Below are positions 1-64,000 of a stretch of 64,000 nucleotides of DNA, in pieces. The translations under genes and the position numbers were made by a program. The notes beneath the pieces were generated by a model that ran no database searches, was not told the DNA's origin, and saw only the letters and a list, made by a program, of their open reading frames with translations. Source of the DNA: a virus; the IMG/VR virus record IMGVR_UViG_3300027719_000003, positions 9,586 through 73,585 of that record. The stretch is one strand, 5' to 3'. Within the stretch, counting starts at the first letter, position 1; each line of letters begins with the position of its first letter.

Positions 1-1
1 G

Positions 2-337
2 CGACGATTAACGCGCACTAAACTGAACATCGGCATTTATAGTGAAGGCACGCTCAGGCCGTTAGACTTGTGCGATGCATTCGTTTATGAGCTGGCAAGC
101 CTACGATTGTCACGGCGCGAACGTGCTACTATTCGCGATATACTAAAAAAGCTAGAAATTGAAAATGACAAGCCGTACATTGAACGAGATGGCTACGCAC
201 CGTATTTTCAGGACGCCTATTATGGGGATATGATCGATATTATCGATAGGCATTGCCCGAGAAACGCATATTTTGGGTCGAGCGAAGGCGACGGCGCTTG
301 TATAGGCATATGGGAATATATGGGAGAGGAGTATTAA
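2..337 (+). CDS. Hypothetical phage protein, 5' end outside the window
   Basis: Frame is open from position 2 (RRLTRTKLNIGIYSEGTLRPLDL...) to TAA at 335-337; first of a tightly packed + strand run. Confidence 0.7.
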   Translation, partial: RRLTRTKLNIGIYSEGTLRPLDLCDAFVYELASLRLSRRERATIRDILKKLEIENDKPYIERDGYAPYFQDAYYGDMIDIIDRHCPRNAYFGSSEGDGACIGIWEYMGEEY

Positions 338-338
338 C

Positions 339-740
339 ATGCGCCGACTAACAATAGACGAGCAAGCGCGCTATAAAGAGTACGAAGGTATCGATATAGA
401 TATAGAGATATCGCTATTCGAGTATGGTCGTATCTATAAACCGATATATAATGATAACGGCGAACTAATAGAGTATCATATAGTTTATGGAGTGGTACAT
501 AACGGTGAGGACTATACGGAATTTGATTATAGTTTTTTGTCAAAAAAAGATTATATAGACCTATTAAAAAAGGACTGGGTAAAAATCGACAGCGTGCTAG
601 AGTATGCCAGTACCACGCTGGAAAACATGCAAGAATTCAACGAATGTAATATAGATATATTAATAAATTATCATGGTATAGAAAATATCCTAGGAGGATC
701 GTACAGTAGTAAAATTATCGGCGTGGAGGAAACGGAATGA
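339..740 (+). CDS. Hypothetical protein (133 aa)
   Basis: GAGGAG RBS, ATG, stop overlaps the next start. Confidence 0.75.
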   Translation: MRRLTIDEQARYKEYEGIDIDIEISLFEYGRIYKPIYNDNGELIEYHIVYGVVHNGEDYTEFDYSFLSKKDYIDLLKKDWVKIDSVLEYASTTLENMQEFNECNIDILINYHGIENILGGSYSSKIIGVEETE

Positions 741-931
741 AGTTTATTTTTTATAGCTCGTTAAGCCCGTATGTTAAGCGTATCTTACGGAAAGCGCTTA
801 AAGAACATATGAACCATCGGGGCAGTGAATACAACATTACCCTTGACGGCGGAAGCGTCTATATTACCGTCAAGGGTCAACGCCCCGCGCTACTCGTCAA
901 GGGTGGAACGATAGTAAAGGGAGTGATATAA
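737..931 (+). CDS. Hypothetical protein (64 aa)
   Basis: GGAGG RBS, ATGA overlap. Confidence 0.65.
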   Translation: MKFIFYSSLSPYVKRILRKALKEHMNHRGSEYNITLDGGSVYITVKGQRPALLVKGGTIVKGVI

Positions 932-1248
932 TGATAACTACATTTGAGGCGTATTGTAAAGATTATTGTACAAAAGACAGTAAAGAAATATCGAGATTTT
1001 ATGTCAAGCGCAATAGTGAAGTATTCTTAACGGCCTATGCGCTATCATGCGGTTATATCGATAACTGGAACGACGGTAAATATGAAATAACATTAGATTA
1101 TAGCAATGAAACATATAGATTAAGAATTCGTTACATTCCAAAGGAAGGCGAGATTATCGGCATGAAAGGGCTTGATTTTATGTCACGGCGGCTTGACATA
1201 ATACGTAAAAAGCAAGTATTATATATCGATATGGTAAGAAAGCCATAA
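931..1248 (+). CDS. Hypothetical protein (105 aa)
   Basis: GGGAG RBS, TAATG overlap. Confidence 0.7.
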   Translation: MITTFEAYCKDYCTKDSKEISRFYVKRNSEVFLTAYALSCGYIDNWNDGKYEITLDYSNETYRLRIRYIPKEGEIIGMKGLDFMSRRLDIIRKKQVLYIDMVRKP

Positions 1249-1260
1249 GGAGGCTAGAAA

Positions 1261-1575
1261 ATGAAGTATCAATTTATTATAACCGGGCGCCGATGGTTCC
1301 AAAAATCCTATGGTAACACGTACCATACAGCGACGATGGAAGTACGAGACGAGAACGGTAATACGGTCTACACCTATAAATCAGGCGAGCGATACGGATA
1401 TGGTGAACAGTTTATTACTACGGCCATGGAGTATCTATTCAAGGCCGGATACCTTGACGGTATAAAAAATTATAGTAACGGAGGCACTGAGCCTTTGTGG
1501 GCCTACTGCGAGCGTATGGGATATCCCGCGCCGATTATCAATACGATAGACGTGACAAGGGAAAAAGACTTATGA
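1261..1575 (+). CDS. Hypothetical phage early-region protein (RRWFQKSYGNTYH motif)
   Basis: AAGGAGG RBS, ORF track. Confidence 0.75.
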   Translation: MKYQFIITGRRWFQKSYGNTYHTATMEVRDENGNTVYTYKSGERYGYGEQFITTAMEYLFKAGYLDGIKNYSNGGTEPLWAYCERMGYPAPIINTIDVTREKDL

Positions 1576-1841
1576 AAACACATAAAGGCGAGCTAGTAAG
1601 TAATACAATGTTAACGGAAGCAAGGCGCGCCGTCGCGGAAGATTGGCGAACTATGGCTTATGATATCAGGGTAGAAGACGCCTATGCAAGCCATATCACG
1701 GAAGAACAGAAAATTCAATTTTATCAGGATGAATTGAAATACGCCGATGAAATTGAACTAGGTGAGCATGATAGCAATTTCACTATATGGCAACGATTGA
1801 ATACTTATATTACCGGGGAGTGTATAGCTTTACTATCATAG
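1572..1841 (+). CDS. Hypothetical protein (89 aa)
   Basis: ATGA overlap with the previous gene favours 1572 over the ORF-track start at 1497. Confidence 0.7.
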   Translation: MKTHKGELVSNTMLTEARRAVAEDWRTMAYDIRVEDAYASHITEEQKIQFYQDELKYADEIELGEHDSNFTIWQRLNTYITGECIALLS

Positions 1842-1856
1842 GAAGGATGGTACAGA

Positions 1857-2069
1857 ATGGATATGTTAGTAGATTATCACAATATGCACTCATTGACGGC
1901 TACAATCAAGGCGTTGACTATACCAGCGCGTAGTTTAATGCGATCAAATAGCCTTAATGAGTACAATGCCGATATAGGGCGAGGAATGGCTGAAGACTTC
2001 GCATTGTTTGCAATAAGGCGCGGTCTAAAAGTCACTGAAGTAAATAAGCATAAGGATAGTACGGAATAG
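1857..2069 (+). CDS. Hypothetical protein (70 aa)
   Basis: GGAAGGA RBS; followed by a terminator. Confidence 0.6.
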   Translation: MDMLVDYHNMHSLTATIKALTIPARSLMRSNSLNEYNADIGRGMAEDFALFAIRRGLKVTEVNKHKDSTE

Positions 2070-2090
2070 ACTAAACAGTAGCGTTTCTAC

Positions 2091-2122
2091 GGCCCTATAC
2101 ATAACAGTATAGGGCCTTTTCT
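2091..2122 (+). terminator. Intrinsic terminator
   Basis: GGCCCTATAC-ATAACA-GTATAGGGCC followed by TTTTCT. Confidence 0.85.
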
Positions 2123-2163
2123 GTATATCTAGCTATTTAGACTATAGCACTGTATAAAACACA

Positions 2164-2306
2164 ATAGTTGCAAAGTTTCCAAATATTGCAACTATATATC
2201 ATTATGATATCTAATTGATATAGATAATCATTATCAATTAGACATAGGTAAGGAATAGTGTATCATTTTGACACATATAGTTAGAAGAGTGTATCATTAT
2301 GATACA
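2164..2306. promoter_or_regulatory. Array of palindromic operator-like sites, including a Fur-box-like 19-mer
   Basis: Inverted repeats at 2164-2195, 2196-2210, 2210-2242, 2259-2275 and 2290-2306; GATATAGATAATCATTATC at 2217-2235. Confidence 0.6.
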
Positions 2307-2388
2307 GTGTAGGATAGGGTATATAATAAGGTATAAGGCAGGTGGGGAGCAATCTTTCTTATTCCCTAACATATTTTCAAATTTATAG

Positions 2389-2417
2389 TTGACAAGCCTT
2401 CCCTATCGTGCTATATT
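2389..2417 (+). promoter_or_regulatory. Sigma70-type promoter
   Basis: TTGACA-17 bp-TATATT with extended TG. Confidence 0.8.
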
Positions 2418-2444
2418 ATGTATATCAAGATTAGGGAGGATCAA

Positions 2445-2639
2445 ATGGACAAGACAGTAGCGATGGACGTAGCCGTGACTAACTTCGCCGACAAGCTAAG
2501 GCGCTTTAATGCTTCCAGCACTACCACTACCAAGGTAGTCAAGGATCGCCAACACGTCACGGCTATCTATCACAAAGAGGAGCGTAAAGCCATTATCTAC
2601 GATAAGGCCGCTACATTGCTAATTAAGCGGTCTAAGTAA
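2445..2639 (+). CDS. Hypothetical protein (64 aa)
   Basis: GGGAGG RBS before ATG 2445. Confidence 0.7.
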   Translation: MDKTVAMDVAVTNFADKLRRFNASSTTTTKVVKDRQHVTAIYHKEERKAIIYDKAATLLIKRSK

Positions 2640-2734
2640 GCATGGGGAGGCTTATAGCATACATACTAGGGTTTATAGCCCTATGTATTATATTGGATCG
2701 ATTAGCCTACTACATAGGCAGGAAGGATTAGAAC

Positions 2735-2902
2735 ATGGACGGGCTAAACAGTACGGACAAGGTAGTCATAGAGTCGCTAAGGCGTAGAGGCTTCGCCGTG
2801 GCTATATGTACACCTGACGAAGTAGGCAAGGCGAGCGTGGATAGCATAGAAGGCTTTATGCAATTGGAAGGGCTTAGAGTAGCGGATACACTCAATAGAT
2901 AG
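2735..2902 (+). CDS. Hypothetical protein (55 aa, below ORF-track cutoff)
   Basis: GGAAGGA RBS; MDGLNSTDKVVIESLRRRGFAVAIC...LNR*. Confidence 0.55.
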   Translation: MDGLNSTDKVVIESLRRRGFAVAICTPDEVGKASVDSIEGFMQLEGLRVADTLNR

Positions 2903-3386
2903 CTTACTGTACACTCTAGCATAGTACCCTAGCCATAATAGGCCGGGGTATTTTTTTATCCTAATGAGTGTAGGCATGGGCAGGGTATAGATAGGTATGA
3001 GTATGGACACTATGGATGGTAGAGAAGGCAGGAATAGGGTATACCCCCCCCGCCCCCCTTACCCCACCGAACACCTCTGCTCTGTGTCGGCGTCAGGCTA
3101 GAGCTTCCGTGGGGCCAATATGCTCAACTAAAATTTTATACCCAAATATCGCTCCGTGTGGCCTATTGCATAATCCCTATGTGCAAATTCCATCCCCTGT
3201 ATAAAATTCACTATACCCCTATGCCCCTTCCCAAAATTTTATTCAAAAATCTGAGCATAATGGGTTTTTCTGTACCCTCTAGGTAATATCCCCAAAATAG
3301 CCCCCATAAGGCATACCGGCATGAAAAGGTACGGCCTATAGGGGTAAAACGCCGTGGTGACAATCCTAGGGGCTATAGCGGGCAAA

Positions 3387-3415
3387 ATAAAAGCCCACCT
3401 TGTTACGGGTGGGCC
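3387..3415 (-). terminator. Intrinsic terminator for the - strand gene pair
   Basis: GCCCACC/GGTGGGC stem with a flanking A-tract on the + strand. Confidence 0.7.
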
Positions 3416-3423
3416 TAAACAGA

Positions 3424-4011
3424 TTACAGATACTTGAGCATAAACTCCAGTGCTTCCTTACCTGTGTCGAATACATAGAGAATAGGCTGTTCATCACTGT
3501 CACACATACACGTCTGCGCCTCATCGAGTGCCCTTTGTCCTGAATCGACCGTATCTGATAGACGATGGGTAAGGCAGTACATCCCGACGAATGTATACAA
3601 TAGCGTGTGGGTGTTTTCGTCAGTGGCGCACTTCAGGAGATAGGGTTCTTCCTCCCAAATTGCCACATAGTGCTTATCCGCGTTGTAGACAGTAGCATCA
3701 TTCTGCTTCTGTCCTTCACCCTTGAGCTGTAGCACTTCAGCCTCCAGACGCTCTATACGCTTCTGCAAGGCTTCAATGTCATCCTCGAACATCTTGTCTA
3801 TCCAAGACCACACACCTCCGTCTATATCTATCCTATAGGATAGCTCATCGCGGTTTATTGCTTTAATAATGACGCGATCTCCAGCGTATGCAAACATTTC
3901 TGGAGGCATACACAATTCACTGAACGGTATACTTCCAAACTCATCCTTTGGCTGTGCATCAATCCAAGCCTTCGACTTGATCCGTACCGTGTCCCCTACC
4001 TTGTACTTCAT
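3424..4011 (-). CDS. Hypothetical protein (N-terminal KYKVGD SH3-like segment plus coiled coil)
   Basis: AAGGAG RBS; MKYKVGDTVRIK start typical of small phage domains. Confidence 0.75.
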   Translation of the reverse strand: MKYKVGDTVRIKSKAWIDAQPKDEFGSIPFSELCMPPEMFAYAGDRVIIKAINRDELSYRIDIDGGVWSWIDKMFEDDIEALQKRIERLEAEVLQLKGEGQKQNDATVYNADKHYVAIWEEEPYLLKCATDENTHTLLYTFVGMYCLTHRLSDTVDSGQRALDEAQTCMCDSDEQPILYVFDTGKEALEFMLKYL

Positions 4012-4156
4012 CTTCTAGCTCCTTCCTTGTAAATCGATATTGCTCCAGTGCTATGTTATAGGTCTCACACGCACATCCTTCACACTCCCGCACCTTGCTA
4101 CATTGTGTGGCAGGGTCATAGGGACATTGTTCCAACTGCTCCGTAGGCACCTCCAT
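3959..4156 (-). CDS. Small Cys-rich hypothetical protein
   Basis: Directly downstream of the - strand promoter; several Cys residues. Confidence 0.55.
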   Translation of the reverse strand: MEVPTEQLEQCPYDPATQCSKVRECEGCACETYNIALEQYRFTRKELEDEVQGRGHGTDQVEGLD

Positions 4157-4165
4157 GATTTGTAG

Positions 4166-4194
4166 AGTGTACTATAGGATTGTCGAAAAGTCAA
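4166..4194 (-). promoter_or_regulatory. Sigma70-type promoter (leftward member of a divergent pair)
   Basis: TTGACT-17 bp-TACACT on the - strand. Confidence 0.8.
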
Positions 4195-4207
4195 GCGAAA
4201 AATATAC

Positions 4208-4236
4208 TTGACTTTTGTAAAAATTAGTGATACTAT
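4208..4236 (+). promoter_or_regulatory. Sigma70-type promoter (rightward member of a divergent pair)
   Basis: TTGACT-17 bp-TACTAT with extended TG. Confidence 0.8.
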
Positions 4237-4268
4237 CTGCATACAACGAAAACAAGGAGGGCAAGGAT

Positions 4269-4691
4269 ATGGTAGCGGCTATTATGTTGATTTGGCTTGT
4301 GTTGGCCTTGGTGTCATGGGCGTTTATGTACGGAGCTACAGTGAATGATGATGAGGACGAGGATATGAGTTTGGAACTAAGCAGAGGATTGGATTGCAGA
4401 ACAGCTTTAGGCTATAGGGGTGCCGGTTTTGCCAAGGGCTATGGAATTAGGCTCGGTGAGGAATATATCACCCCCGAGGATTTCGTAGAGTTCGTCATGT
4501 ATGTGATGACGAATACCGACCTTGCTCCTAATGATCCCCGTAGGGAATTGAAGGAGAGGCTGTCGGGGCTGATGGAGGTACCGGGCTTCAATAAGGGTAA
4601 CGTGCGGTATTCTCAGGCACCAGAGGAGTTTGGGCCGGATTATCGTGTGCTGGCCCCGGATGAGTTTCCTGAGCCGGGAATGGGGGCGTAG
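4269..4691 (+). CDS. Hypothetical protein with N-terminal TM helix
   Basis: AAGGAGG RBS before ATG 4269; hydrophobic first 25 aa; a possible internal start at MSLEL. Confidence 0.65.
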   Translation: MVAAIMLIWLVLALVSWAFMYGATVNDDEDEDMSLELSRGLDCRTALGYRGAGFAKGYGIRLGEEYITPEDFVEFVMYVMTNTDLAPNDPRRELKERLSGLMEVPGFNKGNVRYSQAPEEFGPDYRVLAPDEFPEPGMGA

Positions 4692-4692
4692 G

Positions 4693-5202
4693 ATGGACGG
4701 TAATATCGACAAGGTGCTGGATGAGTTTGACACTTCTAAATATTTATACGATCCCAACACCGGAGTAATTACAAAGAATGGCAAAGGTTGTGGCGCTATC
4801 ACTAAAAAGGGGTATTTGCGTATACAAAATGATGGTAAGAGAATTATGGCACACCGACTTGCATGGTTTTTGTATTTCAAATCATGGCCTTCTGGATACC
4901 TCGATCATATAAATGGAGATAGATTGGATAATCGTATTTCTAACTTGAGGGTGTCGTCTCCTAGGTTGAACGGATTAAATAAATCGATTCATCGAGATGG
5001 AAGGTTGTCTGGATACAGTAAACAGCCTAATGGTAAATATAGGGCGGAGATATCATTTTCTGGGAAGAAATATTCTCTAGGAAACTATTTTACTGTGGCT
5101 GAGGCACACGCGGTGTATGAAGACGCCTTGGGTAAGGTGTTGGCTGGGAAGAATCCTATCTCCGCCGTTGCCATCGCCAACGCCGAGAAGGACAAGCCAT
5201 GA
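4693..5202 (+). CDS. HNH homing endonuclease with AP2-like C-terminal domain
   Basis: AHRLAW...LDHINGDRLDNRISNLR HNH motif; GKYRAEI...KYSLGNY...AEA AP2-like segment. Confidence 0.9.
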   Translation: MDGNIDKVLDEFDTSKYLYDPNTGVITKNGKGCGAITKKGYLRIQNDGKRIMAHRLAWFLYFKSWPSGYLDHINGDRLDNRISNLRVSSPRLNGLNKSIHRDGRLSGYSKQPNGKYRAEISFSGKKYSLGNYFTVAEAHAVYEDALGKVLAGKNPISAVAIANAEKDKP

Positions 5203-5432
5203 CTTATCTATGTAGTCCCGGTCGGTATGAATTTCGTGGTGCTCATATCGAGATGTCTGGTATTGGCGGGCCTTGGGCTGTGAAGGATAGCGGTGATCCT
5301 TATATCCGCTTGCCACGTTATGTGTCAGAGGCCCTTGATGTTTTCTGGAAACTGCCGGAAGAAGAATGGAAGCAGTATCGTGTTGGTGGCGGGTGCATAG
5401 GCATTCCAGATGAAGGAGACAAAGATGATTGA
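5199..5432 (+). CDS. Hypothetical protein
   Basis: ATGA overlap. Confidence 0.6.
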   Translation: MTYLCSPGRYEFRGAHIEMSGIGGPWAVKDSGDPYIRLPRYVSEALDVFWKLPEEEWKQYRVGGGCIGIPDEGDKDD

Positions 5433-5673
5433 CATTGAAGAAGTCGTAGCCGATAATGGCAGTATGATGCGGGTATGGAGATATGCTGATGCCCCAGAAC
5501 TACTCAAGGGTCTTGTACTCAATTCAGATTGCTGTGATCTGGTAGTCGCTGTGCCTAGTGAGAAGTTAGGCATACTGGTAGATACCCCATTCATGGATTG
5601 GATGTTCGGGGATTATATTGTCCCTGAAGTACACGATCTGGGCGAGTGGGTTATTTACTTCGTATTCCATTAA
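5410..5673 (+). CDS. Hypothetical protein
   Basis: ORF track; the start may be the GGAG-preceded ATG at 5425. Confidence 0.6.
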   Translation: MKETKMIDIEEVVADNGSMMRVWRYADAPELLKGLVLNSDCCDLVVAVPSEKLGILVDTPFMDWMFGDYIVPEVHDLGEWVIYFVFH

Positions 5674-5695
5674 GCTATAGTTTCATTACTATCTG

Positions 5696-5720
5696 AGCAC
5701 CCCTAACCGGGTGCTTTTTT
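5696..5720 (+). terminator. Intrinsic terminator
   Basis: AGCACCC-TAACC-GGGTGCT followed by TTTTT. Confidence 0.85.
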
Positions 5721-5737
5721 GTTGTCTACGGGGGTAC

Positions 5738-5766
5738 TTGACAAAGTTAAGAAAGTATGCTATGGT
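5738..5766 (+). promoter_or_regulatory. Sigma70-type promoter of the terminase operon
   Basis: TTGACA-17 bp-TATGGT; spacer resembles that of the 7820 promoter (GAAAGTATGCTAT). Confidence 0.75.
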
Positions 5767-5809
5767 GTATTCTCATATATAGCACTTATCTTATATAGAG
5801 GAGTTTACC

Positions 5810-6481
5810 ATGGGACGGACTAAGGGACTTACTGATGCGATAATTATAGAAAAAGAGGGCGGTATCGCCAACGCCGTCGAGATTATGGGTACTGATGAGA
5901 ACGGAATACCGACGACTATCTGTGGTGTAGATATACTCCGCTACAAGCTCACCAAGTTCGAGGTGGAGTTTGTCATCGAGTACATGAACAACGGCATGAA
6001 TGCCGTTTCTGCCGCGATGAAGATATTTGGCTTAAAGCGTATGGCGGCGGCTAAGGCGAAGGCCGCATACCTTATGAACAACGGCAGGGTATTCCCCCTG
6101 CTTCAGCTATTGCTAAAAAATAGTGTTAGTTCTTCTTTACAGTACAGCCCCGCTTTGCTTATGACGAATGTTCAGACATGGTTACAGTATGATATCAATA
6201 AATATTATACATCCGATGGTGATGCTATCCCCCTTGAGGATATTGAGGAAGAGGCTCGTCAACTTATCAGCGGTGTGGACTATACCGTCAACTCTAAAAC
6301 AGGTGAGCGCTATGTCACCTATAAGTTACCGGATAAGTACAAGGTTCTGCAAGAGTTGTCGTCCATCGTGAAATTCCTCCAGACGCTTACGACAGTTAAT
6401 GCTGAGGACGAATCTGATGCCGAGCAGAAGCGCAAGGAAATTTTTGGAAAGTTTACGAATCATACCCCGGAGATTGAATAA
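5810..6481 (+). CDS. terS: Terminase small subunit
   Basis: LTKFEVEFVIEYMNNGMNAVSAA HTH-like segment, YKLPDKYKVLQEL C-terminal motif, immediately upstream of TerL. Confidence 0.75.
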   Translation: MGRTKGLTDAIIIEKEGGIANAVEIMGTDENGIPTTICGVDILRYKLTKFEVEFVIEYMNNGMNAVSAAMKIFGLKRMAAAKAKAAYLMNNGRVFPLLQLLLKNSVSSSLQYSPALLMTNVQTWLQYDINKYYTSDGDAIPLEDIEEEARQLISGVDYTVNSKTGERYVTYKLPDKYKVLQELSSIVKFLQTLTTVNAEDESDAEQKRKEIFGKFTNHTPEIE

Positions 6482-7791
6482 TGGCTATAAAATATTCATG
6501 GGATGATATTGCTACTATCAGGGAACATCCCCATATCCTTGGATTATTGGGTGGCAAGACCCTCCTTACTGAAATGCACTCCGATTGGATTCGGTATATA
6601 TGGGACACCAATCAGGATAGGGCGCTCAAGGCCCATCGTGGTTCGTACAAGTCTACATCAATTATCGAGTGTGGTGTTCCTTGGCACCTTATGTGGAACC
6701 CGAATGATCGTATTGCTATAGTCAGAAAAACTTATACCGCCGCCGCTGAAGTGGTGCGCTCCATTGCCAACCTCATGGAAAATCCACTTGTGCGTCCGGT
6801 GTTTGAAAAGGCATGGGGTTCAAAATGGAAGTTCACTACAAAGCGTGAGGGGAAGTTAAATCTTTCTGTTAAGGAAACATCCACCCCACAGCTTTCTATA
6901 GAGGCGCTAGGGCTTGATTCCAATATAACAGGAAAGCATTACGACCGTGTAATATGCGATGACTTCATTGATCTGAATGATCGTATCTCTGAGGCTGAAC
7001 GGGAAAAGACAAAATTACTTATTCAGGAAATTCGCGCCAACATCATCGACCGCGACAAGCCCACGTCATTTATTGGTACTCCGTGGCATAAGCATGATGC
7101 GTGGACGATTCTGCCTCCAGCGTTGGAATACCCCATAGACAAAGCCCATCTCGTTACGCAAGAGCAGATAGCCCGTATCAAGAGCACGACGACACCGATT
7201 CTGTATGCTTGTAACTACGAACTGCGCTTTGAGGCAGAGGATGACCTTATCTTCAAAAATCCGCATAAGGGTACATGGCATTATGACGAAGTGAAGGATG
7301 TAAAGGCTCATGTCGATGCGGCGTTCAAGGGCGATCACTGGAATGCTCTGACGATAATGGGACGGATGCCAAATGGTAGACTTAATGCAGTTGGCTTTGC
7401 CTTCCACGGGAATATCAAGGAATGGCTTCCATTCATCTGCCAGAAACTTATTCAATACGGCGCGAAGAGCCTGTATGTGGAGGACAACGCCGACCGCGGA
7501 TATTCCGCTGACATCATAAGTCAGAACCCAAATGTGAAGCGCGATGGTATCTGGGTTGAGTCGTATTTCGAGAAAATGCACAAGGAAGTCAAGATACAGA
7601 CCTACGGCTATGAGGTATGGCCCATAATAGAATGGGCGAATGATACCGACCCTGAGTATATGGAACAGGTGTGCGATTGGCGTGTGAAGCAGGAACCAGA
7701 TGATGCCCCAGACAGTATGGCGTCATTGATCAGAGAAGCAGGGTTCAGCACTGTAAGTGACTGGTCAAAATCGGCTATTTGGGACTATTGA
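6481..7791 (+). CDS. terL: Terminase large subunit
   Basis: Walker A AHRGSYKST, TGKHYDRVICDD Walker B, IGTPW coupling motif, nuclease acidic residues HVDAA and DDAPDS. Confidence 0.93.
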   Translation: MAIKYSWDDIATIREHPHILGLLGGKTLLTEMHSDWIRYIWDTNQDRALKAHRGSYKSTSIIECGVPWHLMWNPNDRIAIVRKTYTAAAEVVRSIANLMENPLVRPVFEKAWGSKWKFTTKREGKLNLSVKETSTPQLSIEALGLDSNITGKHYDRVICDDFIDLNDRISEAEREKTKLLIQEIRANIIDRDKPTSFIGTPWHKHDAWTILPPALEYPIDKAHLVTQEQIARIKSTTTPILYACNYELRFEAEDDLIFKNPHKGTWHYDEVKDVKAHVDAAFKGDHWNALTIMGRMPNGRLNAVGFAFHGNIKEWLPFICQKLIQYGAKSLYVEDNADRGYSADIISQNPNVKRDGIWVESYFEKMHKEVKIQTYGYEVWPIIEWANDTDPEYMEQVCDWRVKQEPDDAPDSMASLIREAGFSTVSDWSKSAIWDY

Positions 7792-7819
7792 GCACTATTA
7801 CGGGTAGTAAATTGGGGGC

Positions 7820-7848
7820 TTGACAAAATGACGAAAGTATGCTATAGT
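7820..7848 (+). promoter_or_regulatory. Sigma70-type promoter upstream of portal
   Basis: TTGACA-17 bp-TATAGT with extended TG. Confidence 0.8.
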
Positions 7849-7889
7849 GATATAACATAAGAGATTCACTATATAGTGGAGGTGATACG

Positions 7890-9290
7890 GTGGACGATCT
7901 ATTCCCCGATAATAATACAAAGACAGATTCTACCGGAATCATCCCCATAAAGAGCAGAGTGCCGCGTGGGGATGGATGGGGAAACGTCTTTACCGGATTG
8001 GGCGGCAAAAACGATAAGTCAATTTATACGAAGTTTGGTACATCGTATATGATTGATGACGATACACTATCCAATATCTATACAGGTGATGGTTTGGGTG
8101 GCCGCATTGTTGATGTAGTAGCTGATGATATGACCCGCGAGTGGGTATATCTTGGTGAAGATGAGGATGCAAGTGCTCTCAAGGTCATGGAAGAGCTTCA
8201 ACGGCTCAATGCCGAAGAGACCTTTAACTTGGGTATTAAGTGGCAACGTCTTCTTGGTGGAGCTTTGATTATTGTTGGGGCTATGGATGGGCAGTCCCCA
8301 GAGAAGCCACTTAAACTGGACAAAATCAAAACTATTGAATACCTCAAAGTGGTGGATAAGACCTGTATCCCCATAACAGAGTGTATCTTTGACACAGACC
8401 CCCGCTCTGCTACCTTTGGACAGGTACAAATATATAAGATAAACTACTATGTGGGAACGCAGGTTGTTCCCATGTATGTTCATGCCTCCCGAGTCATACC
8501 ACTACACAACGATACAGTGCCAACACGCATAAATGGTTTGGTGGACGCTTCTACCCGTTATTGGGGTATGAGTTCTCTACAGCGTGTATATGATAGTTTG
8601 AAGGATCTGGGCGGCATAACACAATCCACGGTGAATATCCTTATGGAGTTCATCATTGGCAAGTTCAAGATCAGCCACTTGGCAGAAATGCTTGCATCCG
8701 GTCAGGAACAGAAGGTTGTTCAGCGGCTGGAAATAATGAATCGTTCCAAGAGTGTCATAAACGCTGTATTGCTTGGCGATGATGAAGAGTACACAAGGGA
8801 CTATGCTACCTTAGCGGGACTACCAGAAGTTATAGACAGGTTCATGCTTCAGCTTTCTGGTTCTACAGGTATTCCAGTTACACGATTGTTTGGACGTTCT
8901 CCTGCTGGCCTTAATGCTACGGGGGAAAGTGATCTCCGTAACTACTACGATTTGATTGAGGCCAATCAGCGAAATAAACTGCTTCCGGCAGTGCGGCGTT
9001 TGGTATCCTTTGTTTGTAGTTACTCAGGTATTGCCAAGGCTCCTGATGTCAAGTTCAATTCGCTATATCAGTTGTCAGAGGAAGAGAAGGCTAATGTCGC
9101 CAAGACGTATGCCGAGACAGAAAAGATCACCGCTGAAACTGAAAAGATATATACTGATATGGGGGCCAGAGACCCGGCTGATATAAGCTCGGAGTATGGT
9201 TGGGAACCCGTGGATGCAGAAAACTTTCAAGACCCAGAAGCCGATCCCAATATAGAGGACATTCCAGATGACACCAACAAGCAAAAATGA
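7890..9290 (+). CDS. Portal protein (DUF1073-type)
   Basis: DGWGNVFTGLG, RIVDVVADDMTREW, VHASR, GIPVTRLFGRSPAGLNATGESDLRNYYD; position after TerL. Confidence 0.92.
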   Translation: MDDLFPDNNTKTDSTGIIPIKSRVPRGDGWGNVFTGLGGKNDKSIYTKFGTSYMIDDDTLSNIYTGDGLGGRIVDVVADDMTREWVYLGEDEDASALKVMEELQRLNAEETFNLGIKWQRLLGGALIIVGAMDGQSPEKPLKLDKIKTIEYLKVVDKTCIPITECIFDTDPRSATFGQVQIYKINYYVGTQVVPMYVHASRVIPLHNDTVPTRINGLVDASTRYWGMSSLQRVYDSLKDLGGITQSTVNILMEFIIGKFKISHLAEMLASGQEQKVVQRLEIMNRSKSVINAVLLGDDEEYTRDYATLAGLPEVIDRFMLQLSGSTGIPVTRLFGRSPAGLNATGESDLRNYYDLIEANQRNKLLPAVRRLVSFVCSYSGIAKAPDVKFNSLYQLSEEEKANVAKTYAETEKITAETEKIYTDMGARDPADISSEYGWEPVDAENFQDPEADPNIEDIPDDTNKQK

Positions 9291-10242
9291 ATTTCAGATA
9301 CTCTTTAAGTATCGTTGGAACACTTTGACAAAGCGCCAACAAGAGATGCTATTGAAAAAGAAGCCAAAGCGTCGTTATTATCCTATCGCCATAGAGCATT
9401 CTTATGCGGAAAGTATATCGGCTTCTATGAAGATAGTGACAGCCTCAGTGCTGGGCAGGCTTGAGGGAAAGTTGGCAACATGGATGAAGATGAATGACCG
9501 TGGTGTCAGAGTAGATAGCCCCGATGATGAACTTGAAGCCATTCTAAAAGAAGTTGAAGAAGAGATAGCCGCTATGTTTACAACAGGGGCATCACTAGGC
9601 GCTGTGTTCGATTATGTCGAATCAGTTGCTAATCGTATCTTTGGTTTTGAAGAGATACAGTGGCAGTCACAGATAGAAGTTGTGTTGGGTATCCCATTGA
9701 AAACTGGTGCTCCGTGGTGGCCAGAGACGCAGAAACTATGGGTAAACGAAAATCACCGGCTGATTAAGAGTCTATCACAAGAATATATTACGAAGCTCAA
9801 TACACTATTGACTACAGGCTTTCAGTCAGGATGGTCATACGAAGAAATGGTTGGGGCTATTCAAAAGTTATCAGACAAGATTACTGGTTATCGCGCACGA
9901 CTCATAGCGCGTGATCAGGTTGGTAAGCTCCAGTATGCAATAACTAGGAACCAATTTGAGTCAATAGGTATGGATGGATATATCTGGTTGACTGCTCGTG
10001 ATGAGCGTGTGCGTGGAAATCCAAATGGAAGATACCCAAAGGCGATTCCTTCACATTGGATTATGGATGACAAGGTATGCAAGTTCAGTGATCCCCATGT
10101 GTTTTCCGAGACTGGTGACGAATGGTTGCCTCGATATGCGACAATGCCAGACGTACATCCGGGACAAGCCATTATGTGCAGGTGCACAAGCACTCCATAC
10201 TGGCTTCCGGTTCTTAGAGAAGCAATAGGGTCAAAGATATAG
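9268..10242 (+). CDS. Minor head morphogenesis protein (SPP1 gp7 / Mu gpF family)
   Basis: RARLIARDQ, YIWLTARDERVR, HPGQAIMCRC. Confidence 0.92.
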   Translation: MTPTSKNEFQILFKYRWNTLTKRQQEMLLKKKPKRRYYPIAIEHSYAESISASMKIVTASVLGRLEGKLATWMKMNDRGVRVDSPDDELEAILKEVEEEIAAMFTTGASLGAVFDYVESVANRIFGFEEIQWQSQIEVVLGIPLKTGAPWWPETQKLWVNENHRLIKSLSQEYITKLNTLLTTGFQSGWSYEEMVGAIQKLSDKITGYRARLIARDQVGKLQYAITRNQFESIGMDGYIWLTARDERVRGNPNGRYPKAIPSHWIMDDKVCKFSDPHVFSETGDEWLPRYATMPDVHPGQAIMCRCTSTPYWLPVLREAIGSKI

Positions 10243-10251
10243 GAGGATACG

Positions 10252-10419
10252 ATGCGATGTACGCCGGAACTGCTAAACCGTATTCAAGAAGCCGTTGAAG
10301 GCATTGAGTATGGTACAGTGAGAATTACAGTTAATGATAAAGGCACCTATACGGAGATTAGTGTAGAAAAGAAAGACCGCATATTCAAGGTCTCCACTGC
10401 ACCATATCACGAAGGATAA
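10252..10419 (+). CDS. Small protein, DUF2292/YezD-like (55 aa)
   Basis: AGGAGG RBS; IQEAVEGIEYGTVRITVNDKG...ISVEKKDR pattern. Confidence 0.65.
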   Translation: MRCTPELLNRIQEAVEGIEYGTVRITVNDKGTYTEISVEKKDRIFKVSTAPYHEG

Positions 10420-10500
10420 ACAATTTGAGGCATTTGTTTAGTTTTTGTGCTATAGGCGAAAATAGTCTATATGCAAATCTGAATATATAGGAGGTGCTAT

Positions 10501-10563
10501 ATGTCTTGTGGTACGGGGAAGAAAAAGCCCAAACCCGATAGCCCAAAGCCTAAGAAGAAGTAG
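10501..10563 (+). CDS. Lys-rich micropeptide (20 aa)
   Basis: AGGAGGT RBS 5 nt before ATG; MSCGTGKKKPKPDSPKPKKK*. Confidence 0.55.
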   Translation: MSCGTGKKKPKPDSPKPKKK

Positions 10564-10570
10564 GTGAAGT

Positions 10571-11800
10571 ATGGCAAACAGATTTGATACGATTTTGGCA
10601 CCTGACTGGATGTATACAAAGTTTGAGAAAACACCAGAGGGGTTCCTGAAGGGTAGAGCAGTCATCTGTAGTACGGGTATTTATGAATACCGCAGAGCTG
10701 ACGGCTCCATTGTGAAGGAGCTAAGGCTACCTGAAGAGGTATTTGCCCCTGCCTTCCTTGAATCACTTAAACTCAAACCAGTTACGCTTGGTCATCCTGA
10801 TGAGATGGTTACAGTAGATAATGTCCAAAAGTACCAGAAGGGTACACTAGGCGACAATCCTTCCAGTCCAAGTGGTACAGAGGGTAAACCCAACATGGTT
10901 GGTGGACAAGCTGGGTACCAGTTTTATAACACCGATATGTACCACGTGTCTATCGATATGATAATTCACGATGCCGACACCATTCGCGCTATTGAAGATG
11001 GCACGGATGAGTTGAGTGTGGGATATAGTTGTGATCTTGAACCGGCTACCCCCGGTGCTAGATTTTTGGGTCAGACCTATGATTACATTCAACGGCATCT
11101 TATCGCTAATCATGTTGCTGTGGTGGATACAGCTAGGGCCGGAGATGCCGCTAGAATACGTTTGGATTCCGACGATGCTATACTGGTAGATGCCAGCGAG
11201 CACGTTGAGGTTAATACAGGAGGAAACAATATGCCCGATCTGAAGATGTTCAAGATCGACGGAGTAGAATACTCTGCTGAGGCTAGGGTGCTGGAAGAGC
11301 TTCATACCGTTACGGTTAAGGCTGATGGGCTCAAAACGAGTCTTGATGCGCTGACTACGGAGAAGACTCAGCTCGAAGCAAAGTGTGATTCAGAGAAGGA
11401 TCGTGCTGACATCGCTGAAGCGAAGGTCAAGGAGCTTGAGGCCAAGAAGATAGATCAGGCCGTGATTGATGTCGCCGTAGCGCGTAAGCTCCGTATTCTT
11501 GACGCGGCACGAGTGGCTGAGGTCGAGGTTACGGATGGCATGGCCGAGGTCGATATTCAGAAGGCCGTCATTACGAAGGTATTCCCCAAGGCAATCCTTG
11601 ATGGCAAGGACAGTGTATACGTGGATGCCCGTTTTGATGGAGCGATCGAGACACTTGTCACTGTAGCCGAAATTACAGCGGATGCGTCTGTTCGCAATCT
11701 GAATGGTCATGTGGATAGTGTTGAATTGGTGGATGCGTCTAAGGCTCGTGAAAAGTACATTGAGAGGCTTCAGCACGCTCACAACGTCTCTAAAGAATAA
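10571..11800 (+). CDS. Prohead protease-scaffold fusion (DUF2213)
   Basis: TPEGFL, KPVTLGHP, ELSVGYSCD, NHVAVVDTARAG; coiled-coil C-terminal half. Confidence 0.9.
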   Translation: MANRFDTILAPDWMYTKFEKTPEGFLKGRAVICSTGIYEYRRADGSIVKELRLPEEVFAPAFLESLKLKPVTLGHPDEMVTVDNVQKYQKGTLGDNPSSPSGTEGKPNMVGGQAGYQFYNTDMYHVSIDMIIHDADTIRAIEDGTDELSVGYSCDLEPATPGARFLGQTYDYIQRHLIANHVAVVDTARAGDAARIRLDSDDAILVDASEHVEVNTGGNNMPDLKMFKIDGVEYSAEARVLEELHTVTVKADGLKTSLDALTTEKTQLEAKCDSEKDRADIAEAKVKELEAKKIDQAVIDVAVARKLRILDAARVAEVEVTDGMAEVDIQKAVITKVFPKAILDGKDSVYVDARFDGAIETLVTVAEITADASVRNLNGHVDSVELVDASKAREKYIERLQHAHNVSKE

Positions 11801-11811
11801 GGAGGAATAGC

Positions 11812-12258
11812 ATGGGTGCTTATGGAACTATGGATGTCGCTATTCTCGGTCTGCCCTATGGTCTGGACTTTGAAGTTGAGAGCTTCCCTGCCGCCGCCGC
11901 GATAACGGCTGGTCGGCCTGTATATCAGACTCCGGGTACTCCGGGTTCGGTTCACCCGACGTATGCGTCTGGTGATGTGTTTATCGGTATTGCGTTGTTT
12001 GATCAGCGGGCCTCTGTTGATACTGTAGGAACTTACGATCAGTATGATGTCGTGAATGTTCTTACTGAGGGGCAGATTTGGGTGCAGGCTTCTGCGGCGG
12101 TTTCGACTGCTCCGGTTGCCGCGTATGCTACGTCTGGCGGTCTTTTTTCGCCGACTGCTTCTGGTAACTACAACGGTGGTTGTATGTTCCGTGGTAATCA
12201 GGCGACGGTCTCTGGTCTCGTGCTTGTTGAAGTCAACGGCCCGAAGCTGGTTGCGTAA
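11812..12258 (+). CDS. Head decoration/cement protein
   Basis: Position between protease and MCP; VNVLTEGQIWV motif. Confidence 0.75.
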   Translation: MGAYGTMDVAILGLPYGLDFEVESFPAAAAITAGRPVYQTPGTPGSVHPTYASGDVFIGIALFDQRASVDTVGTYDQYDVVNVLTEGQIWVQASAAVSTAPVAAYATSGGLFSPTASGNYNGGCMFRGNQATVSGLVLVEVNGPKLVA

Positions 12259-12277
12259 GTTGAAGGAGGAATAGAAT

Positions 12278-13210
12278 ATGGCTACTAAGTACGACGCTTT
12301 CAACATCGACGCCAACGAGTCGGCTTTCTTCAAGCGTGAGCTTGAGGTGGTTAAGTCTAAGACGTTTGATGTTAAGTATAAGCCTAACATGGCTTTCAGT
12401 CTCTTTCCTGTTTCCAGCGAGGCCAGTCCAGCCGCTGAGGTTATTACTTGGCGGCAGTTTTCCCGCGTTGGTATGGCCAAGATGGTTGCTGACTATGCTA
12501 CGGACTTCCCCCGTGTGGACATCTATGGGGTAGAGTATTCGGTTAAGCCCAAGGACATTGGTTCTTCGTATGGTTACTCCATAGCGGAGATTCGCCGTGC
12601 GGCTATGGCTGGTCTGCCCCTTGAAACCCGCAGAGCTGAAGCGGCTCGCAGGGCGATTGAGGACAAGCTGAACAGTATTGCCTTTAGTGGTGATTCGGCT
12701 ACCAACCTGAAGGGCTTCATTAACTACTCTGGTATTACAGAGTACACTGTTGCTTCCGGAGGCACAGGTGGCACCAAAACTTGGAGCACCAAGTCTGCGG
12801 ATCAGATTCTGGATGACATGAATGGCATCGTCCACGCTGTAGTGTCAGCGACGAATGGCATTGAACAACCTGATGTGATGTTGCTTCCGCTGGAGCAGTA
12901 CAATCTGATTTCTACCAAGCGCCTCGGCACTGATTCGGATACCACTGTTCTGGAATACTTCCTCAAGACCAACCGCTATATCAAGCGGGTGGAGTGGGTT
13001 ACGGAATTGGCGGATGCTGGTGATAGCACGACAGATAGAATGATGGTGTACGTGAACGACTCCAATCATCTCAATCTTGAAGTGCCCCTTATGTTTGAGC
13101 AGTACGATGCCGATAAGTCGGGCCTTAGCTACTCAATCCCGTGCATGGCGAGAACCGCAGGTATAATAATTTTCTACCCGGCCAGCGTTTCTTATGCGGA
13201 TGGAATCTGA
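12278..13210 (+). CDS. Major capsid protein (DUF2184-type HK97 fold)
   Basis: YGYSIAEIRRA, NSIAFSGD...GFIN, PDVMLLP, terminal YADGI; 310 aa. Confidence 0.92.
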   Translation: MATKYDAFNIDANESAFFKRELEVVKSKTFDVKYKPNMAFSLFPVSSEASPAAEVITWRQFSRVGMAKMVADYATDFPRVDIYGVEYSVKPKDIGSSYGYSIAEIRRAAMAGLPLETRRAEAARRAIEDKLNSIAFSGDSATNLKGFINYSGITEYTVASGGTGGTKTWSTKSADQILDDMNGIVHAVVSATNGIEQPDVMLLPLEQYNLISTKRLGTDSDTTVLEYFLKTNRYIKRVEWVTELADAGDSTTDRMMVYVNDSNHLNLEVPLMFEQYDADKSGLSYSIPCMARTAGIIIFYPASVSYADGI

Positions 13211-13241
13211 GTAATTCCTTTTAGTATAAGGAATTAGATGT

Positions 13242-13274
13242 GGTTGGGTCAGCACAAAAACTGACCCAACTTTA
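13242..13274 (+). terminator. Intrinsic terminator after MCP
   Basis: GTTGGGTCAG-CACAAAAA-CTGACCCAAC followed by TTT. Confidence 0.8.
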
Positions 13275-13315
13275 CTTCTTTACAGAACAGTTAGTGGATA
13301 TACCACAAGGAGAAC

Positions 13316-13771
13316 ATGATGATAGTAAACTGGGCAAAAAATAACATGAAAGTTATTCCCGCGCACGCACCTACGGCACTTGATCCTAGTGCGAATTCGC
13401 GTTTCTGTACGCTGGCTCCCGGCTATAATGAAATAGCTGATGAGTTGTGGCATGATGCCCGCATGTTTGTTGCCGATGACATAGCCTCCGGCAAGATCGT
13501 TGAGGAGTGGGTGAAGGCCCCCCGGCCCGAGAAGCCAGAAGACCTTCCGCTGATATGGTGTGAGCTTGAGGATGGTCGTGAATCCAAGTCGATTCGTATA
13601 CCGGCAAAGCTCCTCGATATAGCTCGCCCCGGTGTAATCAAGCGCGTCGTAGAAGGAACCTTCCATCCGGCTACGCTGGCCAAGTGGGCTGATGAAGAGA
13701 GTCGCCCCGATGTACAGGCCGCGCTTCAGAAACAGATCAAGGCTGTTGATGCCGGTGAGATTGTAGGATAA
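13316..13771 (+). CDS. Hypothetical virion assembly protein
   Basis: AAGGAG RBS; position after MCP. Confidence 0.75.
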   Translation: MMIVNWAKNNMKVIPAHAPTALDPSANSRFCTLAPGYNEIADELWHDARMFVADDIASGKIVEEWVKAPRPEKPEDLPLIWCELEDGRESKSIRIPAKLLDIARPGVIKRVVEGTFHPATLAKWADEESRPDVQAALQKQIKAVDAGEIVG

Positions 13772-13784
13772 GTAGGAGAGTGCC

Positions 13785-14150
13785 ATGACACCGGAAGAGT
13801 ACATCGAGCTAGTCTGCCCTGCACTGTATACCAGCACAGTAATGTCAGGTTACATTACGATAGCGTCTGGCTTGACCTCTCCCGCGTTTTTTGGCGATCA
13901 ATGGGGGCTTGCGACTGCGTTGCTTGCCTCCCATGAATACTTCCTTAGTATATCGCGTGGTGGTCAAGCTGGAGTTGAAACCTATAAGATGGAGGGGCGT
14001 TTGGCGCTGTCTACGGGCGGTGTGGGCGTTCTTCGTGACCCGCTTGACCTAACCAACTACGGTATGCGATATAAGGCACTAAGGCAAAGTAGGATGGCAG
14101 GAGTATCCATTACGGACTCCGCTATTGTGCAAGCCTTTTTAGGGGGCTAA
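13785..14150 (+). CDS. Head-tail adaptor (DUF4054-like)
   Basis: ATALLASHE and LTNYGMRY motifs; synteny. Confidence 0.75.
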   Translation: MTPEEYIELVCPALYTSTVMSGYITIASGLTSPAFFGDQWGLATALLASHEYFLSISRGGQAGVETYKMEGRLALSTGGVGVLRDPLDLTNYGMRYKALRQSRMAGVSITDSAIVQAFLGG

Positions 14151-14153
14151 CCT

Positions 14154-14492
14154 ATGGTGTTTAATGAGTTTCAGGAAACACTACAGGTATGGCGACGGAT
14201 GCCGCCCTCTGGTCTGTATGATGATGCAGTATGGACATTACATGCGACGATAAGCGGTAGAATAGAGCCAATGTCTGTTAAGGATTCTTTCTTGAACGAT
14301 CAGACATTGGCGAATGCAACGGATATAGCTTTGATCCCCTATGAGTATCGAGATTCAGTACAGACAGGGGATGGTATTATAGATACAGACGGAATACAGC
14401 GGAAGATCATCGGACAGCCTGAACGGTGGAAGTGGATGATTCCTCATGTTGTGTGTACGCTAGAGCGGGCACAGTGGGATTTGGGGGGCTAA
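14154..14492 (+). CDS. Putative head closure protein
   Basis: Size and synteny; beta-rich. Confidence 0.55.
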   Translation: MVFNEFQETLQVWRRMPPSGLYDDAVWTLHATISGRIEPMSVKDSFLNDQTLANATDIALIPYEYRDSVQTGDGIIDTDGIQRKIIGQPERWKWMIPHVVCTLERAQWDLGG

Positions 14493-14493
14493 G

Positions 14494-15096
14494 ATGGCTT
14501 CGTACACACATAAGGTTGGGAGTGCCGTAAAGTTCACTGGTGCTTTGGCTAAGGCGAACTTTGAACGTGAACAGTCTATTGTTATGCTCGGTATGCTTCA
14601 GCGGGCGGGTGTAGAAATTTCGGCGCTCATGCGAAAAGAAACCGAGCCGTATGATTTTGAGAAAACACTATCACAGTCCATTACATGGCGTACTTCCAAA
14701 AATAGTGGCAAGATTTCCAATCCAGAACACATGATAGATGCCCCCTCTGCCAATAATGCAGTGGATGTAGGTAGTCATGCTCCCCATGCGTGGTATCGTG
14801 AATATGGTGCTGGTACCCATATAAGTAAAGAGGGTTCTGAAGCGTTTCTTGCCAATATGCGTGCGTGGGTACAGGAGAAGATTGGGATAAACCCGGATGG
14901 CTCTGATGAAGAGCGTGGCATATTCTGGGCAATCGTAAAGAGCATACGTAATGGCCCCGATGCACAGAGAAGTGAGCAGGGTAAGAAACCGTTTGTAGCT
15001 CCTGTTGAGCCGGAGATACCGGGGATTGCTTCTCAGATATCACAAGATGCTCTAACACAGATGTGGGCGAAACTGGAAAGGAAGTACAAGCCATGA
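14494..15096 (+). CDS. Putative tail completion/neck protein (HK97 gp10-like)
   Basis: LSQSI, VGSHAPHAWYREYGAG, KPFVAP motifs. Confidence 0.7.
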   Translation: MASYTHKVGSAVKFTGALAKANFEREQSIVMLGMLQRAGVEISALMRKETEPYDFEKTLSQSITWRTSKNSGKISNPEHMIDAPSANNAVDVGSHAPHAWYREYGAGTHISKEGSEAFLANMRAWVQEKIGINPDGSDEERGIFWAIVKSIRNGPDAQRSEQGKKPFVAPVEPEIPGIASQISQDALTQMWAKLERKYKP

Positions 15097-15512
15097 TACT
15101 ACAAGATTTGTACGTGTACTTCAAAACAGACGCTACACTATCTGGCCTTCTCGGCAGTTCTGATTCGATCTATAGGATACAGGTTCCAACGATAACTGGC
15201 ACTCCAAAGATGCCGTGGGTACTGATGGAAGTTACTAGCGGTTCTCGTACGAAAATCTCACAGACGAAAATGGAAGAGATAGCGTACGCGAGGATATCGG
15301 TGGATGCTGGCCCTACGCAGATAAACAAAGGTCAGCAGATAATAGAACGGTGTCAAGTAATGCTAGAGAATCTTCGGGGGGTAATTACTACGGCTACGGA
15401 TGTGCATGTAGTGGTTGGGGCTATACGAGGGTGGGCTGGTTTTAACGAGGCTTATAGGTATCAGTTTGATGCCACAATACGTTTTACAGAGGATTACACT
15501 CAACCTAGTTGA
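15093..15512 (+). CDS. Putative tail terminator
   Basis: ATGA overlap; IYR...MPWVLM; precedes the tail tube gene. Confidence 0.65.
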   Translation: MILQDLYVYFKTDATLSGLLGSSDSIYRIQVPTITGTPKMPWVLMEVTSGSRTKISQTKMEEIAYARISVDAGPTQINKGQQIIERCQVMLENLRGVITTATDVHVVVGAIRGWAGFNEAYRYQFDATIRFTEDYTQPS

Positions 15513-15528
15513 GTAACAGGAGGACTAT

Positions 15529-16182
15529 ATGGCCGAAAGCGCTTTGAACCGTCTCATTGGGGCGGACGCATCTCTTTACAAGATGACGTTCGGTACCCCC
15601 CTAGCCACTGGTACAATGACAAGTGGTTCGTGGTACATGATCGCATCAATTTCTGGAACTGCTACGTTCCCGTCTGGATATGTAGTTGGTGATCTATTCT
15701 TGGGTAAGGGTCAGACACTTAATGCTGGCAATACCGCTTCGCTTGCTACTTCAACGATAGTGTCTGACTGTAGCTCATTCTCGATGGAATTCTCTCGTGA
15801 TGAGATTGATGTCACGGTTCTCGCCGATGACATCAAGAAGTATCGTCCCGGTAAGACTGACCTTTCCGGCACGGTTGAGGGTATCAACTTCATTTCTGAA
15901 ATGAATAAGGATGGCTCGATTCTTAGTCGCTTTATGAAGTCTGTTTCTGCTACCGCCGATAACACTTCTACGCTTCGTGAGGTGGATGCTTCAGCGCTGT
16001 ATGGTCAGTTCTTCATTCAGGACAACACGACTGCCTCTGGTGAGACAAGCGCTTTCCTGTTCGGCCAGATTGAGCTTTATGGCTACAACCTTGGTGCGTC
16101 GGTTGGCGATGCACAGTCGTGGTCTTCAAATGTTCGATTCATAAACAACGACCCTGTGATGTATTTCAAGGCTAACAGCTAA
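15529..16182 (+). CDS. Major tail tube protein
   Basis: SMEFSRDEIDVTVLADDIKKYRPGKTDLSGT lambda-V-like tube motif; no sheath gene nearby. Confidence 0.8.
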   Translation: MAESALNRLIGADASLYKMTFGTPLATGTMTSGSWYMIASISGTATFPSGYVVGDLFLGKGQTLNAGNTASLATSTIVSDCSSFSMEFSRDEIDVTVLADDIKKYRPGKTDLSGTVEGINFISEMNKDGSILSRFMKSVSATADNTSTLREVDASALYGQFFIQDNTTASGETSAFLFGQIELYGYNLGASVGDAQSWSSNVRFINNDPVMYFKANS

Positions 16183-16216
16183 CAACCTTTCATATCCATA
16201 AGGAGGATATACCCCT

Positions 16217-16591
16217 ATGATTATTTCAGTTTCAACCAAGCGTGAGTTTACCCCCGAATTCAACGGTAACCGTAAACTTCCTGCCAATGAGCAGATGAAA
16301 ATTACTCACCGTGCCCCCACCGTAGCCATCAAGGAAAAGCTCTTCCCGAGGAAGTTCGAGTTCGATGGCAAGGGTGAGGTTTCTGGTTCTTTTGAGGTTG
16401 ACCGCAAGAAGATCATCGGCGAGCTTACCATCGATCTCATCAATATCGAATATGAGAGTGATGATGAGAAGAAAAAGGTTACTACGGTCACGCAGTTGTT
16501 TGGTGCGCCGGTAGAGTTTGATCCTCTTATTGAGGAATTGTACAACTACTACAACAGCATACTGAACGCAAGGCCGAATGAAAAAAACTAA
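16217..16591 (+). CDS. Tail assembly chaperone (gpG equivalent)
   Basis: Between tube and TMP genes; ends in A AAA AAC TAA slippery site. Confidence 0.8.
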   Translation: MIISVSTKREFTPEFNGNRKLPANEQMKITHRAPTVAIKEKLFPRKFEFDGKGEVSGSFEVDRKKIIGELTIDLINIEYESDDEKKKVTTVTQLFGAPVEFDPLIEELYNYYNSILNARPNEKN

Positions 16592-16664
16592 GAATAGCCT
16601 ACCGTCTCTTCCACGACGGTAGGCACAAGGACGTGTACCGCAAAGAGAAGGGACACGTCCTTGT
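16582..16664 (+). other. Programmed -1 ribosomal frameshift signal
   Basis: A_AAA_AAC at 16582-16588; 10-bp hairpin 16597-16624 and 12-bp hairpin 16625-16664; the -1 frame is open to 16950. Confidence 0.88.
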
Positions 16665-16950
16665 TCTAGCTAAAGAGATCAACGGTGAAGATGTCCTTGT
16701 GACTCGTGATGAGGTGCAAGGATATGTAGCCGATAAAGAGTTCCTGTACTTCCTCTCCATCTACCAATATACGAAGCTGTGGGGGATGCCTAACGGCAAT
16801 GGATGGGCGAATGAGCCTACGGATGTATTGGACGGACTGACGGCATTGGAACTGGAAGCCAAGTCTATAGAACATGAACAGATGGAGAAAAGCAGGAACA
16901 AGGGTGGGGCTAGTGGAAAGTCGCTAAACACTCGGTCACAGCAGATTTAG
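16588..16950 (+). CDS. Frameshift extension of the tail assembly chaperone (gpT equivalent)
   Basis: -1 frame LRIAYRLFHDGRHKDVYRKE...; MPNGNGWANEP motif. Confidence 0.8.
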   Translation, partial: LRIAYRLFHDGRHKDVYRKEKGHVLVLAKEINGEDVLVTRDEVQGYVADKEFLYFLSIYQYTKLWGMPNGNGWANEPTDVLDGLTALELEAKSIEHEQMEKSRNKGGASGKSLNTRSQQI

Positions 16951-16957
16951 GAGGCCC

Positions 16958-19900
16958 ATGATGGCGGCTGGTGCAGTTTATACACGACTTTACATTGAGG
17001 GCAATGAGTATTTTATGACCCTCAAGAAAGCACAAGCTCAGACGCAAGAATGGGCTAAAGATACTACCAAGAATGTTAATACTGTCGGGCGGGATTTTGC
17101 CAATCTCGCCCGTTCTGTTATAGGGATCACGGCATCGTTTCAGGCAGTAAAAAAAGTAGTATCGGAAGGTATTGATTTTAATAAGTTTGTTTCGGAGCAA
17201 ACCGCCGCCTTTGCTGTGATGATGAAGTCTACCGATGATGCCAGAGCAAAGATGGCAGAATTGTATAAGTTTGCTGTTGAGAGTCCGCTGACGTTCAAGG
17301 AAACGGTTAGTGCCTCGAAGCAGTTATTGGCGTATGGATTTTCTGCCGAGAGTCTAGTAAATAATATGGAAATGCTGGGAACAGTGGCGAAGGCTACTGG
17401 ACATTCCCTTGATGATATATCGTATGTCTATGGTACCTTGAAGACACAGGGTAGAGCGTATAGCCGCGACCTTATGCAGTTCGCTATGCGTGGTATACCC
17501 ATTTATGATGAACTAGCCAATGTTATGGGAACTACAACGCAAGCAATAAAGAAATTGACTGAACAAGGCGCTGTTGGTTTTGAGGAAGTAGAAAAGGCGT
17601 TCAAGAACATGACCGGTGAAGGTGGGCGCTTCGCTGGTATGATGGACGCATACATGAAGACCCTAAGTGGCCAGTTGAGTATGTTTGGTGATATTGCCCA
17701 ACAGAGTGCAGGAAAGATAGCATCTGGCACAACCACGGCACTCACAGAAGGTATTGGGGGTGTCATGGACGCCCTGAAGGATTCTAGTGGAGCATTTACC
17801 AATCTAGGTACAGACTTGGGTATGGTCGCTTCTGCCATGTTAAGTGTGGTCGAGGCGGCAATCAGACTGACCCCCGCCATTGTATTGATTGTAAAGACAC
17901 TTATAGTTGGTAAGATGCTTCAGATGATAACAACATTGCCGAAGCTAGTATTGGCTGGAAGTGCCGCGTTAAAAGCAATGACGATAAGCATTATGAGTGT
18001 CAATGCCGCGTTTAGCACATTAGGAACTGGTGCTGTGTGGTCTCTGAAGCTAATAGGCGGTCAACTTGCTGTACTAGGTACGGAACTTTTAGCACTTATG
18101 GCCAATCCTGCATTCCTAGCTATTGCTGGACTAGCGGCTGGTCTAGCAGTCACGGCTACCGCTATGGCACGCGCTAAGGCCGCTGATGTATCATTACGAG
18201 AGACCAATCCTAGAGAAGCACTCCGGCAAAATGTTATAGGAAATATGCAGGGGTCGTTTGCGGCGGATGCAACTGGAGCTACATCCAGCATTCAATATAC
18301 CACTACACAGGTAAGAGATGCCGCTAAAGAATTTGATCTTAGCTTATCCGACACCGTAAAAATTCTGCGTGATCTTGGTGTGGTGACGAATGGAACATAT
18401 ACCGAGATACAGAACGCAATCACCAAGGGTGAGGATAAGTTACTTCAGACCGCCTCTCGTGCTATGAAGTCTCGATGGGAGATTGAGGCGCAATGGTACG
18501 CTACTTTTGCTGGTAAAAGTGCGGCAGATTATACGAACCCCACTGAAAAAATATCCAAAGGTGTTCTGGCCGCAAACGATTACATCTCTACATTTGAGGC
18601 TGATCGTCAGGCGATGAAGGATGCCCTTGGATACGTTTTTAACAACGATGATCTTACTGATACCCTGACAAAAGAAATGACTGCTCTTAAAGAAAAACTC
18701 ATTGAGGGCGCGTCTGTGCTGAATTATGATGATACACAGTTTGATGATATCCTTCGTGCTAGAATCAAGGCAATAGAGAAACTTATAGCTGATGGTGCAG
18801 AAAAAGCAAAGACTATAGAGCATGACCTTTGGTTTACAAGAGAATGGCAAGCCAAGGCTTCTATTGATAAATTGGATGACCTAGACTTGGAACGAGATAA
18901 AGCACAGGCTACCGCTATTCAGAAAATGCAGAAAAAGGAAATAACAGAAAAAGAGTATGCTGATGCTTCTTTGGCAATAAATGAGTGGTATTACAACGAA
19001 CGGCAAGCAATGGAGAAAGAGCGACTGGAAAAATTGTATACTACATTGAAAGATGGTAATTCAGAAATGTTTTCTTTATACCGTCAATGGGCCGCACAAG
19101 ATTTTTCGGCAGGAGATTATGGGTCTGGCTTGAATAATTCTATTATGGCTGGGTTTGAAGGCACTACCATAGGCAAGTTTATCACTTCTACCGACAAAGC
19201 CGCACAAGCTCTAATCAATTTGGGTGAAGCGGCGGCAAAGGCCGCAGATGATTTTGTAAGCCAATTACTTGATAAAATAGAAGGCATAAACATCTCACAG
19301 TCTATAGATAATATAACTACAGGAATAGCGGACTTCGTAAATAATATATTTGGCTGGGGGGATGATGCCGCTGATAGTGTAGAAAATCTTCAAGATGCAA
19401 TTTCCAATTTAGAGGATTTGCTTGGTAGGTTACAGGATGAATTTGATGCCCTGATTGCCAGAGCAGAAGAATTGATAGGTATACAGGTTGACTCCATGCA
19501 AGCTCTGTACGAAGTTGGAGCCATGTCGGGTAGCCAGTACGAAACCGCTGTCAATGATTTGTGGGCACAAAATGCAGAAGAATTAAAGGCGGCGTATGAG
19601 TTGGCGGGGCAGACTTATCCCGAAGACTATGCTACTGAAGGCACGTTGACGGATGTATACGCCGCACTTGAAGCAGTGGCATACAAACTTGGGGTGACAC
19701 AAACACAATTAACTACAACACAGGCACAGTTGGATACCGCCCAAGGAGATACTTCGGGGCTATCTGATGCGGCGTCCGGGGCATTAGCTGGAGCCGGAAT
19801 TGGAGCTGGAATCGGCTCAATCATCCCCGGTATTGGTACAATAATCGGTGGCGCGGTAGGAGCTGGTGTTGGTGCCATTGGTGGTTTTGTGGGCGATCTC

Positions 19901-20170
19901 TTTGGTTGGTGGGATGTTGGATCAACTAACATCCCCAAAGATCAAATGGGTACGGTACACAAGGGTGAGGCCATCATACCGCAGACCTTTGCAGAAGGTA
20001 TCCGCTCTGGAGAGATGGTGCTGTCAGGCAATGATGGGGCTGGAAACAGTGGAAATCCAGTATATGTTTCTGTCAATGTTAGCGGAAATGTGCTCGCTGA
20101 AAAAGATTTGGCCACCTCGGTTGCACAGGCGATATATACTCAGCGTAAGCGTGGATTGCTTACAGTTTAG
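16958..20170 (+). CDS. Tape measure protein
   Basis: 1070 aa, helical and Ala-rich; tape_meas N-terminal motif (LYKFAVESPLTF...QFAMRGIPIYDELA); VHKGEAIIP C-terminal motif. Confidence 0.93.
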   Translation: MMAAGAVYTRLYIEGNEYFMTLKKAQAQTQEWAKDTTKNVNTVGRDFANLARSVIGITASFQAVKKVVSEGIDFNKFVSEQTAAFAVMMKSTDDARAKMAELYKFAVESPLTFKETVSASKQLLAYGFSAESLVNNMEMLGTVAKATGHSLDDISYVYGTLKTQGRAYSRDLMQFAMRGIPIYDELANVMGTTTQAIKKLTEQGAVGFEEVEKAFKNMTGEGGRFAGMMDAYMKTLSGQLSMFGDIAQQSAGKIASGTTTALTEGIGGVMDALKDSSGAFTNLGTDLGMVASAMLSVVEAAIRLTPAIVLIVKTLIVGKMLQMITTLPKLVLAGSAALKAMTISIMSVNAAFSTLGTGAVWSLKLIGGQLAVLGTELLALMANPAFLAIAGLAAGLAVTATAMARAKAADVSLRETNPREALRQNVIGNMQGSFAADATGATSSIQYTTTQVRDAAKEFDLSLSDTVKILRDLGVVTNGTYTEIQNAITKGEDKLLQTASRAMKSRWEIEAQWYATFAGKSAADYTNPTEKISKGVLAANDYISTFEADRQAMKDALGYVFNNDDLTDTLTKEMTALKEKLIEGASVLNYDDTQFDDILRARIKAIEKLIADGAEKAKTIEHDLWFTREWQAKASIDKLDDLDLERDKAQATAIQKMQKKEITEKEYADASLAINEWYYNERQAMEKERLEKLYTTLKDGNSEMFSLYRQWAAQDFSAGDYGSGLNNSIMAGFEGTTIGKFITSTDKAAQALINLGEAAAKAADDFVSQLLDKIEGINISQSIDNITTGIADFVNNIFGWGDDAADSVENLQDAISNLEDLLGRLQDEFDALIARAEELIGIQVDSMQALYEVGAMSGSQYETAVNDLWAQNAEELKAAYELAGQTYPEDYATEGTLTDVYAALEAVAYKLGVTQTQLTTTQAQLDTAQGDTSGLSDAASGALAGAGIGAGIGSIIPGIGTIIGGAVGAGVGAIGGFVGDLFGWWDVGSTNIPKDQMGTVHKGEAIIPQTFAEGIRSGEMVLSGNDGAGNSGNPVYVSVNVSGNVLAEKDLATSVAQAIYTQRKRGLLTV

Positions 20171-20240
20171 GTTGACGGCATGGGAAATGAATTCCCATGC
20201 TTTTATTGAGTGGGTGTGCCACCATTAAGAGGGGGATATA

Positions 20241-23200
20241 GTGCTGTATAGACGAGTTTTCTTTGACTTCCAAACTGGAGATAGTTTTGAGGAGGTCACG
20301 AGTTTAGTCAAGTTTGACGATTTCACCTTTTCTATTAGAGCTGGTTCGGATACTTTTCACTATTCTCAAAATGTAGCTAATATCTCCCTTGTGTATGATG
20401 CGGCCATATATACAAAGATTATGGGTGCCACTAATGATATTATAGTAAAAATTATCGATACCGATGAAACGGCCAGTGATCCCATAGTATACACCCCACT
20501 TTTTCAAGGGCACATTGCCCCCTCCAAGTCACATTCATATGACGGCATTATAGATAATGTTATTCTGAATCTTGAAGCATTGGATGACGGCGACTACTTA
20601 GATAAAGAAATAGGCGATATATGCTATAGGCATTATACTGTAATGAATCCAGCAAGTCCAGAGACATCTATAGTTCATCAGCTTGCATATATTGCTGGCT
20701 TCACTGTGGGACAGATAGACGGTAGTGTTACTATTCCCGTAGAACTGAATGCATATTCTCCCCCTTCCACTTCTGATACAATAAAAGATTTATTGGATAC
20801 CGTGTTATTTGAGTATGGGTATGTTCTACACTTTAACGAGCTGGGACAGATATCCCCAACTTTGTGGATGCATACAGATGCCGTTGATGCATTGACATTC
20901 AATGAAGACAATGTTCTTGATGGTTCCTTTGATATTGCCGATGGCCTAAAGGAATATGACGGTGCAGAGATAACCTATTATGAACTAGGAGAAGGCATCA
21001 CCACATCAGGCCAGACTGATATCCTTCTCTATAGGGACGGCGATTTGCCATATGCCAGTGATGGCTCGTTCTTGGGGTACGCTGTTCTTAGCGGATACAC
21101 TTATCCGCCTCTTACTAATGTCATAGATGAGACTACAGGCAACCCAACTCTAGTTTACCAAAAATACGAAGATACCGCCATCAAATATTGGACGAATAAA
21201 GCTATCACTGAAAGGCTTGATTACAATTATAAGGCGTTTACCTCTGATTTTTCCAGTATTGTGGCTACGTCCGGTTGGTATCTTGATTACAGTGCTGATG
21301 CTGGAGTTGAACTTATAACGTCAGAGTTTGAGAACACACAGGCCCGTATAGTATTTTCTGGTCTAAACAACGACGCGAACTTGCTGTACTACTGCAATGT
21401 GTATGGAAAGATTCTGTATAAAACATCAGAAAGAGTTTGTGCAGTAACGACTATTTCAGGTTCGGAAGATTTGGATAAATACGTCAGTACCTTTATTTTT
21501 GAGAAAGAACATGCTGATATATTGTGTAAATTTTTGGCCCTTCAACATTCTACAAACAACCTCAATATAGATTTAGAGTCAGAACAATTGGTAGAAGTGG
21601 GGGAACTGGTTTACGTCATAACAGGAGACGGCACCAATGAGCTATGTTATGTAGCTGAACGAAAGTATACGGAAAAAACGAAACTCTATACTTATTCGTT
21701 GCGGTCATATATGTATGGTGATGAAGTCACACTTCCAGCCTTGACCAGTCAATCAGTGACATCTCCATCCAGAATTAACGGTGTTACATCCAGCTCTACA
21801 CCAGACGCAAAAGAGATGATGGGTGGTGCTTTGTTTGTATCCACCACAAATATAGTTCGTAATCGTTTGGAAGAACTCACCCCTTCTGGTATAAGTATGT
21901 ATGCTAGGTATGCCTATGATGGAACCGATTATCTTGGAAGATTCACAGTAGAACTGTCACATGATGGCGTGACATATCAAGACCCGGTGTACACTTCCGC
22001 CTCTGATGAAACCAGTTATGTGTATGCTGTGCCAACAACCATGATTGTTACAGCTTCGTCTTATTATGTTGCGTCTGTCCGAATAAGATTGTATCCAACT
22101 GGTGGGGTGGGGGTATATAAGCAACAGGCACTGTGTGCTGTTACCGCTGATCCATCAATAGCTCCCATGTATCTTGGAATTGGTATACTATCTGCATTGG
22201 GGACTATGGAATATGAAGCGGCGGATGTCAATGAAACTGGTGATATAACTGTAATTGGTGCTTTTGATCAAGTATACGTCGGCGATACTGTTGTCAATTA
22301 CTCCGCTACTGGTGGGGTTGCTACACTAGGTATGTTCAAGTGGAATGGTTCAGCATGGGTCAAGACAACATCAATAAAGGATTTGACTCCTGCAATGAAT
22401 GATCTATTTGGACTATCAGTTGCGGGGATATCCATTGCTGATGCTACAGTTTTGTCTCTGCTTATAGCCAAGCAGATACTTGCTGAGAACGTCGATGTGA
22501 CCGGCCAGCTCACGGTACAGGCCGGTGGAAGGATGCGATATGAAACAGGCGCGGGCGTTCAGAAACGCTGTGTGCAACTCGCAGATGAAAAGATCGATTG
22601 GCTTGATACTCCTGATACTACTCCTGCATCAGCTGAGCAGTTGCGATTTAGATTCGGCAGGCTTGGGGTAAGTGGTGCCGTCCTCGCTGACGGCGAATTC
22701 TATACTAATTGCGATCAAGGTCTTTCTGCTGAGACAATCATCAAAACGTCTACCGGCTACTCGCCTGCGTATCGATTCGACGCCGCTGGCGATTTGTGGA
22801 TAGGATACGGCATTTATGAAAAAAAATACAGCGCGGGAGCATGGGGGACTGAGGTTTCGACAGCGTCCGATGTTTCAGGATACAAATCTGGCTTTATAAC
22901 TTTACAAAACGGAGACGGGTTATTGGTGTATATAGATTATACAGCCTCAAGCCTCAAGCAATGCTTAAAAATTGGCGGCATATGGGGGACGCCGACCACC
23001 ATCCGCTCCGTTTCTTTTTCATCTCATGTTGCGGCAGTTCAAGAAAATAACGGGGCTATACGTGTAGTATATCAAGAAATCCCATCATTAAAAATATTTG
23101 AGATAGTAAACACGGGGAGCGGGTTTGGCACTCCTGTGGAAATTGTAGCAAGCGCCAGCCTGTGCGCCCCTGCCTACTTACTGGCGACAGACGGAACGCT

Positions 23201-24290
23201 CAGGCTTGCGTACTCAGACGCGAGCGGCTACCTTACGGAAATAATCTACACGACCACATGGAGTAGTGCGAGCGTGATAACGTCGGCCGCTTCAGGCTAT
23301 CCGGCGTATTATCAGAAAATAAACGGGAGCATATACATTGCGTACCGGCGCGAAGCTGATGGGTACATCGTCGAGAAAATGCTGAACAGTACCTGGGGCT
23401 CGGAAAGCGTGCTAAACGCCGCATCGTCCAACGCTCCTGCTTTGATCCAGCAAATTAACGGCGATATACACTTCGCATATACGACTACCGACCTAGTCGA
23501 GCGTATTCACCGGAACTACGCCCGAGTCGGCGGTGGTTTTATCGCCAAAGGCGCTACCGACTACACCCTGTTCGATGGTGCAAAAATTACAGTTTCTGGT
23601 ACCAGCTTGACTGGATATATCGGGCCGCAAGGACCAACTGGACCGACGGGGGATCAAGGTGAGCAAGGAATTCAGGGAGATGCCGCTACCATCGCAGTCG
23701 GCACGGTTGTACCAGGAGATAGTCCAGAGGATGCGAGTGTCATAAACTCGGGGACGTCTGGGGATGCGGTGTTTGATTTCACTCTCCCGAAGGGCGACCC
23801 CGGTACGACAGTCCCCGATATTTCCGCCTTGACTGTGTGCACCGATCCGGACCCGGTGAATGACAGCCTCATCATATACGACGCAAGCGCGGGCAGCCAC
23901 AAGAGACTGGCGCCAGAAAAGGCGTTCAGTCCGCCGATCGGATTCATCTATGCTCAGTTCCCCGGAAAGTCAGATCCTGCGACGTTGTTCGGTCTAGGCA
24001 CATGGAGCAATGTATCATCATCATTCGCTGGAGACTTCTTCAGGGCCGAAGGCGGGAATGCAGGCGCATTCAAGAGTGGTGAGCAGGCGCAAATGATACT
24101 CAACCACGTTCACACCACATACATGCCATTCGGTAACGCAACTGCCGGGTCCGGTGCGCCATATCAAGTACGCGCAGCGAGCAATATTGTAGCCTCGTAC
24201 AATGCCTCGTCCGGGAATCCAACTGTAAATGGGGGAGTCGAAAATAGGCCGGCGAACCAAACTATTCGTATATGGGAGAGAACAGCATGA
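20241..24290 (+). CDS. Large tail tip/fibre protein (hub, beta-propeller, collagen-like and collar-like segments)
   Basis: 1349 aa after TMP; six ~44-aa repeats; GPQGPTGPTGDQGEQGIQG; PIGFIY...ENRPANQTIRIWERTA fibre-tip motif. Confidence 0.82.
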   Translation: MLYRRVFFDFQTGDSFEEVTSLVKFDDFTFSIRAGSDTFHYSQNVANISLVYDAAIYTKIMGATNDIIVKIIDTDETASDPIVYTPLFQGHIAPSKSHSYDGIIDNVILNLEALDDGDYLDKEIGDICYRHYTVMNPASPETSIVHQLAYIAGFTVGQIDGSVTIPVELNAYSPPSTSDTIKDLLDTVLFEYGYVLHFNELGQISPTLWMHTDAVDALTFNEDNVLDGSFDIADGLKEYDGAEITYYELGEGITTSGQTDILLYRDGDLPYASDGSFLGYAVLSGYTYPPLTNVIDETTGNPTLVYQKYEDTAIKYWTNKAITERLDYNYKAFTSDFSSIVATSGWYLDYSADAGVELITSEFENTQARIVFSGLNNDANLLYYCNVYGKILYKTSERVCAVTTISGSEDLDKYVSTFIFEKEHADILCKFLALQHSTNNLNIDLESEQLVEVGELVYVITGDGTNELCYVAERKYTEKTKLYTYSLRSYMYGDEVTLPALTSQSVTSPSRINGVTSSSTPDAKEMMGGALFVSTTNIVRNRLEELTPSGISMYARYAYDGTDYLGRFTVELSHDGVTYQDPVYTSASDETSYVYAVPTTMIVTASSYYVASVRIRLYPTGGVGVYKQQALCAVTADPSIAPMYLGIGILSALGTMEYEAADVNETGDITVIGAFDQVYVGDTVVNYSATGGVATLGMFKWNGSAWVKTTSIKDLTPAMNDLFGLSVAGISIADATVLSLLIAKQILAENVDVTGQLTVQAGGRMRYETGAGVQKRCVQLADEKIDWLDTPDTTPASAEQLRFRFGRLGVSGAVLADGEFYTNCDQGLSAETIIKTSTGYSPAYRFDAAGDLWIGYGIYEKKYSAGAWGTEVSTASDVSGYKSGFITLQNGDGLLVYIDYTASSLKQCLKIGGIWGTPTTIRSVSFSSHVAAVQENNGAIRVVYQEIPSLKIFEIVNTGSGFGTPVEIVASASLCAPAYLLATDGTLRLAYSDASGYLTEIIYTTTWSSASVITSAASGYPAYYQKINGSIYIAYRREADGYIVEKMLNSTWGSESVLNAASSNAPALIQQINGDIHFAYTTTDLVERIHRNYARVGGGFIAKGATDYTLFDGAKITVSGTSLTGYIGPQGPTGPTGDQGEQGIQGDAATIAVGTVVPGDSPEDASVINSGTSGDAVFDFTLPKGDPGTTVPDISALTVCTDPDPVNDSLIIYDASAGSHKRLAPEKAFSPPIGFIYAQFPGKSDPATLFGLGTWSNVSSSFAGDFFRAEGGNAGAFKSGEQAQMILNHVHTTYMPFGNATAGSGAPYQVRAASNIVASYNASSGNPTVNGGVENRPANQTIRIWERTA

Positions 24291-24802
24291 TGTACGCAAA
24301 GATTGAGAATGAGATAATTACTCATATTTATTGTGGTGATAAGCCTGAAGGCACCATTGATATTCCTGATACTTTTGATGGATGTGTTGGACAGAGCATC
24401 CATGAGTTCAACGACAAGTGGGAAATGTACCCACTGTCAAAACGATATGCAGATGGGTTTGTCAAAGCTCCAAAAGGGTTCAAGCTCGACGGGGAGGAGT
24501 GGAAAGAACTAACGCAGATCGAGAAGTACCGGAATGGAATCTATCCCGTTCCGCTGGGAGCAATCCTTGAAGGCAACGAGGTTCGCCCGATGACCCGTGA
24601 AGAGAAAGTAGTCAGTAAGTTGATGACGAAGGAAGAAGCCGACGAAGAAATACGGCTTGAAGAAATAGCCGAGCTGTCAGCCTTTCTGACCTCGACAGAC
24701 TGGTACGCTACGCGCATGGCCGAAACAGGCAAGGCAATACCGGAGGAGATGATCGCAAAGAGACAAGCGGCACGAGAGCGAATATCAGAACTGAAAGGGT
24801 AG
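24287..24802 (+). CDS. Putative tail fibre assembly protein
   Basis: Follows the fibre gene; LSAFLTSTDWY...KRQAARERISEL C-terminal motif. Confidence 0.65.
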   Translation: MMYAKIENEIITHIYCGDKPEGTIDIPDTFDGCVGQSIHEFNDKWEMYPLSKRYADGFVKAPKGFKLDGEEWKELTQIEKYRNGIYPVPLGAILEGNEVRPMTREEKVVSKLMTKEEADEEIRLEEIAELSAFLTSTDWYATRMAETGKAIPEEMIAKRQAARERISELKG

Positions 24803-24805
24803 ACT

Positions 24806-25561
24806 ATGGAGTTTTTGTCTTCCCCTTGGGGATTTGCTTCTATAGCTTTTATTGCCACGGCAGTTGTGGTGATTGTCTATAGAGTTGGCTTTATGTCCAT
24901 ATCAAGGGGCAATATACTTGTAGGGAGGGGGGAGCTGAAAAAAGTCTCCCCTCATAGCACCTGTCCATACGCGAAAGACATCATGGAGTTAATACACCGG
25001 ACAACGGAGCACATGGAGCGTAGGCAAGAACTAAAAACCTTTCTTATTGAAGAACAGATGAAATACTATGAGGAAACAGAAGAAGAGGTTTTAGGATTAA
25101 TGCGCAAAACCTACCTATCCTTATTGGCGGACAAACTGCAAGGGGACGTATCGTATGCCCAGCATCCAGAGTATACCGCCTATATTGTAACACTAAAAGC
25201 CATTGCATCGGAAGTTAAGTCATATATGCGTGGGTGCTTCAAAGCAAATCATTATGCGGAACGCTCTATAGAGGAACAACGTGTCTATGTTGAAAAAAAG
25301 AAAACAGTAGTAGTGCAGAAGATCACAGAATTACTTAATATCTACTGGAGAGGCGTTGTTGTTACGCGCTCTGAACTATATAAAGAGCACACTACTCTTT
25401 TGCCGGAATTACAAGAGTATGTGGAGACCATCTTTAACGAAGCATTTTTGTTGGCTAGGAACAGTAGTACCAAAATGCAACAGTTGGAAGAGGCTTACAA
25501 TACATACCTGATTGCGGTACTTGGAGCCAATAAAGTAGGAGGGTGCTATGGGGATTGTTAG
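24806..25561 (+). CDS. Single-TM membrane protein in the lysis module
   Basis: N-terminal TM helix plus a ~220 aa helical domain; upstream of the endolysin. Confidence 0.6.
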   Translation: MEFLSSPWGFASIAFIATAVVVIVYRVGFMSISRGNILVGRGELKKVSPHSTCPYAKDIMELIHRTTEHMERRQELKTFLIEEQMKYYEETEEEVLGLMRKTYLSLLADKLQGDVSYAQHPEYTAYIVTLKAIASEVKSYMRGCFKANHYAERSIEEQRVYVEKKKTVVVQKITELLNIYWRGVVVTRSELYKEHTTLLPELQEYVETIFNEAFLLARNSSTKMQQLEEAYNTYLIAVLGANKVGGCYGDC

Positions 25562-25997
25562 AGATATTGGTAAATTGGTACCGGAAATGCAAAGCAAGTG
25601 TACATTGTTTTTAGCACACTGCCAAGCTGAGAACTTTCCGGTAATGATAAATGAAACTTTTCGAGAGAGTATAACTCAGTGTATTTACTATATGCAGGGG
25701 AGAGTGGATGCTAGACTCAATACAAATATTGTCAAGGAACTGAACTCCCTGCGTAAAGTACACGGTTTCTGGGAACTTACTGAAACAGAGGCCAAGTCTA
25801 AAATTATCACTTGGACACTTGCCAGCAAGCATATGCTTGGCAAGGCTTTTGACGCCGTGCCTCTAAAAGATGGAAAGCCATGGTGGAACGCTCCTCAGGA
25901 AGTATGGGATAAAATGGGGAATATAGGCGAAGGTGTTGGACTGATGTGGGGCGGTAGGTGGAAGAACAAAGATTCCCCCCACTTTGAGATTGTATAG
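25548..25997 (+). CDS. Endolysin, M15 family (L-Ala-D-Glu peptidase-like)
   Basis: ETFRE, SKHMLGKAFD (SxHxxGxAxD), WGGRW...DSPHFE. Confidence 0.92.
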   Translation: MGIVRDIGKLVPEMQSKCTLFLAHCQAENFPVMINETFRESITQCIYYMQGRVDARLNTNIVKELNSLRKVHGFWELTETEAKSKIITWTLASKHMLGKAFDAVPLKDGKPWWNAPQEVWDKMGNIGEGVGLMWGGRWKNKDSPHFEIV

Positions 25998-26003
25998 GAG
26001 GGT

Positions 26004-26255
26004 ATGATGGGCGATATAGTAGAGAAGCCGAGCAAGATTCCATCCGCGAAAGGTTCCAGTAAAGTGGCACAGATATTCGCCGCACTCTGGATAGCTGGCT
26101 GGAGTGCATACAAGTTCATTAGTGGCGGCGGTGCGGAATTACGAATTGAAGATATTATGCTTTCTGGTATAGGTATAGCGGCTACGTTTACTCCTGTATA
26201 CTTTAGTATTATCCTTGATAAAATAAAGGATATACGTCTAGGAAAGGCGGACTAA
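26004..26255 (+). CDS. Putative holin (2 TM)
   Basis: Two hydrophobic segments and a charged C-terminus; adjacent to the endolysin. Confidence 0.65.
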   Translation: MMGDIVEKPSKIPSAKGSSKVAQIFAALWIAGWSAYKFISGGGAELRIEDIMLSGIGIAATFTPVYFSIILDKIKDIRLGKAD

Positions 26256-26617
26256 TGTGGCATACCTTATCGAAGCTATTGTTGTGTTTCTTGTTGGGTT
26301 CGTTTGCGGCATCCTCATATGCCGAAGACCGAAAGATATGGATATACGAGAGCGAGCTAGTGGAGTTGAAGCAAATATCAATAAACTTGGAGAACAAGAA
26401 TCAGAAATTAGAAAGCGACTTGAAGACCACGTTGGAGAAATCGAAGGAATGGGAACAGACATCGGTAGACTTAAAGAAATCTTGGGAAATATTCAAGCTC
26501 GAAATGGAAGCGGAAGTGGCGAAGAAGGATAAACAGATAAAGACTAGGAATATAGTTATCGGGATACTTGCAGTAGCTGTGCCAATAGGTTTTATTGGTG
26601 GTGCTATTGTATTTTGA
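26255..26617 (+). CDS. Spanin-like protein A (signal peptide, coiled coil, C-terminal TM)
   Basis: Signal ending ASSYA, heptad-rich middle, hydrophobic C-terminus. Confidence 0.65.
   Translation: MWHTLSKLLLCFLLGSFAASSYAEDRKIWIYESELVELKQISINLENKNQKLESDLKTTLEKSKEWEQTSVDLKKSWEIFKLEMEAEVAKKDKQIKTRNIVIGILAVAVPIGFIGGAIVF
26257..26532 (+). CDS. Spanin-like protein B (N-terminal TM plus coiled coil), embedded in protein A's gene
   Basis: GTG 2 nt after the ATG of A; TM helix followed by RR and heptad repeats. Confidence 0.55.
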   Translation: MAYLIEAIVVFLVGFVCGILICRRPKDMDIRERASGVEANINKLGEQESEIRKRLEDHVGEIEGMGTDIGRLKEILGNIQARNGSGSGEEG

Positions 26618-26621
26618 AGAT

Positions 26622-26657
26622 AAGTAAAGCCCCCACCGATGTGATGGGGGCTTTACT
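26622..26657. terminator. Bidirectional terminator between the convergent genome arms
   Basis: AAGTAAAGCCCCCA...TGGGGGCTTTACTT near-perfect inverted repeat with A/T flanks. Confidence 0.85.
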
Positions 26658-27266
26658 TTAGCCATCCTGCCGTTTGACTACCGATGCACCTTTATTTAAA
26701 CTAATTTCAAAAACTCTATCCGCACACCCTATGATATCCGGTACGTGGCTCACCATGATGAACTGTATGTGGAGCTTATCGGATATCTCCTTCAATATCT
26801 CCCCTGCCCGTGGCTGTAGATCGCGGGAGAGGAACTTCATCGGCTCATCCAAGCATATCGTATTATCGGACTTCCCGAGGCTCCACGCCGCTATACGAAG
26901 TGCGAATGACGCCACATCCACTACACCCCCACCTGATGCCTCCATAGGATCAATCTCGAAGCCGTTCTTCATAAAGACTAAGCGAGCTTCGGTCTTGTTC
27001 CGCTTTATCTCAAAGACAAGCTGGAACTGATATTCACCGGGAAAGCACGTATCTAAAGCCGTGTTCACTACGTCCTGAATATGGATGGTAAGCTGTTCCT
27101 GTGTCTTCTGTGCTACATTCTGCACCAAAGCCAAGGCTTGCTCTAGGTTAATAGAACGGGTGGCGTTCTTCTCTATCTTGTCTCGATAGTCGGATGCTTC
27201 CTTGTCCATTGCCTCATAGCGGCCCCGTGCTTGGTTGGTAGCTTTGTCATATTGCGCTAGTGTCAC
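26658..27266 (-). CDS. SbcC/Rad50 (gp46-like) C-terminal half
   Basis: ASGGG signature, ICLDEP Walker B, MVSH H-loop; no Walker A. Confidence 0.85.
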   Translation of the reverse strand: MTLAQYDKATNQARGRYEAMDKEASDYRDKIEKNATRSINLEQALALVQNVAQKTQEQLTIHIQDVVNTALDTCFPGEYQFQLVFEIKRNKTEARLVFMKNGFEIDPMEASGGGVVDVASFALRIAAWSLGKSDNTICLDEPMKFLSRDLQPRAGEILKEISDKLHIQFIMVSHVPDIIGCADRVFEISLNKGASVVKRQDG

Positions 27267-27541
27267 AATACTTCCTCATAAGTCTTTGCGAAGATATCTG
27301 GTTTACAGGGATAAAACTCACCATTAACGCCCTTGATGATAAAATCACCTGATATTGCAGTCATAATCCCCTCAAGAGTATCAATCTGCCAATAAACACC
27401 AGAAGGATTATGCTCTGTTGGTTCTAGTACTGGAGAAGAGTACACTTTTCCACTAGACCATCTTTGTACTTCAAATTCTGTCTTTACATTTATCTCTACA
27501 GCTTCGATCACGACAGGCTTCTTTCTGTATTGCTTAATCAT
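27263..27541 (-). CDS. Conserved phage protein (YRKKPVVIEA...GEFYPCKPDIF family)
   Basis: Recognisable family motifs. Confidence 0.8.
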   Translation of the reverse strand: MIKQYRKKPVVIEAVEINVKTEFEVQRWSSGKVYSSPVLEPTEHNPSGVYWQIDTLEGIMTAISGDFIIKGVNGEFYPCKPDIFAKTYEEVL

Positions 27542-27780
27542 ACCGCCGCCCAGTTCGTAAGCCCCTCAAGTTCAGTGTAGTATTCATCTATCTCTGCCTT
27601 GAGCTTGGACTGTTTACCATCCATATCAGTCAATGCTGTGTCCGCTTCCTCTACTGTATCAAATTTATAGTCGGCCTTCCACTGCGCCACTATCGTCTCT
27701 ACGGCACCTTCAGCACGGGACTTCTTGGCCTTGAGTGTTTCGATCTTCGACTTGATGCCTTCAAACGTTCGAGCATCCAT
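27538..27780 (-). CDS. Small coiled-coil protein
   Basis: 80 aa, helical heptads, stop overlaps the next start. Confidence 0.7.
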   Translation of the reverse strand: MDARTFEGIKSKIETLKAKKSRAEGAVETIVAQWKADYKFDTVEEADTALTDMDGKQSKLKAEIDEYYTELEGLTNWAAV

Positions 27781-27781
27781 A

Positions 27782-27922
27782 CTACATTACCCCCTTAATC
27801 TGCGTGATAAAGAACTTGAAAGCCATAATTACAAGCCCACCGAGACCCGCAAGCATAGCCAGTGAGATGAGCGCCGAGTATACTGGTGTCAATACTTTGC
27901 TTAACAATGAGTCTGGTTTCAT
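27782..27922 (-). CDS. Small membrane protein (46 aa)
   Basis: GGAGG RBS and ATGA overlap; MKPDSLLSKVLTPVYSALISLAMLAGLGGLVIMAFKFFITQIKGVM*. Confidence 0.55.
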   Translation of the reverse strand: MKPDSLLSKVLTPVYSALISLAMLAGLGGLVIMAFKFFITQIKGVM

Positions 27923-28869
27923 ACTTCCTCCTCCACTTCCGTAATGATATCCCGTACCGCTTGGCTAACCTTCGTGGCAAGTATAGTCGCCTTGAGGTTG
28001 TCTTCAAACGATAGCCCTATCTGCCCATCGTGCATAATCGTCTCTACGAACGACGATATCCGCTCATCCCGTTCCTGCTTCTGATCCAAGTGATCCCGCG
28101 TTAGCATCGTCTTGTTATTCGGCATCGGAATCACTTCCATCTCAAACCCTGTGCGCCTATACACCGGGAACTTGTCAGACTTCACACTTACGTCAATAGC
28201 ATCCCCTGTATCCACATAGACAATGATCGGGCTATAGTCGATCAGGTCAGCGGCTTGAACATTCATACATCCCGGATTGATAACGTATCGACCTTCTTCC
28301 TCCACCTTGAAGTTGTGGTGATAGTCCCCCGTGAAGATGAACTGTGCATCAGGATATTTCTCAAGAAGCGTATAGGCACTCGTTCCTTCTATGCCGAACG
28401 GTATATCCGCTGTACTCGGGAAGGTGAGCGTATGCGTAACGTATACTCCTACCGCTTCCGGTATATAGTCTTCCAGCTTACACGTATGCTCAAAGCGCCC
28501 ATTCTCAGTGTACTCTGTGGCACCCAGATATACAATCTTCTCATTCGTCTTGGCCATGGCCTTGAGGATACCTACGGAACTACTATCGACGTTCTCCAGC
28601 TTATGCCACGGCAGACTATGGTTCCCAGCTATCACGTAGCACTTACCGATCAGCACTGCCATAGCGTTAATAAATAGAGACACCACTTCAGGTGGCACCC
28701 TCGGTACGTCGAACAAGTCCCCCGTGCAGATAATGTCCGCATCCCGGAGGTTCGCCTGATCCACAATGAAGTCAAGGTGCTTCTTCTGCGTAGCCATCCA
28801 ATCCTCGTCAAGCCTACATAGTGGCAGGTCAGGGCGGAGGTGATTATCCCCTGTTACAATGAATCGCAC
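27919..28869 (-). CDS. Mre11/SbcD-like nuclease (gp47-like)
   Basis: GDNH, TGDLFD, AGNH, GDYHH, NPG metallophosphoesterase motifs. Confidence 0.9.
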   Translation of the reverse strand: MRFIVTGDNHLRPDLPLCRLDEDWMATQKKHLDFIVDQANLRDADIICTGDLFDVPRVPPEVVSLFINAMAVLIGKCYVIAGNHSLPWHKLENVDSSSVGILKAMAKTNEKIVYLGATEYTENGRFEHTCKLEDYIPEAVGVYVTHTLTFPSTADIPFGIEGTSAYTLLEKYPDAQFIFTGDYHHNFKVEEEGRYVINPGCMNVQAADLIDYSPIIVYVDTGDAIDVSVKSDKFPVYRRTGFEMEVIPMPNNKTMLTRDHLDQKQERDERISSFVETIMHDGQIGLSFEDNLKATILATKVSQAVRDIITEVEEEV

Positions 28870-29930
28870 TCGTCTAGCTCCTTTCCACATGTAGGGCATG
28901 TCTTAGGTAGGGATGCTACAGCTTCAGTAAGCTCTGCCGTAGTGGTCTTTATGGCTCTTGTGGTATCCCTGTACTGCTCGATGCTATCCCGAAGAGAATC
29001 GATCTGCTGTTCGGCCTCCCTGTAGTATTCCTTCTTGGCCTCGATCTTCTTGATAACTCTTTCGGCGTAGTCGGTGCTTACTCCATTATCGATAATCTCC
29101 TTGGCTACATTATAGTTGTCGATGGAATTCTCAAGAGAAGCAATGGTCTTATTAACCTCAGCCAGTTCTCCAACGGATATATCAATGAGCTTTATGAGCT
29201 TCGCTGATCGATCTAAAACCCGTCTGTATTCTGGGAGTTTATCCATAGCAGAACGATAATCCCCAATGCTAACACGTAAGCTAGTGATTGTGGCATCAAG
29301 CTCATTGAGTGCCCCCTCCTTCTTCTTTATGATCTCGACAAGCTCTTCTGCACGGTCTAGCCACGAATAGCCCGCTATAGCGGTTTCTAGCCTCGCCAGC
29401 GCGTCCGCGCAATGTTCTGTATCAACCCTCGTCTTACGCTTCTTGGACTCAATGCTGGACATGTATCGGTCTATAGCGTCGAAGTGAACAATCTTATTAA
29501 AGAACCGCGCCACTTCCCCCGGCGTTTCACTAAGAAGGAACGGGGCGTCATGCTGGCGCTGGGTATTCACCTCCGTGAAGTTGATCGCCTTGTCTACTTC
29601 TTCGGGCACATCAAGGCCGATAGCCTCAAGCACCTTATCGTCAATGCTATAGGTGTTACCTGTAGTCACTGACTTGATGCGAGTGATGATGCCTGAATCC
29701 TTTACGAGAGAAGCGAGCGTATCGGAAGTCTGCTTCCCTTTTTCGTTCCTAGCCCAGTGGGACACGAAGGCATCCCCGGATGGCCGGTTATGCACCACCC
29801 AGTTTACTGCTCGGAGGATAGACGACTTACCGGAATTGGATGATCCGGTAATGACGTTGACTCCGGGATGCAGTTCTAGGGTTGTGTCCTTATGGGCTTG
29901 AAAGTTCTCTAGTCGTATCTCTTTTACCAC
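28854..29930 (-). CDS. SbcC/Rad50 N-terminal half ending at the CPTC zinc hook
   Basis: LENFQAH, Walker A GSSNSGKS, Q-loop, coiled coil, terminal CPTCG. Confidence 0.88.
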   Translation of the reverse strand: MVKEIRLENFQAHKDTTLELHPGVNVITGSSNSGKSSILRAVNWVVHNRPSGDAFVSHWARNEKGKQTSDTLASLVKDSGIITRIKSVTTGNTYSIDDKVLEAIGLDVPEEVDKAINFTEVNTQRQHDAPFLLSETPGEVARFFNKIVHFDAIDRYMSSIESKKRKTRVDTEHCADALARLETAIAGYSWLDRAEELVEIIKKKEGALNELDATITSLRVSIGDYRSAMDKLPEYRRVLDRSAKLIKLIDISVGELAEVNKTIASLENSIDNYNVAKEIIDNGVSTDYAERVIKKIEAKKEYYREAEQQIDSLRDSIEQYRDTTRAIKTTTAELTEAVASLPKTCPTCGKELDECDSL

Positions 29931-29945
29931 GTTACCTCCTTAAAC

Positions 29946-29977
29946 AAAAAGACTACAGGGCGCTATACCCTGTAGTC
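29946..29977 (-). terminator. Terminator-like hairpin directly downstream of the 29980-30008 promoter
   Basis: GACTACAGGG/CCCTGTAGTC 10-bp stem followed by TTTTT on the - strand. Confidence 0.65.
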
Positions 29978-29979
29978 AT

Positions 29980-30008
29980 AGTGTATCACATTATTCTACA
30001 GAAGTCAA
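29980..30008 (-). promoter_or_regulatory. Sigma70-type promoter
   Basis: TTGACT-17 bp-TACACT. Confidence 0.75.
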
Positions 30009-30694
30009 GCCCTACAACAATGCTCTGCATACATCTGTTGAATTTTATCAATCTGCACATGTTCCTGTCTATATTTTTTCCAGAAGTACATGTACGGAAC
30101 TCCAATTGTATCTGCCCATTGTGATAATGTCTTTGTTTCTCCATTAAATGTTACTAAAATGTTCGAACGTTTATTATTATTTTGTGTTTTGAAGGTCGCC
30201 CACCGGCAGTTTTCGGGCGTGTAGTCCCCATTTACATCTATTCGATCTACTGTCATCTTGTGGGGGCAATCCCCCATATCTTCCAAAAAATTTTCAAACT
30301 TGAGCCATCTATCACATATTTTAATACCCCGCCCCCCATAATCATCCCATGCAGAATTATGGGGGCACAGAGTTCGTTCTTTAATAGAACGCCATGCTCT
30401 ATATGTTTTAGATTGGCCATGAGCGGCGTATCCATGGGTTGTATTCACACGGAGTAACGCCGCCTTATTTACGCACCCACATGATGATGGATTTCCGTTA
30501 ATAATTGTAGAAAGCGTTGTTTCGTATATATTCCCACAAAAACACTTCACAGAGCACCTGATTCGACACCTAAGTCTGCCTCCACGTAAAATTCTATCCC
30601 TGTATACCCGCAAAATAGTTAGCCCATTAAAACATGCCCCGATATATGGGCTGTTCATATTCCCCTCTTTTGAGGGAGGTCTACCTGTTCTCAT
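30005..30694 (-). CDS. HNH homing endonuclease
   Basis: CFCG, SCGC, YGGRGIKICDRW, TVDRIDVNGDYTPENCRWAT. Confidence 0.9.
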   Translation of the reverse strand: MRTGRPPSKEGNMNSPYIGACFNGLTILRVYRDRILRGGRLRCRIRCSVKCFCGNIYETTLSTIINGNPSSCGCVNKAALLRVNTTHGYAAHGQSKTYRAWRSIKERTLCPHNSAWDDYGGRGIKICDRWLKFENFLEDMGDCPHKMTVDRIDVNGDYTPENCRWATFKTQNNNKRSNILVTFNGETKTLSQWADTIGVPYMYFWKKYRQEHVQIDKIQQMYAEHCCRA

Positions 30695-30697
30695 ACA

Positions 30698-32026
30698 CTA
30701 TTTCCCGTGACAATGTTTAAATTTCTTACCGCTAAGACAGGGGCAGGGCGCATTGCGATCAGCTTCCATCTTGATTCGCATGATCCGTAGCTTCTCCTCG
30801 GCCTTGAGGAATACAGCCTTCCACTGCTCACCTACCTGTTTCCACGTCCAGATTTCATTATAGGCACGTTCAGCTTTGGCACTAGCCTCTTCTGGGTGGT
30901 CATATATTTCCTCCAGTTTAATCGCCATATTATATATATCTACTGTAGGACGAAGGATGTTATTGTCCCCCGGCCCCATAAATGTAAATAAATTCTCTTC
31001 AGTGCCTGAGTCTATGAAGTACCCCCGTGCTTCATATTCACCGATCATTTCAGTGAGTGAAGTATTACGCGGGAATAGAAGAGGCTTCTTACACGCCGCG
31101 CCTTCAGAAAAGCTCAGGCCCCAACCCTCACCAACTGTCGTAGACACCACCACGTCACAAGCCCCATATATCTGATTGACTATCTCTATAGGATACCCCT
31201 GATTAGCCCCATAGGAACCGGGAGCAGGGCAAGCCCAATCCACATCCCACTTGAGGCCATAGTGTTCGGCGATCTCTACGAGGTTACCACCCACATCGTC
31301 CATTTGACACAGCATGAACAGGAACGAATCGGGGTGTTTCTCGTGAAACAATTTGAATCCGGCGAACGTGCGCCACAAATCCTTCCGTGGTTGGTTCCGG
31401 TTCACATTGAGTACAATGAATTTATCTTTGTGCGATGAGAAAAATTTATCACGGAATGACGTATCAGATGGCGGGAAGAAGATATCCTTATCGACACCGT
31501 GATAGATTACGTCCATATCCTTGAGCGTATCCATGATCTTCAGGCACTCGTTCTTGGCGTAGTTCGTATACGCCACCGGCACATCCATCTTGGCGACGAC
31601 ACCTTCTACCCACGACTTCTTCGGCGTACCGTCAATCGGGAAGTAGTGGATCATGGCGAACTTTTTCTCAAGCGGAAGCCCTTCCCTGACCTTGATAAGC
31701 GCGTCAATGAACGTCTGCACAATGAACGTATCCTGAATCATAAAGACCAGATCGAAGTGCCCTGTCCTCGCCATATCAACGAGAAGCTGACGCCCATAGA
31801 CATCCTTGTACCGCTCGTCATGCGTAAGAGCATTAGCGGCAGGATAGATGTCATAGGGGAACTTCACCCGGTCATACGGCGCACCAGAATGGTTAATGCC
31901 GACGAGAGTGAAGTCATACTTCCCTGTCTTATAGAGAACATTCAACAGATTCCTTGCTACCGTGGCGAACCCAGTCGCGGTAGTAGGAGAATCAGAGTAC
32001 CACAGAACCTTTAGCTTTTCACCCAC
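30698..32026 (-). CDS. GT4-family (GT-B) glycosyltransferase with C-terminal SEC-C zinc motif
   Basis: TGFATVA, IYHGVD, VNRNQPRKD, GEGWGLSFSEG; ends RNAPCPCLSGKKFKHCHGK. Confidence 0.9.
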   Translation of the reverse strand: MGEKLKVLWYSDSPTTATGFATVARNLLNVLYKTGKYDFTLVGINHSGAPYDRVKFPYDIYPAANALTHDERYKDVYGRQLLVDMARTGHFDLVFMIQDTFIVQTFIDALIKVREGLPLEKKFAMIHYFPIDGTPKKSWVEGVVAKMDVPVAYTNYAKNECLKIMDTLKDMDVIYHGVDKDIFFPPSDTSFRDKFFSSHKDKFIVLNVNRNQPRKDLWRTFAGFKLFHEKHPDSFLFMLCQMDDVGGNLVEIAEHYGLKWDVDWACPAPGSYGANQGYPIEIVNQIYGACDVVVSTTVGEGWGLSFSEGAACKKPLLFPRNTSLTEMIGEYEARGYFIDSGTEENLFTFMGPGDNNILRPTVDIYNMAIKLEEIYDHPEEASAKAERAYNEIWTWKQVGEQWKAVFLKAEEKLRIMRIKMEADRNAPCPCLSGKKFKHCHGK

Positions 32027-32366
32027 GCTTCTTGCCTCCCTTTGTAACTTTCTTTATTGGTGAATAGTCGCTCGTCACCAATGCCTGATGGAGTAGCTGT
32101 GCGAACCCATCCACAAAGCCCTCTTCCTCATTGAGATCATTCTGGCCCATGTGGTGCAGGATGAAATGGACTAGCTCATGGAGATAGGTCTCTTCAAGCT
32201 GAGACTGGATACGGGCAAAGCCATTCGCATTGCTCTGAATCGCTATGGTATTCGTAGCAAGCCGAGCCTCACCAAGCGTACCATTCTCTGCCCCTATGTG
32301 ATCCTCAAGAACCACATTGATCTTTTGCCCGTGTAGGAGAAACGATGCCGGAATCTTCATGCTCAT
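32019..32366 (-). CDS. Zincin-like metallopeptidase domain protein (ImmA/IrrE-like)
   Basis: ETYLHELVH HExxH, followed by NEEEGFVD. Confidence 0.75.
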   Translation of the reverse strand: MSMKIPASFLLHGQKINVVLEDHIGAENGTLGEARLATNTIAIQSNANGFARIQSQLEETYLHELVHFILHHMGQNDLNEEEGFVDGFAQLLHQALVTSDYSPIKKVTKGGKKRG

Positions 32367-32377
32367 TCAATGCCTCC

Positions 32378-33061
32378 TTAATTTCGACTCAGCGTACCTC
32401 GTGCATACGGGTCTCTGCTGGTTTCTTCTCCCGGCATACCACCCCATATATCCTTGTAGATCGCCCCATGATGCGGGAAAACAATGTCATTCACCCTGCG
32501 TGCTACTGGATCGTTCTTTATCGTGTGGCTCCCTTCATGTAGTACCAGATCATTCTCCGTATGGTAGATCGTCCAACCCCTAAGCTCCATCAGCCTGTGC
32601 ATCGAGTTATCCATATAGTACATTGGGTACAGGATGGGGTTATGCCACACATTCTCCGTGAAAAAGAACTCAGGATTCCATAATACAAAGGCATCTCCGT
32701 TATTGTGCCCGAGCATTATAGCCGCCCACCTAGGATCATTATACTGAACTTCGTTCCACTTGTCAAGTATTTCCTGCAAGGCACCCGGATGAAGCATGGC
32801 ATCATTGTGAAGAGACATACAGAAGGCATCCTTGACCCGTCTGGTCTGTCGAATCATCCAATTGATAGACTGCCCATGGAGAAGGCGCACCGGCATATTG
32901 ATGACATCAGCCCGCATCTCGCCTATAGGGGCTTCGGTGTTATTGATGACCACCAGCTTGGCCTCATGCTCAGTTCGCCCGATCTCATCCCAAAAGGATT
33001 TGATGGCCCGTTCAGTTAGCTGAAGATCACCACCGCAGGGGATGTAGCATGTTACTTTCAC
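32378..33061 (-). CDS. Putative GT2/GT-A glycosyltransferase
   Basis: VTCYIP, LVVINN, SINW, LHND, YPMYYMDN, VLHEGS follow the GT2 pattern. Confidence 0.7.
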   Translation of the reverse strand: MKVTCYIPCGGDLQLTERAIKSFWDEIGRTEHEAKLVVINNTEAPIGEMRADVINMPVRLLHGQSINWMIRQTRRVKDAFCMSLHNDAMLHPGALQEILDKWNEVQYNDPRWAAIMLGHNNGDAFVLWNPEFFFTENVWHNPILYPMYYMDNSMHRLMELRGWTIYHTENDLVLHEGSHTIKNDPVARRVNDIVFPHHGAIYKDIWGGMPGEETSRDPYARGTLSRN

Positions 33062-34056
33062 AGGATTCCCGCCTTTTCTATCAACTGAATAGTCTCCTCA
33101 TCCGAGAGACGTTTGGTGTTTTCAGAAGTAAGCCCTTCTGGGAATTTCATGCACCCTTCATTCGGGAAAGATGGGTATAAAGCCCACTCATGCTTTGACA
33201 CAATCTCTACCCACCTAGAATCACGGCAGTGTACACAACGCTCCCCCTCCTCTGAAGTAATTAGCGTTTCGTGTATTTTCTCTCCCGGACGTGGCCCTAT
33301 TACTTTTATGTCAATTTTAGCTGTATCTGCAATTATAGCCGCCACTGCATAGGCCACATCTATAATCTCTGAGGCGGGGGCATTGTATACATAGGTACTT
33401 CCATTACTTCCGTACTCCAGCGCATATTCCACAAGTTCTACGGCTTCTTGCAGTGTCATCATAAAGCGGGTCATTTTTCCATTAGTAATGGTAACTGGGG
33501 CACACTCCCTGATCTGCTGTTCAAATCTAGGGATAACTGATCCTCTTGACCCCATAACATTACCGTACCGCGTTATACAGATTGTTGTTCCGTAGGCATC
33601 AGCCTTCTTAGCCACCGCAAGCCCCAGCTTTTCCATGAGTGCCTTCGTCATCCCCATGGTATTGACAGGCATAACGGCCTTATCTGTACTCAGCAGAACA
33701 AGATTATCCACCCCCGCCTTTACTGCCGAATTGATGACGTTAGCTGATCCAAGCACATTCGTAGCGAATGCCTCTTCCGGGTGCTCCTCACACGACGGCA
33801 CTTGCTTCATAGCGGCGGCATGGAACACAGCATCGATGTCCTTCATCGCCGCATCTACACTAACGCGATTCCGTACATCCCCTATGACATACGTTATACG
33901 TGGATCATCATAAAGGTTCTTCATATCGTCCTGCTTCTTTTCATCCCGACTGAAGATACGAATTTCTTTCAGATCAGAACGTAGAAGCATTCTCTTGAGC
34001 ATGGCATTCCCAAAGGAACCTGTGCCCCCCGTGATTAGCAGTCTAGTCACAACCAC
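33058..34056 (-). CDS. UDP-GlcNAc 4,6-dehydratase/epimerase (FnlA/CapE/WbjB-like SDR)
   Basis: ITGGTGSFG, SRDEKKQDDM, HAAAMKQVPSCE, STDKAV, TRYGNVMGSRGSVIP, RPGEKIHE. Confidence 0.92.
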   Translation of the reverse strand: MVVTRLLITGGTGSFGNAMLKRMLLRSDLKEIRIFSRDEKKQDDMKNLYDDPRITYVIGDVRNRVSVDAAMKDIDAVFHAAAMKQVPSCEEHPEEAFATNVLGSANVINSAVKAGVDNLVLLSTDKAVMPVNTMGMTKALMEKLGLAVAKKADAYGTTICITRYGNVMGSRGSVIPRFEQQIRECAPVTITNGKMTRFMMTLQEAVELVEYALEYGSNGSTYVYNAPASEIIDVAYAVAAIIADTAKIDIKVIGPRPGEKIHETLITSEEGERCVHCRDSRWVEIVSKHEWALYPSFPNEGCMKFPEGLTSENTKRLSDEETIQLIEKAGIL

Positions 34057-34916
34057 TCCTTTCCGTATATCGGAATATAACGTTCTTTATTCTTAACCAT
34101 ATAGTTATAGAGATCACCGAGCTGGGTGAAGATATCGGGGGACGCAAAATCAGGTACTAGCGTCTTGTCACTATGCTCTTCAGCCCGGTCTATGATCGGT
34201 ACACTCTTCTTCCAGATGCCGCTAATGAAGGCAAGGATCATGCTCTTCGATACAGTGTCAGAGGCGAGCTGAACTATACCTGATGACATCCCCGGCCCAT
34301 CCTCACCAATCTCCATGCGAACATCATCCTTAATCTGCTTGAGGATAAAGTTAGCCAACGTCAGCGTCGTCACTCCATTCCAGAATACATTTGTATATCC
34401 ATTAACCTTTTCATTCTGGTGCATAAACCAGTTAAAGAGACCAACGCCACCAGCACGAAGCTCAGGGCCAATAACAGAAGTACGAATGGTAAGGTGCTTC
34501 GGGCTATCCACTTCCCCGAGTATCTTGGACTGACCGTAGACTGAAGTAGCATCCGGCTTGTCCTTGGTGGTATACTTCCCCCTAGTACCTTCAAAGACAC
34601 AATCGGTAGAGATATGAATGAGCTTCGCCTTAATCTGTACAATCTGAGAAGCAATGGAGAATGGAAGGTGCCCATTCGTCCATATAGCCAAATCAGGGTT
34701 AGCATCACAGTCCTTCGGCAGAAGCCCAATGCAATTCACCACATACTTCGGCCAAAGAGACATAAGCGGCTGGCGGCCATCATAGAACACTTCATTACCC
34801 TGTGGCCGTCTATTAAGACGTAGTACCTCAAACTCGCCAGACTTCTCCAGCACGTCAGCCACAATGTGACCGACCATGCCGTTTGATCCCAGTACCAATA
34901 CCCTAGGACGCTCCAT
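34047..34916 (-). CDS. NDP-4-keto-6-deoxysugar reductase (RmlD-like SDR)
   Basis: LGSNGMVG, HISTDCVF, YGQSK (YxxxK), IRTSVIG. Confidence 0.9.
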   Translation of the reverse strand: MERPRVLVLGSNGMVGHIVADVLEKSGEFEVLRLNRRPQGNEVFYDGRQPLMSLWPKYVVNCIGLLPKDCDANPDLAIWTNGHLPFSIASQIVQIKAKLIHISTDCVFEGTRGKYTTKDKPDATSVYGQSKILGEVDSPKHLTIRTSVIGPELRAGGVGLFNWFMHQNEKVNGYTNVFWNGVTTLTLANFILKQIKDDVRMEIGEDGPGMSSGIVQLASDTVSKSMILAFISGIWKKSVPIIDRAEEHSDKTLVPDFASPDIFTQLGDLYNYMVKNKERYIPIYGKEWL

Positions 34917-35400
34917 CGTTAGCTCTCCTTACCAGCTTTTCAAACGTATCCCACGCCATAATGACGAGGGTTTCTGATATCGCTTTCTTGTTATGAACTA
35001 TCAACCAATCGGTATCCTTGTACATATTGCTCTTAGCTTGATCTACCGTGTCCTTGAGGTTCAGGGATTCACATGCCTTGCACTCCACCGAGAAGGGGAA
35101 GCGCTTTACAGCCTCTCCCCGTAGGACAATATCAGTTCCGGCTTGTCCCATCTCCCGTGAATGGATATCGCAGGTATCATCAGACTGCTCATACGGGATG
35201 CCGGTGATATCAGATATCTTTCGGCACACCCACTGCTGTAGATTACGCCCCTTGGCCTTGGCGCTAGATGTAGTAATCTTCTTCTGGGTCTTCTGAAACT
35301 TATGAATCAGGGTATCAAGGGCGGCACTGGGGGCAATCTCATTAAGGCTTTGAAGCATTTCTATATCGGCAGTATCTATTGTAACCCACTTCTTACTCAT
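34903..35400 (-). CDS. Holliday junction resolvase-like PD-(D/E)xK nuclease
   Basis: SAKAKGRNLQQWV, GTDI, SVECK. Confidence 0.8.
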   Translation of the reverse strand: MSKKWVTIDTADIEMLQSLNEIAPSAALDTLIHKFQKTQKKITTSSAKAKGRNLQQWVCRKISDITGIPYEQSDDTCDIHSREMGQAGTDIVLRGEAVKRFPFSVECKACESLNLKDTVDQAKSNMYKDTDWLIVHNKKAISETLVIMAWDTFEKLVRRANDGAS

Positions 35401-36502
35401 CCTCTACCCCGAACTTCTTGGGCCTTACCTCAGTGATACTATCCTCAATCTCTTCCCACGAGGCTATAACCCGTCGTTTCAGTTCCCCTTTGAGCTTATT
35501 TTCTTCCACGAAAGTGATAAGTTCCTCGCGGCTCATCGGCTCCTTGCCGTCTTCCCAAATGATAGACTTGGAGCTTTTCAGAAGCTCACCAGTCTTATCA
35601 GAACGGAGATTGAACAGGAAGTCTATGTTCGCCGCCACATCATCCATGCCATACGTGAAATTGATCGGAATGAAACAGCTACGGAACGGGCGGGGGTGCC
35701 TAACCTTCTCAGCAGTGGTCTCAATCAGTACACCAATAGCACGGCCCTTACGCTCTTCCTTTTCCTTGAGCTTACTATAGATACGGGCAGTCTCATAGAA
35801 CCCCACAGCACGTCCACCACCGAGGCGATTCTTCTTGCCATACATACCGGCGTTAGCGTTGTCACGTTCCTGTGATATGATATAAAGTAGAGCGTTCTTT
35901 TCGGCTAACTTCGCAGATAGGCCACGGAACATCTCTTGGCTGAGGAATTTTGCGGCGGACATGTTGTAGGAACCTTCATCAAATTCCTTATCCTTGTCAT
36001 ACGCCGCATGACGCTTATCCTTGCGGGCTTCAAGCTCATCGGAACCCAACGCATCCAATGAGTCCAGAACATATATACCGCACTCATCTTCTTTCAGACT
36101 ATCAAGGAACTTATTGACATCATATTCCCACTTCTCTACCGTCTGGGGCATCTCATCCCGGTTCATCTTGCTCGTAGGTATGATCTCAAAGCCATAGAGT
36201 CCTACACTGTCTATCGTGTTGCCGAATTCCACATCGGCATACTTCCACTTAAATTTGTCCTTATACTTATAGTAATTCGCCGCGATCATTTCTACGGCTT
36301 TAAATGTCTTCGTCGAACTAGAACCACCCCAGTCCCGTACTATAGTTCCGGCTTCATACCCCATGCCGTAGCCAGCCTTCTCCCCGCCACCCACGACAAG
36401 ATCAAGCAAGGTACTTCCTGTGGAGAAATACAACCCACGCTTCGGCACCTCTATCTGCTTCTTAGCCAATATCGTCTCCTTTATACTTGCAAGGTTCAAC
36501 AT
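35393..36502 (-). CDS. RecA/UvsX-like recombinase
   Basis: STGSTLLDL, degenerate Walker A GGSSSTKT, VLDSLDAL, ISQER, GGRAVGFY. Confidence 0.88.
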   Translation of the reverse strand: MLNLASIKETILAKKQIEVPKRGLYFSTGSTLLDLVVGGGEKAGYGMGYEAGTIVRDWGGSSSTKTFKAVEMIAANYYKYKDKFKWKYADVEFGNTIDSVGLYGFEIIPTSKMNRDEMPQTVEKWEYDVNKFLDSLKEDECGIYVLDSLDALGSDELEARKDKRHAAYDKDKEFDEGSYNMSAAKFLSQEMFRGLSAKLAEKNALLYIISQERDNANAGMYGKKNRLGGGRAVGFYETARIYSKLKEKEERKGRAIGVLIETTAEKVRHPRPFRSCFIPINFTYGMDDVAANIDFLFNLRSDKTGELLKSSKSIIWEDGKEPMSREELITFVEENKLKGELKRRVIASWEEIEDSITEVRPKKFGVEDE

Positions 36503-36516
36503 ACCATCCTTTGAAA

Positions 36517-36558
36517 CAAAAACTGCACAGTAGCATACGACATGATACCGTGCAGTTC
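36517..36558 (-). terminator. Intrinsic terminator after the SSB gene
   Basis: AACTGCAC...GTGCAGTT stem with TTTT on the - strand. Confidence 0.65.
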
Positions 36559-36567
36559 TATTGTTAC

Positions 36568-37608
36568 TTACTTAGCGGCGCGAGCACAATCCTTCCACTT
36601 TCCGGGAGGGCAATCGTTCTTGCACTCATCGAATTCGTCATTGTCCTTGCCGAACCTGTGACCATACGGGCAGGGATTTTCCTCCTTGTCCTTGGCGGGG
36701 GGTTCATCTTCATCGTCATCGCCCTTCTTGGCGCGAGTACGTGCAGGAGGGGTCTCATCTTCTTCTACCGCCTTACCCTTAGCGGTGTTGTCAAAAGGGA
36801 TATCGTCCTCGTCGTCATCCTTGGCAGAGCGGCGAGGGGCTTCCTCATCTTTCTTCGACCTAGCGGGAGCCTCGTCCTCATCGTCATCCGAGCCGTTCAT
36901 AATCTCCATCATTTCGGCGGGCGTATACAGGATCATAAGCTCATCGAAAGAGATAGCGTTCGCGGCGGCTTTCTTCACTGGCTTCTCACGATCAAGGAAC
37001 TGGAAGTCCTTCGGCTCCTGTGTCACCTTCCCCATGAACTTATTCGGAGAGCCACGGAACTTGACGGTTTTACCCTTGTCCAGATCAGCGAACGGAATAA
37101 TCGATTTGCCTTCAGAATTATACCGAGCAGACTCAATCAGTTCCTTCTCGAACTTGAAGTGGGACTGATCCAGTACCAGCACCTCATTGGGGTCATCGGC
37201 CAGCAAATCCCGCACGTTGTACATCACACGGCGCTTAGCCCTGTATGCATCGTACTCGTCCTTCTTCCCGTCTTCTTTGTACTCTTCGGCCTGATCGCAA
37301 CAAGGACAGGGCTTACCATAAGTTTTCTTCAGGCAGATAATGTCCGTCTCGCTCGGGCCTATGTTCTTGTGTACCCACACATCGAAGACATAATCTTCAT
37401 CTCCGATTTCAAGAACGCCGCGTTTGACAAGGGGGTGATTCTTCGACTTCACCGCGAAGGGAAGAATATCGATTTTGTTCACACCCTCCTTGATCTTATA
37501 GAACTTCGGGCGCTCATCCAGCTTCGTCCAATCAAGGATGCCATTGCGGGAAGAACCGCCGTCATTCCGGCTATCATACGACTCGCTGTACCTCTTATCC
37601 ATACCCAT
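36568..37608 (-). CDS. Single-stranded DNA-binding protein, T4 gp32-like
   Basis: IDILPF, H...C...CPCC zinc site, long acidic tail; next to RecA and a UvsY-like gene. Confidence 0.75.
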   Translation of the reverse strand: MGMDKRYSESYDSRNDGGSSRNGILDWTKLDERPKFYKIKEGVNKIDILPFAVKSKNHPLVKRGVLEIGDEDYVFDVWVHKNIGPSETDIICLKKTYGKPCPCCDQAEEYKEDGKKDEYDAYRAKRRVMYNVRDLLADDPNEVLVLDQSHFKFEKELIESARYNSEGKSIIPFADLDKGKTVKFRGSPNKFMGKVTQEPKDFQFLDREKPVKKAAANAISFDELMILYTPAEMMEIMNGSDDDEDEAPARSKKDEEAPRRSAKDDDEDDIPFDNTAKGKAVEEDETPPARTRAKKGDDDEDEPPAKDKEENPCPYGHRFGKDNDEFDECKNDCPPGKWKDCARAAK

Positions 37609-37610
37609 AC

Positions 37611-38075
37611 TTACTCATCCCTTCCTTTCTTCTCGTTGAGGCCCCTACGAACCTCATCGCTTCCATCCTTGCGGACACCGTTATAGTAGTCCTTGCTCCA
37701 CATAGAAACCAGATTATCAAGCATCCCCTTGCGATGGTCTAGGGCAGTCGTAGCCGCATAGAGGATGTCCACCTTAGCCTGAGCCTTACGAAGCGCTTCA
37801 CGGGCCGTCAGCACCTCGGTATCCTGCACCAGCAGGGCGGTAACGACAGCTTCCGTTACCTTCATATCATCCGGGGGATTCCGGCGTATATATATCTCAC
37901 GCTGGCCGAGTATAAGCTCTAGCTTGTCCTTGCACGCATCCCGCTCGGCCCTCGCATTGGCCTGTTCCTCGGCGTAGAAATGGTAGAGACTCGGCTGAAG
38001 TTCACAATCCTCATCGAGCTGGAAACGGTTGATCTTTACATCTTCCGCGAAATCGTCACCAAACGTAATGCTCAT
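37611..38075 (-). CDS. Putative recombination mediator (UvsY-like)
   Basis: Helical, KVTEAVV...ALDHRKGML pattern; synteny. Confidence 0.6.
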   Translation of the reverse strand: MSITFGDDFAEDVKINRFQLDEDCELQPSLYHFYAEEQANARAERDACKDKLELILGQREIYIRRNPPDDMKVTEAVVTALLVQDTEVLTAREALRKAQAKVDILYAATTALDHRKGMLDNLVSMWSKDYYNGVRKDGSDEVRRGLNEKKGRDE

Positions 38076-38078
38076 ATA

Positions 38079-38276
38079 CTACCTCTCATTGAGATCCCAG
38101 ATAATAAGTATGACTATCAGAAATAGTATACCCAGTATGGTCGAGAAGATAAGGGGGCTAAGTACCCAGAACCACGACCAGTGTATGATGCCTCCCAGTT
38201 TAAGGCCAATGAACAGAACAGTAAGCAGTCCTGAAAAACCAATGCCCCCTGTGGAGACTTGCCTAGAATCGCTCAT
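38079..38276 (-). CDS. Small membrane protein (GGIGF...LKL...WSWFWVLSP family)
   Basis: Recognisable 2-TM phage family. Confidence 0.75.
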   Translation of the reverse strand: MSDSRQVSTGGIGFSGLLTVLFIGLKLGGIIHWSWFWVLSPLIFSTILGILFLIVILIIWDLNER

Positions 38277-38566
38277 TCATCCTCCTCCATGTAATCGTCA
38301 TCATCATAATCGAGGAAGTCAGCATCGTACTCATCCTCGATTTCCGCATCCAACGCTCGCCGCTCCTCTTCGGGGTCAAAGCAATCGGCACATACCATAC
38401 TCGCTACCCCCCATCCATCTGCCTCAAGGGCCTCCTCTATTGCTTGTTCTATCGACATAGGGTTAATACCACTAAACGATACCATATGTTTCACACCACA
38501 CCGTGAGCACTCTACCGGGGCTTCCCCTTCAAAGCAATACCGTTCTGGAATCATTATAGCCCCCAC
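38273..38566 (-). CDS. Zn-ribbon protein with acidic tail
   Basis: CSRC...CADC; D/E-rich C-terminus. Confidence 0.65.
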   Translation of the reverse strand: MGAIMIPERYCFEGEAPVECSRCGVKHMVSFSGINPMSIEQAIEEALEADGWGVASMVCADCFDPEEERRALDAEIEDEYDADFLDYDDDDYMEEDE

Positions 38567-39693
38567 TGAAGAAGATATGAAGGAGAGACAACCTTTAGCG
38601 AAAAACGTTTCCCATTCATCTTAGAAACACCATACGGTTTATTGTCCAGAGACCGCACCACAATACCCTCATTAAAGGTATCAGGATTGAATCGGTTCTT
38701 AGTAGTGGCATACTTTATCCACTCATCTACTGTCGTTCCTATAGCACCTATCGTCGTATTGGATTCAAGTTCATCTATATACTGAAGCGCTTCAGGATTG
38801 CCAAGGAGAGAATGGAAGCTCTCTACGGCGAATCGAAGTTCGTTAGGATTCAAATACTCTCGCTGTACCATGTCCCACATACCATAGACAAATAGAACGG
38901 GTCTTTCTAGTTTGTATTTATTGCCCTGTATTCCCGGCCCACAAAGTTCACCCTGAAGAGCGAAGTCCTTTAGCTTCATAGACTTCAGGAACTTCTCGGT
39001 AAACCCAATCTCCTTGATGATGTTCCAGAACGCATTATCCTTATACGTCGGAAACCAAACATTCCGGGAACACACAGACAACTTGCCCTTATGCCAGATC
39101 ATCGTCAGAGAGGAGCCATCCATCTTCTGCGTAATGGAAATCGGCAAGTCCTTGTACGTCTCAAGAAAATTAGGGCCGAAAGCCTGTAGTCGTGTCTCAT
39201 CCGTCTTCGGAACAAGATGAGTGGGGAATGAGTACCCGCCGCCGCCTCTGACCTTTCTTAGTATGAGATCACGAACAAACGGAATCCTCACTAGAATGTA
39301 GAACCACCACGGACGCTTTTTAGGCTGAGTAGACTGCCCTACAATCTCTTCAGGATCGTACTTGGTGACGCCTAGTTTCTTTGATACATCCTGTCCTTCA
39401 GCTACACGCTTCAGTTCGGGGAAGGCAGACAATGGCATAAAGAGTCCCTGTGAGGTAACTCCACGTAACTTTATTGTCCTAATTCTAAACTTGCGCTCCT
39501 TGAGGAATTCAAACGCCGGAGTGTTGGGGACAATGCTATCAATCTCAATATAGACACCAAGATCGCCTACCTTGAACTCGTCGCGTTTCACGACACATTC
39601 CCACCCAAGAATCGTAGCCTTCTCTATCTTGTCTGCCCCATCGATAGGGCTAAGGGCTACACATTTTTGAATACTCGCCATTTGTCTATCCAT
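38554..39693 (-). CDS. ATP-dependent RNA ligase (Rnl2-like, DRB0094 type)
   Basis: N-terminal OB-like PIDGADKIE...IRTIKLRGVTSQG; KTDETR, KMDGSS, QGELCGPGIQGN, EGIV. Confidence 0.9.
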   Translation of the reverse strand: MDRQMASIQKCVALSPIDGADKIEKATILGWECVVKRDEFKVGDLGVYIEIDSIVPNTPAFEFLKERKFRIRTIKLRGVTSQGLFMPLSAFPELKRVAEGQDVSKKLGVTKYDPEEIVGQSTQPKKRPWWFYILVRIPFVRDLILRKVRGGGGYSFPTHLVPKTDETRLQAFGPNFLETYKDLPISITQKMDGSSLTMIWHKGKLSVCSRNVWFPTYKDNAFWNIIKEIGFTEKFLKSMKLKDFALQGELCGPGIQGNKYKLERPVLFVYGMWDMVQREYLNPNELRFAVESFHSLLGNPEALQYIDELESNTTIGAIGTTVDEWIKYATTKNRFNPDTFNEGIVVRSLDNKPYGVSKMNGKRFSLKVVSPSYLLQWGL

Positions 39694-39704
39694 ACATTAC
39701 CTCC

Positions 39705-40607
39705 TTATAACATACATGAATCATAGCACGCTTTGACCAATCCCGCCTTACCACTTGTGTAAAAGGGTTCACTAAAATATCCGATAAACGAAGCGATCCG
39801 TCTATCCGCTTTCCTTAGTAACACACTAGTCATATATCCAAGCACTGCGTATCGAATGGACTCCCAATCGGTAGTCTCCAAAGCAGATATTATTGCAGAC
39901 ACTTCCTTCCATCGAGGCTTATCCTCCATAAGTATTCGGCACAGATTGATTGCGGCTGAACTAGCTACATCAGCTTCTATCGCCTCTAGTGCCTCCTCTT
40001 CCGTAAGCCCTATCACCTTTTCCAGCAGAACAAGTGCCCTCCTTGGTGAACCTTCAGCCTTAGTAATAAGCGATTCTAACACATCAATCGAAACTTTTTT
40101 CTCTTCCGCGTTCAGTACACGTCGGCACAATATAAGCAACTCGTCCTCGGACAACGGCTTGAACTTTACCTCAGTGCATCTTGAGCGGATAGCAGAGATA
40201 ATCTTTGTCGGTTCAGAGCTACAAAGAATGAAGTACACATTCTCAGGAGTATCTTCCAGAATCTTGAGCATCGCATTCTGGAAGTCATTAGAGGCTTTAT
40301 GCACCTCATCCAAGATGTATACGAGAGGGGCCGTTACAACGTATTTGGTATCATCGATAATGTTACGGGCGGTTTCAATACCACGATTATCAGCAGAATT
40401 GATTTCTATGATTGTATCGGATTTTACGAAACTTGTCAATACCCTCGCCATAGAAGTTTTACCAGTTCCAGCAGGGCCGGAAAAAAGGTATACTCGTACC
40501 GGATTAGGCTTACTCAGATTTTGCTTTAATGATTTTATCTCGGAAGCATTACCTACGAATTCCTCAAACGTCGTCGGTCGGTATTTGTTGTATAGACTCA
40601 CTAGCAC
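39705..40607 (-). CDS. Clamp loader AAA+ ATPase (DnaX/RFC-like)
   Basis: KYRPTTFEE, GPAGTGKTS, LDEVH, SRC. Confidence 0.9.
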   Translation of the reverse strand: MLVSLYNKYRPTTFEEFVGNASEIKSLKQNLSKPNPVRVYLFSGPAGTGKTSMARVLTSFVKSDTIIEINSADNRGIETARNIIDDTKYVVTAPLVYILDEVHKASNDFQNAMLKILEDTPENVYFILCSSEPTKIISAIRSRCTEVKFKPLSEDELLILCRRVLNAEEKKVSIDVLESLITKAEGSPRRALVLLEKVIGLTEEEALEAIEADVASSAAINLCRILMEDKPRWKEVSAIISALETTDWESIRYAVLGYMTSVLLRKADRRIASFIGYFSEPFYTSGKAGLVKACYDSCML

Positions 40608-41223
40608 CTCCTACAGATGAATAGAATTTCATACGGTCTTCTAACTCCATACCTCTATATTCTTCCTCCATCCTATTCCAGTAACAGCATGTACGCTTAC
40701 CTTCAGGGCATCCACCACGATAAACGCAGGAGGGTACCATGCCATAATGCATTGCCCAAGCGAATTCAGCGGGGTCATCCTTAATCGTGTCCCCGAATAG
40801 CTCTCGGAATGCAACCTTCACATTCATAGCCCAAGTTCTCGTCCACTTAGAGGCAAGGTGGCAAAGCCTTTGATGTGACATAGAAAGAAGAGCATCAGCA
40901 GGCCACGTACTTACATAGATGCGGGGAGCAGAGGAGCTAGATGGCCTCGGCTCTCCTGTCCAATCAGGGCGCTTCGATTGCACGTAATGACGGGGATGCC
41001 CTTTCGTATGACGTACAAGATGTGACACGACATCAGAGCGGCAGTTATCATCCGTTATGCGTATCCTCGCTTCGGCAAGGACAGAATGTTCAGCTATGAC
41101 GGCCTCCATAGCGAAACGCTCCATGTCCTTGGGTGACTGTAGGCTCAACTTGCCCTTAGTCGCCAAAGCGGCATAACGGATATCAGCCAGTGGTGAGGCG
41201 TTTAGAATCTCTAGTTTTAGCAT
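40564..41223 (-). CDS. thyX: Flavin-dependent thymidylate synthase-like protein
   Basis: AEHSVL, SHLVRH...QSKR, RLC, VPSCVYRGGCPE. Confidence 0.7.
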   Translation of the reverse strand: MLKLEILNASPLADIRYAALATKGKLSLQSPKDMERFAMEAVIAEHSVLAEARIRITDDNCRSDVVSHLVRHTKGHPRHYVQSKRPDWTGEPRPSSSSAPRIYVSTWPADALLSMSHQRLCHLASKWTRTWAMNVKVAFRELFGDTIKDDPAEFAWAMHYGMVPSCVYRGGCPEGKRTCCYWNRMEEEYRGMELEDRMKFYSSVGGASESIQQIPTDDV

Positions 41224-41232
41224 TATTCCTCC

Positions 41233-41410
41233 TTACTTAATGCACACCTTGGGCTTATAGAATATAGCCAACCCCGCAATGAATAGTCCAACCTGTATAC
41301 AGAAGTTACGGAGCAGGGTCTCTGCTGTAGACGGAAGTAATGGGAGCATTATCCCAAGGGTAAACGTCGCACCCAGAGAAAAAACCAGCGATCGCCAACG
41401 ATAATCGTTC
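41233..41410 (-). CDS. Small membrane protein
   Basis: Two hydrophobic segments; start approximate (MNDYRW). Confidence 0.5.
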
Positions 41411-41422
41411 ATAAAATCATCC

Positions 41423-41698
41423 TTATCTTTTTTCAAACAAATGGAACACAAGAGTACCTGCTCTCATCTGAAACGTCCCTACGAATTCAGAAGCATCACA
41501 GACACAGGGGTGCCCAGTTCCATGAATGATAAAAGTTCGGTTAGTGGTGTCTGCTTCCGTGTCAACCAGTGCCCACATACATGGTATGCCGTCCTGCATC
41601 TGAACAGACAATACTTCCGCACCTTCTGGCATAGCGATTATCTGTTCATCCGTTATGGCAAGCGGGAACTTCCATATACTCTTCGTGATACTCTCCAT
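41423..41698 (-). CDS. Conserved phage protein (IWKFPL...GTGH...VFHLFE family)
   Basis: AGGAGG RBS; family motifs. Confidence 0.75.
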   Translation of the reverse strand: MESITKSIWKFPLAITDEQIIAMPEGAEVLSVQMQDGIPCMWALVDTEADTTNRTFIIHGTGHPCVCDASEFVGTFQMRAGTLVFHLFEKR

Positions 41699-41708
41699 AA
41701 AATCCTCC

Positions 41709-41915
41709 TTACTTTCGCTTCACCATGAAACGTTCTCCATCGAACCCATCCTTTCCTTGCTTACATGCTTCCTCAATTTGTAGTTCATAAAATTCAGTGG
41801 ATTCTTGAAGTCGTGCTACTTGTTCCCTCAACTGCTGTAGCTGTCGAGAATATGTAGCAAGAGAGGCCGTCATATTCCTAAGACATTCTCGATGCCATTT
41901 TATGGACATTTTCAT
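41709..41915 (-). CDS. Small coiled-coil protein
   Basis: AAGGAG RBS downstream of a promoter. Confidence 0.7.
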   Translation of the reverse strand: MKMSIKWHRECLRNMTASLATYSRQLQQLREQVARLQESTEFYELQIEEACKQGKDGFDGERFMVKRK

Positions 41916-41933
41916 ATGATGCTCCTTATCAAG

Positions 41934-41962
41934 AGTGTACTACATTTTTACATAGAAGTCAA
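41934..41962 (-). promoter_or_regulatory. Sigma70-type promoter immediately after the cassette array
   Basis: TTGACT-17 bp-TACACT. Confidence 0.8.
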
Positions 41963-41973
41963 GTTATTATGAA

Positions 41974-41995
41974 TCAGGTTAAATCTGTGTTAGCC
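41974..41995 (-). repeat. Truncated attC (R'' and L'' only) of cassette 3
   Basis: GGCTAAC-ACAG-ATTTAACCTGA; R'' is the exact complement of this cassette's start GTTAGCC. Confidence 0.65.
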
Positions 41996-42201
41996 ACCCC
42001 ATTGGAACTGCGTTTCAATCCCAACTGTTCCGGGTCTAGGTAAAACACGGGGCCACGAAAACCGCAAGCGCACCACACGTTTACTATTTGTCGCCCGTTT
42101 TCGTCCGTGTATCCTTCCGGCCCATGAAGCTCATGCCCACAATCTTTTGGAAGATGCGAAAACGGGCACTCGTACTGCGAATAATCGAAAATGTTTTTCA
42201 A
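41974..42201 (-). CDS. Cassette 3 gene: Cys/His-rich hypothetical protein (75 aa)
   Basis: GGAGG RBS before TTG 42201; reads into the half attC. Confidence 0.65.
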   Translation of the reverse strand: MKNIFDYSQYECPFSHLPKDCGHELHGPEGYTDENGRQIVNVWCACGFRGPVFYLDPEQLGLKRSSNGVANTDLT

Positions 42202-42271
42202 GTGTTCCTCCAATGGGGCTTGGGCAGTAATCGGTATAAGCGGCCCCAAGCGCTTATACCGTGGACGATCT

Positions 42272-42333
42272 GGCTAACATTTGCTTAACCTGCAAGGCCG
42301 TTAGGACTTGTCAGGTTCAAGCTGTTATTGGGT
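42272..42333 (-). repeat. attC site of cassette 2 (62 bp)
   Basis: ACCCAAT-AACA-GCTT(G)AACCTG(A)CAAGTCC-TAAC-GGCCTTG-CAGGTTAAGC-AAAT-GTTAGCC; two unpaired bases; R'' AAC changed to AAT. Confidence 0.82.
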
Positions 42334-42527
42334 GCTATGGGCGCTTCCGGTATATGCATCCAATGGGTGTATCCCTTAATAAGCATACACTCACGACGAA
42401 AATCATCATCCCAAGGCCCAGTGAAAGCGCCATGATCTGCCAGACGTTTTTTATGATGATCGTCCCATACGTCGAAACGCGTATTAAGCGGTGGAAGTTC
42501 TTCTGTGACGCTAATCCATCCAGACAT
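42285..42527 (-). CDS. Cassette 2 gene: DUF551-like phage protein (80 aa)
   Basis: AGGAGG RBS; WISVTEELP...THWMHIPEAP; reads through the attC. Confidence 0.8.
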   Translation of the reverse strand: MSGWISVTEELPPLNTRFDVWDDHHKKRLADHGAFTGPWDDDFRRECMLIKGYTHWMHIPEAPIAPNNSLNLTSPNGLAG

Positions 42528-42596
42528 AATTCCTCCTGTAATCTCGCCCGTAGCTTGGCGCGTGTCCGCGTAACTTGTTACGCGGCTAAAGCGTCC

Positions 42597-42646
42597 ATCC
42601 AACATTTGCTTAACCTGCTTTAGTCAGGTTGAAGCAGTTGTTAGGA
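42597..42646 (-). repeat. attC site of cassette 1 (50 bp, minimal)
   Basis: TCCTAAC-AACT-GCTT(C)AACCTG(A)C-TAAA-GCAGGTTAAGC-AAAT-GTTGGAT; the gene's TAA stop lies inside R''. Confidence 0.85.
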
Positions 42647-42934
42647 ACTATTGTATTTGTCACACAACGCTTTGATCTTTTCTGCGACTTCACGGAATCC
42701 ATTTTCCTTTCCGCCGTATTCGCGATCAATAATAACCTGAGCCATTTCCGGCGCAAGAGCAATCAAGCGCATGTTTATTTCGCGCTGTTCGTCGTCGCCG
42801 TATCCTGTATAATCGTCTCCGCATACGTCGAGCGAGTACGCCATTCCCGGAGCTTTATCTGCCTCAACAAACGGCGCTAGACCGTGCGAACTTTCACGAA
42901 TCTTCCACGGCCCTTTAGTCCACGGTGTTTTCAT
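42641..42934 (-). CDS. Cassette 1 gene: phage-type protein (TxGPW...NxRLIAxAPE family, 97 aa)
   Basis: AAAGGAAG RBS; MKTPWTKGPW...INMRLIALAPEM. Confidence 0.8.
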   Translation of the reverse strand: MKTPWTKGPWKIRESSHGLAPFVEADKAPGMAYSLDVCGDDYTGYGDDEQREINMRLIALAPEMAQVIIDREYGGKENGFREVAEKIKALCDKYNSS

Positions 42935-43058
42935 GCTCTTTCTTCCTTTCGCGGATTGTCCGCGTATTGGCGTAGCCGATATGCGGCTGTCCGTCGTCCT
43001 AACAAGTATTATACCTATCGGTATAACTACATCCAAAAATCCCTATGTTCTTGCCATA

Positions 43059-43087
43059 AGTATACCGCATCTCCCTGCAAAAGTCAA
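43059..43087 (-). promoter_or_regulatory. Sigma70-type promoter driving the cassette array (Pc-like position)
   Basis: TTGACT-17 bp-TATACT, about 55 bp upstream of the first GTT core. Confidence 0.8.
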
Positions 43088-43091
43088 GCAC

Positions 43092-43685
43092 TTATGGCAG
43101 TTCCTCCACCGATTTCACCATAGGAATTCCCACCCCTATAGCCACGGCTTCCTCCACCAAAGCACCCTTAGACTTATCATATCCCGGCAGAAGCAACACC
43201 CAGTCTGCATCCATCATGGCCCGAATATCTTCCCGCATATAATCCTGCCACGTCTTCCATTTAGAGACGATAGACAGATCAAATGGGCTTATTGCCGTGT
43301 ACCCCTTAGCCTCTACCGCCTTTACCGCTTCAGCGAACGCTTCACGATTGTAGTTCACTATCCCCGTAATAGGGCCGGATATATACACCCGCTTCCCATT
43401 CACATGGCCTTGGTGATCGAACCAGCCTATATAGTATAAACAGCATATAGCGTGGGCAATGTGGGGAAGACCAGACTCCCTATCGATGACTTGGCCCATA
43501 GCCCGCTTCCATAGATGCCGGAAGGCGGCGGCTATATAGCGTAGCTTGGCGTTGGGCACCTTCTTCCAATTATCGGGGGAATACTTCTTAGCCCCGAACG
43601 TGAGCACCTTGGCTACGTCCTCGTGCGGCTCTGCCGGGATGAGATCGTAGCGTAACTTGTCCTGATCGTATTTTACACCCTGCAT
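43092..43685 (-). CDS. dATP/dGTP diphosphohydrolase-like (DUF5664) fused to DUF4406
   Basis: GVKYDQDKLRYDLIP, FGAKKYSPDNW, ESGLPHIAHA; then VYISGPITG...SKGALVE. Confidence 0.82.
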   Translation of the reverse strand: MQGVKYDQDKLRYDLIPAEPHEDVAKVLTFGAKKYSPDNWKKVPNAKLRYIAAAFRHLWKRAMGQVIDRESGLPHIAHAICCLYYIGWFDHQGHVNGKRVYISGPITGIVNYNREAFAEAVKAVEAKGYTAISPFDLSIVSKWKTWQDYMREDIRAMMDADWVLLLPGYDKSKGALVEEAVAIGVGIPMVKSVEELP

Positions 43686-43694
43686 GTTGCCTCC

Positions 43695-44639
43695 TTATTT
43701 ATAGAACGGATACCACGTAACGGTGAACTGAAGTATTTCCCCGTCACGAACTTTACCACTAATGATCCAGAAACCAGTATGGGCGGCGAGACGTTTATAA
43801 CGCATAAAGCCAGATTGTTTCTGGATACACCCCGTGCTGACGGCATGGATGTTGCGGTCAAACACGTAGAACGCCTTATGCGTATGGGATGCCAGTAACA
43901 CCTTTGGCTTCTCTCCACCAGTAAAGGCTTCTATGATCTTCTGAACGCGGTAGCTATAGGCGTAGCTAGAAGAATCTTCACCATGCCACAACATAAATGT
44001 TGCGCCATTAACGGTGACAATGCCTTCGTGTATTCCAAGATAGGTAGCATGGGGCAATCGCAATGCCAAATCTTCCCCTATATCCATTCCTACACCAGAC
44101 TTCGTGTTTCCCCACAGATCGTGATTTCCGATAATAAAATATAACGGAAGTTCCCATTGCTTCAAAAGTTCTACAGCCTTGTTTCTCTGTGCCGCATACC
44201 CTATTTCGGATAGCTCATATATCTGCCCCGGCCTTGTGCTCATCCCTTCCAGCACATCGCCCCCATGGAGCATAGCAGTACACCCCTGCTTCTTGCCCTC
44301 CTCCATAGCAGACAGCAGTAGTTTATCTTCAAAATAAATCGAACCTATATGCGTATCAGACAGTACAAGGAATTTGAAGTCTTCCCCCTCAAAAGTAATA
44401 ATACCTTTTTCTCTCGGGCGCTTATCCATGTTCATAGTCAACAGGGTCTCTAGCTCACTATCGCTAAACTTATCCCTCACCCTACCAACAATGTCAGCGG
44501 TATCTCCGAACTTCTTCCTGTATTCCCGCTTGTACCTATTAAACGTTTCTTCAGGAATACCGTAGGTCTCAAGCGTCTTAGTGGTGCCGTTCGTAGCCGC
44601 TGACTCCACTATCTCTTTAATACGTGCTTCGCTCGTCAT
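43695..44639 (-). CDS. Calcineurin-like metallophosphoesterase
   Basis: SDTHIGS, GGDVLEG, GNHD, WHG, SHTH. Confidence 0.88.
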   Translation of the reverse strand: MTSEARIKEIVESAATNGTTKTLETYGIPEETFNRYKREYRKKFGDTADIVGRVRDKFSDSELETLLTMNMDKRPREKGIITFEGEDFKFLVLSDTHIGSIYFEDKLLLSAMEEGKKQGCTAMLHGGDVLEGMSTRPGQIYELSEIGYAAQRNKAVELLKQWELPLYFIIGNHDLWGNTKSGVGMDIGEDLALRLPHATYLGIHEGIVTVNGATFMLWHGEDSSSYAYSYRVQKIIEAFTGGEKPKVLLASHTHKAFYVFDRNIHAVSTGCIQKQSGFMRYKRLAAHTGFWIISGKVRDGEILQFTVTWYPFYK

Positions 44640-44908
44640 CAGTCCTCCTTATTCTTAACGTACAAACACCGTAAGAAGCAATCCGTAGATCCGAATAAAA
44701 TATCGTAACAATAATATGGTGGGCTAAATACTACTCGACGTTGTACATCTGTACACACCCCTTCTGTGCTACCATAGTAATCAGGGTATATTGCGCCGAT
44801 TACATGTTTCCCTATCCATTTAGATTTTTCTGCTTCAAGGGCGGATTTGGACATAAATACTTTAATAATCCATTTCTGTATATCCATCAAATACCATTGT
44901 ATAGTCAT
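44639..44908 (-). CDS. Hypothetical protein
   Basis: Overlapping start and stop; AAGGGGG RBS. Confidence 0.55.
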   Translation of the reverse strand: MTIQWYLMDIQKWIIKVFMSKSALEAEKSKWIGKHVIGAIYPDYYGSTEGVCTDVQRRVVFSPPYYCYDILFGSTDCFLRCLYVKNKED

Positions 44909-45087
44909 ACGTCCCCCTTCCTTACCTCGATCTCATTCCAATCTTTTTGATTAGCTAAAATAGTTGCACATGCATAACAAAGATGAACTGTTCGTTTTTT
45001 ACCATTTTTTAATGTAAGAAGCAACTCACCCTTACTCTGCCAAAACCATACAAATTTTTTGCATATCTTACATACATGAAAAAACAT
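44905..45087 (-). CDS. Small Zn-finger protein
   Basis: CKIC...HLCYAC; GGAG RBS. Confidence 0.6.
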   Translation of the reverse strand: MFFHVCKICKKFVWFWQSKGELLLTLKNGKKRTVHLCYACATILANQKDWNEIEVRKGDV

Positions 45088-45099
45088 CTTCTTGTCTCC

Positions 45100-45555
45100 T
45101 TATCTTCCCGTACTACCAAACCCAGCCACACCGCGTACCGACGGCCCTAGCTCATCCACCTCTTCTATCCCCACTATATCCGGTAGCAGATACACAATAC
45201 CTTGCGCTATCCGGTCGCCATGGTTTATTACATACGTTTCATTCCCATGGTTATAGAGCTTCACGCTAATGTCACCGCGAAAACCCATATCCACCACACC
45301 GGCGTTGGAAGCCTCTATCCCAGCCTTAAACGCTAGACCAGAACGGGATTGCACAATCAAGGCACAGCGGCTACCAGAAATTGGTTCCCATGCTATGCCC
45401 GTGGGAATAACAGCACTACCACCCACGGGAATCTCTACCTACTGCTTATGCGCTGGTAGGCAAGCGTAGAGGTCTAGCCCTGCGTTCAATCCGTCACCGC
45501 CACCGAAAGACGGTATGGTAGCACGGGGGTCAAGTTTTTTGAAGAGTAGTTTCAC
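45100..45555 (-). pseudogene. dut: Trimeric dUTPase interrupted by an in-frame TAG at codon 39
   Basis: GGAGG RBS and GTG 45555; motif I AGLDL upstream of TAG 45439-45441; RSGLA, GVVD.GFRG, GDRIAQ and RGVAGFGSTG downstream in the same frame. Confidence 0.85.
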
Positions 45556-45736
45556 TGGGCTGTGCCTCCTTAAATATACTTAGTCCTGTCTTTGTCTTTT
45601 TAACATAAAAGGTAGAATCATCTCGAAAAGTGTAGACACAATCTTTGTGTTCATTTTTTAACATGTCATCTATCATGGCGCTTATCTTTTCTGAATCATA
45701 GGACTCCATATTGTTAATAATTACTCGCATCTGCAT
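45530..45736 (-). CDS. Hypothetical protein
   Basis: AAAGGAG RBS. Confidence 0.6.
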   Translation of the reverse strand: MQMRVIINNMESYDSEKISAMIDDMLKNEHKDCVYTFRDDSTFYVKKTKTGLSIFKEAQPSETTLQKT

Positions 45737-48700
45737 CTCCTTTCAGCGTTCCTGCTTCACTCATCTCTGCCCATGATCCATCGATCTCGGACTGCTCCTT
45801 TTCGATAGTCAGTGGTACGTTAATCCAGTCCCAATGCTCCCGTACCTTCTGCGTCCCATAATCCCAATACCAGTAATCAATCAAGTCCTGTTCACTTGGA
45901 TGGGCGTCGAAAATACAACTATCGTGAATCTCTCCAATGATCCTAGAGCGCTCCAGCCGCATGACCTTTTTATTGACTTGATTCATCGTCCATTGTAAAA
46001 TATGGTACGAACTGCCTTGCACTGGTGTATTGAATGTATTATTTCTACTCATAGGCCCATAACACTTGAACCCCGTCTTCAGCTCGACATACCCGTGCTT
46101 CTGGTAAAATTTCCATTGTGACTCACGCCATTCATTATGTACAGGAAAGCGGTCTTCCCACAGGATACGTTCTGCTTCCTGTATATGTCTCTCGAAATCA
46201 TCGAAATTCTTTACACCCTTGTCAAAAAGATGCTGGCGTAAATTATGTACCTCGGCGGTTTCCCACAAGTCCTTAGCAACCTGTTTGTAGAAAGAGCCAT
46301 AGAACTCGGCAAAAACAAATTGGCCCTTCACATCTCCACGTAATGCTTTTGTAACCTCCTCTGGTTTAAGCATGAAGCAATCGGCGGCAGAGTCTCGATG
46401 CATGTCGGTAGTAGGATCGAGCAGATACTTAATAAGTGTCGGGTCTTTTGAGAACATGCAATTCCCGGAAACTTCCAAAGATTTGTAGTCCATTTCTACA
46501 ATCCTATTACCTTTAGAGGGAGTTATGAACTCTCGCAGTAACTTTTTAGCGTTTTTGTCCCGCTTAGGTTGGTTTTGAACGTTTGGAGCGTTGGCAGAAT
46601 TATGCACGCAAATCTCATTGGCGATAAAGTTATGCGTATCCTCTACTTCCAGATCATACACATCCACTGCATCAGGAAGGACTTCTACAGCATAAACTGT
46701 TCTTACGCCGTCTGCCAAATACTCATAAGGCAAAATGACTCCTCCTAGCACTAGTTGGAATTTCTTCTCCTTCAGAAGCCTCCCTGCCTCAATATAATCC
46801 CCATCATTTTTACGAATCAAATGCTCTGGAGTTACATCGAGATGAATTTCATAAATGCCGTCCTCGTTATACCCTCCAATATAATGTAGCCGCACTACAT
46901 TACGATGCCCAGTCTTTCCTGCCCACAGGACACGTTTATGTGTCATGGTGTACTTATCCGAATACGTTATAGCGTATGCGTTCTCTATATCCTCTACATT
47001 CTCTATACACACTTCCCTAACATTATTTCCATTAGAGTCGCATATCAGTACCTTACTCCCCCTAGCCACGCAAGACCTAAAAGTATCTACCCTATTGATA
47101 TTAAAGTACGGATGAATCTTCCCACCAATCACCTCAGTCTTGTACTGTGCTATATATGTATTCCGCATCTTGAACAGCTTACGATACGCCAATATATCCT
47201 TTATGATCGGCACATCCAACTTCGCCAACGTCTCCTCATCCACGCTAGGCTTCTTGGCGTCGGTGTATTTTGTCGGTGTAAGCCCCATAATCTCATAGAG
47301 AAGTTTTGATAACTGTGGAGATGACTGATAATTAAACGTCCCATCTGTCCACTGTCCCAATAAGGGGCTTCCCATGATCTTCTGGTGCTGTACAAGCATC
47401 TGCGTGTCCAGTTCTTCCTGTACCTCCTGTAGCTTGTCAAGAGTGACATTGAACCCATTGGCCTGAGCAATCGTTAATGTCTGTGCCGACTCCATAAAGA
47501 ATTCAAAACCTTTACGCTGAAAGGCAGACATACGGGCAGACTGGCGATCAGCCAGCTTGAAGGTGTAGAGAGAATCCAAGGCACCATAGGTAAGTAAAGG
47601 TTCCATGGGGGCACGATGTATCTGGTTGATAGCGTTGGCACCATGTAGTTTCTCCTCTGCGGCAGTTGCCTTGAGATATTCATCCACCTCATCATCATAC
47701 CCAGAGTGGCCGAATTCAGTATAGACCATGAACTTGAGGCCCGTAGGCTTTTGGTTACTCAGGCAGTGTTGAGCAAGCATCGTATCCCAATCCCAGTTCG
47801 CTACCCAATAGCCGCATTGTACATACGTCCATAGCATCTCGAATGAAAGGTTCTGTGCTATTTTCTTGACATCTGAAAGCATAAGAGCCTTCCATGCGGC
47901 TTTGAACTTATCACTCGTAAAGAACGGGAATGAATAGGAAGCATAGCCATCGCTAATCGATACTGACCATATCTTCTGGCCTTCCCGGTGCGGCTTCCTT
48001 CCCGTGGTCTCATAGTCGAACGCCATACGCTTCCAGCTCATAGCCTGTTCAATCCACTCGATAGCCTTTGACTCATCCTGCGTGATGGCAGTCTGGTCTC
48101 TATAATCTATTAAAGATACTGGCTGTAGATTAAAGGCTTTATAGAGATGATCTTTCCACATACCATAGAAGGCTATGTCTCGTTCATACCGTGGCTTTGA
48201 TTCATTGCCATCATCATACGACTTCCGCTCCATCATAGACGCTACAGACCAGATCGGCGTGAGCCATGTCTTATATTCCTGATCGGGAATATGTTCTCCT
48301 ACAAAGGCAGAAAACGCTAGTCCGGTAATACGTCCAGAAAGGCGTGGCTCAATAAGCGAATCAAAGCCGGTTTCACCAAGAAGAATGATAGACACCGGCT
48401 TCAGCTTATTGATAAGGCTAAGAAGCCTAGAACGACAAGCGCTGATCTCCGTGAAGTTCGGGGCACGATTCTTTGATGGGGCACAATTGATAGCCGTAGT
48501 GTAGTAGCAATCCTTCGCCATGTCAATACCAAGCTGACGAAGGGTATCATGGATGAAACAATACTCTAGGCCAGAACCAAGCTCCCCAGCGTCGTCTTCA
48601 TCATAGGAAGGCCGAGTGCCAACGATAAGTACTTGCTTCTGGCCTTCCCCGGTGAAACGGAGCTTAGGGCTATGGCACCCCTCGTTCAGCCTACAATCTT

Positions 48701-48797
48701 CACACGACAAGGTAGAGCGTTTGACTGCTACCTTGGAGGACACCCGCTCATCGCCCCGAATGGTTGGGGCGTCCTCAAGTAAGTTAAAAAACCCCAA
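45714..48797 (-). CDS. polA: Family A DNA polymerase with N-terminal UDG-like (family 4) domain, 3'-5' exonuclease and an intein
   Basis: CEDCRL...C UDG4-type Cys pattern; FDYETTG ExoI; MDYKSLE motif A; R..VKGQFVFAEFYG motif B; EIHDS motif C. Confidence 0.92.
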   Translation of the reverse strand: MGFFNLLEDAPTIRGDERVSSKVAVKRSTLSCEDCRLNEGCHSPKLRFTGEGQKQVLIVGTRPSYDEDDAGELGSGLEYCFIHDTLRQLGIDMAKDCYYTTAINCAPSKNRAPNFTEISACRSRLLSLINKLKPVSIILLGETGFDSLIEPRLSGRITGLAFSAFVGEHIPDQEYKTWLTPIWSVASMMERKSYDDGNESKPRYERDIAFYGMWKDHLYKAFNLQPVSLIDYRDQTAITQDESKAIEWIEQAMSWKRMAFDYETTGRKPHREGQKIWSVSISDGYASYSFPFFTSDKFKAAWKALMLSDVKKIAQNLSFEMLWTYVQCGYWVANWDWDTMLAQHCLSNQKPTGLKFMVYTEFGHSGYDDEVDEYLKATAAEEKLHGANAINQIHRAPMEPLLTYGALDSLYTFKLADRQSARMSAFQRKGFEFFMESAQTLTIAQANGFNVTLDKLQEVQEELDTQMLVQHQKIMGSPLLGQWTDGTFNYQSSPQLSKLLYEIMGLTPTKYTDAKKPSVDEETLAKLDVPIIKDILAYRKLFKMRNTYIAQYKTEVIGGKIHPYFNINRVDTFRSCVARGSKVLICDSNGNNVREVCIENVEDIENAYAITYSDKYTMTHKRVLWAGKTGHRNVVRLHYIGGYNEDGIYEIHLDVTPEHLIRKNDGDYIEAGRLLKEKKFQLVLGGVILPYEYLADGVRTVYAVEVLPDAVDVYDLEVEDTHNFIANEICVHNSANAPNVQNQPKRDKNAKKLLREFITPSKGNRIVEMDYKSLEVSGNCMFSKDPTLIKYLLDPTTDMHRDSAADCFMLKPEEVTKALRGDVKGQFVFAEFYGSFYKQVAKDLWETAEVHNLRQHLFDKGVKNFDDFERHIQEAERILWEDRFPVHNEWRESQWKFYQKHGYVELKTGFKCYGPMSRNNTFNTPVQGSSYHILQWTMNQVNKKVMRLERSRIIGEIHDSCIFDAHPSEQDLIDYWYWDYGTQKVREHWDWINVPLTIEKEQSEIDGSWAEMSEAGTLKGDADASNY
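46599..47072 (-). mobile_element. Mini-intein (158 aa) in PolA
   Basis: FRS|CVARGSKV...VTPEH (block B)...VYDLEVEDTHNFIANEICVHN|S; no endonuclease domain. Confidence 0.93.
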
Positions 48798-48807
48798 TCA
48801 GTCCTCC

Positions 48808-49575
48808 TTATGCTTCTTCTATCCGTTTCTTAGCGATCTCAAAGTAAGTATCGTCTTTTTCTATACCGATGAATCTTCTGTATAGGTTCTTGCAAGCTAC
48901 TCCTGTACTGCCCGAACCCATAGCATTGTCTAACACAATCTCGCCTTCAAGCGTGTAGGTCTTAATCAGGTATTCAAGAAGGGCTACTGGCTTTTGAGTT
49001 GGATGCACTTTTCCACGTGCATCCCTAGCAAAGTATATAAGTTGTTTGGCTAATAGCTTATCTGGTTCGTAATCTCTACCATGATAATTCTGGGTTTCAT
49101 CCATCACTGTCTCTGACCAAGAATCCCCCATCACATCTTTCACATTTTTAGTAATCTTACTGGGATTTTTAGAAAGATGCCTACGGGATACCCCTGCTGG
49201 ATTTATGGTTTTCTGTGAATTATACGTGGGCTGATGCGCATAAAACACACTTATAATTTCTATTATTTTTATGGGCATTTTATTACCAAAAAGAAAGTTT
49301 GCCCCTTTGTCTTTCTCCCAGTACCAGTCATAGCGGTAATCCTTTATATTACTCAGCCTCAAAGAACTTGAAAACGGCTCACTACCAAACAAAACTATAG
49401 CGCCATCGTTCTTAATGATTCTCTTATATTGCTCCCATAGTGGCTCAAACGGGATAACCGCGTCCCACTTACATTTTGTAGTGCCATAAGGAAGATCACA
49501 TAGAATCATATCGACGCTTTTATCTGCTATGCTTTGCATTTCAACAAGACAGTCACCATGAATTAGTGTCGCCAT
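48808..49575 (-). CDS. Orphan amino-DNA methyltransferase (N6A/N4C, beta class)
   Basis: ILCDLPYG motif IV, HPTQKP, LDNAMGSGSTG motif I. Confidence 0.92.
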   Translation of the reverse strand: MATLIHGDCLVEMQSIADKSVDMILCDLPYGTTKCKWDAVIPFEPLWEQYKRIIKNDGAIVLFGSEPFSSSLRLSNIKDYRYDWYWEKDKGANFLFGNKMPIKIIEIISVFYAHQPTYNSQKTINPAGVSRRHLSKNPSKITKNVKDVMGDSWSETVMDETQNYHGRDYEPDKLLAKQLIYFARDARGKVHPTQKPVALLEYLIKTYTLEGEIVLDNAMGSGSTGVACKNLYRRFIGIEKDDTYFEIAKKRIEEA

Positions 49576-49585
49576 TCCTACCTCC

Positions 49586-50623
49586 TTACTTCAACGTATT
49601 CAGCATCAACGTACTTCGTTCTCCATACAGCACCAGCATCAGATACTCATGTGTATCCCGCTGTATATGCTTCACACCCATCTTCGTACTCTTCTTGAGG
49701 CCATACAAGAACTGTGTATAGTCTACTTTGAGCGTCACCGGCTCTACATCCAACGGCTCATCAAACTCCACCAATTCCTCATAAGCATCAGAACCGCTAT
49801 GCGTTTTCACCTCTATACCTTCAGGAGATATCGTAATCTCTATCGGGTGTAAATTCTCTTCAGTAGCAGTAAATGGTGCCGCCCTGTTCGCCGCTTCGAG
49901 TAGCCCTACCGGGATATCAAAGTTCGGCACTTCTTCGATCTTACACATACCGTAGTACGTCCTTATAAGGTCAGTCTGGTACTGCTCATCATTCAAGCGC
50001 CTAAACGCCATCACAGTAGCACCATCAGTAATCCAGAGATGTGATTGTGATACACCATACGAGCTGAAGATATTCCCCGCTTTAATGATGACCTTGACAC
50101 CAGAATCGTTAATCCAGAACCTCGGGGAATCCTTGGAAAGCTCCACGAAGTTTATCCTATTGCGATCAGTGGACATGGCTGAGAACCCATCGAACAGGAT
50201 ACCGGCAAAGGTAGTCTTGTTGCCGGGGATAAGGCACGATACGAAAGCATCGTAGTAATCTGACGGCAGATCAATCATAGGCGGCGGGGCCAAGTAGAGA
50301 ACAGAATTCTTCGTTACCGGGAACGTCTTGAGAGACGCCTTAGCCTTGCCACCCTTGAGTATAAGCACCGCATCCTTTAACTCTATGCTTACTTCCGGCA
50401 CGGCGTAACGCTTGAGCGTCGTGAGAAGGTCATAGATGGAAACGCTTACCTCAAGCTCTTCAGAGAACTTGAATTTGGTTTTGATTGCTATGGTATCAGA
50501 GAATGTGTAGAGGTGGCCGTTGAAGGCTGTAACCCTATCACACCCGCTGATCTGCGTACTGGTAGAAGCCCCCGGCACTACAATCTCCAAAGCCGCTATT
50601 AGTTTTAGTCGATCTACTTTCAT
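49586..50623 (-). CDS. Sliding clamp (DNA Pol III beta-like)
   Basis: 345 aa, MKVDRLKLIAAL start, AGILF...STDRNR pattern; clamp loader present in the same arm. Confidence 0.7.
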   Translation of the reverse strand: MKVDRLKLIAALEIVVPGASTSTQISGCDRVTAFNGHLYTFSDTIAIKTKFKFSEELEVSVSIYDLLTTLKRYAVPEVSIELKDAVLILKGGKAKASLKTFPVTKNSVLYLAPPPMIDLPSDYYDAFVSCLIPGNKTTFAGILFDGFSAMSTDRNRINFVELSKDSPRFWINDSGVKVIIKAGNIFSSYGVSQSHLWITDGATVMAFRRLNDEQYQTDLIRTYYGMCKIEEVPNFDIPVGLLEAANRAAPFTATEENLHPIEITISPEGIEVKTHSGSDAYEELVEFDEPLDVEPVTLKVDYTQFLYGLKKSTKMGVKHIQRDTHEYLMLVLYGERSTLMLNTLK

Positions 50624-50814
50624 TCGTCATCCTCATCACAATCGTTATGGTGCTCTTCCTTCACTTCAACCGAAGTATCCCACTCTATCGCCGTGCTCAC
50701 ATCTAAGATACTACCACAGTCAGGACACTCCAGTTCCTCATTGCTCAATTCAGTGTCGCCCCACATGGTATGGTCGCACACCGGGCACTCTATAGTCCAA
50801 GATGACATTATCAT
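50620..50814 (-). CDS. Small acidic Zn-ribbon protein
   Basis: CPVC...CPDC; GGAGG RBS. Confidence 0.65.
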   Translation of the reverse strand: MIMSSWTIECPVCDHTMWGDTELSNEELECPDCGSILDVSTAIEWDTSVEVKEEHHNDCDEDDE

Positions 50815-50823
50815 ACCAACCTC

Positions 50824-51012
50824 CTAGTCTGTTATAACGCTACAAACCTCATCTATAGATGAACCAAACAACCCCTCATTGTCTCTATAGAAGTGCCGTA
50901 GTCGATCACACGCATACTGAATAATCTGTGCTTCAAATGCGTCCACGGCCATCAGTGTATACACGTTCTCACTAACACCTAGCTTACTCAATAGGCGCTC
51001 TGTATCATTCAT
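50824..51012 (-). CDS. Hypothetical protein
   Basis: AGGAG RBS. Confidence 0.6.
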   Translation of the reverse strand: MNDTERLLSKLGVSENVYTLMAVDAFEAQIIQYACDRLRHFYRDNEGLFGSSIDEVCSVITD

Positions 51013-51020
51013 GCTGGCTC

Positions 51021-51212
51021 CTACTTGTCATAAAGACAATCCCCATTAGAATTGTACCCATCATACGCCAGCGAACATATTGTCACAGCGGCACACTGGT
51101 CACAGGTACACTCTACTGACCCTTCATGTTCTTTATGAAATCGTCCACGCATTACTATCAATTCAGTAAAGGAATTATGCCGCGCCCACTCGTCAAGTAT
51201 CTCTGTTTTCAT
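51021..51212 (-). CDS. Small Cys-rich protein
   Basis: CTCDQC...C...YNSNGDCL. Confidence 0.6.
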   Translation of the reverse strand: MKTEILDEWARHNSFTELIVMRGRFHKEHEGSVECTCDQCAAVTICSLAYDGYNSNGDCLYDK

Positions 51213-51391
51213 GTCGGAATCTCTATCCTTTCGTACCCATCACCTTTTTGACGAAGCTGAAACACTATAGCGGGCCTCCTACAATGAGAGCATCGCCACC
51301 CATTGAGTACGTCGAAAGTAGCCAGATTAGCAGGGCCTTCACGATGACAATAAGGACAAACATAGACATAAGCATTACACTCGTCATTCAT
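51209..51391 (-). CDS. Small Zn-ribbon protein
   Basis: CPYC...CSHC. Confidence 0.6.
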   Translation of the reverse strand: MNDECNAYVYVCPYCHREGPANLATFDVLNGWRCSHCRRPAIVFQLRQKGDGYERIEIPT

Positions 51392-51618
51392 ACTTGTCCC
51401 CCCTTAATCATCTCATCCCACACCTTATCACGAAAACGGCGCAATATCGCTATCTGTTCGTCAAAATCAGTAAGATCACGTTGTAGCCGTTTCTTAACAT
51501 TGTCCTTTTCTCGTTCAATCATTTGTATTTCATCATGGATGCCATACACAATAACTTCACGTCGTTTCTCTATTGGGAGTGCATTAAACAGATCACTCCA
51601 TGCCTTTTCTGTGTTCAT
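51388..51618 (-). CDS. Small coiled-coil protein
   Basis: Overlapping start and stop. Confidence 0.6.
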   Translation of the reverse strand: MNTEKAWSDLFNALPIEKRREVIVYGIHDEIQMIEREKDNVKKRLQRDLTDFDEQIAILRRFRDKVWDEMIKGGQV

Positions 51619-51824
51619 TAGTCCCCCTCTAACTTCTTACTGGTCTCTATTACTATTTCTAGGTATGTTTGCAATCTAAAAGTATTTCCACAAATATCAC
51701 ATTTTACTTTTTGGTCTATGTGATTAGTTGGCCCAGAAAAACGAGCGTAATAATTGTCATATTGAGCATCGCAATATGGGCAATAAAACTCGAACTCGTA
51801 AATGGAATCACTAGAGTTTGTCAT
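51618..51824 (-). CDS. Small Zn-ribbon protein
   Basis: CPYC...CDIC. Confidence 0.6.
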   Translation of the reverse strand: MTNSSDSIYEFEFYCPYCDAQYDNYYARFSGPTNHIDQKVKCDICGNTFRLQTYLEIVIETSKKLEGD

Positions 51825-53218
51825 TCTGCCATCTCCTCAGCCAACCGGCTATCCAACACAAACTTGCCTATCCGCAGACACGTCAAGGCACACGCCTCAT
51901 CCCATCGACTTTGTTCATCTCGATCAAGTAAGACCTTCCACCTCATTATGCCTTTCGGCTTCTCTAGGTTCGTCTGGTTCAATGCTATGAACTTGCTTAC
52001 GTGTGCCAGCTTACGCATATCTTCAGCCACGTTGTCGCTCGTAAGATCATCCCCACTCAAACCTGCCCTGTTCGTCTGCGTTGCGGTTAGTACAAGGATA
52101 TTGCGTTCCTGCGCCAACCGCTTCAGATTCGACCAGATATCATCAAGCTGGTGCCTATACTCATTATTTTTAGCACCCATAAGGTCAGCATAATCGATTA
52201 TCAAAATATCAGTTTCGTAGTCATTATAATATAACAGATTATCCAGAACCGTCTCAATGTCCTTTACCGTTGTAGCTTTGGCGGGCATAGGGATGAACCT
52301 ACAATCACCACCACGAAACATACGCTTGATCGTGGACTGCACTTCTGCTACATTCTGAAGGTTCGTTGCTTCCTTGTACACGTCCTTACTCTGTATGCGC
52401 CACTTCGTATCTTCCGTGATCCCCTCATCCACTTCCTTATCCGGTACAAAGTATGGCATAGAAACTGTCGCGTCGATCTTGGGGCTTCCCGTGAGTGACT
52501 GCCACGCCCTTCTTAGTATCTGTGCCTTGGGCATTTCCAACGTTATGAAAACACAACGCTGTCCCTGTGACATCGCCGTCTCTGCACTATAGAGAAGCCC
52601 CCACGTCTTACCGCGCTTCACCGGCGCTATAAACGATATCAAGTCCCCTCTACGGCACGGCCCTACTACCTTACCAACAGCACCCGGAAATGTCAAGGCC
52701 ACTTCAGCTTCTTCTATGAACGCCGATATGATATCACCCGGACGATGCAGGATAGAGTAGCCATCACCTTCGGGCTTCCCCACTCGCTTATAGTTCGCTA
52801 TGGCACTTTCACCAGAAGCAGGATCGCCAGAAGCAATGGAAGCATTCAGCTCCTCTACGGTAAGCTCTAGTGAACGGGTCTTGAGGTAGTTGATAGCCTG
52901 ATCGATATAGAAGTCGATATTGGAATCATAGTTCGCATCGTTGGAAAGGTTCTGTAGAAATTCTGCTACTGACTCCTGCTCCTCCTCATCACGTAAAGCC
53001 TTTCGGCGCTCAATGTATATATCCTGTATAGCCGCTCCCGGAACGTCATCAAATCGATCTACATATTCTTGTACCCATTCTGACACCACTTGCGCGTAAC
53101 GAGTCTTGAGCGCCCGTGGCTTCAAGAGAGGCAATACTTCTTTAGCAAATTGCTTTGATGTGATTAGATGCGTTATTAGTTGTCGTTCAGGAGATAAGTC
53201 AAGTTTTGTTCGCGTCAC
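51821..53218 (-). CDS. Replicative helicase, DnaB-like
   Basis: APVKRGKT Walker A, ITLEM, IIDYADLM, TATQTNR. Confidence 0.9.
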   Translation of the reverse strand: MTRTKLDLSPERQLITHLITSKQFAKEVLPLLKPRALKTRYAQVVSEWVQEYVDRFDDVPGAAIQDIYIERRKALRDEEEQESVAEFLQNLSNDANYDSNIDFYIDQAINYLKTRSLELTVEELNASIASGDPASGESAIANYKRVGKPEGDGYSILHRPGDIISAFIEEAEVALTFPGAVGKVVGPCRRGDLISFIAPVKRGKTWGLLYSAETAMSQGQRCVFITLEMPKAQILRRAWQSLTGSPKIDATVSMPYFVPDKEVDEGITEDTKWRIQSKDVYKEATNLQNVAEVQSTIKRMFRGGDCRFIPMPAKATTVKDIETVLDNLLYYNDYETDILIIDYADLMGAKNNEYRHQLDDIWSNLKRLAQERNILVLTATQTNRAGLSGDDLTSDNVAEDMRKLAHVSKFIALNQTNLEKPKGIMRWKVLLDRDEQSRWDEACALTCLRIGKFVLDSRLAEEMAE

Positions 53219-53226
53219 GCATCCCC

Positions 53227-53400
53227 CTATTTCCCACGTGTATCCCTCTCACTAGGATTGTTGTCTCCACAGTATATACAACAATACCCCAAAATCACGG
53301 GACTTCCACACTTCTGGCACTCTTCAATGTGCAAATACATATCTGATAATTCAGCTTTTTTCTTTTTCCACTCTTCCTCTGTTAACTGCTTATACGGCAT
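53227..53400 (-). CDS. Small Zn-ribbon protein (57 aa)
   Basis: MPYKQLTEEEW...CQKCG...CCIYCGD...GK*; below ORF-track cutoff. Confidence 0.55.
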   Translation of the reverse strand: MPYKQLTEEEWKKKKAELSDMYLHIEECQKCGSPVILGYCCIYCGDNNPSERDTRGK

Positions 53401-54097
53401 CGTTCATGTCCTCCCGTTTCGGCTCCTTTGATAGAACAGAATACAATTTCTGTAGCTGAGACCTCCCAACCTCATCGAATTCCTCTGGCACCAACCCCAA
53501 ATCCACCGCATCAAGCTGATCCTTGAAGTCTTCATAGGAAGTAAATCCACGTTCTACAATAGCTCCGATGATATTCAGTACAGAATAAATGTGGGAATTC
53601 CCCGCAAAGTTCCCCCGATCCTTGTACTTGTAGCTTCGTATAAGGGAACTCAAGGGATATTCTGAACCGCAGAACCATGTATCCTCCAACAGATGCGCAT
53701 TCCTCCAATGATCGCTGTAGTATACTGATGTTACATTCCTATCGTTGATTTCAGCCCCTATTTGAATATGGGCGTAATCGAATGAATCCACAAGCTCTTT
53801 GAGAGAAGGATGAAGATAATTACATAGCTGTACTATGGTGCCCCCAAGTCTTATTGTAGTGGCATTTTTAGTGGTGGATAAAACAGGAATGTTATCGAAA
53901 TCCAAACGTTCAAAAGACGATTTTCCCAAAGATAGCTTTCCTGTAGGGTAAATATCAATATCATTCGGAGGAGACTTGTTAAGTGAATTGCCCCCAACAT
54001 AAAAATTAAGAATACCCAAATCCTGCAAAGCAGCTATTGGTACACGCTTATGAACCCTATCGATAATCCTAGTAGCAATCGTTTCAGTTATCTCCAC
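53390..54097 (-). CDS. Putative Pol-beta-superfamily nucleotidyltransferase
   Basis: YVGGNSL...NDIDIY, NATT, SFDY resemble a CCA/poly(A)-polymerase head domain. Confidence 0.6.
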   Translation of the reverse strand: MEITETIATRIIDRVHKRVPIAALQDLGILNFYVGGNSLNKSPPNDIDIYPTGKLSLGKSSFERLDFDNIPVLSTTKNATTIRLGGTIVQLCNYLHPSLKELVDSFDYAHIQIGAEINDRNVTSVYYSDHWRNAHLLEDTWFCGSEYPLSSLIRSYKYKDRGNFAGNSHIYSVLNIIGAIVERGFTSYEDFKDQLDAVDLGLVPEEFDEVGRSQLQKLYSVLSKEPKREDMNDAV

Positions 54098-54548
54098 TTT
54101 GTACCTCCATTATAGCCGAACGAATTGAATCCTGTGTCCATACATATGATCCAAGTACCTTATCATAGGAAGTAGGATTACGGAGATGAGCTATAGCCTT
54201 GTCCGCACATTCTTGTCGGACTCTCTCCCGATCTGCTATAATAGCCATAATCGATTCATTAAGGGTAAGCTCATTGCGAATATCAAGAGCCAAGGACATA
54301 CCTTCACAAGCCTCGTTACAGTGTAAATAATCACGTGGCATCCTTTTGGCAGTAGTGACACGACTACGCCCCTCTTCAAGTTCTGCGGACTCAACAAATG
54401 CACATACTCGATCTTTTATGTTTGATGGGTATTCTGCAAACTTATCATAACTCATAAGCTCACCAAGCAGGCCAGCTCCTTCATTTCTGATTGCTACTGG
54501 ATCATCCCAAGGAAAGTCTGGCCGTTCCTTCCACCTTTCGTCGTTCAT
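54084..54548 (-). CDS. Hypothetical protein
   Basis: GGGAG RBS. Confidence 0.6.
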   Translation of the reverse strand: MNDERWKERPDFPWDDPVAIRNEGAGLLGELMSYDKFAEYPSNIKDRVCAFVESAELEEGRSRVTTAKRMPRDYLHCNEACEGMSLALDIRNELTLNESIMAIIADRERVRQECADKAIAHLRNPTSYDKVLGSYVWTQDSIRSAIMEVQSGDN

Positions 54549-54549
54549 A

Positions 54550-54789
54550 TTACTTCTCCCTCATCCTTCGCTCTGCCCCATTGAGAACAGACAAGGCATC
54601 ATCCATATCGAACGCCCAATTCACACGCAGTTCTTCGACTATGGCTTTGCCGAAAGCATCCTGTTGTTCCATCAGGGCATATACCGCATCCATAGCGATA
54701 ATATAGATTAACTGCGTCTCTTCAGGAAGCACCCTTATCCTGCTTAAATATTTCTTCTGCCACAAGGTAAGCCGCTCACTGATATCCAT
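54550..54789 (-). CDS. Hypothetical protein
   Basis: GGGGG RBS; tight packing. Confidence 0.6.
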   Translation of the reverse strand: MDISERLTLWQKKYLSRIRVLPEETQLIYIIAMDAVYALMEQQDAFGKAIVEELRVNWAFDMDDALSVLNGAERRMREK

Positions 54790-54790
54790 A

Positions 54791-56410
54791 TCATTCCCCC
54801 TTCTTATACAGATTGCACAGCATATCTTCTATGCTCATGCCGAAAATATCACCAGTCACATAACCATCCAACGTCTTATCAAGCATCTTGCTCTTCTCAT
54901 CCAACAGGAGCGCCGTATCCTCATCCACCGTTCCGGCACCCACAAGGAAGTAGTAGGAAAGCATCTTCGCTTCCTGCCCGATACGGTCAATGCGCCCAAA
55001 CATCTGTTCCAAGTCCCCCGGAGTCCACGGAAATTCTACCACGGCCATACTACTAGCGGCGGTAAGAGTTATGCCTACACCAGCGGCGGTAGTCTGCCCT
55101 ATAAAGAGTCTTACCTTACTATCATTCTGGAACGCATCGATATTACTCTGCTTCTGCTTGCTACTTGTCCTTCCGTCTACTACTACCGCTCCCTTGCCGA
55201 ACGCATTAGCCAGATCGTCTATGGCTTCCGTATGATAAGCAAAGACCACCAGCTTCTCCCCGCTCTCTAGGAAGTTCCCAATCCACTCGATCACTTCATC
55301 CCGTTTACCAACGTAGGCAAGCTGACGAAGCGTTTCAATGTGAGCCTTCTTTGATAATGCCTTCGTAGCCTCAAGCGTCTGCACCCAGTTCTTGAATGAA
55401 GCACTTGCCTTATCATACTTCTTTTGTGAAGCAGAGTCAAGGGCGAACGGTACGATTATCTTCCGCTTATCCGGTAAGTCAGAAAGTACATCCTCCTTAC
55501 GTCTACGGAACATCACCTTCTGTACATTATGGAACAACTCTTCCTCATTTGTCAAGCCCTTGTACGTCCAGCTATAGCCATTGAACTTCGGCTCGCAATA
55601 TCGATCAAGATACTTTTTCCTATTAGGGAACAGTTTCCTGTCAACAAGGTTCAAAGCAGTGAAGAATTCCGATGGCCTATTCCGTATCGGTGTTGCTGAT
55701 AAAAGAACCCGCTTCGGAATGACGCGGGCTAAACGTATGAACGCCTTCGTCCTATACGTGCTAGGATTATTGACGTAGGCCGATTCGTCCCCGATAAGAT
55801 ACTTGAACTTCGCTTCTACGAGGGTGTCGGCCCATTCCTTCAGGATATCATAGTTGATAATCACCCACTTATAATGTGTATTGAGCCGGTAGACGGTTTT
55901 ACCGGACAATACCATAGCCTCTTCACCTGCCCACTTCTTGACTTCCCTCTGCCAATTATACTTGACGCAAGCAGGGCAGACAATGAGAATAGGGCGATCT
56001 TCGGGGTGGAGTCTACCATACGACGCGGCGATATTGGACTTCCCTAAGCCTACAGGAAGGCCAATGACCCCGCTACCCTTATGTGCCTCAAGCCACCTCA
56101 CCCCATCAAACTGATAGGGGAAAAGTCGTTTGTCGAGCTTGGAGGCGTCAATATCGGCAAGGGGAATCATTTCATCCACGAAAACGGGTGCATCTTTCCA
56201 TAGGGCTTTGACCTTGGGAGAAGCGATGAAGTTGTTCGCTACGAGAAGGCTTATGTTCTCTTGTGTAGGGAAAGCCGTCCATCGCTTCTTGGCCGGGTCA
56301 AAACTTCTACCTTCACACGTCTTTACAAGATCAACCGTTTTTTGGAATTCATAGGTAGGCACATAGAACTTTATTATCAGTTTAGTTCCGTCATAGTCTA
56401 TTGTTCGCAC
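54791..56410 (-). CDS. SNF2-family helicase with HARP-like N-terminus
   Basis: PVGLGKS, IGDESA, SATPIRN, AAGVGITLTAA, QMFGRIDRIGQ. Confidence 0.9.
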   Translation of the reverse strand: MRTIDYDGTKLIIKFYVPTYEFQKTVDLVKTCEGRSFDPAKKRWTAFPTQENISLLVANNFIASPKVKALWKDAPVFVDEMIPLADIDASKLDKRLFPYQFDGVRWLEAHKGSGVIGLPVGLGKSNIAASYGRLHPEDRPILIVCPACVKYNWQREVKKWAGEEAMVLSGKTVYRLNTHYKWVIINYDILKEWADTLVEAKFKYLIGDESAYVNNPSTYRTKAFIRLARVIPKRVLLSATPIRNRPSEFFTALNLVDRKLFPNRKKYLDRYCEPKFNGYSWTYKGLTNEEELFHNVQKVMFRRRKEDVLSDLPDKRKIIVPFALDSASQKKYDKASASFKNWVQTLEATKALSKKAHIETLRQLAYVGKRDEVIEWIGNFLESGEKLVVFAYHTEAIDDLANAFGKGAVVVDGRTSSKQKQSNIDAFQNDSKVRLFIGQTTAAGVGITLTAASSMAVVEFPWTPGDLEQMFGRIDRIGQEAKMLSYYFLVGAGTVDEDTALLLDEKSKMLDKTLDGYVTGDIFGMSIEDMLCNLYKKGE

Positions 56411-56706
56411 TTAGCCTCCTTCAATGAATCGAAATTTTCCTGCTCTAATTCTAAAATAGTACGTTTTTGTTGCTCTATATCCTCTTCTAACTCCTCTATT
56501 CTTTCCTCTAATTCATTGATTTTGTCTGTCCACAAGGTGCCGTATTCTTCAAAATATGCCTCAATATCGTCATAATAGGTCTTCACTGCGTCTATTAGAA
56601 GTCCTGACACATATCCCCGTTTCCTAAGAAAATCCTCAATATCATATGCCTGTTGTGGTGTCACTATATTCTCCTTAAAATCCAAGCTCTTCCCGAAAGT
56701 TCTCAA
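56398..56706 (-). CDS. Coiled-coil hypothetical protein
   Basis: ORF track; start uncertain. Confidence 0.6.
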   Translation of the reverse strand: MRTFGKSLDFKENIVTPQQAYDIEDFLRKRGYVSGLLIDAVKTYYDDIEAYFEEYGTLWTDKINELEERIEELEEDIEQQKRTILELEQENFDSLKEAKCEQ

Positions 56707-57559
56707 CCTCTTTCGGTGTCATATCTCCGGGGTCATGGTCTAGCCCCGTATCCACTAGTTCAACATTAGCCCCCATCACGGCCACCCGCTCTCCGAGTTT
56801 CTTAGCCCGCCTCTGTGCCTCTATCTCTGGATCAAACACTATATAGACATTCTCATATATAGACAATTTCCTAACTTGCTCTTCAGTAGTTGAAGTTCCT
56901 AACGTAGCCACAAAACCTTCGCCGAGCTTCCATACATCCACTACACCCTCGCATACCCCGATCTTCTCTCTACTTGGTACCTTATCTTGATTGTACAAAC
57001 AATGCTTCGGGTTGATGACGCTTTGTTCAACTGATAAGGTCTTGTAACGTAAATCGGTGTTTCCGGTTATATCTCGGCCTTGATACGTTACAAGTGTTCC
57101 ATTTTGATACACTGGGATCATCAGCCGGTATTTCCAATCACCGACTATGCCCCCAGCCTGTACCCCATAGTTTTCTACAATCTCATCAGGATCAAGGCCA
57201 CGCTTACGAAGGTACTTCCGATAGATACCCGTTAAAGGCTCACCGGGAAGGACAAGGGAAGTGGCCTGTGGGGTCTTCCGGTTAATGGAATCAAGAAGTG
57301 TGCCCCTCGTGCCATATTCATCCTCGATAGACTGTGCTTCATAGGAAGAACACTTGAGATATTCCTTGATGACATTCTGAACCGAATGCCCCCCACACTT
57401 CCAGCAGTAAAAGTATGAGCCGGAAGCATTGAAGCCCATATGGAAAGCGGTATCGTGATGAAAGGGGCAATTAAGCCCCAACCAGCCGGGGCCTATGTTC
57501 TTGCCCTTAGTGGCGTAGTGGATGCCGTAGTTCTTACAGAATGAAATCAGATCAAACAC
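56675..57559 (-). CDS. DNA primase (CHC2 Zn finger plus TOPRIM)
   Basis: CPFH...CWKC, YQGR, CEGVVD, FDPE, DPGD. Confidence 0.88.
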   Translation of the reverse strand: MFDLISFCKNYGIHYATKGKNIGPGWLGLNCPFHHDTAFHMGFNASGSYFYCWKCGGHSVQNVIKEYLKCSSYEAQSIEDEYGTRGTLLDSINRKTPQATSLVLPGEPLTGIYRKYLRKRGLDPDEIVENYGVQAGGIVGDWKYRLMIPVYQNGTLVTYQGRDITGNTDLRYKTLSVEQSVINPKHCLYNQDKVPSREKIGVCEGVVDVWKLGEGFVATLGTSTTEEQVRKLSIYENVYIVFDPEIEAQRRAKKLGERVAVMGANVELVDTGLDHDPGDMTPKEVENFREELGF

Positions 57560-57613
57560 ACGGTCTCCTTAATGAACAGGGGCACAGCCCTACGAACCAT
57601 GCCCCCTTATGTC

Positions 57614-57919
57614 TTACTCGAACTCTATGTAGTTAGCACACGTCTTGCTATAGTGGAAAATCTTGTCCTCTGGCAGTTCCAGTACGTTATCCTGAAGATG
57701 CCCCGTGATCCTGACGAACGTGCCTTCCTTGAGCCTATCGATGTACCTATCCGCTATCGCCCCCCACGCCACGCAGTTATACTTGAACCGCGACTGCCCA
57801 TTCTGATTCGTCCGAAGGTTCTCTACGACGAAATTGACTGCCTTCTTACCATCCTTCTCCACCATTTCCGGGGTGTAGACGATAGTACCCTCAAGAAACA
57901 CCACATTCTGGTTGTCCAT
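57614..57919 (-). CDS. ssb: Bacterial-type single-stranded DNA-binding protein (OB fold only, 101 aa)
   Basis: NVVFLEG...PE, CVAWG..A...LKEG..VRITGHLQ; GGAGG RBS before ATG 57919. Confidence 0.8.
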   Translation of the reverse strand: MDNQNVVFLEGTIVYTPEMVEKDGKKAVNFVVENLRTNQNGQSRFKYNCVAWGAIADRYIDRLKEGTFVRITGHLQDNVLELPEDKIFHYSKTCANYIEFE

Positions 57920-57961
57920 AAAACCTCCACCAATAGATTGTTTTGGGCTTACTGCCCATCT

Positions 57962-58034
57962 AGCCATCGAGAGGAATCGAACCCCTAACCTTAACCTTAC
58001 AACGGGCACGCTCTACCATTAGAGCTACGATGGC
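57962..58034 (-). tRNA. tRNA-Thr(UGU), imperfect anticodon stem
   Basis: GCCATCG/CGATGGC acceptor, GCTC/GAGC D-arm, loop GTTGTAA, TTCGATT T-loop; no encoded CCA. Confidence 0.75.
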
Positions 58035-58044
58035 AATAAAGAAA

Positions 58045-58117
58045 TCAGGTCAGAAGGGATTGAATCTTCGCGTGTCTGCTCCAAGGGCAGATGCCTTACC
58101 AGCTTGGCTATGACCCG
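58045..58117 (-). tRNA. Atypical tRNA (anticodon UUG/Gln by position; Pro-like C1:G72, A73 acceptor)
   Basis: CGGGTCA/TGACCTG acceptor, TCTGC/GCAGA stem, loop CCTTGGA with C33. Confidence 0.65.
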
Positions 58118-58156
58118 ATATACCCCTGCTCACACTCGGGGAATCGCGCTTGACCC

Positions 58157-58546
58157 TTAAAGCTCGTCGATCATCTTCTGGATGTCCTCGGTGGACTTAC
58201 CCTGAAGTTCGGCTTCCTGCTTCGACGCCAGTATGGACAAAAGCCTCTGCTTGCGCTCGGACTTCTCCTTCAGTGTCTTCCTCTCGTCGGCCTCAGCCAG
58301 CTTGACCTCGACAATGCGCTTGACAATCTCGATCTGCATGTCAACGACGTTCTCAGCCTTCGTCTTGCGCCCACCAAGCAGAGTCTCCTCCTGCGCTGAC
58401 TTCACCTGCTTGTTGAGATTCTTAAAGATACTATCAAGCTCCTCAACAGTCAAGTCCCAAAGGTCTTCCGTGGTAAGATTACCCATATAAGGGTAACGAA
58501 ACTTCATGCGCGTAGCCTTCTCAAAATCCATGCGATCCTCCTTCAA
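58157..58546 (-). CDS. Conserved phage coiled-coil protein (FEKATRMKFR...EDLWDL family)
   Basis: Family-like motif; GGAGG RBS favours the internal MDFEK start. Confidence 0.75.
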   Translation of the reverse strand: MKEDRMDFEKATRMKFRYPYMGNLTTEDLWDLTVEELDSIFKNLNKQVKSAQEETLLGGRKTKAENVVDMQIEIVKRIVEVKLAEADERKTLKEKSERKQRLLSILASKQEAELQGKSTEDIQKMIDEL

Positions 58547-60582
58547 AAGTTTATCTTTAGAGTGCGGCTAGTCTGCCCCTCTACCTTAACGATGAGCGAA
58601 TTCCTCTTCGTAGAAGAGAACCCTATACCAGATAGCTGATCCTGCGTCTCCTCGACACGCATTTCGGCACCAAGCGCCTCAAATACACGCTTATGCTCCA
58701 ACAGGTCTTCCTTCAGATACTCATTGAAGAATCCATTAGGACTCTCGGGATTTATGCAATCCTTGAGCATAAAGAAGTAATGCCTGTTCCCGATGCCGTC
58801 CTGCTTATCCCAATAGTTCGGGGAGTGCATCACGATGGATACCGGGAGGAATTGGTTCGTGTCAAGCCCCCAAGCCTTGCGAGAAGACGTAGACGACGGA
58901 AGACTCTCTATGAGCTTGAATCCATCCCTACGGCTATACTGAACCGTGGCGACCTGTATATCCTCATCCTGTCGCACTTCACGATCATAGGAGAACGAGA
59001 AAATCTGACCATCAAACTCTATCTCAGCAGAGAAACCCGAGCGGCCTCCGCGATGGGCGAAGTTATGAACATAGAACTTGTAACGACCTTCGGCCATCCG
59101 TGAGAGTACAGGCCACGTAATGTTCTCTACAGCCGGTACACGCTCCTGCGGTACACGGATGTCCACATCCAAATTACCCCCAGCAGAATCACGCGGCACA
59201 GCAAAGTAGATATGCCCACTCGGCCCTTCACAATGGGCATCAAAGTCATTCCGGTTGTGATCCTCTCGATCATTCCACTGAATAGAGAATCTAAGCACAC
59301 CGTCTACCTTACCACCCGCCGCCTTCACTCGCTCCTTCATAGAGTCCGTGATATTACCGGAATAGGCCCACGAGAATCCATTGTTCCACTTGAACAATGT
59401 CTGTGCATCCATATTCTTCGGAGCAATCAGGGATACCAAATTGGCAACGTGCCGGTTCTCAAATAGTGCCTCAACCTTCGTCGCCGTGGGCAGAACCCTT
59501 CCCACGAAGTCATCAATACTGATCTCTTCCACCCTATCGAACTTCTTAGGATTCACAGCGACTGACCCAGCCATCGTATCGAATACAGAACCACCAACAC
59601 GCTTCGCGGCGTCCCTATTGACGAACAGGGTATTGTTCACCGTGATGTCGTCAAGTGTAGCGCTCCTACGTCCTAGCGACTCCATGTAGCCAAGCGCTTC
59701 GAGCTTCTTCTTGGCGTCTTCAAGCATCTTCTTTGTGAAGATAGCCTTGGGGCGCTTATAGTTGCTCGGAGCCACCATGGCCTCGTATTTACGAACAGCC
59801 TCATCCAACTCAGTACCCTCGGTAATATCCGTAAGAAGAGTACCAATGGAGTGGTTCTTGATCTTCCCTATAACCGGGCCGACGAGAACACTCTGCTCCC
59901 ACGCATACAGCTCACGGAGATCATCTGAAAGACTGTTGTAAGCCTTGTGGTGCTTGAGGAACTGCTTGAGCACAGCCTCCCACTCTTCACCCTTGTACAG
60001 CGAACCCTGAGCGATAAGCTCAAGAACCGTCTTAACAGAATCCTCGGATATCTCCGTAAGGGAACGCTTGAAGACATTCCGCACATCACGGAGCTTACCC
60101 TTAACACCATCCAGCGTCTCACCATATGGAAGCACCGTGAGGAACTTGGCAGGAAGCCTGTAGTACAGGTGCTCCCACGTCAGAATCTCACCAGTCTCCT
60201 TGGACTGCTCGTGGTTCTTGTCGATGCCCATATTCGTCTCTTTAGTAACGAATATGTCAGTGACAGGCTTCGACTTCACGAAAGCAGAAAGAGCGTCCAC
60301 TATCGGCTGATAATCGGCGTTGACCTCGAAGTCCCATATCGAAGTGACTATGTTATTCTTGATCGTGACGACATTACCGAACGCCTTGATGAAGTGCCTA
60401 CAAGCGGAACAGTCGTGCTCTGTCCGCTTCCTGAACATAGGATTGGTGTCTTCAGGAAAACTGCTAAGGTAGGTCTCCCAAAGCGCATCCTTGTCTACAT
60501 CCACGGTGAAGAGCGTGTCCGTTCCGGTGAGCATTTCCGTGATATGCTCCTGTAACTTCTGCTTGAATCCGTTGAACTCCAT
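58543..60582 (-). CDS. Large conserved phage protein (679 aa) with CxxC and a YfaP/DUF2135-like segment
   Basis: HDCSACRHF; RFSIQW..DFDAHC..GGNLDVD..AVENI..G.YKFYVHNF; AAGGAGG RBS. Confidence 0.75.
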   Translation of the reverse strand: MEFNGFKQKLQEHITEMLTGTDTLFTVDVDKDALWETYLSSFPEDTNPMFRKRTEHDCSACRHFIKAFGNVVTIKNNIVTSIWDFEVNADYQPIVDALSAFVKSKPVTDIFVTKETNMGIDKNHEQSKETGEILTWEHLYYRLPAKFLTVLPYGETLDGVKGKLRDVRNVFKRSLTEISEDSVKTVLELIAQGSLYKGEEWEAVLKQFLKHHKAYNSLSDDLRELYAWEQSVLVGPVIGKIKNHSIGTLLTDITEGTELDEAVRKYEAMVAPSNYKRPKAIFTKKMLEDAKKKLEALGYMESLGRRSATLDDITVNNTLFVNRDAAKRVGGSVFDTMAGSVAVNPKKFDRVEEISIDDFVGRVLPTATKVEALFENRHVANLVSLIAPKNMDAQTLFKWNNGFSWAYSGNITDSMKERVKAAGGKVDGVLRFSIQWNDREDHNRNDFDAHCEGPSGHIYFAVPRDSAGGNLDVDIRVPQERVPAVENITWPVLSRMAEGRYKFYVHNFAHRGGRSGFSAEIEFDGQIFSFSYDREVRQDEDIQVATVQYSRRDGFKLIESLPSSTSSRKAWGLDTNQFLPVSIVMHSPNYWDKQDGIGNRHYFFMLKDCINPESPNGFFNEYLKEDLLEHKRVFEALGAEMRVEETQDQLSGIGFSSTKRNSLIVKVEGQTSRTLKINF

Positions 60583-60592
60583 AAATTCCTCC

Positions 60593-60769
60593 TTACTCGA
60601 TCAGATAAATGAAAAACCGAAACACCGCTATAAATATAGCCACACCAACACCGACACAGATTCCAGTGAACACGCTTGTCCAACTAATGCCCCATAGAGC
60701 ACAAGGCAGTCCAACGAATACAGCTAGAAGTATAAGAATTATACCAGTCCAGCCGATCACCTTCCTCAT
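60593..60769 (-). CDS. Small 2-TM membrane protein (58 aa)
   Basis: AGGGGG RBS; MRKVIGWTGIILILLAVFVGLP... Confidence 0.6.
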   Translation of the reverse strand: MRKVIGWTGIILILLAVFVGLPCALWGISWTSVFTGICVGVGVAIFIAVFRFFIYLIE

Positions 60770-60902
60770 ATATACCCCCTATAAAAAGATTGCTAAGTCT
60801 CTAAAAAATAAGCCGGTTACGTTTTCCGGCAACGGGGCTATCTCGGATGATCGTTTCCCCCGACCATCTCCTTCTCTCCGTTCGTTCACCTCAACAAGAG
60901 AG

Positions 60903-60931
60903 AGTGTACTACCTTTTTAGAAAAAAGTCAA
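60903..60931 (-). promoter_or_regulatory. Sigma70-type promoter
   Basis: TTGACT-17 bp-TACACT. Confidence 0.8.
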
Positions 60932-60937
60932 GGGGTT

Positions 60938-62821
60938 TTATCGTAATTCGCAGGCTCCGCCACCACAAGCGATCTCGCCTGATAAGTTAGTGCCGTCTTG
61001 ATCTTCCAGCACTCCACGTAGATCAATATCCTGCACCTTCAAAATCATCTCATTGTACTGCTCCTCCGTAATACTCTCAAAAGGAGCCTGTTCATACACA
61101 CCATTATCATAGGGAAGTACCGATATGCCATTATAATGATCCCTATTTTCCCACATCCATTCTTCTACTGTATCCCATTCATCCGGTTTTATATTGACCG
61201 TTACAGAACTATTATGAGTATTACTCCCCTTACGATGCCCCGGCACTATCCATTCGTTGTAGACCTTTCGCACCCGTTCAAGCGTATCTAGTGCAGATTC
61301 ATTACGAGTAATAGCCCCATCAGGTGCCTTTATGGGCAACACAATAATGGCACCCCCATTTGACATCTTATCCTCTTCCAGTGCATCTGGATTGTTTATC
61401 TTGAAGTAGGTATAAATAGGCTCATTCTTGCCAACACGGATCCTGCGAATGTAGAACTTATCATACCAAGCATGGATGCCAGAAGAACAGCCCAATAAAA
61501 GAGACGAAGTTCCGTCCGGCTTGGTCAAACAGGTACGTGCCGCCTTATTGATCTTTATGATCTTAGCAACACGCTCATTCTCAGCCAAAACTACTTCTGC
61601 ACCCTTTGACAGATTAACAGTATCAAGAAATTCTTTAGTAGCGATGCCCGTCATAGATATACCAAGCAAAGCATCCCGCTCCGTGTTTTTACGCCACACC
61701 TCCCGAAGATAATGAAACTCTGTATACGATGCTTGAAGTGTCGAAATAAACGTGGCAACCTTACAGCGCACCTCAAACTCCTCCTGTGTATCAATATCGG
61801 ATACAAGCATGGTGACGAGGTTACAGAAAGTATTTTCATGGAGTGAGGCTTCATTGCAAGGATTTCCTAACATATTTTTATCATTAGTTAGGAATACCCC
61901 CGGCTCTCCTGTACCGCTTGCCTCTACTCTCTTCCATATCTTGCTGAAGTCTGCCTTGGTAAGTTTATGTCGCAATAGAACCACAGAATTATTAGCCCTT
62001 CCGCGCTGAGGGGCACTCTCCCAATACCTTCCATTTTTACAATTCAACATTTCTTCATCATCAAACGAGAAAAAACTTATCATGGCACTTCGTCTAATTC
62101 CACCACTAAGAACTGCATCAGCGATATAGCACATAATATCATGTACCTCTAACGAGGTAAGGTGACAATTCCTTCCCCTAGACTGAAGTGCTGAATCCAG
62201 AATCTTTCGGATATTATGTACACAATCCTTTAAGGGTTGGGGGCCGGGAGCCTTGCCGCCAGCAGTAAGCAGTTGTGCCCCCATTGGGCGTATATCCCTA
62301 TAATCAAAATCGATATCCTTTTTAGCAAAGAAGTAGGATTCCATCAAAATCTTTATCGTTTCTGCCCATCCCTCAAGCGAGTCGTTTATGAGATAACGTC
62401 GGCCTTTGCCCCCGTCTTCTTCTGCACGGATAGGGCCGCGAAGCGGGGGAAGTTTTTCAATGTGGTGAGTCTGCACTGAATACCCCACCCCTGTACCTCC
62501 GAGAAGTAGGAACATAGTTTCAGAAAACGCCTCAACTGTATCTATGGGGAGGTATGCACAGTTATACCCCCTAGAACAATTCAGTTCTATGGGCCTTCCA
62601 GCGAATTGCATTGTTCGCATGGATGGAAGCACCTTTCGCTCGTATACATATTTATAGTTATCCCTAATTTCTTGCTCCAATTGGGGAAACTTTACAATGT
62701 GCATATTCATATTGCGCGTTACGACTTCCTCCCATGTTTCCCTTCTCTTTTCCTCTGGCAGATATCGAGCATATTTCATATGCAGAATAACATCCGATAA
62801 TACCTTTCGAGACACGTCCAT
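60938..62821 (-). CDS. nrdJ: Class II (adenosylcobalamin-dependent) ribonucleotide reductase
   Basis: RRETWEE, LPSMR, YNCA, GTGVG, GGIRRSA, NPCNE, KPDGTSS, C-terminal CGGGAC; AGGAG RBS before ATG 62821; no NrdB in window. Confidence 0.9.
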   Translation of the reverse strand: MDVSRKVLSDVILHMKYARYLPEEKRRETWEEVVTRNMNMHIVKFPQLEQEIRDNYKYVYERKVLPSMRTMQFAGRPIELNCSRGYNCAYLPIDTVEAFSETMFLLLGGTGVGYSVQTHHIEKLPPLRGPIRAEEDGGKGRRYLINDSLEGWAETIKILMESYFFAKKDIDFDYRDIRPMGAQLLTAGGKAPGPQPLKDCVHNIRKILDSALQSRGRNCHLTSLEVHDIMCYIADAVLSGGIRRSAMISFFSFDDEEMLNCKNGRYWESAPQRGRANNSVVLLRHKLTKADFSKIWKRVEASGTGEPGVFLTNDKNMLGNPCNEASLHENTFCNLVTMLVSDIDTQEEFEVRCKVATFISTLQASYTEFHYLREVWRKNTERDALLGISMTGIATKEFLDTVNLSKGAEVVLAENERVAKIIKINKAARTCLTKPDGTSSLLLGCSSGIHAWYDKFYIRRIRVGKNEPIYTYFKINNPDALEEDKMSNGGAIIVLPIKAPDGAITRNESALDTLERVRKVYNEWIVPGHRKGSNTHNSSVTVNIKPDEWDTVEEWMWENRDHYNGISVLPYDNGVYEQAPFESITEEQYNEMILKVQDIDLRGVLEDQDGTNLSGEIACGGGACELR

Positions 62822-62859
62822 AGACACTCCTATATTATAGCTATATGCTAAGATGCCGA

Positions 62860-62885
62860 CAAAAAACCCGCCCAATGCGGACGGG
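62860..62885 (-). terminator. Intrinsic terminator closing the tRNA transcript
   Basis: CCCGTCC-GCATT-GGGCGGG followed by TTTTTT. Confidence 0.8.
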
Positions 62886-62992
62886 TAAGAAAAAGAACCC
62901 AGAGCCTCGTGCTGGGAACACGCCGCCATACGATGCGGAGCCACTTCCATTTGTATAGGCCGTTCTACGTCGCGTTGTTCCTACGCGCTGTG

Positions 62993-63067
62993 AGGAGAAG
63001 GGCGAGATCGAATCGCCGACCATTCACTTAACGGGCGAACGCTCTAAACCAACTGAGCTACTTCTCC
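62993..63067 (-). tRNA. tRNA with GUU (Asn) anticodon, atypical C33 and U73
   Basis: GGAGAAG/CTTCTCC acceptor, GCTC/GAGC D-arm, TTCGC/GTGAA stem, loop CCGTTAA, GGCGA-TTCGATC-TCGCC T-arm. Confidence 0.78.
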
Positions 63068-63293
63068 AAGTATTCCGAAAAGTCATACAGTTAATAATAA
63101 TGTACGACAGTTCGGAACATCGTCTTACTTACTCACACCCATCCATAAGCACATCGTTCACAGTACAAAGGAGGCGGTTCAGCGCATCCAGACGAGGCAC
63201 ATCAACGTTTATGCCATTAAGACAGTCCTCAATACTACCTATGACCGTTAGGCGAAGCTGTACTAGACGCTCTACATAATCCACAATACCCCC

Positions 63294-63473
63294 TTACTTA
63301 CTCTTCAGGAGCTTCTTTACTCCGAAGATACCGATGATAAGGCCGACCACTACGGCTACAGCCTCCACGATAGCCACGACCGAACCGGAAGCGATACCCC
63401 CGATAGTCATAGCGACGGTGCCGAGCACAATGCAGACGACACCCACGATAAGCAGAATCTTGTTCTTGCCCAT
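63294..63473 (-). CDS. Small 2-TM membrane protein (59 aa)
   Basis: AGGAGG RBS; MGKNKILLIVGVVCIVLG...GVKKLLKSK*. Confidence 0.65.
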   Translation of the reverse strand: MGKNKILLIVGVVCIVLGTVAMTIGGIASGSVVAIVEAVAVVVGLIIGIFGVKKLLKSK

Positions 63474-63602
63474 ATACCCTCCTAGAAACTAAGCTACAAT
63501 GTAAAGTGAGGCTTCCACTCACATCACCGTGTGGGTACAGCTATGTACGGCTTCCCGGCTGGTTACGGGCTACATGGGGGCTGAATCCAATGTAGGCTTA
63601 CT

Positions 63603-63676
63603 TGGGAAGGGGAAGACTTGAACTTCCCACCCCGACTTTATAAGAATCGTGCTCTAACCAGATGAGCTACCTTCCC
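63603..63676 (-). tRNA. tRNA-Ile(UAU)
   Basis: GGGAAGG/CCTTCCC-A73, CGATT/AGTCG stem, loop CTTATAA, canonical D and T arms. Confidence 0.88.
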
Positions 63677-63685
63677 GTAGAAACA

Positions 63686-63757
63686 TAGGGCTACCCAGAG
63701 TCGAACTGGAGTATTCACCGTGAAAGGGTGACGGCTTAACCACTGGCCGATAGCCCC
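63686..63757 (-). tRNA. tRNA-Glu(UUC)
   Basis: GGGGCTA/TAGCCCT acceptor, TCACC/GGTGA stem, loop CTTTCAC, TTCGACT T-loop. Confidence 0.88.
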
Positions 63758-63845
63758 AAGCGTGATAGATCACCTGTTTGACTGGCTGTCCATGTTGTAT
63801 GTTACGTGGGGACACCGACAATACTGGCGAATCGATCACATAATG

Positions 63846-63874
63846 ATAGTATCATACTTTTTAAGAAATGTCAA
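63846..63874 (-). promoter_or_regulatory. Sigma70-type promoter of the tRNA cluster
   Basis: TTGACA-17 bp-TACTAT with extended TG. Confidence 0.8.
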
Positions 63875-64000
63875 GCCCTACCGTGCTCTGATATCTCCTC
63901 TACTGAGCACCCACAGCCCCTAATCAGATCATACAGCACACCACCACTCTGTACATCAAAGCCAACGTCTCTAATGGCGTCAACTATCCGAAGAGCACAT

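Follow-up and report, generated by a model that had tools for sequence, protein, structure and literature searches.

What is a row of integron-type gene cassettes doing in a tailed phage that carries no recombinase, and can its cassettes be exchanged there? In the window, as we call the whole 64-kb stretch of viral DNA analysed here, the - strand between 43087 and 41934 holds, in this order, a promoter-like site, a palindromic entry site, a G|TT triplet, three one-gene cassettes with two full attC sites and one truncated attC, and the next promoter-like site (Table 1). The original prediction had described these elements as a three-cassette array without an integrase, lying on the - strand behind a promoter; on re-reading the positions, we found each of them in its place, the promoter being a consensus match only. 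Here, our analysis indicates that this is probably a genuine integron-type array in a recombinase-less tailed phage, whose cassettes are exchanged by means of the IntI of the infected cell. IntI would act in trans, with a host as its presumed source, and the exchange of accessory genes, largely for counter-defence, would be the purpose of the array.

Layout of the locus

The gene upstream of the first promoter-like site encodes a dATP/dGTP diphosphohydrolase-DUF4406 protein (43092-43685; Pfam), and its stop precedes the TTGACT box. The head of the array reads GTTAGGA at 43003-42997. At the far end, the truncated attC is complementary to the right half of attC2 and does not fold by itself (z +1.3).

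Table 1. Features of the cassette array and its borders, in window coordinates.
Feature	Position	Strand	Basis or remark
Promoter-like TTGACT-17-TATACT	43059..43087	-	Consensus scan, 10/12 positions; consensus match only
attI-like entry element (putative)	43004..43044	-	Copies or layout shared with relatives, TJE1 and Treponemataceae
Promoter-like TTGGAT-17-TATAAT within entry element	43036-43008	-	Overlaps the 7-bp palindrome
7-bp palindrome	43026-43020 with 43015-43009	-	Sequence
4-nt spacer ahead of crossover	43007-43004	-	Sequence
Crossover triplet G|TT, array head	43001..43003	-	Homology to relatives ends there
Cassette 1, 400 bp: 68-nt leader with hairpin, gene 1, attC1	42603..43002	-	Sequence, ORF
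Gene 1, 97 aa, phrog_1273 (no assigned function)	42934-42641	-	Family match
attC1: R'' (42646-42640), 4-nt spacer, L'' with bulged C, 7-nt loop, L', 4-nt spacer, R' GTTGGAT (42603-42597)	42597..42646	-	Covariance model, fold, alignment
Cassette 2, 325 bp: leader, gene 2, attC2	42278..42602	-	Pfam, leader match
Gene 2, DUF551 (Pfam E 6.5e-9)	42527-42285	-	Profile match
attC2: weaker than attC1; R'' ending AAT, not AAC; bulged base is top-strand G	42272..42333	-	Covariance model, fold
Cassette 3, 304 bp: leader with 11-bp hairpin, gene 3, truncated attC3	41974..42277	-	Sequence
Gene 3, 75 aa, probable TTG start 42201, stop 41974	41974-42201	-	Without family match
Truncated terminal attC: R'' GGCTAAC and L'' only	41974..41996	-	Joined directly to next promoter-like site
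Next promoter-like TTGACT-17-TACACT	41934..41962	-	Consensus scan; homology to relatives restarts here

The two full sites have the structure of attC

Both full sites display the R''-L''-loop-L'-R' layout that had been predicted for them, as seen in the sequence and by the covariance model, which scored 70.4 bits on attC1 (42594-42649) and 57.4 bits on attC2 (42269-42336). Rfam at gathering thresholds returned four tRNAs in the window and nothing else. A 17-mer common to both occurs in exactly two copies in the 64 kb, where 0.19 matches with up to three mismatches would be expected and 4 of 100 shuffles gave two or more; for the AACCTG...CAGGTT hairpin core, the two copies compare with 0.07 expected, and two copies arose in none of 100 shuffles. 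The bottom strands, whose failure to fold had been named as grounds for rejecting the array, both fold, attC1 at -11.0 kcal/mol (z -3.7) and attC2 at -14.8 kcal/mol (z -4.7), with none of 200 shuffles as good. Two bases bulge from the folded bottom strand, a G within L'' and, six pairs on, a T, as had been described for the two unpaired bases of each left arm: in the attC2 fold both bulges are present, six pairs apart, and in the attC1 fold the G bulge is present and the T sits at the loop edge.

The structural definition of attC, as excerpted from PMC5027507, comprises inverse cores RYYYAAC and GTTRRRY with conserved AAC and GTT, two extrahelical bases separated by a 6-bp stem (G in L'', and T on the arm that faces AAC), an unpaired central spacer usually of 5-6 nt, a terminal structure that varies between sites, and a length between 57 and 141 bp. 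The cores of attC1 agree with this at 6 of 7 positions (TCCTAAC) and 7 of 7 positions (GTTGGAT), and the R'' of attC2 ends in AAT; in the fold, AAC falls in R'. Both extra bases recur in 90% or more of 83 sites of the same family, and each arm has a spacer of 4 nt, below the usual 5-6, which appears in the fold as a 2x2 internal loop. This comparison supports the window sites as satisfying the structural definition of attC. With a degenerate attC2 and a truncated last attC, the array allows no more than one internal excision reaction (attC1 x attC2).

Folding of the top strands (z -3.9 and -3.1) is nearly as good as that of the bottom strands, as would suit hairpins that act as RNA or transcription signals such as terminators or processing sites, and public contigs break at the repeats, as would suit an assembly chimera of host integron DNA. 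Both explanations appear scarcely credible in the light of further evidence. A terminator scan at the attC hairpins scored no terminator-like site and found no T-run downstream. The locus also recurs at this position in two relatives that were assembled independently, its cargo and leaders are of phage type, and the cassettes and flanks have equal depth (43.7-44.7) in sequencing run X1, which may, however, be the source sample.

The cassettes bear a crossover footprint

One scan with the 17-mer found the same site family in at least 75 other viral contigs, from lineages with sizes of about 40-77 kb. When 83 distinct sites are aligned, pairing holds in 91.8% of cells and falls to 26-41% if the partners are slid; AAC and GTT vary little or not at all, both arms are almost constant, the loops range from 6 to 21 nt with co-varying loop stems, and the sites are 55-70 nt long. 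Throughout this family, R'' follows the R' that precedes it and not that of its own site: all five variable bases agree in 46 of the 82 non-redundant adjacent pairs and four of five in another 20, whereas R'' matches its own R' at all five in 7 of 157 sites (random pairs, 5.1%; Mann-Whitney p 1e-20), six of the 161 model hits having been left out of these counts since they are cut by locus ends. Co-variation between a site's own R'' and R' was also tested as a candidate pattern, and its values lay at shuffle level.

Within the window, each R'' had been predicted to complement the core at the 5' end of its own cassette. This reading holds, as it does over the 82 pairs: the match is exact over the 7-mer for cassette 1 (4 of 5 variable bases when extended), has two mismatches for cassette 2 (3 of 5), and is exact over 8 nt for cassette 3 (5 of 5). 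In addition, a true chromosomal integron array shows the same footprint (4.61 versus 2.92 and 2.85 of 7). These results support the match of R'' to the preceding R' as the footprint expected from G|TT crossover of circular cassettes.

Homologous recombination between the repeats of about 50 nt and the leaders might by itself shuffle cassettes, without any integron integrase, and homologous shuffling has been proposed for the promoter-stem-loop modules of T4-type phages. The near-invariant arms and the leader families would provide ample homology, and a variable last cassette with a fixed truncated junction requires such an event. As the sole process, we regard it as highly unlikely, for it accounts neither for the agreement of R'' with the preceding R' instead of its own, nor for the loss of homology to relatives at the GTT of an entry site that is not repeated, nor for the presence of the same boxes beside bacterial IntI. 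Along with exchange through IntI, it would have its place at the far end of the array: the terminal attC being truncated, changes there would be confined to deletions or ordinary recombination events between the conserved left arms.

Cassette build and cargo

Each cassette consists of a leader of 60-80 nt that starts with the R' core, followed by one small gene and then an attC. The leader of cassette 1 is also found ahead of five unrelated ORFs in other contigs, that of cassette 2 matches the fourth cassette of the close relative L084 at 91.5% identity over 118 nt, and that of cassette 3 precedes other ORFs in contigs L009 and L014; by eye, we estimate about 15-20 leader families. The TAA of gene 1 lies within R'', as had been noted from the sequence. 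A correction applies to gene 2, which passes through R'' and ends in the L' of attC2 (42285); the stop of gene 3 falls in the L'' of the truncated site (41974). The recognisable cargo among 62 phage cassette proteins is mostly counter-defence and includes five or six DNA methylases, Mom, Lar, RtcB and a P-loop kinase, with 5 of 63 cluster representatives (those below 45 aa) left out of the family scans.

Cassette turnover among close relatives

Outside the array, two relatives (L083 and L084) share about 90% identity with the window. Their arrays have the same G|TT and truncated end as borders and contain two and seven cassettes, respectively, where the window holds three. Homology to L083 stops at 43001 and restarts at 41993, and homology to L084 stops at 42999 and restarts at 41966; the arrays of both relatives also end in a truncated-type site, and metagenome contigs diverge from the window at 43001-43008. 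A variable cassette number in related phages had been proposed as a check of the original prediction, and an invariant locus or breakpoints away from G|TT as evidence against it. What we observed is that the relatives differ between G|TT and the truncated site only. With three, two and seven cassettes at one entry point in phages so nearly identical elsewhere, this lineage has undergone recent turnover.

We also looked for rearranged forms of the locus among the contigs of sequencing runs. In the contigs of four runs, no clean attC1 x attC2 excision joint was found; joints of 42294-42306 to 42611-42623, considered as excision products, were rejected, as they correspond to other attC sites of the sample and their short sides measure 20-27 nt. 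One contig of run X3 joins 43008 to 42604, which puts cassette 2 directly behind the entry site, at a depth of 3.1 that may reflect an error.

Integrase search and the integrons of Treponemataceae

The prediction that the phage has no integrase was borne out in its complete 73,585-bp genome, which gave no match to TIGR02249 (IntI), PF00589 (tyrosine recombinase) or PF00239 (serine recombinase); the intI gene that adjoins the array in a complete integron is thus absent from the window phage. None of 50 other site-bearing viral records carries an IntI above the cut-off. A search of bacterial genomes for intI beside such attC sites, which had been suggested as a check, pointed to chromosomes of Treponemataceae, where identical R and L boxes occur in large arrays adjoining IntI genes that pass TIGR02249. 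The phage-site model found matches in 30 of 101 Treponemataceae genomes. In one of them, G001, these form dense one-strand arrays adjoining IntI, with none on the other side of intI. IntI above the cut-off was present in all five array-bearing genomes checked, oriented toward the array, in agreement with the transcription of intI toward the array given for Treponema integrons in the accessible text of Wu et al. 2013 (BMC Evol Biol 13:16; PMC3607928).

Like the phage array, the sedentary integrons of Treponemataceae (PMC3607928) possess the R and L boxes, the cassette footprint and an attI junction that resembles the entry site. Unlike it, the host arrays adjoin intI and are AT-rich (33-35% GC), their sites mostly measure 115-128 nt in G001, R' is followed by a short GC hairpin, and no cargo is shared with the sampled phage cassettes: the 62 phage cassette proteins gave no tblastn match at E<=1e-5 in a small sample of 101,300 nt of host arrays. 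No paper describing attC sites in phages of spirochaetes or Treponema came up in our literature search, and the occurrences of 'phage' in the available portion of PMC3607928 belong to the species name T. phagedenis, not to phages. A search for the host of the window phage itself yielded 24 genome-contig matches, mostly short metagenome-bin contigs from many phyla, none of which resembles the window beyond the sites. Nor can the host be identified from the attC type, since a phage with the same site family, TJE1, infects an actinobacterium.

An attI-like entry site at the array head

A second cassette locus of the same phage is headed by an identical 37-nt copy of the entry element and also ends in a truncated-type site, and in L084 the palindrome is preserved through compensatory changes. 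Across all loci examined, the 29-nt entry core, with up to six substitutions allowed, was found only in the window phage (two copies) and its two close relatives. The layout of palindrome, 4 nt and GTT is common to the array heads of other phage lineages, to TJE1 and to the attI junctions of Treponemataceae; the family-wide entry element is structural, not sequence-identical. All six host attI junctions are nearer to the 24 phage array heads than background is, with mean identities of 8.1-10.3 of 22 versus 5.5 (sd 0.43), in a set of heads that was unpruned and of which about seven are probably not entry sites (L011, L046, L032, L051, L070 and both strands of L060). Such identity was reached in none of 2000 background draws, and the best pairs agree at 16/22 and 15/22. 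By sequence comparison, the phage entry site resembles the attI of Treponemataceae, and it may serve as an attI.

On infection of a cell that expresses IntI, single-stranded phage DNA would allow the attC bottom strand to fold. IntI would then cut between G and TT, and a cassette could be excised as a circle or inserted, either at another attC or at a palindrome-plus-GTT entry site, 4 nt past the TATAAT box. A new cassette would in this way come to lie immediately behind that promoter-like box, should the box be an active promoter.

TJE1 and other known attC arrays

Phage-borne attC cassettes were first reported in 2023 (Qi et al., Front Microbiol 14:1091391; PMC9892861). According to the available text of that study, TJE1, a cultured virulent Tetrasphaera phage isolated on an actinobacterium, carries a CALIN, and its attC sites, predicted by the IntegronFinder and HattCI programs (section 2.1), include TJE1_attC1 and attC2, which were integrated into attI1 by IntI1 (section 3.4, Table 2). 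Those sites match the model used here, which found three matches of 44-59 bits in TJE1. A phage attC array is therefore not categorically new, as TJE1 carries the same family. It came up in the 50,697 phage records only with a 101-nt blastn query at E up to 10; a 4-kb query against the same records gave nothing relevant.

TJE1 and the window share the attC family, the palindrome-plus-GTT head (where a terminator is annotated in TJE1), leader families and the lack of an integrase. In both, a phage promoter-like site follows the array. In TJE1, the second gene is a methyltransferase, and the first cassette is DUF551-like by eye only, with no tblastn match at E<=1e-5. The last attC of TJE1 is complete, whereas that of the window is truncated, and the TJE1 array is compositionally foreign (46.7% GC versus 57.7% for the genome), whereas the GC of the window array is in line with the rest of its phage. 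The two phages are otherwise unrelated and have only a glycosyltransferase and a methylase in common. As described in the accessible text of Cury et al. 2016 (PMC4889954), a CALIN is defined in IntegronFinder without attI or promoter. The window array qualifies as a CALIN, with at least two attC close together in the same orientation (two full sites 325 bp apart and one truncated), one gene per cassette and no integrase nearby, and with no intI on the replicon. It goes beyond a CALIN, so described, in having a conserved attI-like head and a promoter-like site in front.

The actinobacterial host and the foreign array GC of TJE1 imply that phage-phage recombination can bring arrays of this family into phages with hosts that may have no IntI. 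The window array might likewise be a static passenger, a true attC array that was acquired from another phage and is kept, in a present host without IntI, for useful genes expressed from a phage promoter. The degenerate attC2 and the truncated last attC would fit such a history, as does the foreign array of TJE1, and no host of the window phage emerged from the 24 genome-contig matches. We nevertheless consider it unlikely, because phages about 90% identical elsewhere differ in cassette number at one entry point, because the array equals its phage in GC, and because the low-depth X3 contig puts cassette 2 right after the entry site. Exchange of cassettes through the IntI of infected cells remains our probable reading of the array.

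Implications for phage gene exchange

The conserved entry site, the turnover between near-identical phages and the boxes identical to those of Treponemataceae suggest that phages can use a host integron integrase to change their accessory genes. A wider proposal, which we advance as possible and only tentatively, is that many uncultured phages are integrase-less integron platforms, each with an attI homologue, a promoter and cassettes, that borrow the IntI of their hosts. Their cassettes would form a phage-specific pool on a chassis of short attC and leader that bears unrelated, often counter-defence genes, with boxes shared with Treponemataceae. If so, one enzyme would shuffle both the defence stores of the host and the counter-defence stores of its phages, and the chassis of attC plus leader would offer a handle on the origin of cassettes, an open question for integrons. 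Neither the link to Treponemataceae nor the leader families, the conserved head of attI type or the cargo of counter-defence genes is described in the accessible text of the papers that we found, and the supplements of PMC9892861 may classify the attC type and boundaries of TJE1.

The occurrence of one homogeneous site family in some 75 viral contigs contrasts with the reported rarity of phage CALINs (17 in 10,705 phage genomes; PMC9892861). The modules of attC plus leader, joined to unrelated genes, constitute a data set that bears on cassette origins, and attC1, attC2 and the 37-nt entry element provide concrete substrates for testing.

An integron-type cassette array without an integrase

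Direct reading of the - strand confirmed the predicted array layout of a promoter, G|TT, three cassettes, two full sites and a half site (see table), the third repeat consisting of a left half alone that runs into the next promoter-like site. The sequence said to be common to the full sites proved to be an exact 17-mer that is present in both; the 64 kb hold no further copy, even at up to three mismatches (0.19 expected), and the hairpin core occurs twice in the window against 0.07 expected. Gene 1 does stop within R'', as stated in the original prediction; the one correction concerns gene 2 (DUF551), whose frame crosses R'' and ends in L'. The stop of gene 3 falls within L'' of the half site. 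Cassette genes often extend into their own attC (window 42285-42336 and 41974-41996; 8610-8636 of L084, a contig of a close-relative phage), and in a common methylase cassette the last ~8 residues are encoded by R'' and L'', with the stop within AACCTGA of L''.

Features of the cassette array and related elements (window coordinates unless stated)
Feature	Position	Strand	Remark
dATP/dGTP diphosphohydrolase-DUF4406 fusion gene		-	stop precedes array; Pfam
Promoter-like TTGACT-17-TATACT	43087-43059	-	consensus match
Second box TTGGAT-17-TATAAT	43036-43008	-	overlaps 7-bp palindrome
G|TT	43003-43001	-	four bases past second box/palindrome
Three units		-	each with a leader (60-80 nt), a single small gene and a hairpin repeat
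Cassette leaders	43003-42935, 42603-42528, 42278-42202	-
attC1	42597-42646	-
attC2	42272-42333	-
Next promoter-like site	41962-41934	-	third repeat runs into it
Four tRNA genes, in two pairs	57962-58117, 63603-63757	-	Rfam
Second cassette locus, same phage	L182 (G000:C1) 1330-2221, outside window	-	just after tRNA-like sequence

Folded as single-stranded DNA, the bottom (+) strands of the two full sites reached -11.0 and -14.8 kcal/mol (z -3.7 and -4.7), with none of 200 shuffles as good. In the fold, a small internal loop separates the paired R box from the L box, in which a G is bulged; six further pairs, a bulged T and a variable tip follow. This is the predicted attC-type hairpin with two unpaired bases. 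According to excerpts of Nivina et al. 2016 (PMC5027507), attC sites carry AAC in R' of the bottom strand and, on the opposite arm, an extrahelical G within L'' and a conserved T separated by a 6-bp stem, with a central spacer usually of 5-6 nt and a site length of 57-141 bp; the window sites agree with all the features given in those excerpts except the spacer, which is 4 nt here. An Rfam search of the window matched the four tRNAs only and nothing at the repeats.

With direct terminal repeats, the phage record represents a complete genome, and its genes include terminase, portal, protease, tape measure, DNA polymerase, helicases and ribonucleotide reductase. As anticipated for an array lacking its own integrase, TIGR02249, PF00589 and PF00239 gave no match in the complete genome. 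Likewise, none of 50 other site-bearing viral records (9 of them at least 90% complete) encoded an IntI above the cut-off, and two of the 50 had weak matches that were ordinary tyrosine recombinases. We conclude that the window carries a genuine cassette array of the integron type that lacks an integrase.

The site family bears the footprint of cassette insertion

In IMG/VR contigs, the exact 17-mer was found in 82 stretches, and many of these hold 2-4 copies spaced by a few hundred bases; about six single matches without a left arm look like chance occurrences. Alignment of 83 distinct sites showed almost invariant arms, the invariance of the right arm being a consequence of how the search was built, and a loop that varies and pairs with itself. 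A covariance model, R1, was derived from the alignment; it identified 161 sites at E<=1e-4 across the 82 loci, and over the whole 73.6-kb phage genome it found the two full sites only.

If cassettes are inserted as circles at G|TT, the R'' of every site is expected to complement the R' upstream of it rather than its own R'. This expectation, put forward for the window, was borne out family-wide once six site matches cut by locus ends had been excluded: over the five variable bases, 46 of 82 non-redundant adjacent pairs matched the preceding R' at all five and a further 20 at four, against a full match to the own R' in 7 of 157 sites and in 5.1% of random pairs (Mann-Whitney p 1e-20). Covariation between a site's own R'' and R' was tested in the alignment and none was found, and a true chromosomal integron array gave an R''/R' pattern like that of the phage arrays. 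Phage cassettes have a median length of 347 bp, with the longest ORF forward in 57/81, and their 64 distinct products gave 63 clusters.

Cassettes turn over at a conserved entry site

Related contigs differ in cassette number at the same entry point, as the original prediction had suggested should be examined. The flank protein of L083 and L084 (both from close-relative phages) is 97-98% identical to that of the window, and their DNA aligns at ~90% identity up to 43001 and 42999 and again from 41993 and 41966, respectively. Between these breakpoints lie two cassettes in L083 and seven in L084 (among them a P-loop kinase, a DUF551 relative and an N6/N4 methylase), against three in the window. 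In public contigs from four sequencing runs, breaks or divergence fell at 43001-43008, 42600-42644 and 42273-42302; in run X1, possibly the source sample, the contigs showed cassette depth equal to flank depth, and the contigs of run X3 included one of low depth with cassette 2 immediately behind the entry site. For this phage lineage, cassette turnover at G|TT is well supported. All three phages end in a like truncated attC joined to the same promoter; recombination between the conserved left arms, or deletion between them, would therefore be the sole way for the far end to change.

The second locus of the same phage is headed by an identical 37-nt promoter/palindrome element, followed by 4 nt and G|TT; it holds a single N6/N4 DNA methylase cassette, with an R'' that complements the cassette start exactly over 8 nt, and terminates in a truncated attC. 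A search upstream of each first site, for sequence exactly complementary to its R'', yielded 24 distinct heads from 59 phage arrays, most consisting of a palindrome with co-varying arms, 4-5 bases and GTT. The same search placed the first-cassette boundary of 6/6 Treponemataceae integrons just downstream of intI. These six junctions resembled the phage heads with a mean identity of 8.1-10.3, against 5.5 (sd 0.43) for other GTT-anchored 22-mers (0 of 2000 draws as high; best pairs 16/22 and 15/22). The phage entry element may act as an attI.

Matching sites are headed by integrases in Treponemataceae

A stricter pattern, run on bacteria with one genome per species, returned 24 stretches; most were short metagenome-bin contigs and several were spirochaetes, including a complete Treponemataceae chromosome (G001). 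IntI above the curated cut-off was present in three of five genomes tried and in 0/14 control genomes. In G001, R1 sites crowd the 20 kb on one side of intI, as well as two more distant regions (54 and 178 kb further on), and all lie on a single strand; the opposite flank of intI has none. In R'', L'', L', R' and the spacers these sites match the phage sites letter for letter, and they differ solely in a long loop that brings each site to 115-128 nt. R1 matched 30 of 101 sampled Treponemataceae genomes, often in arrays of dozens of sites, and all five array-bearing genomes checked had one IntI at the array head, transcribed toward the array, the arrangement given for Treponema in excerpts of Wu et al. 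2013 (PMC3607928). Bacterial intI genes with matching attC sites, for which a search had been proposed, exist. Recombination of the phage array in trans by a putative host IntI is likely.

Sites occur in all three sampled regions of G001 (L174, L176 and L177; G001:C1 863000-1050900), from ~863 kb to intI at 1,050,880, a span of ~188 kb if the array is continuous. Array DNA there is 33-35% GC against 60% on the far side of intI, and a few sites are of short phage-like length (e.g. L176 9587-9655). In a Desulfosarcina metagenome genome, a single Treponemataceae/phage-type site (L173 8112-8181, G002:C3; 60.6 bits) lies on the array side of that genome's own IntI, ~12 kb away, and may represent the passage of a cassette from one phylum to another.

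Cassette cargo and leaders

Twelve Pfam families were matched among 62 cassette proteins scanned: N6_N4 methylase (2 members), MT-A70, D12, C-5 and Dam methylases, Mom, Lar, RtcB, AAA_33, DUF551 and two weaker families. PHROGs assignments were consistent with these, and most of the 62 had no family; in the window, gene 1 is phrog_1273 (unknown function), gene 2 DUF551 and gene 3 an orphan. The recognisable cargo is mainly anti-restriction and tRNA repair, and the arrays may serve counter-defence.

After R', phage cassettes carry a leader of GGAY, a hairpin of ~8 bp and a ribosome-binding site. Across the window and 141 leaders from the viral loci L001-L084, leaders group into families, and the same leader can stand before quite unrelated genes. 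Leaders could act in mRNA stability, provide another hairpin for integrase to bind, or be a remnant of how cassettes form. The leader hairpin often resembles a small R''/R' pair. Host cassettes are AT-rich and have a short GC hairpin in place of the phage-type leader, and 101 kb of sampled host arrays had no protein in common with the phage cassettes. Together, these differences point to a separate phage cassette pool built on the same recognition boxes as host integrons.

Relation to Tetrasphaera phage TJE1

Excerpts of Qi et al. 2023 (PMC9892861) report 17 CALINs among 10,705 phage genomes screened, and integration by IntI1 at 5/6 phage attC sites, including both tested from the cultured phage TJE1. 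TJE1 has three R1 matches, which place it in the same site family, so the window array belongs to an already published kind. In the literature searched, neither the link to Treponemataceae nor the conserved entry site was described, nor were the leader families or how widely the site family occurs in uncultured phages. The TJE1 head is a palindrome-plus-GTT as in the other phage arrays, annotated as a terminator in its record. Its first cassette gene is DUF551-like by eye, with no tblastn match at E<=1e-5, and its second is a methylase with the same leader as in the window phage's second locus. TJE1 infects an actinobacterium, which weakens inference of a host from the site family, and its array is compositionally foreign (46.7% vs 57.7% GC); arrays of this family therefore move between unrelated phages.

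Outside the cassette system, similarity between the window and TJE1 is confined to a glycosyltransferase gene and a methylase-like stretch (48814-49026). The latter belongs to a region (48814-49567) beside which no attC was detected in the window; it is 38% identical in translation to the TJE1 cassette methylase and shares 70-77% DNA identity with two short metagenome-bin contigs that carry attC sites (L143 and L155). The glycosyltransferase gene (30800-32017) is 56-63% identical in translation to TJE1 orf14.

Follow-up and report, generated by a model that had tools for sequence, protein, structure and literature searches.

The genome of the phage IMGVR_UViG_3300027719_000003 carries, on the minus strand of the 64,000-nt stretch that was analysed here (the window), an integron-type array of three cassettes that lacks an integrase (a CALIN) at positions 43002-41974, and its three phage genes, g1, g2 and g3, form integron gene cassettes. 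We consider it likely that the cassettes of this integrase-less phage array are private to phages and that they are exchanged in trans at G|TT, most likely by the integron integrase (IntI) of the host. The source genome is complete, with a length of 73.6 kb and direct terminal repeats, and encodes a portal protein, PolA, RNR and helicases; it belongs to a tailed phage of the lytic type, and the array is located in its early/replication module. A search for tyrosine recombinases (PF00589) at E values up to 1 returned no match across the 73.6-kb phage genome, and an intI gene adjoining the array, which defines a complete integron, was found in host genomes only. In the phage, two full attC sites 325 nt apart and a half site lie in a replicon with no integrase, which corresponds to the definition of a CALIN (at least two attC close together). 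The parts of the array and its borders are as follows.

43059-43087, minus strand: candidate Pc analogue (TTGACT, 17 nt, TATACT), matching the consensus at 10 of 12 positions, a consensus match only
43001-43003, minus strand: G|TT junction of backbone and cassette 1, an attI-like or attG-like insertion point with no attC L' half upstream of it, placed by the identity breakpoints of the sister phage, contig L203 and runs X2 and X3
42603-43002, minus strand: cassette 1, 400 bp, consisting of a 68-nt leader (43002-42935), g1 and attC A
42934-42641, minus strand: g1, 97 aa, phrog_1273, PF27050-like
42597-42646, minus strand: attC A, 50 nt, from R'' TCCTAAC to R' GTTGGAT (72.3 bits, E 7.7e-16)
42278-42602, minus strand: cassette 2, 325 bp, consisting of a 75-nt leader (42602-42528) and g2, which reads into attC B
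42527-42285, minus strand: g2, 80 aa, DUF551, from Pfam and PHROG profile matches
42272-42333, minus strand: attC B, 62 nt, R'' ACCCAAT and R' GTTAGCC (59.6 bits)
41974-42277, minus strand: cassette 3, 304 bp, truncated at its 3' end, consisting of a 76-nt leader with a hairpin (42277-42202) and g3
42201 (TTG, the best start) to 41974 (TGA), minus strand: g3, 75 aa, Cys-rich
41974-41995, minus strand: half attC after g3, with R'' GGCTAAC, then the spacer and 5' arm, the 3' half being missing
41934-41962, minus strand: promoter-like site (TTGACT, 17 nt, TACACT; 9 of 12 consensus positions) directly after the truncated array and ahead of the next phage gene

The sites stand out clearly from the rest of the window. 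An exact 18-mer occurs twice in the 64 kb (0.09 expected), and a covariance model run over the same 64 kb recovered the full sites A and B (72.3 and 59.6 bits), with no other match above 22.4 bits, the matches at 22.4 and 14.7 bits being opposite-strand shadows of sites A and B. Site A matches the family consensus perfectly, contains the g1 stop codon (TAA) within its R'', and folds as DNA with z scores of -3.5 (gene strand) and -3.7 (plus strand). The g2 stop codon (TAA) lies in L' of attC B. The leader of cassette 1 holds two hairpins and an RBS, and that of cassette 2 holds the palindrome CCGCGTAAC-AA-GTTACGCGG.

Alignment of 80 distinct sites gave the family consensus R''(xxxTAAC) AAC TGCTT-C-AACCTG-A-C (loop) GCAGGTTAAGCA AAT GTTRRRY. 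In its R boxes (RYYYAAC/GTTRRRY) the AAC and GTT columns vary little or not at all across the 80 sites, with AAC:GTT pairs in 79-80 of them; in the window, site A matches these boxes in full and site B has AAT in R''. In the top-strand AAC arm two bulged bases, C in column 19 and A in column 26, both conserved at 90% or more, flank a 6-bp stem, AACCTG/CAGGTT; on the bottom strand they correspond to G and T with a spacing of 6 bp. This bottom-strand arrangement agrees with the canonical attC as described, in which an extrahelical G in L'' and a conserved T are separated by a 6-bp stem (PMC5027507). The same description gives an unpaired central spacer of usually 5-6 nt per arm and a total length of 57-141 bp (PMC5027507), compared with a spacer of 3 nt per arm (AAC/AAT) in this family and a median phage site of 58 nt, many being 40-56 nt. 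Because of this short spacer and because many sites, including site A at 50 nt, fall under the published 57-bp minimum, their function with IntI is not guaranteed. The terminal loop is variable, forming small hairpins of differing sequence with 3-18 nt in phage sites and about 60 nt more in chromosomal ones, and the outer R pairs within a site were unpaired in 25-36 of the 80 sites and showed no covariation.

For 66 of the 89 pairs of neighbouring sites, the downstream R'', once reverse-complemented, agreed with the upstream R' at each of the four variable positions, and for a further 12 of the 89 it agreed at three of the four. The corresponding controls gave 7/89 within a site and 6.7% of shuffled pairs, and the observed mean was 3.54 matches, whereas 2000 permutations gave null values averaging 1.95 and never exceeding 2.34. 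The window array follows this rule, with crossover at G|TT and cassettes that start with the complement of their own R'': cassette 1 begins TTAGGA (own R'' TCCTAAC) and cassette 3 begins TTAGCC (R'' of the half site), each complementary at 4/4 positions, and cassette 2 begins TTGGAT, complementary at 3/4 in the window and at 4/4 in a variant present in runs X2 and X3. An earlier version of this test, confined to sites with the exact 18-mer, was mixed (6/19 perfect) because diverged sites in between were missed, and the covariance-model site list was used in its place. That cassette starts complement their own R'', and that leader family and R'' type are linked, implies a circular form that is cut at G|TT.

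The identity of the cargo accords with the sequence-only reading of this region. The g1 protein reads MKTPWTKGPW...EINMRLIALAPEM, and translation of 42934-42641 bears out the motif TxGPW...NxRLIAxAPE that had been seen in it. The g2 protein reads GWISVTEELP...YTHWMHIPEAP, and its description as DUF551-like on the basis of WISV..ELP...THWM..PE.P is upheld by the motif itself and by matches to DUF551 (PF04448; E 1.4e-8, 35.9 bits against a gathering cut-off of 22, residues 3-63) and to phrog_924 (E 2.7e-9). For g1, phrog_1273 was matched at E 1.1e-6; the Pfam profile search of g1 itself gave no match, but of the 14 homologues found for it in databases 7 bear a precomputed PF27050 label, and the Atlas clusters closest to it, mostly viral, belong to PF27050 Phage_P22_Y8K6 (score 0.89). 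Profile searches against Pfam and PHROG assigned g3 to no family, and the Atlas clusters closest to it, viral hypothetical proteins with a score of 0.88, are a lead only. Its Cys pattern had raised the possibility of a Lar-type zinc ribbon, to which the Pfam, PHROG and Atlas comparisons give no support.

Arrays of this kind are not peculiar to one phage. The exact 18-mer is present in at least 74 viral stretches of IMG/VR, in which the covariance model made 158 array-strand matches at 32 bits or above, with 2-7 sites per array. Comparison outside the arrays resolved 75 viral loci into 62 clusters, a homologue of the window phage's portal protein was found in 4 of 50 array-bearing viral records, and a tyrosine recombinase in 1 of the 50, the 8 records with a completeness of 90% or more having none. 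The pool is thus spread over many unrelated phage lineages of one host clade. Its cassettes share a standard plan, consisting of a leader of about 65-75 nt with a hairpin and RBS, one small phage-type ORF and a short attC, and related leaders can precede unrelated ORFs: in 76 of 92 leader-sharing cassette pairs the ORFs were unrelated, and the leader of cassette 3 is 95% identical to L010, a locus whose ORF differs. A homologue in a second viral locus exists for only 15 of the 84 phage cassette ORFs, so it is mostly the sites, and not the cargo, from which sharing is inferred.

These data also bear on a reading in which the repeats, lying between small genes, are not recombination sites but hairpins of transcription or RNA processing, or in which the "viral" contigs are misclassified fragments of bacterial integrons. 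The sites are indeed intergenic hairpins co-oriented with genes, and IMG/VR holds fragments, many of its records being incomplete. However, a search of 41850-43150 found 0 terminator-like sites, the same core occurs in arrays adjoining IntI, and the permutation signature is present. The complete genome of the window phage, with its terminal repeats and replication and structural genes, and the arrays in four further viral records with a completeness of 95% or more (G019, G022, G023 and G028) argue against misclassification. This reading is largely refuted and is the least probable of those that we weighed.

On the chromosomal side, the 18-mer is found in at least 120 genome stretches, mostly of Treponemataceae and other spirochaetes, and the covariance model made 234 matches in 32 of these. 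IntI (TIGR02249) was detected above cut-off beside the arrays in all five genomes tested, with intI transcribed toward the array, and the IntI-linked arrays of Treponemataceae chromosomes, which have the same site core, extend to about 190 kb. Host assignment is based on site identity and MAG labels, and the viral and chromosomal collections were both sampled through one exact 18-mer. Within these collections, site length separates the two sides almost completely (40-69 nt in 118 of 121 phage sites, 100-139 nt in 179 of 181 chromosomal sites; Fisher p 7e-78), with medians of 58 nt (phages) and 119 nt (the two sampled chromosomes); cassette size differs too. Short sites do occur on chromosomes, at three loci with one short site each and ordinary cargo. 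The 86 phage cassette ORFs, most of them without an annotated family, include DUF551 (4), DNA methyltransferases, Mom, Lar and RtcB, cargo of an anti-restriction or accessory kind, and none is a GNAT, PIN or PemK protein; the 143 chromosomal ORFs, a sample from two genomes, include GNAT (at least 12), PIN (4), PemK/MazF (2) and HAD proteins. GNAT genes differ in frequency between the samples (12/143 versus 0/86, p 0.004), and at E 1e-5 none of 84 phage ORFs matched any of the 143. This supports the earlier claims that the cargo is of phage type, unlike typical bacterial cassette cargo, and that a phage-specific pool exists, as judged from its distinct site length and cargo. The pool therefore looks private to phages and distinct from the chromosomal one.

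A further alternative, which the sequence-only reading had itself raised, is that a few cassettes were copied once from a host chromosomal integron by illegitimate capture and that there is no phage-specific pool. The site core of the phage arrays is identical to that of the host arrays, and the window array is decaying. The prevalence of the site family (74 viral stretches in 62 clusters), its departure from host arrays in site length, cassette length and cargo, and the absence of any of the 84 ORFs from the chromosomal sample all speak against it. In addition, a search of five Treponemataceae genomes with IntI-linked arrays of the same site family recovered neither g1 nor g3 nor DUF551. When homologues were collected, as had been proposed, the closest relative of g1 (98% aa, in L203) proved to lie in a viral contig and to be flanked by two full attC, i.e. 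neither in an ordinary chromosomal integron nor without attC. More distant g1 homologues (52% and 47%) and a g3 homologue (68%) are in viral contigs without attC of the window's site family; a single-protein scan of viral contigs confirmed no relatives of g2, and DUF551 cassettes emerged through the site-based sample only. One-off capture is largely refuted, and we regard it as very improbable.

That cassettes shuffle between phages, as had been suggested from the first look at the sequence, is supported by comparisons of contigs. L203 shares with the window only positions 43004-42622 (97.1% over 383 nt), the contigs being otherwise unlike, and the match starts at G|TT; upstream of it lies phage backbone in the window and a diverged attC in L203. 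A sister phage, G011, is 85-91% identical in its backbone and has six attCs, with other cassettes at the same junction, and its backbone identity (91%) ends at 42999. Strain variants in metagenomes show the same pattern: backbone contigs of runs X2 and X3 cease matching at 43001, and contigs of other runs break at 43001 and 42644, the read evidence in all four runs consisting of contigs only, with several joints having sides of less than 30 nt. Several joints with sides of 21-34 nt in repeated attC/leader sequence, among them an apparent array-free joint (43001/41963) in X3, were not counted. The candidate Pc analogue is situated 56 nt upstream of the array, between it and an upstream dATP/dGTP diphosphohydrolase-DUF4406 gene. 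That diphosphohydrolase gene led us to look for PurZ/adenylosuccinate synthetase, and none was found.

Exchange of this sort does not necessarily involve an integrase. In T4-type phages, PeSL (promoter-early stem-loop) cassettes consist of small novel ORFs of hyperplastic regions, flanked by conserved modules, stem-loop and regulatory, which favour modular shuffling; this shuffling occurs by homologous recombination, for which PeSL elements have been proposed as portable homology arms. The arrays described here are similar in that small phage ORFs are bounded by conserved modules in shuffling regions, although we know of no PeSL element with R/L boxes, extrahelical bases, a G|TT permutation signature or a counterpart in a host integron. 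By analogy, phage exchange might proceed mainly by homologous recombination, with attC plus leader (about 130 bp) as portable arms and integrase events rare or ancient. The phages have no recombinase of their own, leader families and attC arms are nearly identical across cassettes with unrelated ORFs, as in the 76 pairs noted above, and in run X1 the attC and leader bins are 25-30x deeper than the phage backbone, indicating that such homology is abundant. Nevertheless, the match of the window to L203 begins at G|TT even though the sequences upstream are unlike, backbone identity breaks at G|TT in G011 and in other runs, and the start/own-R'' complementarity (66/89) with its linkage to leader family implies a circle cut at G|TT; homologous recombination would preserve this signature but not create it. 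We therefore regard homologous recombination as an unlikely main route, albeit the most credible of the three alternatives.

In the mechanism that we prefer, the host integron integrase would act in trans during infection on the folded bottom strand of attC, and cassettes would be exchanged at G|TT, both between attC sites and at an attI/attG-like point that follows a phage promoter. In its R and L boxes, its two extrahelical bases and its spacer, the core of the phage attC is that of the giant sedentary chromosomal integrons of Treponemataceae, and host IntI is probably the enzyme that acts on the phage sites. Exchange may be ongoing, and the cargo may serve counter-defence. A fuller proposal, to which we give about even chances, is that Treponemataceae phages keep a counter-defence cassette store of their own that mirrors the store of defence and accessory genes in the giant chromosomal integron of the host. 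Its chassis, a short attC and a leader of ~65-75 nt that are contiguous in the circular form, would accept unrelated small ORFs, and the integrase-less phages would parasitise host IntI to load, swap and lose cassettes at the promoter-proximal G|TT, creating a site-specific route of mosaicism across lineages.

Phage CALINs have been published (Qi 2023), as 17 cases among 10,705 isolate genomes, from unrelated hosts and each small and isolated. That report proposes phage attCs as substrates of bacterial integrases, IntI1 having used 5 of 6 sites tested, and stresses phages as carriers of cassettes between bacteria (Qi 2023). Those arrays resemble ours in occurring in virulent phages, lacking IntI and having co-oriented cassettes with DNA methyltransferase cargo. 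In contrast to the cases set out there, we find that a single homogeneous site family recurs in uncultivated viral stretches, at least 74 of them, from one host clade. Its core is common to host chromosomal arrays, yet it forms a separate pool in which the sites are short, the leader is standard and the cargo does not overlap that of our chromosomal sample. We found no such phage-private pool on a standard leader-plus-attC chassis in print. A search of GenBank phages with window 41000-45500 as query returned a single weak match with 2% query coverage, indicating that this segment has no known relative there.

The sedentary chromosomal integrons of Treponema, as described (PMC3607928), share the R/L-box core seen in environmental Treponemataceae arrays, a co-oriented intI and attC sites that are homogeneous within a lineage, those of T. 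denticola being 63-68 bp. The phage arrays differ from them in having no intI or recognised attI, 2-7 sites as opposed to up to about 190 kb, and other cargo. Host attI regions share GTCCAAT(A/T)AATG|TT, which the phage junction, ATAATACTTG|TT, resembles too weakly for an assignment. IntI has also been described to insert cassettes outside integrons, at 5'-GWT-3' (attG), and the attC of an inserted cassette can be lost through replication slippage (bioRxiv 10.1101/2022.09.11.507474). The phage junction ...ACTTG|TT fits G|WT, and slippage loss fits the half-deleted third site; because this junction is reused, the first cassette differing in G011 and other strains, it is more attI-like than a random attG as portrayed in that work. 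The description of sedentary chromosomal integrons (SCIs) as biobanks of anti-phage defence (bioRxiv 10.1101/2024.07.02.601686) offers a parallel, in that integron cassettes serve as a gene store for phage-bacterium conflict; the cassettes of that account are bacterial defence genes, whereas here the store is on the phage side and the annotated cargo is anti-restriction.

If our proposal is correct, a site-specific mechanism is added to the known routes of phage mosaicism, and integron integrases stand on both sides of the phage-host arms race. Integrons have been viewed as bacterial gene-capture devices, and phage-borne attC clusters as rare isolated cases; a large, homogeneous and functionally distinct virus-side pool would instead use the recombination grammar of the host's integron. 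Because the attC family is lineage-specific, its core could indicate the host clade of uncultivated phages. The genesis of cassettes is an old open question, for which one leader-plus-attC chassis with unrelated ORFs is a concrete data set, and g1 relatives with and without this chassis are useful as well.

The window array itself is ageing: site A is perfect, the R'' of site B is mutated (AAC to AAT), and the third site is half deleted. Of the last, the R'' is a 4/4 complement of TTAGCC and the 5' arm retains 10 of 14 consensus positions, but positions 41974-41995 gave no fold in DNA folding and no full-site match with the covariance model. With only one of its three sites intact, the local array may be a fossil. 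Metagenome contigs have variants of attC B, with A>G at 42327 (X2, X3 and X4) and G>A at 42332 (X2 and X3), changes that together give R'' ATCCAAC, the exact complement of the cassette 2 start, TTGGAT. In run X2 a 30-34-nt piece at the promoter-like site that follows the array (41934-41962) reached a depth far above that of the cassettes, and it is therefore a repeated module.

The minus-strand stretch 43003-41974 holds three small open reading frames, oriented like all the neighbouring genes, and lies in a virus record of 73,585 bp that carries direct terminal repeats and is rated complete. These genes and the sites that follow them are:

42934-42641, minus strand, g1 (cassette 1): match to phrog_1273, with the motif TxGPW...NxRLIAxAPE
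42646-42597, minus strand, site A: full attC after g1
42527-42285, minus strand, g2 (cassette 2): DUF551
42333-42272, minus strand, site B: full attC after g2
best start TTG at 42201, minus strand, g3 (cassette 3): no Pfam or PHROG family
41995-41974, minus strand: half attC

The sequence-only reading had recognised the g1 motif and a DUF551-like protein in g2, and both observations were borne out: the motif is present, and the DUF551 match is above the Pfam cut-off. PF27050, named Phage_P22_Y8K6 in the Atlas, is the precomputed family on 7 of 14 database homologues of g1, whose nearest Atlas clusters are mostly viral.

An imperfect hairpin follows both g1 and g2, and the two share an exact 18-mer (2 in the window vs 0.09 expected) that also occurs in 74 IMG/VR stretches, often as 2-4 copies a few hundred bases apart. 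These hairpins fold as single-stranded DNA with z of -3.1 to -4.1. The consensus of 80 distinct aligned sites runs R'' (xxxTAAC), AAC, TGCTT-C-AACCTG-A-C, a variable loop, GCAGGTTAAGCA, AAT and R' (GTTRRRY), and its 5' arm is at least 90% conserved, though the search had fixed the 3' arm only. The bulged C and A of the gene strand share an arm with AAC; on the bottom strand they read as G and T, on either side of a 6-bp stem. As set out in the available part of the source, canonical attC sites have a G in L'' and a conserved T and require a 6-bp stem between them (PMC5027507), which is the same bottom-strand layout. The phage-family sites differ in two ways: each arm has 3 unpaired spacer nucleotides in place of 5-6, and many sites fall short of the canonical lower length of 57 bp, site A being 50 nt. 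Across the 80 sites the AAC:GTT pairs are invariant, the four outer R pairs fail to form in 25-36 sites, and covariation of the outer pairs within sites is no higher than in shuffles. A covariance model built from this alignment found sites A and B in the window and no other full site; in the 74 viral loci it gave 195 matches at E up to 0.01, of which 158 (array strand, at least 32 bits) were used along with the two window sites, leaving out opposite-strand shadows, partial matches and those below 32 bits. At 1380-1444 of the viral contig L203, an attC with the same layout and other L-box letters (AAGTTCGAGCCGAC ... CGGCTCAACTT) stands alongside family-consensus sites in one array; thus more than one L-box variant coexists within a single phage array.

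Integrons cut at G|TT, so the opening bases of a cassette are expected to complement the R'' of that cassette. Of 89 adjacent pairs, 66 had a perfect complement over all four variable positions and 12 more matched at three of four, while perfect complements arose in 7/89 comparisons within one site and in 6.7% of shuffled pairs; mean complement matches were 3.54 vs a null mean of 1.95 and a null maximum of 2.34 (2000 permutations). This signature, with the attC sites after g1 and g2, supports the earlier proposal that phage genes are packaged in attC cassettes. Cassette 1 starts with TTAGGA and ends in the R'' TCCTAAC, and cassette 3 starts with TTAGCC and ends in GGCTAAC. Cassette 2 starts with TTGGAT and has ACCCAAT as its R'' in the window; contigs from other runs keep ATCCAAC, the perfect complement of the start (changes at 42327 and 42332), so the window's copy has decayed. 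The third site is reduced to R'' plus the 5' arm, and the array here is degraded in part. The available text of one study describes replication slippage as a route by which attC sites are lost (10.1101/2022.09.11.507474), and the half-deleted third site fits such an event. Also in that text, integrase-mediated insertion outside integrons targets G|WT (10.1101/2022.09.11.507474); the phage junction, ...ACTTG|TT, 56 nt downstream of a promoter-like site, fits this target. Immediately 5' of G|TT, at 43010-43030 on the minus strand, lies a hairpin TTATACC/GGTATAA, the arms of which look like an R'/R'' pair of the GTTATAC type; the sister phage keeps the pairing through changed bases, TTATGC/GCATAA (L207, about 6040-6070).

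Cassettes begin with a leader of about 65-75 nt that contains a 6-9-bp hairpin and ends in a ribosome-binding site (window 43002-42935, 42602-42528 and 42277-42202; viral loci L003-L076). Each leader family is linked to one R'/R'' type, yet the ORFs are unrelated, in 76 of 92 leader-sharing pairs; as many as 6 distinct ORF families occur within one leader family of 4 to 7 cassettes, ORFs being called as the longest frame, with a few calls possibly wrong. Because the leader is contiguous with attC in the circular cassette, the conserved unit is "attC plus leader" and the ORF is the variable insert. Several leaders contain a palindrome, xTAAC-AA-GTTAx, resembling two inverted R-box halves. In some phage cassettes the R'-to-R' distance is no more than about 190-240 bp, with scant gene space (L030 6135-6399, L053 10723-10989, L033 7418-7714, L014 8895-9179), and these may be near-empty chassis.

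It had further been suggested that cassettes may shuffle between phages, and four comparisons support their moving as units. The 43-kb contig L203 matches the 64-kb window only once, over 383 nt at 97.1%, from the G|TT point at 43004 to the site A loop at 42622, and its record has no homologue of the window phage's portal. The sister phage and the window phage are 85-91% identical in nucleotide sequence across a backbone of more than 10 kb, but identity ends at 42999 and restarts only at 41425, the gap holding six attCs and other cassettes, including a DUF551 gene at 37% identity. In contigs of two other runs, which indicate presence only, the backbone match (685 nt aligned, 25 differences) ends at 43001; beyond this point the contig of run X2 starts with TTGGGC followed by leader-like sequence. 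Another X2 contig, likewise evidence of presence only, has cassettes 2 and 3 and diverges at 42644, within the site A R''. Neither outcome that would have counted against the earlier reading was seen: the closest g1 homologue, at 98% amino acid identity in the viral contig L203, lies between two full attCs. More distant relatives of g1 (52% and 47%) and the g3 relative (68%), all in viral contigs, lack any family site in the 1.5 kb around them. These phage gene families thus occur both with and without the cassette frame.

The phage cassettes were compared with chromosomal cassettes bearing the same 18-mer.

Phage and chromosomal cassettes, both sampled through one exact 18-mer; chromosomal cargo is from two genomes, its families being the top 25 of 121, and the phage list holds all 12 Pfam families
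Site length: phage, 118/121 at 40-69 nt, median 58; chromosomal, 179/181 at 100-139 nt, median 119
Median cassette length: phage, 366 bp; chromosomal, 862 bp
Median ORF length: phage, 81 aa; chromosomal, 187 aa
Cargo: phage, 86 ORFs, with DUF551 (4), DNA methyltransferases of five Pfam families, Mom, Lar, RtcB, AAA_33; chromosomal, 143 ORFs, with GNAT (12 by PF00583 alone), PIN (4), PemK/MazF (2), HAD, AbiTii, glyoxalase

Site lengths differed between the compartments (Fisher p 7e-78). Most phage cassette ORFs are without annotation, and the complete 12-family Pfam list for the 86 contains no GNAT, PIN or PemK, in agreement with the claim that the cargo is unlike that of bacterial cassettes. 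None of 84 phage ORFs matched the 143 chromosomal ORFs at E 1e-5; matches in "genome" loci were mostly at short-site loci or on short MAG contigs, one such locus having the same length as a viral record. Neither g1, g3 nor DUF551 was found in five host genomes by a search whose negatives are weak. Three chromosomal loci are exceptions, with one short site each and ordinary cargo. Since these exist, and T. denticola attC sites are given as 63-68 bp in the accessible part of their description (PMC3607928), site length tracks the compartment without defining it.

A scan of one genome per species found the 18-mer in at least 120 genome stretches; Treponemataceae and other spirochaete assemblies dominate those listed, which also include short contigs binned to other phyla, given no weight. 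Treponemataceae are thereby the inferred host clade. Such stretches cover about 192 kb (L078-L186 in G001, about 856-1048 kb) and about 88 kb (L090-L192 in G002, about 480-568 kb) of two closed Treponemataceae chromosomes in a tiled fashion. Both arrays are very large sedentary chromosomal integrons of environmental Treponemataceae; their attCs are 113-130 nt long, and a co-oriented intI stands at one end. The covariance model found 234 sites in 32 genome loci. An integron integrase (TIGR02249, cut-off 265) heads the arrays in 5/5 genomes tested, transcribed toward the array, at 432-462 bits in four; the fifth has a split match whose parts sum to 343 bits. Downstream of intI (L197, L198, L200), host genomes have in common GTCCAAT(A/T)AATG|TT before the first cassette, a candidate attI core of this integron lineage.

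The window phage has no tyrosine recombinase in its 73,585-bp genome at E up to 1, and PF00589 matched in 1 of 50 array-bearing viral records and 0/8 of those at least 90% complete. These viruses are diverse: 75 loci form 62 clusters outside the arrays, and 4 of the 50 records have a homologue of the portal, at 27-39% identity. The shared site core, the integrase in every host genome tested and the phages' want of a recombinase suggest that host IntI would act in trans on replicating phage DNA. Phage CALINs are already known, and the available part of one report counts 17 in 10,705 phage genomes; methyltransferases are among their cargo, and IntI1 recombined five phage attCs (PMC9892861). We found in print no cassette pool on the phage side that is large, homogeneous and linked to the integron of a single host clade, no separation of such a pool from the chromosomal one and no common leader-plus-attC chassis.

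The phage has no close relative in the GenBank phage collection; its genes include a portal protein, a family-A DNA polymerase with an intein, ribonucleotide reductase, DnaB-type and SNF2-type helicases and an RNA ligase. The polymerase gene (45714-48797, minus strand) has an N-terminal uracil-DNA-glycosylase-superfamily domain and an intein splicing domain, and identity to the sister phage is absent over 47047-46687 within it, which may reflect intein presence or absence. Directly upstream of the array (43092-43685, minus strand), a dATP/dGTP diphosphohydrolase N-terminal domain (PF18909, E 2.5e-30) is fused to DUF4406, a nucleoside 2-deoxyribosyltransferase-like domain. A search of the genome for a PurZ-type adenylosuccinate synthetase found none, and any link to modified bases is tentative. 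Of the two genes just past the array (41423-41915, minus strand), one encodes a 68-aa coiled-coil protein and the other a DUF7352 protein; in the sister phage other sequence stands in place of both. Homologues of the two adjoin attC sites in other viral contigs (L032 9803-10066; L049 5142-5342), the DUF7352 ORF in L032 terminating at that contig's first attC, and the two genes may be former cassettes that lost their sites.
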